From contig NW_018408592.1 of NCBI RefSeq assembly GCF_002113885.1, forward strand, positions 454,657 through 518,656: 64,000 nt of DNA. The letters run 5' to 3'. Under the pieces are notes generated by a model that ran no database searches, was not told the origin of the DNA, and worked only from the letters and a program-made list of their open reading frames with translations. Positions 1-64,000 of this stretch are shown here, one piece after another; position 1 is the stretch's first letter, and each line of letters starts with the position of its first letter. The DNA is from Mizuhopecten yessoensis (lineage: Eukaryota). The translations under genes and the position numbers were made by a program.

Positions 1-22
1 CCACTGCCTGAGCTTTGTTCAT
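1..22 (-). CDS. First codons (MNKAQAV...) of a tandem paralogous carboxylesterase; gene continues off the left edge
   Basis: 1-200 aligns by eye with ~7277-7480 (catgatggc.gata.atggtct..ttctgcaaaacaaata...ctcacc...tactggat...ttgaggaacga). ATG at 22 is in the same position as ATG 7299. MNKAQAV resembles MTEIQSV. Confidence 0.7.
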
Positions 23-1181
23 GATGGCCGATATATGGTCTTCTTCTTCTGCAAAACAAATAGGAATAATGTTAGAAAGCAAATGTAACCTCACTCACCA
101 TCATAAGGCTTGAAGCTACTGGATGGTCCATAAGGTTGAATCCAATGCTTCCTGTCAATTACCAAACTCATTGTTTTGAGGAACGAAGCCTGCACTGTTT
201 AAATGTCCTTTATCGGATTTCCTTGTTATCATTTATCTGTTGTGTTAATAGTTTGTGATAATCATAAACTAACATTTGTTTACTTAAATGAAATTTCCAT
301 AAAAGATTTTTTCCATGCCCCAATCGATGTAAACCTGAATATTTCGAATGCATGTGTAAAGATCTTATAATTTTGAAAGTGTAATGATTCCAGTGTTCCT
401 TGTTTTTGTAATTTAACAGCTTTGTTACAGTCAGGGCACTTCCAAATATGACGTTTGAAAGAAAATGTAGTTCCAGCGCATATTATACAGCTATATCTAT
501 CACAATAATTACTCCTATGGAACTATAAAAGTATCGGTAAAATGTTTACTTAAAAAAAAAACATTTAACAAGAGATTAGTCATTTTTTATTGAGCATAAG
601 TAATAAAAGCGAAGCAAGGTTTGAGCTGAGGAAACGAAAAATTAGCGGGCTTATAAAAAGGCAAAACAGATGCAAAAGAATAGACTTTAGTTGCGTCAAC
701 ATAACTTTAAAACGGTCGTTTTTAAAAGGGCCTACCTTTAAGATATGGGTTACATAAAGCATGCCATCAAATAGCACACATGTTGTTGTAACTGCCATAA
801 AATATTGAAAATCAGACCTCCAGTGAATCTTTGATAGTTTTAAAAGATACCAAATTTCGCCCTTTTTCAACCTAACCCCCTCATTGTTTATATGTAGGGC
901 TTGATTGATCCAATCCTGAAATCCCCATGAAGTTATACCTTTCAGATTCCCATAGATTAAATACAGTGGACAAAATACATGTTATTTGTTTCGGAAAGAG
1001 TATTGTAAATATTTACGATATATCTAGAGTTGGGAAGGCCATCGCTTCATACAAAGAGAAAGAAAAATAGTTTAAATTGACACTTTCTGATTTTATGATC
1101 TTGCTAAAAGGAAATACATGCTACTGGAAATGTATATAAAGAACTGGTTTAGAATATTTATGGGAATGTCAATTATGATAA

Positions 1182-1332
1182 ATAGCAACAGTCACTCAAA
1201 TATGGATGTGGCATAAGGGTGAGGAACATTCAATTCCTGATGAGGGGCTAAGCCCGAAAGCTAGAACGTAGAATGACTGTTGCTATATATTTTGTTGTGC
1301 TCCCTGTAGGAAATTTGTGATAGATATTTTTT
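1182..1332 (+). mobile_element. Short retroelement insert (probable Penelope-like pLTR fragment) carrying the hammerhead
   Basis: Flanked by an 11-bp direct repeat AATTATGATAA (1171-1181 and 1333-1343). Begins with a 16-nt inverted copy of 1271-1286. Confidence 0.6.
1227..1275 (+). ncRNA. Minimal type-I hammerhead ribozyme (Penelope-type)
   Basis: CUGAUGA 1237-1243, stem II GGGC-UAA-GCCC, GAAA 1256-1259, palindromic AGCU in place of stem III, NUH = CUA (cleavage after A1263), stem I UUC/GAA extended by CAUUC/GAAUG. Confidence 0.75.
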
Positions 1333-1447
1333 AATTATGATAATTTAATATAAACTTGGTCCTAGGATGACGAATAACTGTATGATGGAGTGTCATTTAA
1401 TTTTGGTAGACTGTATCTATTACCAAATGATAAAATGACAATCACCT

Positions 1448-1474
1448 GTATGTGTGTGTGTGTGTGTGTGTGTG
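1448..1474. repeat. (TG)n microsatellite
   Basis: About 12 consecutive TG units. Confidence 0.9.
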
Positions 1475-3289
1475 TTACGTTAAGTTACAAGGTGGTAGAC
1501 TCTGCTAGTAGATTCTTTAGTCCCCAAGGTTTGCCGTAACCTTGATTGCCACAGTTATCTCTTTTGAGTCGTGGCATGGTTCATGATATACACACTTTAC
1601 AGAAACGATAAAATTTGAAGACGTATAAGACGAATATCATTTCAGAATGAACTTTTCCTATAATGCATATGAATATACATCACATATTGTGAAATATGTC
1701 CTCTGCAAACGAAATGGTTTCAAATCATCCTAGGTATCACGGAAAGCTAGTTAAAGAGGTTTTCCTGATTGCTGCTCTAATTAATTATAATAGTAGGTAT
1801 GTGGATAACTTTTAACTGCTAATGGGCTACTATATCGTGTATATTGGGGGGGAGGGGGTCATTATTAATCTCAAACAAATATACAGTGAAATACAACAGG
1901 CCAAGTATCGTTCTGATAATTATAAAAATCAAGAAAACTCCAATCTGCAAAGACAGTTCAGGATACGGCAAATGTTATGTAAGGTTAAACATATTGCAAT
2001 ATTTTACGTACCTTGACGTCATGTATGTTGAGGTACATGTAGTTAAACGTTGTTTCGATATGACACAGATACGTACTTGACTCTCCTTTATGTAAACACG
2101 GTTATCGGTGGTGGATACCTACGTTCAGGCATTTCCCCTTGTTATTGGGAATGTCTAGCTACCCATCACACGGCCGGGTGTGAGCGAGGGGGCGGGTCGT
2201 AAATATTGATAAACACGTGCACGTGGTCATCGAAAATGTTTTCTTTGTTCTTACAGTCTTTGTGTCAGAGTGTGTAGCCTTGAAATTGTCCGATAATGTG
2301 CGTTATCGTCTTTTTAAGTAGGTGACAGATAGGCAGATACGTACTTGACTCTTGACCTATTTTACTGTTCAAATCATGGACTTTTTCACTGCTAAATGTA
2401 CAACAAAACGCGGCAAGCAAACTTCAATGAGGCACATCAATTTTAAAAATGCATGATCGATGACTTTACACAATTGATATTAACTACTTGCTTTCTGCTT
2501 GTGAAATATAATTTTAACCAATGACAAAATACAGCGCTAATGAATATGATGAAGCATAAGACGCTTACCCTTTCGGAACACCAGGTCTAAATTTCATTGT
2601 ACTTTTAAAGGTATCCATGTAAATCGTTCCCTTCCTTTTTTCATGTTTTGCCGAGGTTTATCGATTTTCAGATTTAATTACGGTATTGTTGACACTTAGG
2701 TATTCTCTTTTCTCTTGTTTTTCTTCTCACAAAGATTCTTGTGATTCTCAGTACCAAATACCTTTTGAATACAAAGTATGACCGTGCCAGTAAAGAGACA
2801 TTAATTATCTTATGTTTTGATGTGGTCGAACCCTAGCCGATAGGTTTTTGCCTTGAGACGATCTTTCTGAGAAGGATTTAAGTTTGGTCATTTTTTCATT
2901 TAACTTGTACAATGCCTTTGCTAATGGATAAACTGATGAGAAATTTAACGTGGATTTGTATTACTCTTATATTTATTTGAATCGTACTGTTCTTTATAGA
3001 AAACTATTCTGAGACATGTTTCAGATCAAATTTAACATTCTTGAAACAATTTCGAACTCTTCACGGCTGCGACAGGTCAGATTCTTCAGAATACCAGCAG
3101 AAGCGATCTACACTTGCTAAGCTATACACAAGGAATTACGATAAACTAAATTCGAGCCTGTAAGAGGTCGTGCAACCTAAACATCACGAACCTTTTTACG
3201 AGTCGTGACTCAAGGAACACGTGCATTGTGCACAAGGCAGCCTTTTAAACATAACTAAATTTTAATAAACGTTCTCGATGCGACTTAGT

Positions 3290-3810
3290 TACTGTACAGT
3301 AGTAAATGTAACGAACGATTTCCTGTGGCGTCTAACTCTGCTGAGCTTATCACATATGTGAGAGGATTGTTGTCAGTCCTTGCCTCGGGTGAACTTCCGT
3401 GAAGTTGGTCATGGAACTTGTCACATAGCACCAACTTCAAGCACATGTATTCCAATTTATGGGTCGGAGAGTTTATTTCACTTTTCTTCAACCATCGATT
3501 AGTTATATACATTAAGTCGATCTTTCCCTTTTTGCCATAGGACTGCCATCAGCCCATTCAGTGATACTTCTGTATCTACAAAGCCAGCACTGGTACAGAC
3601 GTGAACATTTTGATGATTATTTTGAAGGCCTTCTCAAATCCACGGAACCATCATCTCAGTTCTTGCCGCCTTCTTGTCAATAGGTTTTCCAGATGGTAAG
3701 TCATAAAGAAGATTTTTTTAGTCATTTGCAAGCCGCCGAAAGTATCCTGTGAATCCCAGGAACGTTCTTAATGTTTCACAGAAATTGGGATAGACCATGA
3801 CGTCACCGCA
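3290..3810 (-). mobile_element. Decayed Ty3/Gypsy LTR retrotransposon pol fragment (RT connection / RNase H)
   Basis: Minus-strand frames read LRTFLGFTGYFRR, FEKAFKIIIKMFTSVPVLAF and KKSEINSPTHKLEYMCLK..DKFHDQLHG..RTDNNPLTYVISSAELDATGNR, all typical Gypsy pol motifs. Frameshifted. Confidence 0.85.
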
Positions 3811-4914
3811 TGGAAAACTTATACTTCGGAAGCATAAAAAAAAAACCTTTGTTGCGCTGAAACAACAAAATGATTTCAGCAATTGAAAGGTGATTTTTAT
3901 TTTTTAGGCATTACAGACTAGTATGGTGATCCTTTTTCAAAAGCTGATGAAGGCCCTACATCTTCTGAATGGTAGCAGAAGGTATTCCAATATGACAAAA
4001 ACCAGTCTTTACAAGAATGGTTTTAGATATGACATTAAAGAATGTCTTTATGATTGCCCGACAATGTATACCTGTTTTAAAGAATGCATTTATGTAGAAT
4101 GCATGTAGAAGAAATTCAAAAGGAATTCGGGAACAGGCGTAATGCCTATGCAAGCCCCTGGAGGGAGATACAAATTCAGACGTAGATACGAACTCCAGAC
4201 CGAGTATGTCTTCCAGGTAAGCCGCGTTAGTATTCAAAATATACACTATAATTTGTTTAATGGAATTAATAGATATATACAAATGGTACCTATAAATTTT
4301 GATTAAACGTTTTATTGCATGAATGAAGCAAACGGCAGAAAAAAATGAGAGCATTACAAAGGCCCTCTTTAATAAACACATTGACATAAATTGAGAAATA
4401 GCATAATATTAATCACAATGAATACCGTTTTACACAGAGAAAAAAAAATACATATAATCCAGTAAGGTTAAAAAGGAGGTAAAAAACAACAACATAAAAC
4501 AGGAAAAGCGAAATATGTTATAACCTAACCCCAAACCTTCGCTAGATTTGTATTACTTCCATACTTCAAAAATAAAATGAAGAAATAAAAAGAGAAAAAG
4601 AGATAGTTGGTTATATCGACAGGTTTTTATTTCAAAGTCTTATGATAAGATGTTTCTTTTCTCCAAAGATGAAGAATGAAGGTGTTTTATGTCTATCAAA
4701 ACAGTGTAGGAATTGCAATTTTAAAAGAGGAACAAAAGGTGAAGATATTGCAGTTGCAAACAAAACAAAAAATGCTGGAAAGCTATTCAATTGGAAATTT
4801 ATTTTAACTTGAAATTTATTTCCTTTGTGATGTAGACATTCCCTACCTTTAAAATAAATCAAAATTGAAATCGGGAACAATGAAAATATAGTTGATATTA
4901 TCTACATATGAATT

Positions 4915-5065
4915 GGTTACGCAGCGTAAAATGATGACGCGGTTGTGATATGATACCTCTGCATAAAGTGATGACGCGATCCTATTATGATATGGTTACG
5001 CTGCATAAATAAAGTGGTGACGCGATCCTATTGTGATATGAGAACGTTTCATAAAGTAATGACAA
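4915..5065. repeat. Degenerate ~42-bp tandem repeat, about 4 copies
   Basis: Recurring gcataaagtgatgacgcgatcctattgtgatatg. Confidence 0.7.
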
Positions 5066-5266
5066 TTTAATATTCTAGTGTGATATGGTTTCTCAGTAAT
5101 CCTATTGTTTGCATAATACAAGCTCAACATGTTTTTCACAGTAATAAAAGTAAATACACCAAACTATATGGGGGAGATTGCAGCAAATACTGAATAATGA
5201 CATTACTGAAGTACTAATATCTCAATTTGGCAGACATGTTCTTTTTCAGTGACCAAACATAGACGT

Positions 5267-7299
5267 TCATTTGAAATTATAGAGTACAAAGAGACTGCAG
5301 ATAACGACCGAGAGTTGCATGTCGAAGGACATACTGGAACTGACGCCATTTGTCTCCCGACATCGTCTCAGTTGATTAGGCACGTCTTTGTTCCAGAATT
5401 TCATCCGGTCGACCCACAGCGCGTGCCCCAAAGAATCCGTCACTGATATGTTGATATAAGACTTGTTAGACAGGGTGTATTGAGGCCATTCCAAAAGGTC
5501 AGAGTCGTTGCCATTCGGATTTCTAAAACATACATATTTATTGTAATGCAGTGATGTATTGATAAACGATTTATGTAAATTACGATTTTGGAGCAGACAA
5601 ATGCCATGCGTAGACAATATTTTTTTACATAAAGCTGTTTTTTTAGATAATTCTATTATAAACTTGTATTGACGCTTTATTTGCAAAAAAAAAGGTGTTG
5701 AGGAACTATATTGCAACTCCTTTTGTTATCTCAAAACAACGATTAACGTTATTGCTCTTACCCAGATTTGGCGAAATTTGTCCAGTAGGACATGATTCTC
5801 CTCGATATTGCCAGTTCAGTGTCGTCCTTAGGAATATCGCTAGGGTACATTTCGTTCAGACCAAATACAAAGGCGATGTCGTCACCGTGGTTTGCTCCAT
5901 GCAGCCACAGTGGTCTTGGCTCTACCAGTCCCCATCGGGGCTCGTGTGAAAACAAGTACTGGTACGTCTTAGCGTTGGTCCCAAGGTGAGCATCTAAAGA
6001 CCGGAAGGCTTGACTGTGATAGATGACGTCAGCATAGAGTTTTATGGCACGAGACGTTTGAGCGTCAAGGTCACCATTTGGTATAGGGTAGACGTACCTG
6101 TCAGCTATCGATTTGGAAATATCATCACAGTTGCCATACAGCTGTCGAACAAGAGTAGGTATGACATTGTTATTTGCAATACTAGCCGGTATTGCTACGG
6201 TGAAGTTGAACGTCGGAAACTCTCTCTGGTGACGAAGGAGATCTTTATAAAATATCCCGGCCTCCGCTGAATTAAGCCCTGTCAAAAAGTCAACATCTCG
6301 GAAAAACTTCATAGCATCACTTTCGTAGTCGGTTAATTTCGCCTCAAAGTCTTCTGAAAACAGCTCCCCGTCTATTGTAGGGCCCATAGCTGAAAGTATG
6401 GTAAAGCTGGCATCTTGCACAGCATTAAATGCTGCGTAAAATGCAATGGTTAGTTGTTCGGCGCTTTGTCGACGTAAACACTTCACGGTTGAGACCGAAG
6501 AGTCGGAGGAACAGCCAAGTTCATTCACTACCCTTGAAAATACTTTCATCGCCTCCACACCAGAATTACGGGGCCCCACACTTGATCCGCTCTGTGCGAT
6601 GACCCTCTGAAACAGACCTCTATTCTGAGGAATAATCGCTAGCATGCCAACACTGACCGCTCCCGCGGATTCGCCGAATATAGTCACTCTTGTAGTGTCG
6701 CCACCGTAATCTCCGATATTGTCTTTAACCCACTGAAGAGCTAACATTTGGTCCCAAAGTCCATAGTTGCCAGAGTTATCACCCGTGGTAAAGAAACCAA
6801 ACAAGTTCAGCCTGTAGTTGACTGTTACAACGATCACATCGCCATGAAGTGCGAGAGTTGAGCCATCGGTTTTGGATCCACTTCCGGAAATAAAACCCCC
6901 GCCGTGAAACCACACCATCACTGCACGTTTCGCTGATGCGTCTAGACTGTTGGGCACAAACACATTGAGATATAAACAATCTTCTGACACGTGAGTTCCA
7001 CTTTGCATACATGCGTCCATGTATGTTGTACAGTTGAGAATTCCACTCCATGCGTTTGGCACCTCTGGTTTTCTGAATCGAAGATCTCCTATCGGTGGTT
7101 TAGCAAAAGGTATTCCCTTGAACTGGAAACTGCTCCCATTGTCTAGCGAGACGTTGAGACCTAAGACGGGCCCGAGTCGTGTTGACCATTGGATTGTGGT
7201 GCTAGGTAGGTCACTGCTTGGTTGTGATAGTACATGGTTTCCCTGTAGCAAGAGCAAGCTGAGGACACCGTACCATCCGACTGACTGAATTTCGGTCAT
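5267..7299 (-). CDS. Type-B carboxylesterase/cholinesterase-family protein, ~597 aa, signal peptide and probable GPI anchor; exons 7299-5762 and 5522-5267
   Basis: Motifs GIPFAKPP.G.LRF, SEDCLYLNV, HGGGF oxyanion loop, GESAG (catalytic Ser), NSAE (Glu), HGDD (His), YWTNFAKSG|NPN spliced across a GT-AG phase-2 intron. Hydrophobic N- and C-termini. Confidence 0.93.
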
Positions 7300-8279
7300 G
7301 ATGGCTGATAAATGGTCTACCTCTTCTGCAAAACAAATAAGAATGTTAGAAACCAGTGGTAACCTTACTCACCGTGAGCAAGATTGATTCTACTGGATAG
7401 TTCATAATGGTTGCTTAATATACGTTGCTTCCTGTAAACTTATCATACTCATGTTTTGAGGAACGAGACCAACACTGATTTTTTTTTCTATGCCGGGTAT
7501 CCTCCTGAATATTAATCTGTCTTGAATTATATTACAGAGGAACTAGAAAATATCTAATTTTATCTTGTTCATATCCCTTTTAATAACGCCACGATTTTGT
7601 GTATTTAGGGACAATTTGTAAATGAATTTTCCGAAAATGTCATGGTGATAGCAAACTTACATAAAGTACTTCGGAAGCCTATGTGTTAGAATCTAAGTTT
7701 TCAGCAATTTTGTTTCTTGTTTAAATTATTGTATTTTACAAGCGGGACACTTTCAGACATTTATCTCAAAGGAAATCTGAGTCTAATTTTTTTTTCAAAA
7801 CGGCGAATGTAATGCTATTAATAACTTCAGATGAATAACGCAAGTACATCTAGGTATTTGGTTTTTTCAATAACTTCAATATCAAATAAGAGATCGGCCA
7901 CATTTATTGACATATTGGGGTTTAAGAAGCAGCGTCCACTGTAGAGGCTGTGAACGATTGTGAAATGCAGGTGATAAAGTAACAAGCATTAAAAGTTATT
8001 TATATGATTTTTTAATATATTTCAAGAGGATACGTCTATCGAGAGCGTACACCTTATTATCAAAAGTGGAAATAAATGTCCCTTTTCGATTAACATTACT
8101 ATATGACAAATACCGATTTAAGTTTTATTGAAATTCTCCAGGTTGATATTGTTGGTTGCAAACTTTAAGTGATTGCGGTAGCAATCAAGGATTAAAAAAA
8201 ATATAAGAGGTAACTAATGTTGGGAAACCCTTGTAGAATTTGGGATTTGATTTTGTATTCTTGATTTTGACGACCTCAA

Positions 8280-8458
8280 TGGCAAGCCAAGTTGTCATTT
8301 ATGCACGGAGCAGTGTTGATCCAGTATTTAACCAAATTATATAAGATATCTTATTTAATTATATAAGATATCTTATATACTTTATGAGATATCTTATATA
8401 ATTTGGTTAAGTACTGGATCAACATTGCTCCATGAATAAATGACAACTTGGCTTGCCA
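8280..8458. mobile_element. Palindromic MITE with long TIRs (TGGCAAGCCAAGTTGTCATTTAT...)
   Basis: About 70-bp near-perfect inverted repeats around an internal tataagatatct repeat; TA on the right flank. Confidence 0.85.
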
Positions 8459-8519
8459 TAGACCACAATAAATCTGCTGCACTCATTGTCTGTTTTGCCT
8501 TCGTGTTTAACATTCGCCC

Positions 8520-8840
8520 AATCGGGGAAGGCATCGGGTTCTGTTCCCTGGCCGAGATTTACCAACGTCTTTAAAATTGGTAGTTGTTTATCATCGTAAA
8601 CGTTCACCATTTAGGGTAATCGCAAATCGTTAGTATAATGTGACCGGGTGGAATGCCGTGTTGGGTGCCTTCGGCATGGTGTTTCATTGAGAGAGCACTC
8701 TGAAGTCAGCATCAGATCCGCGCTATTGCAGTACACAATTACACCAACATATCGCCTCCAGCACACACTACACACATGGAGGGGTCCCTTAGATGACCTT
8801 ACCTGTTAATAGCTCGATATACGCAATAAACCAACCAACA
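8520..8840 (+). mobile_element. tRNA-derived SINE (mollusc Meta/MESC-like core)
   Basis: Degenerate B-box gggttctgttccc, core ...taaaattggtagttg...agtataatgtgaccgggtgg...ggcatggtgtttca..., (aacc)n-like tail. Homologous to 12765-13070. Confidence 0.7.
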
Positions 8841-9271
8841 CATAAACCCATGTAGCAGATGTGCGAATGACTCTCTACTATGTCTAGTCGGAAGTACGAT
8901 AGTGGTGCTAGTTTGTGTATGCATCTTAGCTTTTGTTGATGATACATTGTGCATATGTTCACTATTCTGATGGGTTAACTGAAGTGAGTGTATCGAGGGA
9001 GGGGGTTATCATTCTACTCAAACAAAGGTGCGGTGAAATATTGCAAACCAAATGTAGATCCAATATTTACAATATCAAGTAAACTCAAATCTGCAAAAGC
9101 AGTATAGGACATGGCTAATGCCGTGTAAGGTTAAAAAGACATACATATTGTAATGAAATTTTACGTACCTTGATCAAATGTGCGGTGAGCTATATGTGGT
9201 TAAACGTTGTAATCCAACAGCACACTTATGTTTACCTTCTAACGCAAACACGGATTTGGTAGTGGATGTTG

Positions 9272-9494
9272 ACCTGGGGCCTGTTCGTTTATGCGGAACA
9301 ACCGGTTTGACTGTTTATAAATGTAACAATTTCGGGTATAAATCCTGGCGGACCTGCAAATGTGTATGCAGGCCTTGCAAGGCTTTCTCAAGGCTCGCCT
9401 GAAAGCAGCATCAGATTACTAGGTCCGACCTTATTTAATAAACGAACAACAGTGGTCCGATCGGTTTGACCGTTTAAACGAAAACGGCCCAGGT
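9272..9494. mobile_element. MITE, possibly PIF/Harbinger-like
   Basis: Imperfect TIRs acctggggcctgttcgttta / taaacgaaaacggcccaggt. Not present at the paralogous position (~2118). A partial second copy lies at ~13950-14070. Confidence 0.6.
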
Positions 9495-10059
9495 TAATTC
9501 ATTGAGAAAGTCGAGCGTGACGTTACGCTACTGACTGTAAGGAAGGGTGTGGCTATATATATATTGATAGACACCTGGTCTGATGAACATATTTTTCTTC
9601 GTCCTACTATCTTTGTATCAGTTTGTCTCGTCTCTGTCCCGTATGTCATTTAATTTATGCGGTATTTCAATTAAATTGTGTGCGTTGTCGTCTTTTTAGG
9701 TAGGTGACATGGATATGCTTCGTTTAATAGCTCTCAAGAGCTCTCAATATTATATATTAAAAGCATAAGCTTTGATGTATAAAGAGCGATTTACACAAGA
9801 ATTAGAGATGAGTGAAAAGTTAAAAGTCTTTCATGTTTCTTATAACTAGCATATTTATACATAGTGTGAATAAGTCAGATTTTATATGATGATTATCAAG
9901 TATTTTCTTCTTAATTTGAGGATAAAAGGTTGTTATTTACGTTCCTCGACCTGCTAGGAGCTTCAATAACATATACATGTATATACTCATGTACGTAAGA
10001 GCTATATGCAAATTGATGTGTGAAATGTAAAGGTAAACTATGAATAACAATAAACATAT

Positions 10060-12678
10060 TTAGAGACAAAGTAAGACGTTAAATAAAACTCAGGTACAGA
10101 AAGGGACAGAGTAAGACGTAAAATAAAACTCGGGTACAGATAGGGACAGAGAAAGACGTAAGAGAAATCTCGGGTACAGATAGGGACAGAGTAATACGTA
10201 AGATAAAACTCGGGAACAGTTAGGGACAGAGTAATACGAAAGATAAAACTAGGGTACAGACAGAGACATAGTAAGACGTAAGATAAAACGCTGGTACAGA
10301 TAGGGACAGAGTAAGACGTTAGATAAAACGCGGGTACAGATAGAGACAGAGAAAGACGTAAGATAACAATCGGATACCGATAGAGACATAGTAAGACGTA
10401 AGATAAAACGAGGGTACAGATAGAGACAGAGGAAGACGTAAGATAAAAATCGGATTCAGATAGAGACATAGTAAGACGTAAGATAAAACTAGGGTACAGA
10501 TAGAGACAGAGTAAGACGTAGGATAAAACGCGGGTACAGATAGGGACAGAGAGATCCGTAAGAGAAATCTCGGGTACAGATAGGGACAGGGAAAGACGTA
10601 AGAGAAATCTCGGGTACAGATAGGGACAGAGAAAGACGTAAGAGAAATCTCGGGTACAGATAGGGACAGGGAAAGACGTAAGAGAAATCTCGGGTACAGA
10701 TAGGGACTGAGTAATACGTAAGATAAAACTCGGATACAGATAGAGACAGAGTAATTCGTAAGATAAAACTCGGGTACAGTTAGAGACAGAGTAATACGTA
10801 AGAGAAAACTCGGGTACAGATAAGGACAGAGTAATACGTAAGATAAGACTCGGGTACAGTTAGGGACAGAGTAATACGAAAGATAAAACTAGGGTACAGA
10901 CAGAGACATAGTAAGATAACACTCAGGTACAGATAGAGACAAAGAAAGACGTAAGATAAAAATCGGGTTCAGATAGAGACATAGGAAGACGTAAGATAAA
11001 ACTAGGGTGCAGATAGAGACATAATAAGACGTAAGATAAAACTCGGGAACAGATACCGACAGAGACATAGTAAGATAACACTCAGGTACAGATAGAGACA
11101 GAGTATGACGTAAGATAAAACGCGGGTACCGATAGGGACAGAGTAAGACGTAAGAGAAATCTCGGGTACAGATAGGGACTGAGTAATACGTAAGATAAAA
11201 CTCGGGAACAGTTAGGGACAGAGTAATACGTAAGATAACACTCGGGTACAGATAAGGACAGAGTAATACGTAAGATAAAATTAGGGTCCAGATAGAGACA
11301 GAGTAATACTTAAGATAAAGCTCTGGTATAGTTAGGGACAGAGTAATACGTAAGATAAAACCCGCGTACAGTTAGGGACAGAGTAATACGAAAGATAAAA
11401 CTAGGGTACAGACAGAGACATAGTAAGACGTAAGATAAAACGCGGGGACAGATAGAGACAGAGAAAGACGTAAGATAACAAGCGGATACAGATAGAGACA
11501 TAGTACGACGTAAGATAAAACTCGGGTACAGATAGAGACATAGTAAGACGTAAGATAAAACGCGGGTACAGATAGAGACAGAGTAACGTAAGATAAAACT
11601 CAGGTACAGATAGAGACAAAGTAAGACGTAAGATAAAACGCGGGTACAGATAGGGACAGAGTAAGACGTAAGATAAAACTAGAGACAGATAGAGACAGAG
11701 TAAGACGTAAGATAAAACGCGGGTACAGATAGAGACAGAGTAAGACGTAGGATAAAACGCGGGTACAGATAGGGACAGACTAAGACGTAAGATAAAACTA
11801 GAGACAGATAGAGACAGAGTAAGACGTAAGAAAGACGTACGATAAAAATCGGGTTCAGATAGAGACATAGTAAGACGTAAGATAAAACGCGGGTACAGAT
11901 AGGGACTGAGTAAGACGTAAGGTAAAACTAGGTTACAGATAGAGACAGAGTAAGACGTAAGATAACACGCGGGTACAGATAGGGACAGAGTAAGACGTAA
12001 GAAAAAACTAGAGACAGATAGAGACAGAGTAAGACGTAAGTTAAAACGCGGGTATAGATAGGGACAAAGTGAGACGTAAGATAAAACGCCGGTACAGATA
12101 GGGACTGAGTAAGACGTAAGGTAAAACTAGGTTACAGATAGAGACAGAGTAAGACGTAGGATAAAACGCGGGTACAGATAGGGACAGAGTTAGACGTAAG
12201 ATAAAACGCGGGTACAGATAGAGACAGAGTAACGTAAGAGAAAACTCAGGTACAGATAGAGACAAAGTAAGACGTAAGAAAAAACGCGGGTACAGATAGG
12301 GACAGAGTTAGACGTAAGATAAAACGCGGGTACAGATAGAGACAGAGTAACGTAAGATAAAACTCAGGTACAGATAGAGAAAAAGTAAGACGTAAGATAA
12401 AACGCGGGTACAGATAGGGGCAGAGTTAGACGTAAGATAAAACGCGGGTACAGATAGGGACTGAGTAAGACGTAAGGTAAAACTAGGTTACAGATAGAGA
12501 CAGAGAAAGACGTAAGATAGCAATCGGGAACAGATAGAGACATAGTAAGACGTAAGATAAAACGCGGGTATAGATAGGGACAAAGTTAGACGTAAGATAA
12601 AACGCCGGTACAGATAGGGACTGAGTAAGACGTAAGGTAAAACTAGGTTACAGATAGAGACAGAGTAAGACGTAAGAG
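10060..12678. repeat. ~40-bp satellite array (~2.6 kb)
   Basis: Unit gtaagacgtaagataaaacgcgggtacagatagagacaga, about 65 copies with deletion variants. Confidence 0.97.
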
Positions 12679-12764
12679 ATAAGCATCACACCAACAAGGA
12701 ATAACGACCAGCTATCCACTCGGCACGAACGAAAAACGATATGTCCCAGCTTTATAAAGTAGTT

Positions 12765-13070
12765 TCCGGAAGGCAATGGTTCTGTCACCCGGCCGGGACA
12801 TACCAAAGTCCTTAAAAATGGTAGTTGTTATTCTCTGCTTAACGTTCAGCATTTAGGGTAATGGCAACAACTGGTTCACCCGTTGTCAGTATAATGTGAC
12901 TAGGCGGAACGCTGTGCTGGGTGCCTTCGGCATGGTATTTCAGTGAGGTAGCACTATAAAGTTGGCATCAGATACACGAACATACCTTATATCCAGCATA
13001 CACACACATACACGCTAAAACAACACACAATGTGACTATAGTTGTTAATGGGAAGTTAAACAAAATAAAG
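12765..13070 (+). mobile_element. tRNA-derived SINE (same family as 8520-8840)
   Basis: ggttctgtcacccggccgggacataccaaagtccttaaaaatggtagttg...gtcagtataatgtgac...cttcggcatggtatttcagtgaggtagcactataaag. Confidence 0.7.
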
Positions 13071-14119
13071 CCAAATTATCTTTTAATTGACTTTAAGAGT
13101 AGACCGACCCGCTTGTTGCTATATATGTCAGTATTGTGGCAAGACTGACGTAGGCTGTCAGATTTAGTGGACGAATTGTCTCAGTTTGTTGTACACTTCG
13201 CTATTTCGTCGCTCTTCCTCCTAATGCTTATTTTCCATACGCTTACTAGATTTGGTAGTATATTCATTTTGCAGATATAGATATTTACCATATTAATATG
13301 ATTTTTAGGTATTTCGAAGGGCTCTTCTTCGTATTTCACTTCATCATCCCTGGGCGAATCGTTATCTTCATGATTGTCAAAGCCTCCCACCAACACTGAT
13401 GATTAAATTTTAATTAAATTGCGTGGTTTTTTTTTAAATACAGGTTGTCAGTATATCTTTAATAATATTATCATGCTCGTATTGATTCAAAAGCTGCTGA
13501 AGAAAAAAACCGACTAGGAATTGTTCACCTATAATGATAATTTGACGATAAAATATTTACCACGCGCTGGCACTATATAGTAATTTCGCCATTCGCTGGT
13601 TCTTTATTCCACTAATATTTATCGAAAGTTCAGAATTTCGTTTTGCTGCAAAAATTACCTTAATGTCATCTAATGTGTGAGTTATCAGATAATTAAAATC
13701 ACTACATGTCATTAATCCTTTAATAAGTATATAATCCCATATGATAAATAGTGGTTTTATCCATTCTAGCAGATAATCTGACCATCTCATAAAAACTTAT
13801 CTTAATTATACTCTTTATCTTAAATTTGTGTTTTGTGATATGTCGAACAATTTGCATCAGATTGTATCACTTCTTTTTTAGGATGCTTTATTTTTGCATC
13901 ATCGTTTACGATTTGATCGAAAGAAAGCCCCTTTCACGTTCATGGAGGACATGCAAATGTTTATGTTAAGGCTCGCCTGAAAGCAGCATCAGATTTTTAG
14001 GTTTGACCTTATTTCATAAACGCACAACCCGGGTCCAACCGGTTCAACTGTCACGATAAACGAATGCGGACCAATAATATGCAATATTATGCTTTTCCCT
14101 TTACACAGCGTGCTTTTCC

Positions 14120-14173
14120 GGGGTTAACTCGCGCATGCGTAATCGTACATCCTTTTGTCCTGAGTATTCCAAC

Positions 14174-14180
<7 letters not shown>
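14120..14180 (+). promoter_or_regulatory. Putative housekeeping promoter of the KDM7/PHF8 gene (NRF1-like and YY1-like motifs)
   Basis: CGCGCATGCGT at ~14130-14140 and AACATGGCG overlapping the ATG; locally CpG-rich. Confidence 0.5.
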
Positions 14181-33234
<19,054 letters not shown>

Positions 33235-35279
33235 CAACACACAGGTTTCAATAGTATTATTGCTATACAGCCACAGTACTGCCAATCAGGGACTATGCCA
33301 AAGTTTCATATTGTTTGTCTTATTTTTTTTAATTTTATAAAAAAAAGAAAAGACAAAAAGGCCACGTCAACAACATCAGAGAAAGGCATCCAAATGTTAT
33401 CACTACATGCATGATTTTTATTTATTGAAGTATTTGAAAACCATGAATGCCTTTTTACTTCAATTTCATTTACATAATCATTGGAAAGAAAGTGTGAATG
33501 CTTGGTAAGATTTTAATATTAACAAGGGGTTAAGAAATAAAAATAACAACTTTAAATTATGTTGCGCAAGTGCTATTACCGAGGGAGTTTTCAGCTGTAG
33601 TCGTTTTCAATATTATTTCTGGATCACTTCAACATGTGGCTTTTGTACGAATAAATTTGGTAGGTCATTCATTCTCTTATACAGATTTATTTAGAGTTTA
33701 TGTTTAAATGCAAATCTAGTCTTTTTTAAATGACAAATATGTACCTAATTATACCTCATATTTATGTTTAAAGATTATGTTACGTCAATACAAATCTGAC
33801 TTTGAAATTAATTTGTAAAGTTATTTATCTGTCAAATGCATTAGTAATATTGAAAAACCACTAAAAGGTTGAACTTGAAATATGTGCATTGGTTGATGAA
33901 AAATTTCCAATTATCAGTGCAGAAAAGATTTCAGGTAAAATAGTCACAATAAGAAAGACGTTTTCTCTGATGATCTCAAATAATGACAAGTGATCTCATC
34001 TAACTAGTATGGCTTTGGAATGGTAGCTGAGCCTATTTAGTTGCAGACAAAGATATTTTTATTTAGTAAATATGTTCTATTGCTGATGAACTTTGTTAAC
34101 TTTGCTTCAGTTATTTTCAGTTCAACAAATTTTGTTGATACAAATTGTACAAATGGAGAAGTTCCTGGGCAAGTCTGTATAAATTAAATTCTTTCCCTGG
34201 GTGGTCATGAAGATGATTGAAAACGTTGTGAAAATAAACAATCGAAACATTTACAATTTACAAAACGTTTTCAGTAGGAGGTGATAAAAATTTAAGAGCT
34301 TGACATTTTAAGATCTATGTATTGTGTATACATATTATTATAAGGGCTATTCCAGAAGCAAGTATATACTTTGGGGGTTCGACGGGCAGGTAGTCACTTA
34401 CAATTGATAATGTGATATTGATATTGTATATTTTATAGTCACAAATTTTATGTTAGGTACAAGTGTAAAAGAAAGTGTACGACTCATTGTAATACATGTA
34501 TCCCATTTTTTATGAGAAGTAAAAACACTTTGATATCCCAACTCACCTCCATTTAATACCGGGATCTACTTGTATATCTCATTCCTTAACTGTGATAATG
34601 CAGCATGTCACAGCATGGTTTGACATTACTTTTAAGCAATAAAATCTATTAGAACACGTATATGTTTCTGCTAGATTACACGTCATTGAGAAATTACAGT
34701 CAAACTGTTATTTCAGACTAGGAAAATACAAATACATTTATCATCAAATTATTTCCTCATTACTTTTTTCTTAGGCATCCTTTCCGCTTCTTTTTTAAGT
34801 TGAAATCAATACATATTTGTATGTTTGTAAGTTCAAAATCATAATTTGCTGTCAAAAATTACAAGAAAGCTGTTTCCTTTGCACCAACACAGGACTTCAG
34901 ATTTATGAAAAAGTTTATTAATCCTATTGATAAAATAAAGTTAATATGTTGATGAAACTGTTATTAAGATATACCAGGTAACTGCTATTTTATGACAGTT
35001 GACTGGAAAATAACATCTCAGCTGAGTACCTAGGTAATCCCCAACGCACGTTTTTGTCCAGTCCTTTCTGGTCCTTTCTGAAGTTTGACTGTTTTAATTT
35101 GTTTCACTACAGAAGATTTTGATAGATACACTCATCATGCAAAGCAGTAATGTAGGACTGGAAATGATAAATATAGGACTAAATGCAAATTTTCCAGGAG
35201 TATGTTCTTTAATTGTGTTTTTTGATTCATGAAGATCATACATTGTGTTAAGAGATTGTATGTATGCATCATCTTAAAT

Positions 35280-35351
35280 CATTCTCGATATCCAGGGGTT
35301 ACGCTCACCTACATACCGGTAGGAGAGCGTAATCCAGGGCTTTCTAGGATG
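35280..35351. mobile_element. 72-bp mini-MITE of the CATCCTCGATATCCAGGGG (Mutator-like) family
   Basis: TIR-only hairpin; flanks catcttaaat / catcttacat form a TSD with one mismatch. Confidence 0.7.
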
Positions 35352-36172
35352 CATCTTACATGTGATTGATGTATTTGTGTATGGGAGGACCATGCATATT
35401 GAACATGTATTTGGTGTACGGGAATACCATATGTTGATTGCTCACACTATATATTGTATAGAGTCTAAATGAAAGGCAGCAGTGACAGTTAATGTCACGC
35501 CATGCATTGTTTGACACAGTGTATGTTGTAGCACTGTAAGAAAAAATTGTATATAAACTTGTAATTAGATGACAAATTTGTATATTTTTCCTGCATCAAG
35601 ATAGTGTACAGATATAGTTCATTTTTAAAATGATTGTGTAAAATTTTGTCTTGATGTACAGGTGCAGTTCATTTGTATATATATTCATTGAATATTTCAT
35701 TACGTTTATGAAAATTAGTGTATGCATTAATTTCCATATCGAGTACATATATTTCATATATAAAATAGGGGATTTCAGTGTACACCCACGTTAATATTTA
35801 TAATGAAATGGTTGTTTAACTGCCATACACAAAGTGAAATGCTAAAGGTACAGTAAGGGAAACTAATTTGATATTATTTCCAATAATTTTAAAGAATTTG
35901 TATTCATCCAGAGTTAAAAGAAAATCAGTTTTATTTAAAAAATAAAAATAGAACAATAAAAGTAGAGATTGTACTAGTACCATCACAGTTTTATAGTGAC
36001 AACACTTTTAAAGGTTGTCTTTCCTTTCTCTAGCTAAACAAGTCATTATGATCATAAAATAAAGACAATAGTATGCCAGTCATGTGATGATACCCCTAGT
36101 AGACAAACTGATAATCAGTCGTCTTTACAACCAAACAAATTCTGCCAGACTAACTCTCGTTAAAAAGAGATG

Positions 36173-36306
36173 AACAGCATAGTAGATAAACACTGCCTTA
36201 CTTTTCACAGCATGGTAGATAAACACTGCCTTACTGTTCACAGCATAGTAGATAAACACTGCCTTACTGTTCACAGCATGGTAGATAAACACTGCCTTAC
36301 TGTTCA
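36173..36306. repeat. 33-bp minisatellite, 4 copies
   Basis: acagcatagtagataaacactgccttactgttc. Confidence 0.9.
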
Positions 36307-36712
36307 ATGATCATCTCAAAGGAGAATATCTCAAGGAATAAAGTGGCTATTAAAAACAATTTTTTTGAAGGAATTATTTCCTAAAATGAATTGAGAACTA
36401 CAATATATTTGATTTCTGAAAAGACAGTTATCTATGAACTTAACAAATATTAAGAAAATTAAAAATTATTTCTTAAAATAAATATTAGAACTACAAGATA
36501 TTTGATTTCTGAAAAAAAAGAGTAATTTTAATGCAAAAGACTTAATCAATTGTAAAATATTTATGAATATTCATTGTAGCATGTAATTTACACTGTAGAA
36601 GGTTCAAAGACTAACAAAATATTTATGATAATCCTATTCAGTATGTTCTTAGATATGTCAACTTGGAACAAACAACGCTTTGAATTAAATCTGCGATTCC
36701 ACAATTCAAAGT

Positions 36713-37349
36713 TTTTAGCTCACCTTGCCCGAAGGGCCATGTGAGCTTATGCCGTACTGCGCCGTCCGTCGGCCGTCCGTCCATCAACTTTTTCTTTTAA
36801 ACGACTTCTTCTGAAGAAGGGATGGAGTGCTATAAAGTTTCCTCATTAAAATGACCTTGACCAACTTTCAAGGTCACAGAGGTCAAATATGTTAAAAACT
36901 TCAAACAATTATATCCCAAGAACCATTTGGACTAGAGTCACAATACTTGAGTATGTTATGTAGACCAGCAGTGTGAATCTTTTTCTTATCCACAGTAATG
37001 AGGTTTAAGGTCAACTTTTAAGTGCTAGTTGGGGGTCAAATGTCAACATGGGTTAAAAGCTTTAACAATCTTCTTAAGTTCCATAAGGCCTAGGGTCATA
37101 ATATTTTGTCAGTCGGTATCTGGGATAGACTGCTATAAACTCTCCTCATTAAAACGACCTTGATCTACTTTCAAGGTCACAGGGCTCAAATATGTTCAAA
37201 ACTTCAAACAACAATATCTTGAGAAGCGTTTAAGAGATGTTAAAATGACTTGTGTTCTAGTTACCAAATCAGGTCGGAAGTTACCTATATGTCAGTTTCA
37301 TGTAAAAAAAGAAACAGGTGAGCGATACAGGCCCTCTGGGCCTCTTGTT
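36713..37349 (+). mobile_element. HINE / pearl-like non-autonomous Helentron
   Basis: tttttagctcacc...gtgagct, ccgtccgtc microsatellite, duplicated core, caggtgagcgatacaggccctctgggcctcttgtt end. Confidence 0.8.
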
Positions 37350-37451
37350 AATAATTAACAACTTTTTGCAGCAAAGATTAGCTATGATGAGAGAGTTAGT
37401 GTTTATACTTGATAACTTAATGTTTAAAAAACCCACTATAAGTTAATATAT

Positions 37452-37536
37452 ACTAGTAGCCATAAAAAGTGACCAGTAATATATACCAGTAGCCATAAAA
37501 AGTGACCAGTAATATTTACCAGTAGCTATAAAAAGT
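37452..37536. repeat. ~32-bp tandem repeat, about 3 copies
   Basis: agtagccataaaaagtgaccagtaatatatacc. Confidence 0.8.
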
Positions 37537-39086
37537 TCCATTATCTATGCCTGAACAACAGACCACAGGTCTAAGTTGTTGAATGCCTACAGTTTAACTG
37601 TTTATACCGCTTGATTTGAGTTCACAGTTTTTGAGTTTGTGAATTAAATCCAAAATGATTATCACACCATCACTTTACTCAACTCACTTAATCATCCAAG
37701 AAAACTCAATATATTTTTTCAAAAAGTGTGATTTGAAAAAGTGACCTTGACACCTTAGGATAGAGGTTGAGAATAAAAGTGCTTTCCAAATGGAATTGTG
37801 AGAATATTTTTAAACCTTTTAGATCAGGTAGTAAATAACGTAATTTAAAACGGGAGAAAAACAACACTGCTTGTGTTAAAATAAGAATATAAATATCCAA
37901 CCATTCCAAGGAGATGTTGCAGGTTTTGGTTCACTTTTCTCTTGTAATGGAAATTGAAGAAATCTAGACAAAACAAAGTGGTAACCTGTACTAATTTTTT
38001 AAATATTTTTTATGCAATGTCTGCTATCAAAAGTACACTTCCATGAATATTGAAGTGTTTTTGGGCTGTCGTCTGTTTTAAAATCTACACATTGACTGAC
38101 TCTCCTGACATACTGCTGTAGTGATGGCAGCATCCTAGTGTCTTCCTGACTTTTTAGTTGTGTGGCACACAAGCTACTATTTCTCCTATTTCTTCCTTTC
38201 AATAATTCTCCAGTTTTCTTCTTCTGTCATATTGCTTTCATTCACCTTGTACAAACATGCTGTTGTACAAATTGTAGATATTATTTGGGTAAACCTTAAT
38301 AGATATAAAAGTTCTGTTTCGTTGATATTATATTTTTTTTCTTGAATATATTTATTCATAAACATTTGTTTTAAATTTTTAACAGAAAAAAATTGTTAAT
38401 GTCTCAAGTTACATGTATTTATTTATTGTTAAGGGTTGAAAACGCTGTTTACTTTGCTTATTGTTTGAGAATTTTTGTATTGTACAATATCACGTTAAGT
38501 TCTTACTGTACATAAAATGTATGTGTACATAATGTATAATGCAAAATATCAAAAATTGTATATACTGTATATATGACTACACAAATAAATCTAACAAAGG
38601 CAATCTATTACCTGCTTTGTGTTGTATCATGACTTACCCTCAGGGTATACGTTACTCATTTACTGCCTTTGCGATAGGGAAACACAAATCTTTGTTTTCC
38701 TGAGAAAAAGGAAATATGACCGGGAAAGTCGAGAGAACCAGGAACCACAGTATTCTATTTCCCCGTCATGTAATCAATATAATCCAATCGGACACTCTGT
38801 TATGTAATTGAGGTATAATGATACGATAATCAGTAAATTGTGTCTGTTATATTATCTTATTTAATTCCGTTACTTTACCTAATTATATTACCCTCAAGAG
38901 AACCACAAGCAGAGCATTATATATCTGTTATATCTGTGGAATTGATATAATTGGGAAATATATGTCCGTGCAAACTAGAACAATTTGCACCTCTATAGTT
39001 CAAGAAATGTATGTTATCAGCACTATCTTACCTATTTATATTTTGTATCTGCGGTCTGTCTTTTTCCTGGGGTACAAGTGGTTCTC

Positions 39087-39159
39087 CATCCTCGATATTC
39101 AGGGGTTACGCTCACTTAAGCTCTCTGTAGTGAGCGTAACCCCCTGTTTATCGAGGATA
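39087..39159. mobile_element. ~72-bp mini-MITE of the Mutator-like family
   Basis: catcctcgatattcaggggttacgctcac...gtgagcgtaaccccctgtttatcgaggat hairpin. Confidence 0.75.
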
Positions 39160-41671
39160 GTTGTGCTGAAAAACTTCAAGCTACCAGAAAGCCATGGGAA
39201 AAACTAAGTTGCCATCGTGAAAATTGACGCAGGATCCGGGTTATAAGACATGGGAATCTTCATAGATACGCGTTAGACAAATGTTAACATATGTAATTTA
39301 GCGGACGTCAACGTTTAGCGTATTCTCGAATTTCAACAGATACGCATATATTGATGAACTAGCGCAACAAAATAATTCTGAATTATTTAAGTGCATTATT
39401 GTTAAATAACGGAAAGTGCTGAAAATAGAATACCACCAAAATTTGGACGTTTACAGTAACTCTTACAAAAATTGACGCAGGATTCCGATCTCCGCAACAC
39501 ATACAAAACTTCATTAATGAAATCAGTGGGACAAGTTGCACTTACAAAAGAGTGTTAGAAAGGGGGAAATCTGACATGCGATGGGTAATTAAAATAGAGA
39601 GCTAATGAAAATAGAGAGTTTGTAATCGTTTCACTCTGTACGACCTTTTAACACGTTCGTCTCGGGTTGTACACATGCATGGTTCGGCGTTGCCCTACAT
39701 GTCTGTTAACTTTTAATTCCTGGGGTTACTCCTAAACCGTTGGAATGATTTTTAGAGAACTCCATCAGCATATAAAATGTTTTCTCGTACAATGATAAAA
39801 ATGAGATGGACTAAGTCGGGTGACGGGAGCTTTAAAAGTGTATTAAAACAAATGTGAGAAGTTCATATGAAGGTATCTTAATTTCTGAATTTGATTGCTC
39901 CAGAAGAATTATTACATCGTTCGCAAGTAGGACAGAAAACACAATATATCGTGACTCCGAATATAAAACAATACTTTTAGAAGGGGTTACAACAATAACG
40001 CATACCGTTAGATGTAGTGTAAATTCTGCCTGCCCGCAATATAAAATCCGCTATATATATATACAATCAATATTGCCCACGTTTTTGATATCTCTCGTTG
40101 ACTCACTTAATAGGTCCTCTACATCAGCGTTCCTTGTCCGCGATGCTCTCAGCGTAATTGCTGCCTTCGGCTGTCTTTAGCGGAGGGGACTATTGGTTTT
40201 ATAAAATAGCTATATTTTCAATTATAGTATATCAATTCTATCTTCTTGTAATATGATGTATATGTACATGTAACTGTTCTTTTTCACTGTGTCTTGAAAA
40301 TTTGACAACCTAAACTTGTCCACACTGTTGGAATTACTTCTTTGCCCCATATACAATCAATATTGATATATTTGTATTTCTTTCACAAATGTAAATTAGA
40401 CGATGCACTCATGATCCATTGCAAATTTTGTTTAAAGTTAAATTTCGGTAATATTGACAGATAATCAATTTTTTAATATTATAAAATCGAATTTCTGTTA
40501 AGAGAGGAGACGTTAATTCACTTATGATTTGAAGAAGTATAAGGGAGATAACCTTGTGACACACGGGTATCGGTAGCAGTGTCTGGGAATACAACGCTAC
40601 ATTGTACACGCAGAAGGTAGGAAAAGTAATTATGTTTACTTACACAAATCACGTATATACTATTGAAGACAGGCATAGCACCAAAGCTGTACCATAACTT
40701 CTTAGACTGCTGTCAAGATGCGTTCCCAGCGCTGTTGTTGTTTACAACTTCAGTGAAGTAGGTCATTGTGCTCAGCTGTAATCGGCCTTGGGCTTCTCCA
40801 GCATGTGGGCGTTTCTTAGTAGACCGTAAAACAATCTGATTTCGAACCAGATAAGGAAACAAAGTAATGCTGAACAATTGTTAAACAACTCCGTACAAAC
40901 GATTTAAAATCTTTATGAACAGGTGCATAGAAGGCTGATGCATATATGTCTATGAACTATAAATTGATAAGTCTTATATCAAGCCTGTGAATATATATAC
41001 GCACGCTAACTTTGTTTGATATTGTATATATAATCAGGCCGTGGTTCATATAAACCCATTCTCAAAAGAACCTCGTGACCGGCTCCGCTCCACCCGTTCA
41101 AAGCGATGAGGAATTTTCTATATGCATTTATACCTCATTTACTAAATTTCTGAAAAACAATATACATAATATTATAATCACTTATTGGAAATGCAGCTTT
41201 AATTTACAATATGAAAAGTAGATGTAATTTAAGTGTTATTATATTGTAAGGTAATTTTAGAATCACAACACCATCTTCGAAATTCTACGGGTTGCGCTCA
41301 AGATGGCCGTGCACGTACATGCTTTTGCTACTAAGTATAGACAAACATAAGAGAATGTTTGTCGTCCCATTTATGGCCACAAAGATATAACTTGACCCCT
41401 GTCCCTCTGTCGATAAATCCCTAACAAGTTCGACAATCACTGAGGTTGGCCGTGGCCCATAGATATTTGGATTAATTCTGGCACGGTTTTATTTTTAACA
41501 ATGTTGTAGCAAACTTTAAATACGCAACGTTTTCAAGGGACTTACAGACGCATTCCCCTTTTGCTGTATGACATATATACCTGTTACTGGATTGTGTTGT
41601 GTTTGTGATCGAGTCACGAATTCCTCTAGAAAATCAGAATAATCTAGTTTATCACAAACAACTATAATATA

Positions 41672-42011
41672 CGTAGCAGGAACGGGAAAATGCACGACCA
41701 GACCGGGGTTCGAACCCGGAACCCTACAAACTCTAGACGAACGCTCTACCAAGTTGGCTACCTGGTCGCCGACGATCGACCCAGTCCAGTACCGCTACAC
41801 TCCTCCTTCCTTTTTCTGAGTCTTCACCACCGAAGACACATCTATTTACAACCCCAGGTTCGGGTATCTCCTTGCGAAGCATTCACCTAGTACTTGAAAC
41901 AAGGGTTTATCACAGAAACCAAATGCAACGCACTGCCATACCGGGGTTCGAACCATGGACCCTCCGAACTCTAGACGGACGCTGACGGTCAACAAGTCCA
42001 GTTCCGCTACA
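41672..42011 (-). mobile_element. Non-autonomous mini LTR retrotransposon (TRIM) with tRNA-like LTRs, Helenus-like
   Basis: Two direct repeats starting TGTAGCGG on the minus strand (42011-41924 and 41799-41672). PBS-like TGGTTTCTGTG 2 nt after the 5' LTR. Polypurine tract GAAAAAGGAAGGAGGAG abuts the 3' LTR. B box in both LTRs; A box in the complete 3' LTR. Confidence 0.8.
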
Positions 42012-42192
42012 TAAACAGCTATTCATGTAAGTCCTCTTCCTGCCTCTTTTTTATTTCGGAAACACAACCATCAACAACAAATAAGAAAAATCAACATCTA
42101 TATATATACGACAGCTGTATTTGTACATATATTTCGGAACACGCTTGACATGGCTTTCACTCTTCAGACATTCAAATTAGTACCAATGGCGA

Positions 42193-42835
42193 GTCCTAAA
42201 TTAAAGAAATGGTCAAAGGATGTAAAAGACATTTTGTCCTAAATTAAAGAAATTGTGAAAGGTTGCAGAAGAACCGTTGTCCTAAATTAAAGAAATGGTT
42301 AGAGGGTGCAGGAGACCCGTTGTCCTAAATTAAAGAATGGTTAGAGGGTACAGGAGACCCGTTGTCCTAAACTAAAGAAATGGTTACAGTGTGCAGGAGA
42401 CCCGTTGTCCTAAATTAAAGAAATGGTTAAAGGGGTGCAGGAGACCCGTTGTCCTAAATTAAAGAAATGATTAGAGGGTACAGGAGACCCGTTGTCCTAA
42501 ATTAAAGAAATGGTTAGAGGGTGCAGGAGACCCGTTGTCCTAAATTAAAGAAATGGTTAGAGGGATGCAGAAGACCCGTTGTCCTAAATTAAAGAAATGG
42601 TTAAAGGGGTGCAGGAGACCCGTTGTCCTAAATTAAAGAAATGGTTAGAGTGGTGCAGGAGACGCGTTGTCCTAAATTAAAGAAATGGTTAGAGGGGTGC
42701 AGGAGACCCGTTGTCCTAAATTAAAGAAATGGTTACAGGGTGCAGGAGACCCGTTGTCCTTAATTAAAGAAACGGTTACAGGGTGCAGGAGACCCGTTGT
42801 CCAAAATTAAAGAAATGGTTACAGGGTGCATAAGA
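42193..42835. repeat. ~43-bp minisatellite, about 15 copies
   Basis: gttgtcctaaattaaagaaatggttagagggtgcaggagaccc. Confidence 0.95.
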
Positions 42836-45207
42836 TCTATTGTCTGTGGTCCATCGTCCTTCTTCTCGTTTTACGCTATTTCTCAATAAGGACTGACCAG
42901 AGCTTTCTAAAATTCTGTAAGTAGCTTCTCAGTATGGCATGTCCATATTTTGAATCTGATCTGTAGAACACATGAAAAGGCCGACTTTGATTAGAATTGA
43001 TTAACTTATTCCTGTAATTTTTATTAATTTATTAAATTTGCTTTATCGTCTATTTGATTTTGCATTTATTATCTTTAAGTTGTTTGCTCATTCCCAACAA
43101 GTCACTGCCTATATATTAATAACTTCAGGTCTCATGGTTTGAGTGCTTTAATTTACCAGACTCCTTTGACTTTGAATAACAGTCAATGTCATTACTGTTT
43201 ACAAACAACTACAGGCTAAGTTTTAGCTCTAGGCCTCTTGGTTCTTCTTCAGATGACGCCCGTGGTACTAAACATAAGTCAAGGTCATTTCCACATTATA
43301 AAAATTCATATAGAGCTTTCTTCAGAAAGTCAGATAGTATGGCCAAGAAAATGTACACAATGTGGCCTTGACCTTGGGTGGTATGCCACACTGCCTTTCA
43401 ATCCTACATTCCATTATGTTCGCTTCACATTCATTCTCACTCATCATGCGTCAATACATACTTTGCATTGCGAATATTTTGTTATGTTTTCTCAAATGCG
43501 TAACATGTGTAGGATAATAAGCCGAAAGGGTTCTGTTTACTGTCCATTCCCAACAGGTCATTGTCAGTCTAACAGATACGTGATCCAGCACTTCTTAAAA
43601 ACAAAATGTTTTTTTTCTTTTTCAAATATACTGAAAATATTCGTGTAGTTGTACCATAAGGGATCACATCACTTGTGATGAGGAATGGCCTTCCATGAAG
43701 AAGTACTGGATCACGTATTTGTTTTACTGATATTCAGTATATTCAAGGATAATTCCATATTCGCGAAACATAAAAACAAACAGTTCTGCAACAAATGCTG
43801 ACACGTTTTTCTGATCGTATATGAAAATAGGCATTTGGTCTCGAACGGATATCATTCAAAACCAATGTTTTCAAAGACAACATTTATTTCATTCTTTGAA
43901 CTTCAAACTGTTGATCACTTTTCATGGGTTTAGTTTTAGAAAAGTATTTTCTCATCGACTAATGCATATCTACAGTACAAAACATTCGTTCTTCAGCAAC
44001 ACAACAAAGATACTACCTCGCTTGTATCTCTTTAAAGTTGACTATCATATTGTAACGTATATATGTTACCTTGCCAGCCAGAGATACAAATCAAATTTTA
44101 CAGTATCTTCAATCGAAATCGTATGCTATTTGTACTTATTTTGACTAACTACTATTAATTTGATATATATTTGAGAAGAAAAAAATCATTTTGGTATGTT
44201 GCATTAAAACAAGGATATAATTTGTTATTATAACGTATCTGTTCACACAATTTGAACAAGTAACTTAATAACACATTTTAATATTGAAAACAACTTCACG
44301 AAAGCTCCATACGTAATTTAGCACCAAGGCGGCTTTAACTTAAACTGCCAAAAGTTAATACACTAGCGTACTTGTCCCTTTTTTCCAATCGTTACTCCCA
44401 TTCAAAACTTAAACAGATACGTTACCATTCCAACATGTACGTTCCACATTATATTGGTCAAGTGTTATACTCATGCTTTAACATAATCACTAAAATAAAA
44501 ATCGATTTAATGATCACTTATGATCAAATATATGCACCTATCTCAAATGTTCACATAAGCAAATCGATTTTATTTGGGAAAATAATGCACCAAAACAGAA
44601 ACGTGACCAAAGTGAACTTATACGTTACATGTTTTCCAAGTGATGTGATCCCTTATCCTCACACATCCCACCCTTTTCTTTCAGAGATTTTCACTAATTA
44701 ATCCTTTAAAATCCATTCGTAGTAGTGTAATTTATTTGAACATCTACAATAACGTACACAAATTAACCATTACTATATATGCATGCATGCCTGCCTTTGG
44801 ATTTCCTAAGATTTGAAGATATTCCCATTGAAAACTAAGCAAGCTGATGCAAGTACAGTTTGTAAAAGGTCTAATTAAATTGATCCTATCAAAATCCCAC
44901 GAAACAAAACTAGAATCTAGAGTATTTTTGTTAGGAGCTACGATTATAAAACCAACGTATAAAACTGTTTACGTCAGCAAAATTAAATTCACTCGGTATC
45001 ACAATGTAAAACTTCAGTTTTATCGTGTAAGCTATAAACAAGAAATCTCAGAGGGATATTGGTGCCCACCATTGTACCATTAGTTCTTTGCCAGTTCAGG
45101 AGTAGGAAAGTGCCGCTTTTGGCACAGGGTCATTGAGTGCAGGTGCAGTCTCCTATATAATCCTTACCAGCATCCCGCACCACCCGATCACTTACGCTCT
45201 CATTAAA

Positions 45208-45690
45208 AACAAGAGATCCCAAAGGGATATTGACGCCCACCTTTGTACCATCTTCATTAGTTCTTTGACAGTTCGATCTTTTCTCTTCTTTCCTCTAATC
45301 TGTTCGAGTCATGTAAACAGTAAATGCACCTTGAGGTAACTTTTGATCTAAACTTAATACTGATACGTATGAAAGTCAGCCTTCAAAGTGAGTTTATCAT
45401 TTCACATATTTACTAGTACAGTACTTAATGTGAAAGAAAGAGAATCGATCACTGCAATATGAGAAAGATCTGTTTAGTTCTTCTTTTAATCCATTTTGTT
45501 TTTATGATCAGTCTCAAAAGTTGCCCTGCACAGCTAAGGACCAAGGGGAACCTACATATAAAATTTGAGAAAGATCCCTCTGGTACTTCTTGAGAAATAA
45601 CGATAACAAGAATTGTTTACGGACGGACGATGGACCACGGACGCAGGGTGATTTGAATAGCCCACCATCAGATGATTGAAAGCTAAAAAC
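45208..45690 (-). mobile_element. HINE-like element in reverse orientation
   Basis: aacaagagatcccaaagggatattgacgcccacc end, (ggac)n microsatellite near 45620, gctaaaaa terminus. Confidence 0.6.
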
Positions 45691-47970
45691 ATCATTATCT
45701 GCCGCACTTCGTTTCCGTGCAATAACTATAAACACATGTTAACCGACTTTCTTCAAACTTGGTCAGGGGGTTAAATTCCTGAAGGGCTAGGCCAAGTTCG
45801 ATGACCACTTACAGTGGACCGCATTTGGCAGAGTTATGGCCCCTGGAATAGCAAAAAAAAAACGACATTATCTGCTGCGTTTCGTTTCCATGCAATAACT
45901 GCAACAAATGTTAACTGATTTTCTTCAAACTCCATTTCGCAGAGACATTATCTGCAGTTTCCGCTTAATAACACTTAACAAATATTAGATAAGGCTTTTT
46001 TTCTTAGATTTTCAAGCTATGCTTTGTCTCAACAGCACGATATTCACATGTTTAAACCTCACCTCATTAATGTTTACCTAAAATATGTCCCGAAAACGGG
46101 GGGATATAAATTCCACGAATTTGCTTGGTTTTAATTTGGTACATGTAGTAAGTAAATACTGGACAAGGCATTAGGATCCTGTAACAAACACTTGTAACAA
46201 ACCCCTCTGTTTGGAGCAAGGTTATGACACATCTTTGGGCTATGAGCAACAATGAAACGATAAAGTTCAATGAGAATCCAAGCTGGGATTTATCCAAAAC
46301 ATTTACAAATATTTCTACCATTGTCGGTACTGACATTTTTGTTTTGCTATACTCGTGTATTACAACTGGTAGCTAAGCCGGTCATATTTATTCTCAAGTA
46401 TATACCAGTTACGACGACAAGATTATTTTGCAGAGATGAAAATTCTTGTTTTACCCATTGCAAAAGGTTTAACAGGAAATAATGATCAACCATGGTCAAC
46501 AAAATGACCTGATCCCCAAAAAGTCCATCGCAACAAATATTGAAGCTTATCACTGGCATACATGGTCCAGGCCATTTCCCATCACTGGCCTGTCTGTATC
46601 AATCTGCCTATTTGCCAAACAACAAATAATTCCATTTCTAGCACACCTTCACAAATATAAGTTCATTAACATTTATAACTGTTTAAACCACCTACGAATG
46701 AATTCACAATTATATTTAATGTGAAATATTGCGAAAGTAGCAAATAGCTTGATATATATTGTGCCAGAATGTGTAGATTTGCCTTGCTATTGGTATAACG
46801 CTTGGTTTTTAAATGTTGAAGGACCCATATACAGACTTGCTAGGTAATTCTCTGCAAACTTGCATGCAATATTGAAAATATGAATTCCCACATTTCAAGA
46901 CATAAAATATACAATGAAAACAACAGACAATATCCAATGACAAGGTTAATTTATTCAAAGAATGCACAATATGGTTAATAATAATGATTGAAAAATATAG
47001 AATGTTTTCAGTATTCCCAAGATTGCCAATATTTTTCATCAAATTTAAAAACTCAATTTGATCAACAACCCTAACAAATTTAAGAAAAGGCCTCTTGAAA
47101 AGTAAAGCTTACAATATCAATGGTGTACAGAAAGGAATTACATTTCAGTTGGCCAACATTTTATAAAAAAAACTTTCAAAAGAGCAGAGATTGGTTTAAA
47201 ATCTGTTTCTAAACCAAGCTATGCATTTTTGCACTGGATAAAAAAAAAGTTTAACAGTGAATTGCGACTCAGAGATAAATTCCAAAATTGAAGTCACAAT
47301 ACATGATCGTTACAATTTCCTTGTCAATAACTTCACATCTAAAATGAATGTACAGTACAAAAATATGAAGATGAATGATATTACAACAATGAATAAAAAA
47401 GTCATCGTGGGACGACTAATATTTACTGATGAAATGGACAATGATGCATCAATCATGTCCCAACCAAACATGAAATTCAAAAACACTTGAATTTGATGTT
47501 ATATTACGACCTAGATATTGATTACAACACCAAGGATTGAATGATAATTAGCATTCAGTACTGAGTACAAGTATTACAGAATAACCTTTTGTGTAGTAGA
47601 TGCACAATACCTGAAGTGAAAATGGCTGCTCATGACCAGCAAGATACTAAAATGACAACGGAATGACAATGTACAAGTCTGAGTCACAAGTTGAACACAA
47701 ATATTTACACTATTATAATAATAAAGCATGCCTGAAATTGTCACGATGAAAAATGTATTGTCACATAAAAGTACCACACAACATTTCGCTCCCTTGATAA
47801 CTTCTCACCCAGTCATATTAACGAATTGTAAACACCTCAACAGAAACAAATTTTGTTGAAATTGATACAAATCTCAATATAAAGGTTTTCATTTCTCTCT
47901 GTATGTATATGATTCAAATTGATCTCATGTTATTAAAGTCTGTGATGAGTGGACAAGTCGGTTGTAACTC

Positions 47971-48975
47971 TTAGCGCCTGTTGTATCCCCCACCATTTCC
48001 GCCACCACCTCCTCCTCGGTTGTAATTCCCTTGACCCTGGTTGTAGGGAGTTGTTCGCTGCTGATTGTAGCCACCACCTCCACCACCACCTCGCATTGCT
48101 CCACCCCCATAACTATCACCATAGTTTTGTCCAAAGCTCTGCTGCTGGTTGCCACCCCAGGTTCCACCGGTGTTCTGAGTTTGATTGTTGTAACCACTGT
48201 TGTAGTTTTCGTAACCCCCGGTACTTCCTTGGTTCCAATCACCACCGCCACCTCCTTGGTTATAACCACCGCCTTGATTATAGTCATTGTATCCCCCCTG
48301 CTGGTTGTAGCCACCACCTTGGTCCCAGTCACTTCGACCTCCTCCTCTTCCCCCTCCCATTCCACCTCGACTACCACCGCGTCCTCCCATACCACCTCGA
48401 CCACCACCACGTCCTCCCATTCCACCTTCTTGATCCTTAGGCACAGCCTTCTTTACTTCCACTGTTTTACCATTTACATCATGCCTCTTTTGTAACACGC
48501 ATTGATCAACAGGGTCGTAGTCATAGAATGTCACAAAGCAAAACCTTTTGTTTTTGCCGGTGTTTTTGTCTTTGATCAAGTCTACTTTCTCAATATCTCC
48601 GTAATCACCGAATACTGCACGGATCTGATCTTCGGTAGCATCCTCGGAAAGCCCACCAACAAACATTTTCTTGCACGATTGTGATGATTCTCCTTCGCCA
48701 CCATCTTTATTTCTTGGCATAGCACGCTTTGATTCTACTTGCCTGCCATCAAGTTTATGGGGACGATTCTTTTGTGCATCATTCAGCTGATCGGGATTCT
48801 TATATGTGATGAATCCAAAACCTCTTGAACGTTTGGTGTTCGCGTCTTTCATGACCACGCAGTCGATTACTTCTCCCCATTGTTCAAAATGACTCTTTAG
48901 GCTGTCTTCGGTGGTATCATAGCTCAGACCACCAATAAAAAGCTTCCTGAATTGTTCGTTTTCACGGTCTCCCAT
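47971..48975 (-). CDS. HNRNPA1: Heterogeneous nuclear ribonucleoprotein A1/A2-B1-like (2 RRMs + Gly-rich low-complexity tail), 334 aa, intronless CDS
   Basis: RNP2 KLFIGGLS, RNP1 RGFGFITY, second RRM KMFVGGL, VEVKKAVPK, RGG boxes, G/Y/N/Q-rich tail, RTTPY PY-NLS-like motif. Likely start is ATG 48975; the ORF track starts at an upstream TTG. Confidence 0.95.
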   Translation of the reverse strand: MGDRENEQFRKLFIGGLSYDTTEDSLKSHFEQWGEVIDCVVMKDANTKRSRGFGFITYKNPDQLNDAQKNRPHKLDGRQVESKRAMPRNKDGGEGESSQSCKKMFVGGLSEDATEDQIRAVFGDYGDIEKVDLIKDKNTGKNKRFCFVTFYDYDPVDQCVLQKRHDVNGKTVEVKKAVPKDQEGGMGGRGGGRGGMGGRGGSRGGMGGGRGGGRSDWDQGGGYNQQGGYNDYNQGGGYNQGGGGGDWNQGSTGGYENYNSGYNNQTQNTGGTWGGNQQQSFGQNYGDSYGGGAMRGGGGGGGYNQQRTTPYNQGQGNYNRGGGGGGNGGGYNRR

Positions 48976-49019
48976 AGTTATTGGTGTTTGTATATATCGC
49001 AACTAGTCTTTCTAGTTCA

Positions 49020-49100
49020 ACTCACCGCGTGGCTCCTAGACGTCTTGAACAATGCCGACCCACGCCTTACGATGCTTCCGGTGCGCGCCAATGTGATCGG
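49020..49100 (-). promoter_or_regulatory. Putative CpG-rich promoter of the hnRNP A gene
   Basis: ETS-like CCGGAAG (plus-strand cttccgg, ~49075-49081), GCGCGC and CCAAT about 100 bp upstream of the ATG. Confidence 0.45.
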
Positions 49101-51732
49101 TTTAACAAAATTACAAATTGGGAACGCATAAATGCGTTAAAAAAAGTTCCGTAATTATCGTCTTTTTTTTCACACAAAAAGGAATAAATAAAGGTGATTT
49201 AGCAGTTATATATGCTTTGTACTTCTCTACAAAATTAAATTAATTTAGTTTAATTTCGCCAAATATGTTACATATTGTTTCGTATCTTTGTAAAATAGGT
49301 AATATAAATCTGCCGTCAATGTTGTATATTCGGTTCTTTCCGCTAATTTCCGGTATTCATCACATGACAGGCGGGATTATAAACATCTACTTATGCCTTT
49401 ATTCGTTACATTTTTTTTTGTATTTCAGCATATTTCGCGACAAATTGAAAATAAAATTAAAGTGGCGTTTGTCTATACGTAAACAAAGTAATTACCTTTT
49501 ATTAGACTTGCATATGTCCCATCTTTGCCAAACTTCGACCACAAACTTCTACAGAAAAAGTAAATTCAGATGAATTATACTATAAATAATGTAATTTTCA
49601 TTCCAAAAAAAGCAATTTGAATACAAACAAATCTTGTAAATCTTGTTCATCTGAATATAAACATCGATGAAGGACACAACACGATAACAAATTAAAACTG
49701 AAGATCTACCTTTAATTAGAGTTACTTCCCCTCTCTTACTGTTAGTGATAGCGAGACACGGCTCGTGTTGAGTGCCATATTTCATCAAGGATTTTCATCC
49801 TATTTTAATCCATTTTTTATTTCGCTAAAAGGTAGATTAAATTGCTTCGTTTTACTAGCATGCATTTAAAAGTGCAATTTACATACAATGACAAATTAAT
49901 GTTTTTATTTCGAATTTTGATAGGCATTTGACATATTCTGACGTTTTATCGACTTTTTCATGCTGTATGGAGTAACACGAGTAGTTATTGATTAAGACTC
50001 ATATGATATATGGTACAATTCTAGTTTAGTCAACAGTAATTTTAATATATCATACATGTGCTGATGATACTTCTCTAAGAAAGTCTTCTTCTTCGTGTCG
50101 AGAAATAGAATAAATTTGAAATAGAGATTTGGAAAGAAAAAAATAGGTGGGCTTTTAAAACTTAACTTGTAAATATTACTTTCAATCCAATCAAAACTGA
50201 GGTTTTTATATCAAATTTAAATGATATCATTGTCTACGTCATCACTTGTATATTTTTGAAATATTTTGTTGATAGGAGATGGCTTCATAAGTTGCTATAA
50301 CTTGTGCCAAATCCTTTGTACCTATTTGGACAATAAAATATGTTTAAAGACAAAAATAAATATCATACATATATACAGGATAATTTTAAACATAAGCTAC
50401 CTAACATGCGTCAGGGACTGTATCGGCTACGTGAACATACTCTTGAAATGGACCGTGGTAAATAAAACTCGATGAGATGTCAGATTCTGTAAAATATTAA
50501 AAAAAATATTGAAATTGAAATGCATTTTTCTTACAACTGTTTCCTATGATATCGCATATTGAACTCTGATGGGCTTTTTTTTATTGATGATCATAATGCC
50601 ATCAAAGCATTATGTAATTTTAAATGTATAAAAAATACTGAATTTGCAATACTGCACAGTCCGCTGTCCGACAACTCTATTATAATTCTAGACAGAGGGA
50701 TTTTGACAAACATTAAAGAGTTTCCTTTAGTCGTATTGTTATTAAATTTAGTTAAGTTAATCCTCTTTACAGGACTAAAAAGCATAACACTAAAACGTTA
50801 AAGTTAAGATGTTTGTCGATATGATTCAGAACGTAGAGGTTCGGGCCCTAACTACTCGTTCGTGTGTCTCCGCCGGAATTCCGGCATTGTATTTTTAGAT
50901 AGATAATTACAAGAAAAGTATTTCACCTGCTGAAAGCAATTCTTAATCGAACAGTTATAGGACTCAAACGGTTTTTACGCAGAAAATTGAAGATGTCGGC
51001 CATATCCAATCATGTATAAGTCTACGAGCCAAAATGCGTAGTTATGAAGGGGAAAAAATTGGTTCAAAATTGATATTTGGTTGACAAACATGTAATATTC
51101 CGTTCGAAAGATACATTTCAGTAGGTTTAGTATTTTCACAACTTTTTCCGTAAAACCTTTTTCCAGGGTTATGCCACTGACTAAGTAGTATTCTGGTTAG
51201 ACATACTTTGTTTGGTAGCTCCAGCAATGGACGTTTGTTTATGAGGATATTTGTATAATTCCGTGACCCTATTATCCATATTAAGGGAAATATATGCATC
51301 AACCGTTTATCACGAATTGTGTAATACTATAGGCAGGGAAGCTATATGATAAAACTTTGTATAATTTCGCCCTGTCCGTATGATCAAAACGGAGTCTGAT
51401 TCAATGAATCTATAACAAGGCTTTTGTGACGTGTTGTTAGCTTACACCCTATAATTTTCACCCTCTGATATGATGTTATCTTATTTGAAGATTTTTTTTT
51501 AGAGACGTTGTATGTGATCCAAATACAAATGTATTAGAATAACTTTCTCTAGGTCGGCGGGTTACCTACAGTATCCAAAAACACACCGTACAGTCCGAGG
51601 CCTAGGTAACAAGATTTCAAGATTTTTCAAGATTTTTTTTATTACGCTCTGACACACAAAGTGTGTAACAAGAGGTCAAACAAAATAACATCAATCAAAA
51701 TAAAACATGACAGAGAGAGTAGATTACACATG

Positions 51733-51821
51733 GACAGATTAAGCATTATTTCATAGACAGATTCAGCATTATTTCATAGACAGATTCAGCAATATTTCAT
51801 AGATAGATTCAGCAATATTTC
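51733..51821. repeat. 23-bp tandem repeat, 4 copies
   Basis: gacagattcagcattatttcata. Confidence 0.85.
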
Positions 51822-52676
51822 NGTCTACTGGTAAATTGATATTTCTGATTTTCCTATATAAAGCAAAAAAACTGATAGTACATTTACACAATAAAAATAG
51901 AGTAAATAGTTTGAGTGACATCTGTCATTCATAGCCATTGTCCTTTGAGACTTAGGCCGTACGTGACCAGGTAAGCCAATTTAGCTGTCCTTTGTCTAAG
52001 ACTGAATGCAGTGTCCGATCTGGTATGACCAGTTAGCCCTGTTACGTAATAGAATTAAGTTAAAAGGTATATGGTATACGATGGACAAAGTAAATGCATA
52101 AGTTAATCTGACAACAATGATTCAAATGAAATATCTAAATTGACACATGTTTAGAGAGCTAATTGTTATAAACAATTTACACAAAATTAATAGTTCCGGC
52201 ATATCAAAATGTCACTAGGCGGAATACATTCTAAGAAAATGCAAGGGTTGAAGTTTAAAAAACGACAAATTATGAATTTCAAGAGATATTAAATTAAAGT
52301 TCAAATTTAGCACTTTTATCATAAATTTCTTTATGATTAATCTATCGCATATTATCGCTACGCGTGCACGTGCTGTACCGCGACTCTCGTGTCATGTATA
52401 TATGTATACTGGCTCATACCACGTTATTACACTCACTTCAATGTGAAGGTCACGATTTGGGGTCAAATGACATCATTATATTTAATATATTCGAAGGGAT
52501 ATTTCTATAACCTACGTCAGATTGAACTGATATACATATTGAATATATGATACAGTTGTGTGACTTGATATGATACTGTATCAAATACAGTTTTGCCTGT
52601 CCATATTGCTGATTCTTAATTAATGTCCTTTCCAACCAATCAAGATCAACATGTTCATATATTCAGATTCATCAAT

Positions 52677-55600
52677 ATGGCGAACCGACTTGGAGAGTTC
52701 TATGCACGTATTACCAAAGATCTGGACATCACCATGGACTTTTGGTTAAAACATTCACACGATGAGAATAATGGGTAGGACGTAGTTTATATGGCAAGCC
52801 AACATCAGGATCCCTGTACCACTGCGAAACCTGTATCTATGCATTGGAAACTGTTTTTTCCCGGCATGATTATTTAAAGCTTTGATCAATCATTACTTAA
52901 AAGAAAACAATTAAAACATTGCGTGACTTTTATGAACAAATAGGATAGAATAAACAAAAAATAATCAATAAAAAAAATCTGAGTGTAACATATCTCTGTA
53001 GTCAGACCAGGATTCGAACCCTGGTGCTCAGATTGTTATCAACTGTCTGACTACCTGATCAACGGAAGTACTTATCCTAAACGGAATTAAGGGGATGTTA
53101 CTGTATGTACGAATCAACAGTGGAACTCTCTAGTGTTTTGCTTGCAGTGGGACAGGGACCCTTAAATAATACCCAAAGAAAGAAAATAGGAGTGATTCAG
53201 TGAATAAGATATGTCTAAAATTGAATTAAATTTAAGGTATACTTTAATGAATTCAAGATATATTTATAGGTAATAGAGATAAATATAATATATTTCAACG
53301 AAAGCATTTAAAATTATTGCCATATTTATTTTCGTAATTGCTTCAACCAAATTATTTATATTTAACTTAATCTAGATTGCCGCCAAATCGATAAATAAAC
53401 AAGAAATCTTTTTTGTTTTTCAGGGGATTTTTTAATTGTCTCAGTAAAGATGGAAAGGTGTATGACCGACTGAAACACGTCTGGCTACAGGCAAGACAGG
53501 TATGTGGTAACGGTTACAGAAGGGACAGGTATGTGATGTCTGTTACAGGAGAGACAGGTGTTTGGTAACGGTAACAGGAGAGACAGGTATTTGTGGTGAC
53601 GGTTACAGGAGAGACAGGTGTGTGGTAACGGTTACAGGAGAGACAGGTATATGTGGTGATGGTTACAGGAGAGACAGGTGTGTGGTAATGGTTATAGGAG
53701 AGACAGATATGTGGTGACGGTTACAGGAGAGACAGGTGTGTGGAAACGGTTACAGAAGAGACAGATATGTGGTGACGGTTACAGGAGAGACAGATATGTG
53801 GTGACGGTTACAGGAGAGACAGATATGTGATGTCTGTTACATGTGAGACATGTGTGTGGTAAAAGTTACGGGAGAGACAGGTATATGTGGTAACGGTTAC
53901 AGGAGAGACCGGTGTGTGGTAAAAGTTACGGGAGAGACAGGTATATGTGGTGACGGTTACAGGAGAGACAGGTGTGTGGTAACGGTTACAGTAGAGACAG
54001 GTATGTGGTGACGGTTACAGGAGAGACAGATATGTGGTGACGATTACAGGAGAGACAGATATGTGGTGACGGTTACAGGAGAGACATGAGTGTCGTAACG
54101 GTTACAGGAGAGACATGAGTGTCGTAACGGTTACAGGAGAGACAGAAATGTGGTAACGGTTACAGAAGGAACAGGTATACGATGACTGTTACATGAGAGC
54201 CATGTGTGTGGTAACGATTACAAGAGAGACAGGTATGTGGTAATGGTTACAGGAGAGACAGATATATGTGGTGACGGTTACAGGAGAGACATGTGTATGG
54301 TAACAGTTACAGGAGAGACAGATATGTGGTGACGGTTACTGGAGAGACAGGTGAGTGGTAATGGTTACAGGAGAGACAGATATGTGGTGACGGTTTCAGG
54401 AGAGACAGGTATATGTGGTGACGGTTACAGGAGAGACAGATATGTGGTGACGGTTACAGGAGAGACAGGTATGTGGTAACGGTTACAGGAGAGACAGGTA
54501 TATGTGGTGACGGTTACATGAGAGACAGATATGTTGTGACGGTTACAGGAGAGACAGGTATATGTGGTGACGGTTACAGGTGAGCCAGGTGAGTGGTAAT
54601 GGTAACAGGAGAAACAGATATGTGGTGACGGTTACAGGAGAGACAGATATGTGGTGACGGTTACAGGAGAGACAGGTGTGTGGTAACGGTTACATGAGAG
54701 ACAGATATGTTGTGACGGTTACATGAGAGACAGGTATGTGGTGACGGTAACAGGAGAGACAGGTATATGTGGTGACGGTTACAGGAGAGACAGGTATATG
54801 TGGTGACGGTTACAGGTGAGACAGGTGTGTGGTAACGGTTACAGGAGAGACAGGTATGTGGAAACGGTTACAGGAGAGATATGTGTTTAATTATTGGAAC
54901 AATATCTATACAGCTTAATGTGACGAACTTTATGCGGTCTTACGTCTTTATAGATTTTGGCAACTAGATTATTTGTTTTCTTCACTTTTAGTGATTAATC
55001 GGGAGCTACATGAAATAATGCAGTGGTCACAATAATGACAGGTTATTTATTGATTACTTGAACAGGTATGGACATACTGTCGCCTTTACAACGAAGTGGA
55101 GCGATTCCGACGACCAGACATCTTACAGACAGCTATTAAAGGTCAGTACACCTACCATACATATACTTATCATGTAATCATGTCCGACTATCGAGCTACT
55201 ACTTATCCGGTTACAGCTGTCCGCTATCTAACTAAAACTAAATCGGTTTACCCACTATCGAGTCGCCACTAATCCGGTTGTTCTGATAATTGGCCACCAC
55301 TTTACTGATTACCGACTGGGCTAGTGAGCGTATGCCATGGCGCGGCGTCAGTCGTCCGTCGATCCGTCCGTCCGACGTCCGTCAACTTTTCCTGAGGAAT
55401 GGAAAGGCCACCCTAGAGTCATGATATTTGGCTGAAAGCTTCATTGGTTAAAGACGAAGTTTGCAAATGAAAATGACCTTGATCTACTTTCAAAGTCACA
55501 GGGGTCAAACATGGCAAACATTTCAAACGATTTCTTTTGAAGAACTGAAAGCCATATAATCTTAATATTTGGCTAGTAGCTTCTTGGGATGGAGCTCAAC

Positions 55601-58600
55601 AGAGATTGCGGGTAAAAGACATCGACCTTCTTCCAAGGTCACAGGGGTCAAATATGTAAAAAAAAAATCAAACAACTTCTTCTGAAGAACTGAAATGTAT
55701 ATAATCTTAATATTTGACTGGTAGCTTTTGGGATGAATCCTGACGAATGTTGCGAATGAAAATGAAATTGACATTGACCTACTTTGAAAGTCACAGAGGT
55801 CAAATATGCCAAAAACTCCAAACGACTTGAAGAACTGAATGTATAGAATATCAATATTTGGCTGGTAGTTTCTTGGGAGCCCAACAAAGTTTGCAAATGA
55901 AAATAACCTAGACTGTTACAAGGGCCAAACATTTCAAACAACTTCTAAAGAAGAACCAAATGGCATAGAATCATTATGTTTGGCTGGTAACTACCACAGA
56001 TGCAGCCTGACAAATTTTGCGACTAAAATGACCTCGACCTACTTTCAAGGTCACAGGGATCAAATGTGTTTACATCTTTAAATTACCTTTTTTTCCTGAA
56101 TAACCAAAGGACTCATGGTGATAACATTTGACCAGATGCATGATAGAATCATGGGATGGCTATCAATTGTGTTAAAATGAATAGTTTTATCCTTTATGTT
56201 TAAGGTCACAGGGGTCAAATGGTCTGAACAAATCAAAGTATTTCTTCTGAATATCCAAGAAGAGGCCTAGAGTGATGATATTTGACCAGTGTTTAATGGA
56301 ATGACCTTGGCCTACTTTCTTGGTCATATGGGTCAAATGTGTTAAAATCCTGACATGACTTCTTCTCAATAACCAAAAGCCACAGGGTGATGCTGTTTGG
56401 GATTAAGGGATACCAAGTTTGTCCAGCTGAATGACTTTCAAGGTCACTGGAATAAAATCAGATTGTTTTAAATATTATAAATCAAGAGTCATAGGTAAGG
56501 ATAGTTACCCAATAGTTTTATTTAGGCTAAATAAGTACATATGACTTGGTCCACTTTTAAGCTTAAAAGTGTGGGAATAATAGCAGGTGAGCGATACAGG
56601 CCCTTTGGGTATCTTGTTCAAAAGTTTCAATCTTAATTGTTTCCCATTGTATGTATATTATAACTATACTTGATTATTAACTAAAAGAATACTGTTTAAA
56701 CTAAACACACAACTGATTCGGAATTTTACTGAAAATAAAGTGTATCACCTTATACTTATAATTTTAGGAATGAACTTTCTACAAAAACACGCTAAGGACC
56801 CGCAGACCTGGAAGTGCCACCTGGTACTGACAGAGGACGGCAAAGCCGTAAAGACCCAGCGCTCCATCTTCTCGGAGTGTTTCTATCTGATGGCTCTGTC
56901 CGAGACAGGCAGAGCGAGCGGGGACAATACTTACATGGTGCATTCATTCATTTAATTCAACTGGAATTTTAAAATGATTCAAATCTTTTAAAGCTATACG
57001 CCACTTTTAGACCTTGAGAGTATGATGTTTGATGTTTACTTCATTACTGTCAACGTGGTCTTAACCTTGAGAATACTGACCTGTGTGCGCAACCGACTTC
57101 ATATCCTTTCTTTTTTTCAAGTTCGAGTTCATGTGTAAAAGCCGACGTTTTCTTCAGTCATAAAACACATACTAAAGGAAGTTTTCGCACTTACTGTTCT
57201 AACAGTCAAGTTTTTTTTTCTTTGACCAATTGATGTGACTTTTGACCTTGACCTATATTCTTTGTACCATTGATGTGACCTTAACCTTGGACAACGAACA
57301 GTGTTCGATACACACCTTCTAGTCATAACGTATATGTACTTATCAATGAACAGTCATCAAACAATTGTTATCGGTTCAGAAGGTACAGTCTGTAAATTTG
57401 ACAAATCCCTTGCTGTGACCTTGACCTTGTGAAAGAGATATTGCTTATAGCTATAATGTTTTGAGATGGTTTTATTTGCCCTATTATCACTGTTTGAATA
57501 CATTAATTCAAAGAATTCAAAGTTCAAACAAACTTTAGCAAGTGATGTAGTGCGAAATGAAAAGAGCAACTTGAGCCTGAGAGTGCCACGGTGAATTCCA
57601 TCCGTATCCACGACAACTTCAAGTGATGGTCTGTTGAATAGGCTCATTTTGACACAATTGTGTAATTGTAAACTCTTCATTAATACATATATGTGTGACC
57701 TTAGCTACTCTTTATTAGACCATAGCTGTTGATAGGACGTAAAAAACAAATCTTTATTTCAATGACTCCTTAGGCAGAGGCCTTACAGATGATGGACAAG
57801 ATAGTGTTCTGGGTTCGCGAGGACGACACAGACTTGGGACAGCCCGCTATGGAGGGTGCGGTGTCCACCAGCTCACTCGCTGTACCCATGATGCTGATGT
57901 GTTTGATTGATCAGCTGGAAACAGTAGACCCAACACTGGAAGTCAAGTACAGGGATCTCACAGGCTGGTGTCTGACAGAGGTCAAGAAACATATCCAGGT
58001 AAGTTTGGTTAATGCAGATCCTTGAGTTCAATAAAAAAAAACCACCACCACATGTAAATCAAAATGAAAAGTATTGTAAAATGATTATCATACCATTTCT
58101 TTGAAAGAAAACATTTCAAACTTGGCTATTCAATCCAAAATTATTCTTTTAAAATAGTCCATGCACGTGATCTCATTCTGTGCTCCGAAATCACAGAGAA
58201 AATGTTATTTATTTATTCTTATTATCAGTCACCAATAGGCTTACACTGTTTACAGAGGGACGGATCTGTTATCTTGGAGAATGTGAGTCCGGAAGGGGAG
58301 GAACTCCCAGGAAGTATGGGGAGGTTGATGCTACCAGGCCACTCCATCGAGGCTGGCTGGTTCCTACTGCAGCACGCCATCAACAAGAGTAAGGACGACC
58401 TGAAAAAGATGGCCATTGACAAGTTCATCCTAAACCCTTTCCAGTACGGCTGGGACAAGACACACGGGGGACTGCTGTACTTCCTGGACGTGGACAACTG
58501 GTCACCAACACAACTCGAGTGGGACATGAAACTGTGGTGGGCCCACAACGAGGCTCTCATAGCCTTCCTCATGGTGTACAAAGAAACCGAGGACACCAAA

Positions 58601-61600
58601 ATGATTGACATATTCGCAAAAATATTCGACTACAGCTACTCCCACGTAAGAAATACGCATGTTTATACTTAAAATACTGTCTAGGTATTGTATTGTCATA
58701 TTGTTAATTCAGATGATATTTATTTGCCGCTTTATTAGTTTCCAGTTAAATATGAATCCCTGAATTAGGAGTCCCTATTTAAATATCAAACTAGAACACT
58801 GACAGGTCAGTAAGGACCCCGTCTTGTGGAAATATATACCCCATAATCATCAAGAAGCAATCTGCCCATATAGCTGAGCTTGACGTTTGACATTTGGACT
58901 TCAAAAAGAATCACAAGGAAGCAAAATATACATTTTACATGTACTATGATGTGAGTCTTGTTTCCTTCCACCTCCACATTTGCTGGGCTAACAGAAATGT
59001 AAATACCGGTGCAATACTCATTTGTTAGCTTTGAATTGTTTTATTTCACCTTATTTACCTCCTCCATCAAGAGCCAGGGTCAAAGTCAGAGATCCACATT
59101 GTCTTTGACCTTTGGACCCAAAAGACCTTGACCATAAACCCAGTGACCCTGATCTTTGNNNNNNNNNNNNNNNNNNNNNNNNNNNNNNNNNNNNNNNNNN
59201 NNNNNNNNNNNNNNNNNNNNNNNNNNNNNNNNNNNNNNNNNNNNNNNNNNNNNNNNNNNNNNNNNNNNNNNNNNNNNNNNNNNNNNNNNNNNNNNNNNNN
59301 NNNNNNNNNNNNNNNNNNNNNNNNNNNNNNNNNNNNNNNNNNNNNNNNNNNNNNNNNNNNNNNNNNNNNNNNNNNNNNNNNNNNNNNNNNNNNNNNNNNN
59401 NNNNNNNNNNNNNNNNNNNNNNNNNNNNNNNNNNNNNNNNNNNNNNNNNNNNNNNNNNNNNNNNNNNNNNNNNNNNNNNNNNNNNNNNNNNNNNNNNNNN
59501 NNNNNNNNNNNNNNNNNNNNNNNNNNNNNNNNNNNNNNNNNNNNNNNNNNNNNNNNNNNNNCCCCATAATCATCAAGAAGCAATCTGCCCATATAGCTGA
59601 GCTTGACGTTTGACATTTGGACTTCAAAAAGAATCACAAGGAAGCAAAATATACATTTTACATGTACTATGATGTGAGTCTTGTTTCCTTCCACCTCCAC
59701 ATTTGCTGGGCTAACAGAAATGTAAATACCGGTGCAATACTCATTTGTTAGCTTTGAATTGTTTTATTTCACCTTATTTACCTCCTCCATCAAGAGCCAG
59801 GGTCAAAGTCAGAGATTCACATTGTCTTTGACCTTTGGATCCAAAAGACCTCGACCATAAACCCAGTGACCCTGATCTTTGGTCAGTTGACTTATTCCTT
59901 ATTTCCGTCCAACTTTGCTTCTTAATATCATAACAAAATGTTCATCAGTGAAAAATACAAACTTGACCTTGACCCTTGACTCTGTGTTAAGTTCTGAATA
60001 ACATTGCTTCATAATGTCATATCAAAATGTTCATCAGGGAAAAGGTACAAAATTTAACCTTCACCTTTAACCCAGTGACCTTGACCTTTGGTCAATTGAC
60101 TCCTTGTTTAATTCTGAGCAACATTGCTTCAAAGTGTCATAGCGAAATGTTCACCAGTGAAATGATACAAAATTTAACCTTGACCTTTGACCCAATGACA
60201 TTGACTGATTACTATAGAGCACCCGTATCTCCGATACGGGGCCCTAATAATAATAACAGTAATAACTTCAGATCTCCTAACATTTCATCTCGAGATATTG
60301 AACTTTCTGCAAGTAACATATGGGACATACTTTAAGTCGAATAGCAAACTTTTAAGTTTTGGGATTCAATATGGCCACCATGGCCTTTGATTGGCTGAAA
60401 CAATTACAGTTAGAGTTGTTGTGGGGGTGATAAAAGGGATGTACACTGTGTTTAACAACTGTTTTTTAAGTCTTGGAATTAAAGATAGCTGCGTTGGCCT
60501 CCGATTGGTTGATACATAAATAATGGTAAGCTTCGTCATGTTGGGCCGATTTGGATGTATTTTTTGTAATGCTTCATTACTAACAGCTTGGGGTGTGATA
60601 ACGATCTGTGTTTTTAGGCTCATTTTCATCACAACATATTTTCTATGGTCATGACAGAGCGGGATATTGCTTTGCCATTTGCCTACAGGTCTAGATAACA
60701 ACGCACAGTTTGCCCCACTTAGAACATACTTAGTTTTTGTATATTTTGCGGGCTTACCAAGTTCCGTCAAAATTAAATGATAGTTTAGAAACCTTGAGTG
60801 GCGTCTTAAATATCAGTGAACACTTCATATTTTTTTACCAATTAACAGGCATTATATAAACAAGAGGCCCATGGGCCTTAACGGTCACCTGAGTCTNAAA
60901 AATATACACGCACCTATTGTATTAGGAGGACCAATGGCATCCCCAGGTAGTGGGATGCAGAAACCATATTCTCATCCTATGGCAGTTTTTGTTCTAGTTA
61001 TATTTCACTAACATTCTGTGTATGGTTGAAAATGAGAGGAAGGTCAAAGTCTGAGGTGTTCTATGTGCATAAACTCAAATTTAAACCTCCACTGCTAGGT
61101 CCTTCATAAGCATTTCCAGAAGAAATTGCGTTTATAGGGTTATGAACTCAATTTGATCAGCGTCTTTATGAAGTTTCTCCTCCTGCCTTGAATAACGAGA
61201 GACAACCGTTAGAAGCAAACATTTTAGTGACGTTAGGCTGTTCCAGGAATCTCGTTTGCATTGAAGACAGACACTTCAATATCGTATATCTATATTAAGA
61301 TCAACATTATCTTTAAGATTTATAATGGAAATATATGTATTGAACAATATTTCATTGTTCATTGCTGCTCAATCTTAATGTGACTGAAATGTATGACCAT
61401 CATGGGATGTAAAGCATGTATGGTAACAGTCGATACTAGTGTCCAATGCTGATAATTTTCATTTTCCCATTTTCTCTCTTTTTCATCAAGTTTGTTGACG
61501 AGAAAAATGGCGAATGGTACGGATATCTCAATCGAAATGGAGAAATCAGCATGGACTTCAAGGGTGGACCTTGGAAAGGTAACAAGTTCAGAATAAATGT

Positions 61601-61901
61601 GATGTTCTCATGCAAGAGAACCTAATGTACCAGTGTGTACCTAGTAGTATAATAAATTACAATTGAGCCATTTTCATGAGCTTTCTGTAAGTATCCTGTT
61701 ACACAATTTGTACAATGTAGCACTTTTACCAGATAATTATTTAACAATCACATTGAAATTAAAAAGTGAAAATTGATTTTCATTTAAAATTCATAGAAGA
61801 TATTAGACTGTAACAATTCTACATTTGGCGTTTCAGGGTGTTTCCATGTTCCTCGTTATCTGATGATGTGTGAAAAGATGCTGAAGGAACTCGCAAAATA
61901 A
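52677..61901 (+). CDS. RENBP: N-acylglucosamine 2-epimerase (renin-binding protein homolog), ~395 aa, 8 exons
   Basis: Exons 52677-52774, 53424-53499, 55066-55141, 56768-56937, 57774-57998, 58256-58645, 61491-61578, 61837-61901 (1188 nt, phases consistent). Motifs [69 protein letters not shown]. Confidence 0.95.
53483..54880 (+). repeat. 29-31-bp minisatellite (~45 copies) derived from the RENBP exon2/intron2 junction
   Basis: Unit ggttacaggagagacag|gtatgtggtaac matches the exon end GGCTACAGGCAAGACAG|gtatgtggtaac. Confidence 0.95.
55300..56618 (+). mobile_element. HINE element with an internal array of ~150-160-bp tandem repeats
   Basis: gtccgtc microsatellite near 55350, about 7 repeats of gatatttgg...aatgaccttgacctactttcaaggtcacaggggtcaaa...acttcttc, and a caggtgagcgatacaggccc end. 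Confidence 0.8.
59159..59561. other. Assembly gap (N run) with duplicated flanks
   Basis: 58839-59158 is nearly identical to 59562-59881 (about 3 SNPs). Confidence 0.95.
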
Positions 61902-63001
61902 AGTTTCCATCTACTCAAAATGTGTCAACGCTGCTGAGATAGCTGTTAAATGAGTCAACATTCATGACGATCATCTTTCAAGAATTTGACATTGTTAAGA
62001 ATTTTTTTATAAGAATTCAAGGATACAATATTAATGAACACTATTGTTTTATATTCATCATTGTTGATACAGTGGATAATTTTGTGCAAAGATATCTTAT
62101 TGGACCATTCACGATTATATTTGAAGGTTATAGATTTTCATCTCCGTTAACATTTAACTATAGAATAACTTGGTGGCAATCTAACTTTGTTATTCCCCCC
62201 ACAGCTGGAGGCATATCACATATACTCTACCTACAACTGCCCAATCTTGTATGCAGATAGTGGAGTGTCTCAAACTGAAATTGTTCTCAACAATACAGAG
62301 TTATGGCCCTTTGTCACTTTTTGTTAACGAATTTTGCCCAGATATGGGGGACTATGGATTGCTTGTCAACAAGGTATTCTACTACATCATCACATGGAAA
62401 GTTAGATTATAGTATCAAGCTTGTATTCATACAATGATAACATACTTTTCAAAATGAAATTCATTTGCATCAGATTTCCTGTTCACCAAAATACAAAATG
62501 TGTATATATCTTTGTATCTGAATGTGGACAGCTTTATCCTCAAAAGATTTGCTGATACTGCTTATCATGACATAAATAATAAACATTTGAAATCTTTGTT
62601 TTCATGCTTTTGTATAACTGGTAATCTGACATGCAAGGCAACAAAAAACAGATTGCGAACTAGATCATTAGTGTACAACATAATCACATAAATGAAACTC
62701 AAAGAAAACAAAACCCCAAAACCCCAACTGTTCCAGCATGTTGGATTAATACTGTGTACCTTTGATAGGAAATGTTACAATAGTGACAACAAATTGTACA
62801 AAATAGCAGACTTTATTACAATTTTGCATGATATACATAAAAGAAGTTTTAAACAAAATATTCACCTTCTCTATTGTCTTCTGGAGTTGTATTTAAGAAT
62901 TCCTTCAGGGACTCAACAACTTTTCATACAGGAGACCGATTGGAACATAATACCTTGGTTCTATTGTCTTGACCAAATAGAGGTCGGGGCAACCAGTCAT
63001 T

Positions 63002-63358
63002 CATCCTCGATATCCATGGGTTACGCTCACTTTCGCTCTCTGCACCCCTGGAATATGTCATAGTAAAATCGAAGGCTCAATGTGCAGTACTTTGTGGAAG
63101 AGACAAGAAAACTAGTTTGATGCTTTGATGTTCATCAAAATATCACGGTCGTCCAACTGTAAAAATTGACAGGCTTTGAAGTCGGGCATCGCTCTGTTGT
63201 AATCTTCAAAAAAAGACAAGTATCAACCTAGTGATTGGATAGTGTTTTTTTTACCCGACACCAATCAAATAGCTAGCCGTGTGCCTTCAATTTTGCTATG
63301 ACATATCCCAGGGGTGTCGAGAGCGAAAGTGAGCATAACCCCCTGGATATCGAGGATG
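63002..63358. mobile_element. Non-autonomous Mutator-like MITE (same family as 16642-16990, opposite orientation)
   Basis: Same long TIRs; perfect 9-bp TSD CCAGTCATT (62993-63001 and 63359-63367). Confidence 0.9.
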
Positions 63359-64000
63359 CCAGTCATTGTACATGTATTAATAATAAACTTGAAAGATTCA
63401 GGAACATGCTACACGAAGTCAGTAATGTCTTTGATTACTGTAAAAGTAGAATTTTGGAAGTGTGGAAATGTTTGCATTTTTTTAATGATGAGTAAATTAA
63501 GCCTATATGAATTTTACATATTATAATTATCCCACAAAACAGTTGTCAAAACGAAAACGCCCACTTTTTCAGTATCAGAAAGCATCTTTGATTGTGATAA
63601 GACTTGGCATAAAACACATACATAAACACCACATAAAGCTCATACCTAGAGCTCAACTATATGGAACTGGTGTATGAAAATAAGTGAGCCGGAAAATGTT
63701 ACAAAACTTTGTGTTTGTTTCCTTTTTCAAGTTTACAAGTGTTGACAGCTGATTCACAAGGAGGCTCAGGTACTGCAAATTAATTTTAATTCACCAGGAC
63801 TTATATAAAAGCATTTTCGATACAAATGACTGTCACAAGGTTGATTAATAGTGAAAGGAATAACATTATATTTCTAAGTTTAATTAATTGTATGTGAATA
63901 TGAAAAATAATTACAAGACGTGTGTATTCATGATCTGCTCTTATCACAAATTCATAAACAAAAAGGCAAACTAAATTACACACAGAACTAGTGTAAGCTG

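What the first reader, a model, noticed from the sequence alone, without database searches (positions are those of the whole stretch)
41672..42011. Miniature LTR retroelement whose LTRs are tRNA-like Pol III units (Helenus-type)
Seen on the minus strand: 5' LTR (42011-41924, TGTAGCGG...TGCA, internally deleted), TT, PBS-like TGGTTTCTGTGATAAACCC, ~120 bp of non-coding interior, PPT GAAAAAGGAAGGAGGAG, and 3' LTR (41799-41672, TGTAGCGG...CTACG). The full LTR embeds a cloverleaf-like segment: acceptor-type pairing GACCAGG/TCTGGTC, A-box-like TAGCCAACTTGG, CTAGAGT loop and B box GGTTCGAACCC. Established: Cassandra TRIMs carry 5S in their LTRs, and tRNA-in-LTR elements were only recently described as Helenus. 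Inference: a SINE-like parasite that uses Pol III transcription but LTR-type replication. It would normally be mis-annotated as two SINEs or pseudo-tRNAs, and this family may be uncatalogued.
Basis: partly seen in the sequence, partly recalled or inferred. Interest (0 to 1): 0.7.

Follow-up and report, generated by a model that had tools for sequence, protein, structure and literature searches.

The report
Scallop mini-retrotransposon with split primer site
This is a decayed copy of a tiny, gene-less jumping element of a known kind (Helenus), likely from a scallop, whose family carries a second stretch matching its predicted primer tRNA, so the primer likely binds in two pieces, as in yeast Ty1.

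Summary
Confirmed. Window 41672-42011 (-) is a decayed 340-bp TRIM: two tRNA-containing LTRs, PBS, PPT. It belongs to a multi-copy family with TG...CA ends, 4-bp TSDs (20 of 29 copies within one mismatch; chance 4.1), solo LTRs and tandem arrays. It is Helenus: the 3' LTR is about 83% identical (hand count) to scallop Helenus-2_PeMa. The family is not in the parts of Kojima's 2024 data I read or searched.

New here: the same LTR occurs with three primer sites (tRNA-His, tRNA-Lys, tRNA-Arg-ACG). His-type interiors have a short PBS, a hairpin, then 14 nt complementary to the tRNA-His T-stem and variable loop (perfect in 8 of 27 copies; shuffles reach at most 10). Lys-type interiors lack this and carry a short tRNA-Lys box instead. 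Published bivalve His families keep the box (13 of 15); fish families with a full PBS lack it. I infer a Ty1-like split primer site, which Kojima's text does not mention.

Pol III transcription and the helper element remain unshown, and this copy lacks its 5' A box. The scan noted Helenus-type elements before in diatoms and fungi, not this family.

The parts
42012..42015 (-). left target-site duplication (TTTA)
   Evidence: 3 of 4 bases match the right flank; family TSD is 4 bp
41924..42011 (-). 5' LTR, 88 bp; A box and T run deleted, B box kept (41944-41954)
41908..41921 (-). degenerate PBS for tRNA-His (first part of the split site)
   Evidence: 4 substitutions against paralogues
41870..41905 (-). 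hairpin 1 between the two tRNA-pairing parts (predicted)
   Evidence: cofold
41848..41862 (-). second tRNA-pairing box, complementary to tRNA-His positions 43-56 (10 nt perfect here, then a 1-nt insertion)
41820..41837 (-). hairpin 2 (GTCTTC...GAAGAC), shared by His, Lys and Arg interiors
41800..41817 (-). polypurine tract
41672..41799 (-). 3' LTR, 128 bp, TG...CG
41695..41767 (-). tRNA-like segment with A box (41749-41760) and B box (41706-41716); T4 run at 41687-41690 just after it
41668..41671 (-). right target-site duplication (TATA)

Best explanation
The locus is a decayed, likely inactive copy of a non-coding Helenus-type mini LTR retrotransposon, whose intact relatives were likely transcribed by RNA polymerase III from the tRNA-like box in the LTR and likely copied by a Gypsy helper from a host tRNA-His primer predicted to bind in two pieces. 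Shown: the layout, TG...CA ends, 4-bp TSDs, solo LTRs, tandem units, and both complementarities to the host tRNA-His. Inferred: the tRNA's last 14 nt pair with the short PBS, a hairpin loops out, and tRNA positions 43-56 (T-stem 5' strand and variable loop) pair with the second box, giving a three-way junction like the extended Ty1 site. Inferred: the PBS is inherited from the element RNA rather than recopied from the tRNA, which is why a bulged PBS persists family-wide. The same LTR also spread with tRNA-Lys and tRNA-Arg interiors.
For: Layout in 28 of 28 other distinct loci. 4-bp TSD perfect in 7 and within one mismatch in 20 of 29 copies with intact ends; shuffled flanks give 0.8 and 4.1 (maximum 11); widths 3, 5, 6 give 5, 1, 0. 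8 of 30 LTR-start loci are solo LTRs with a 3/4 or 4/4 TSD. A box in 42 and B box in 29 of 44 LTRs. Second box: 14-nt Watson-Crick run to host tRNA-His in 8 of 27 interiors and 9 nt or more in 15 of 27; 0 of 27 reach 9 nt with Cys, Lys-CTT, Lys-TTT or Thr; 5000 shuffles reach at most 10. Unconstrained cofold gives the junction in 3 of 3 paralogues (-19 to -25 kcal/mol with His, -7 to -9 with Lys); shuffling the box raises it to a mean of -8 to -11 in 7 copies chosen for an intact box. By eye, 13 of 15 published bivalve His interiors keep 8-13 contiguous pairs although the hairpin sequence differs, and 6 of 8 changes in the core are G-U compatible; 12 of 12 fish His interiors have a near-full 18-nt PBS and no box. 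Lys sisters with the same LTR lack the box and have ACCCAC, matching tRNA-Lys 49-54, in 8 of 10. One LTR of this family is followed by a perfect 19-nt copy of tRNA-His including CCA, then unrelated DNA (L041), as expected of a dead-end plus-strand product. tRNA-His and tRNA-Arg-ACG, the two primers on this interior, share an identical T arm.
Against: No pairing, priming or Pol III transcript was measured. RNA-seq reads from the family lie about equally in both orientations, 91% run on into unlike sequence and no start or end peak appears, which fits passive read-through. In Arg-type copies the box is decayed: 0 of 20 have 9 or more Watson-Crick pairs to tRNA-Arg, and cofold uses it in 2 of 4. 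The Lys evidence is weak alone (6-nt box; the anticodon-stem match has P=0.03). 12 of 27 His copies have under 9 nt. The box can also pair 8-10 nt with the element's own LTR T arm, and its tail with the bases after the PBS. Two pearl-oyster families have an interrupted box. No autonomous Gypsy was found among 9 loci with a full His PBS. tRNA-His of the other species was not checked.
Confidence: 0.72

Rival explanations
1. Ordinary Helenus TRIM; the second box is a relic of an ancient run-on copy of tRNA-His, later split by a hairpin, and no longer pairs with the primer.
For: The two parts are colinear with the tRNA complement, with only about 5 nt missing at the T loop. Run-on copies of 19-24 nt occur in the genome. 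The Arg type keeps the His-specific tail that tRNA-Arg cannot pair with.
Against: The box is kept across oysters and scallops while the hairpin sequence has turned over, and its changes are mostly G-U compatible. A Lys-fitting box sits at the matching place in 16 of 18 bivalve short-PBS Lys families and 6 of 6 wasp families read.
Confidence: 0.13
2. The box is kept for an intramolecular structure (pairing with the element's own LTR T arm, or closing the PBS region as a packaging or strand-transfer signal), not for the host primer.
For: 8-10 nt pairing with own LTRs in 7 of 7 copies tested. Self-folds pair the box tail with the bases after the PBS. This would explain its retention in the Arg type.
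Against: The match to tRNA-His is longer and perfect (14 against 8-10 with G-U). Lys sisters with the same LTR lack the box. Published His families with unrelated LTRs have it.
Confidence: 0.12
3. Two tRNA-derived SINEs or tRNA pseudogenes side by side.
For: The 3' LTR scores as a tRNA.
Against: Fixed TG...CA ends, one TSD length around the whole unit, PBS, PPT and solo LTRs; anticodons vary between copies.
Confidence: 0.01

Closest known systems
Helenus-2_PeMa and Helenus-1_ArIr (scallop Helenus; Kojima 2024, PMC10886601, Data S1 and Table S1)
   Same: LTR of 128-130 bp, about 83% identical to the window's 3' LTR (108 of 130 columns against 2_PeMa, counted by hand); same hairpin 2 and PPT; 4-bp TSD. 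The Lys-primed sister in G000 looks like their orthologue.
   Different: Both published families are tRNA-Lys primed with 90-93-bp interiors. The window's family joins this LTR to a 122-bp His-type interior, and a third sister has a tRNA-Arg-ACG PBS, a primer not listed for bivalves (motif absent from the supplement).
His-primed bivalve Helenus (Helenus-4_PeMa, 4_ArIr, 2_MiYe, 2_SaGl, 2C_CGi)
   Same: Short, often bulged His PBS, hairpin, the same second box, hairpin 2, PPT.
   Different: Different LTRs and hairpin sequences. The paper's main text has 0 hits for 'bipartite', 'activation signal' and 'hairpin', and Fig. S2 shows only the first ~20 nt.
Ty1 extended PBS and Ty3 bipartite PBS; HIV-1 primer activation signal
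   Same: A short PBS plus further pairing with the primer tRNA; in Ty3 the T arm pairs with a second segment; primer sequence is not inherited and dead-end plus-strand products accumulate (passages of PMC5371799; PMC3592414).
   Different: Those are autonomous elements with tested interactions. Ty3's second part is about 4800 nt away; here it is about 45 nt downstream, behind a hairpin, in a non-coding element. That the HIV signal pairs with the T-stem 5' strand is recalled, not read.
biv-TRIM (PMC6934838)
   Same: Bivalve TRIM with a hairpin in the interior.
   Different: No canonical PBS was found there (passages); sequences were not compared.

Membership tests
Helenus (TRIMp3) | Non-coding element under 1000 bp with two LTRs | tested here: met
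   340 bp here, about 380 bp in paralogues; 122-124-bp interior
Helenus (TRIMp3) | tRNA-derived sequence with A box (TRGCY...YGG) and B box (GGTTC) in the LTR | tested here: met
   Rfam 37 bits; A box 42 of 44, B box 29 of 44 LTRs
Helenus (TRIMp3) | PBS complementary to a host tRNA 3' end | tested here: met
   Host tRNA-His, 14 nt with one bulge in paralogues; degenerate in the window copy
Helenus (TRIMp3) | PPT abutting the 3' LTR | tested here: met
Helenus (TRIMp3) | 4-bp TSD (animal Helenus) | tested here: met
   20 of 29 within one mismatch against 4.1 by chance; 3 of 4 at this locus
Helenus (TRIMp3) | tRNA-like part is not a functional tRNA | tested here: inconclusive
   ARAGORN of 44 LTRs, with 6 isotypes; 5 non-standard pairs in the Rfam alignment; no isotype-model test available
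Helenus (TRIMp3) | Transcription by RNA polymerase III | not testable with these tools
   Only ordinary RNA-seq was at hand; no discrete ends. Also untested in the paper
Helenus (TRIMp3) | Mobilised by a Gypsy element with the same primer | tested here: inconclusive
   A 3.2-kb element with 629-bp LTRs, full His PBS, similar PPT and 4-bp TSD exists (L160); a relative has a sub-cutoff Ty3 capsid hit (E 9e-4); no pol found
SINE2 (tRNA SINE) | Single tRNA head with LINE-like or simple-repeat tail and variable TSD | tested here: not met
Ty1/Ty3-type split PBS | Second segment complementary to the primer outside its 3' 18 nt | tested here: met
Ty1/Ty3-type split PBS | Second segment physically pairs and is needed for priming | not testable with these tools
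   folding prediction only

The most novel reading that the evidence does not exclude
Animal Helenus elements with a short PBS use a split primer site: a second box pairs with the primer's T-stem 5' strand, changes with the primer (His or Lys), is absent when the PBS is full length, and limits which tRNA an interior can switch to (His and Arg-ACG share a T arm). One scallop LTR has swapped primers at least twice, giving a natural experiment on primer activation and helper switching in a 120-nt RNA.
Probability: 0.65. Interest if true: 0.55.

Novelty: new member of a known kind. Interest (0 to 1): 0.42.

Why it matters
As an element it adds a family to a group with 51 published bivalve families, and warns that these LTRs are miscalled as tRNA genes. 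If the split site is real, a 120-nt interior holds all cis signals for priming, which makes it a minimal model for extended primer pairing in metazoan Gypsy-dependent elements. It also offers a rule for primer and helper switching, which Kojima's paper calls unexplained, and suggests that 'short or imperfect PBS' calls in TRIM annotation can hide a second half.

Tried and rejected
Twin-SINE reading: rejected (TSDs, solo LTRs). Functional tRNA-Ser: not supported (mixed anticodons). Antisense B box for the second box: rejected by eye, because the conserved part is the T stem and the flank does not complete a B box in published families. Helper search: 20 of 24 loci with a perfect 18-nt His PBS were read, 9 were extended to 9.5 kb; 11 stop-free stretches gave no RT, RNase H or integrase family. 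No 17-nt Arg-ACG PBS exists in G000. No RNA holder listed. The window locus drew 6 and 3 partial RNA reads: uninformative. The LTR tree has no strongly supported branch, so it gives no order of events; His and Lys LTRs are intermixed and 10 of 12 Arg LTRs group weakly. The tRNA panel is small (6 multi-copy isoacceptors). The similar motif just after the 3' LTR (about 41645-41660) was not resolved. Literature searches for a split PBS in Helenus or TRIMs listed none; subscription papers, Repbase Reports and Dfam are outside these searches. Our-findings searches by sequence and for bivalve split sites were blank.

Full report
Observation. Every part is present at the stated place. The 3' LTR (41799-41672) holds an Rfam tRNA match above the cut-off and is ARAGORN's only call in the window. 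The 5' LTR (42011-41924) lacks 25 bp with the A box and 14 bp with the T run, and the two LTRs differ at 18% of aligned bases. The copy is old and likely inactive: the PBS has 4 substitutions against paralogues, the right end is CG, and the TSD matches at 3 of 4 bases.

Family. A search of the own genome gave 2959 first-look candidates, of which 40 were scored. All 28 other distinct loci fetched have two or more LTRs; this sample favours full-length copies. Among 29 copies with TG...CA ends, of 44 parsed from 58 loci, a 4-bp TSD is perfect in 7 and within one mismatch in 20; shuffled flanks give 0.8 and 4.1, and widths 3, 5 and 6 give no excess. Of 30 loci picked by LTR start alone (from 129 exact hits), by eye 8 are solo LTRs with a TSD, 8 Lys-type, 4 His-type, 2 Arg-type, 2 have the His/Arg backbone with an unresolved PBS, and 6 are truncated or unclear. 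Tandem arrays occur. This is LTR-type integration, not a SINE pair.

Identity. I read parts 1-4 of 6 of Kojima 2024 (PMC10886601) and parts 1, 5, 6, 7 and 10 of 11 of its supplement, plus searches of the whole file. The window's 3' LTR matches Helenus-2_PeMa-LTR at 108 of 130 columns by hand. G000 also holds LTRs close to Helenus-2_MiYe (by eye), so the host is likely the Yesso scallop or a near relative. None of the four families listed for that species has this LTR, and three motifs of this family have 0 hits in the supplement. Repbase and Dfam could not be seen.

Three primers on one LTR. Exact LTR-end+PBS junctions number 167 for tRNA-His (some lie in one satellite-like array) and 52 for tRNA-Lys; the Arg-ACG PBS with its interior start occurs 25 times; all controls are 0. 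The patterns differ, so these are not comparable copy numbers. Host tRNA-His, Lys-CTT and Arg-ACG genes were read from G000. His and Arg types share one 122-bp interior apart from the PBS; the Lys interior is about 88 bp and shares only hairpin 2 and the PPT. Median LTR-LTR distance is 0.078 (Lys, n=5), 0.125 (His, n=27) and 0.176 (Arg, n=12), suggesting successive waves; the tree does not fix an order.

The second box. About 45 nt after the short PBS, His-type interiors carry 14 nt complementary to tRNA-His positions 43-56. The run is perfect in 8 of 27 interiors and at least 9 nt in 15; 5000 shuffles of one interior reach at most 10. Four other tRNAs give 0 of 27 at 9 nt; tRNA-Arg-ACG, whose T arm is identical, gives 11 of 27. 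Unconstrained cofolding yields PBS, hairpin, box as a three-way junction in 3 of 3 paralogues, while the window copy binds weakly (-6.6 kcal/mol). Copies within one family decay neutrally, so the case for selection rests on comparison between families. By eye against the G000 tRNA, 13 of 15 published bivalve His interiors keep 8-13 contiguous pairs, and 6 of 8 core changes are G-U compatible; two pearl-oyster families are interrupted. All 12 fish His interiors seen have a near-full PBS and no box. A CCCAC/CCCAT core fitting the tRNA-Lys T stem follows the PBS in 16 of 18 short-PBS bivalve Lys families and 6 of 6 wasp families read; 8 other bivalve Lys families, with a longer imperfect PBS, lack it. 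In G000, 8 of 10 Lys loci have ACCCAC, and 4 of 10 have a further 12-nt match to the anticodon stem (P=0.03).

Fossil priming products. Of 20 loci read with a perfect 18-nt His PBS (24 in the genome), 6 have a Helenus LTR directly upstream: one of this family (L041, 19-nt copy with CCA, then unrelated DNA) and five of a Helenus-2_MiYe-like family, two of which resume right at the tail of the second box. This fits tRNA-His priming and the Ty1/Ty3 model in which the tRNA copy is a dead end and the PBS is not recopied (passages of PMC5371799). It would explain why a bulged PBS persists.

Against. Nothing was measured at the bench. The Arg-type box is decayed (0 of 20 at 9 nt; used in 2 of 4 cofolds) and keeps a His-specific tail. 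The box can pair 8-10 nt with the element's own LTR, a rival prompted by earlier scan notes on diatom elements. RNA-seq shows family reads in both orientations with 91% running on into other sequence and no discrete ends. No autonomous helper was found; L160 is a non-coding 3.2-kb LTR element with the same primer, a similar PPT and a 4-bp TSD.

Literature. Split and extended primer sites are known for Ty1, Ty3 and Drosophila gypsy (passages of PMC5371799 and PMC3592414; abstract of PMC1635307). Kojima notes primer changes with unknown mechanism and does not mention a second box. PMC6934838, PMC12859917 and PMC13570524 were seen as passages; the last reports modular reshuffling of TRIMs in sugar beet. 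Searches listed no paper on a split PBS in Helenus or TRIMs.

Verdict. Helenus membership is about 97% sure; the split-site mechanism about 65-70%. Interest 0.42.

Noticed in passing
window 47971-49002 (-): Uninterrupted 343-aa frame with two RRM domains and a Gly-rich tail, hnRNP A1/A2-like (name recalled); intronless gene or retrocopy.
   Followed up: partly
window 5758-7368 (-): Long single-exon carboxylesterase frame, PF00135.
   Followed up: partly
window 58085-58672 (+): Exon of an N-acylglucosamine 2-epimerase gene, PF07221.
   Followed up: partly
window 18518-18898 (+): Exon that reads like a JmjC demethylase (recalled motif); no Pfam hit at 0.001.
   Followed up: partly
window 42193-42835: 43-bp minisatellite, about 15 copies, 180 bp from the element; other arrays at 10061-12677 (40 bp), 24177-24893 (30 bp), 53486-54879 (29 bp).
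   Followed up: no
window 52990-53070 (-): Second B-box-like site in a degenerate tRNA-like stretch; possibly another LTR or SINE remnant.
   Followed up: partly
G000:C588:104974-110772: Array with about 54-bp spacing built from the LTR-end/PBS junction of this family: a satellite born from the TRIM.
   Followed up: no
L048:1501-1570: A Helenus LTR followed by a 20-nt tRNA-His copy fused to an inverted piece of this family's LTR at the shared T arm; looks like a template switch.
   Followed up: partly
L160 (G000:C5485:333000-342500): Young 3.2-kb non-coding LTR element (629-bp LTRs, 98% identical) with a full His PBS and a T-stem-matching motif 45 nt upstream of it inside the LTR; candidate relative of the helper lineage.
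   Followed up: partly
L002, L009, L026, L101 flanks: Several copies share similar flanking sequence, so they sit inside another repeat or a duplicated segment.
   Followed up: no
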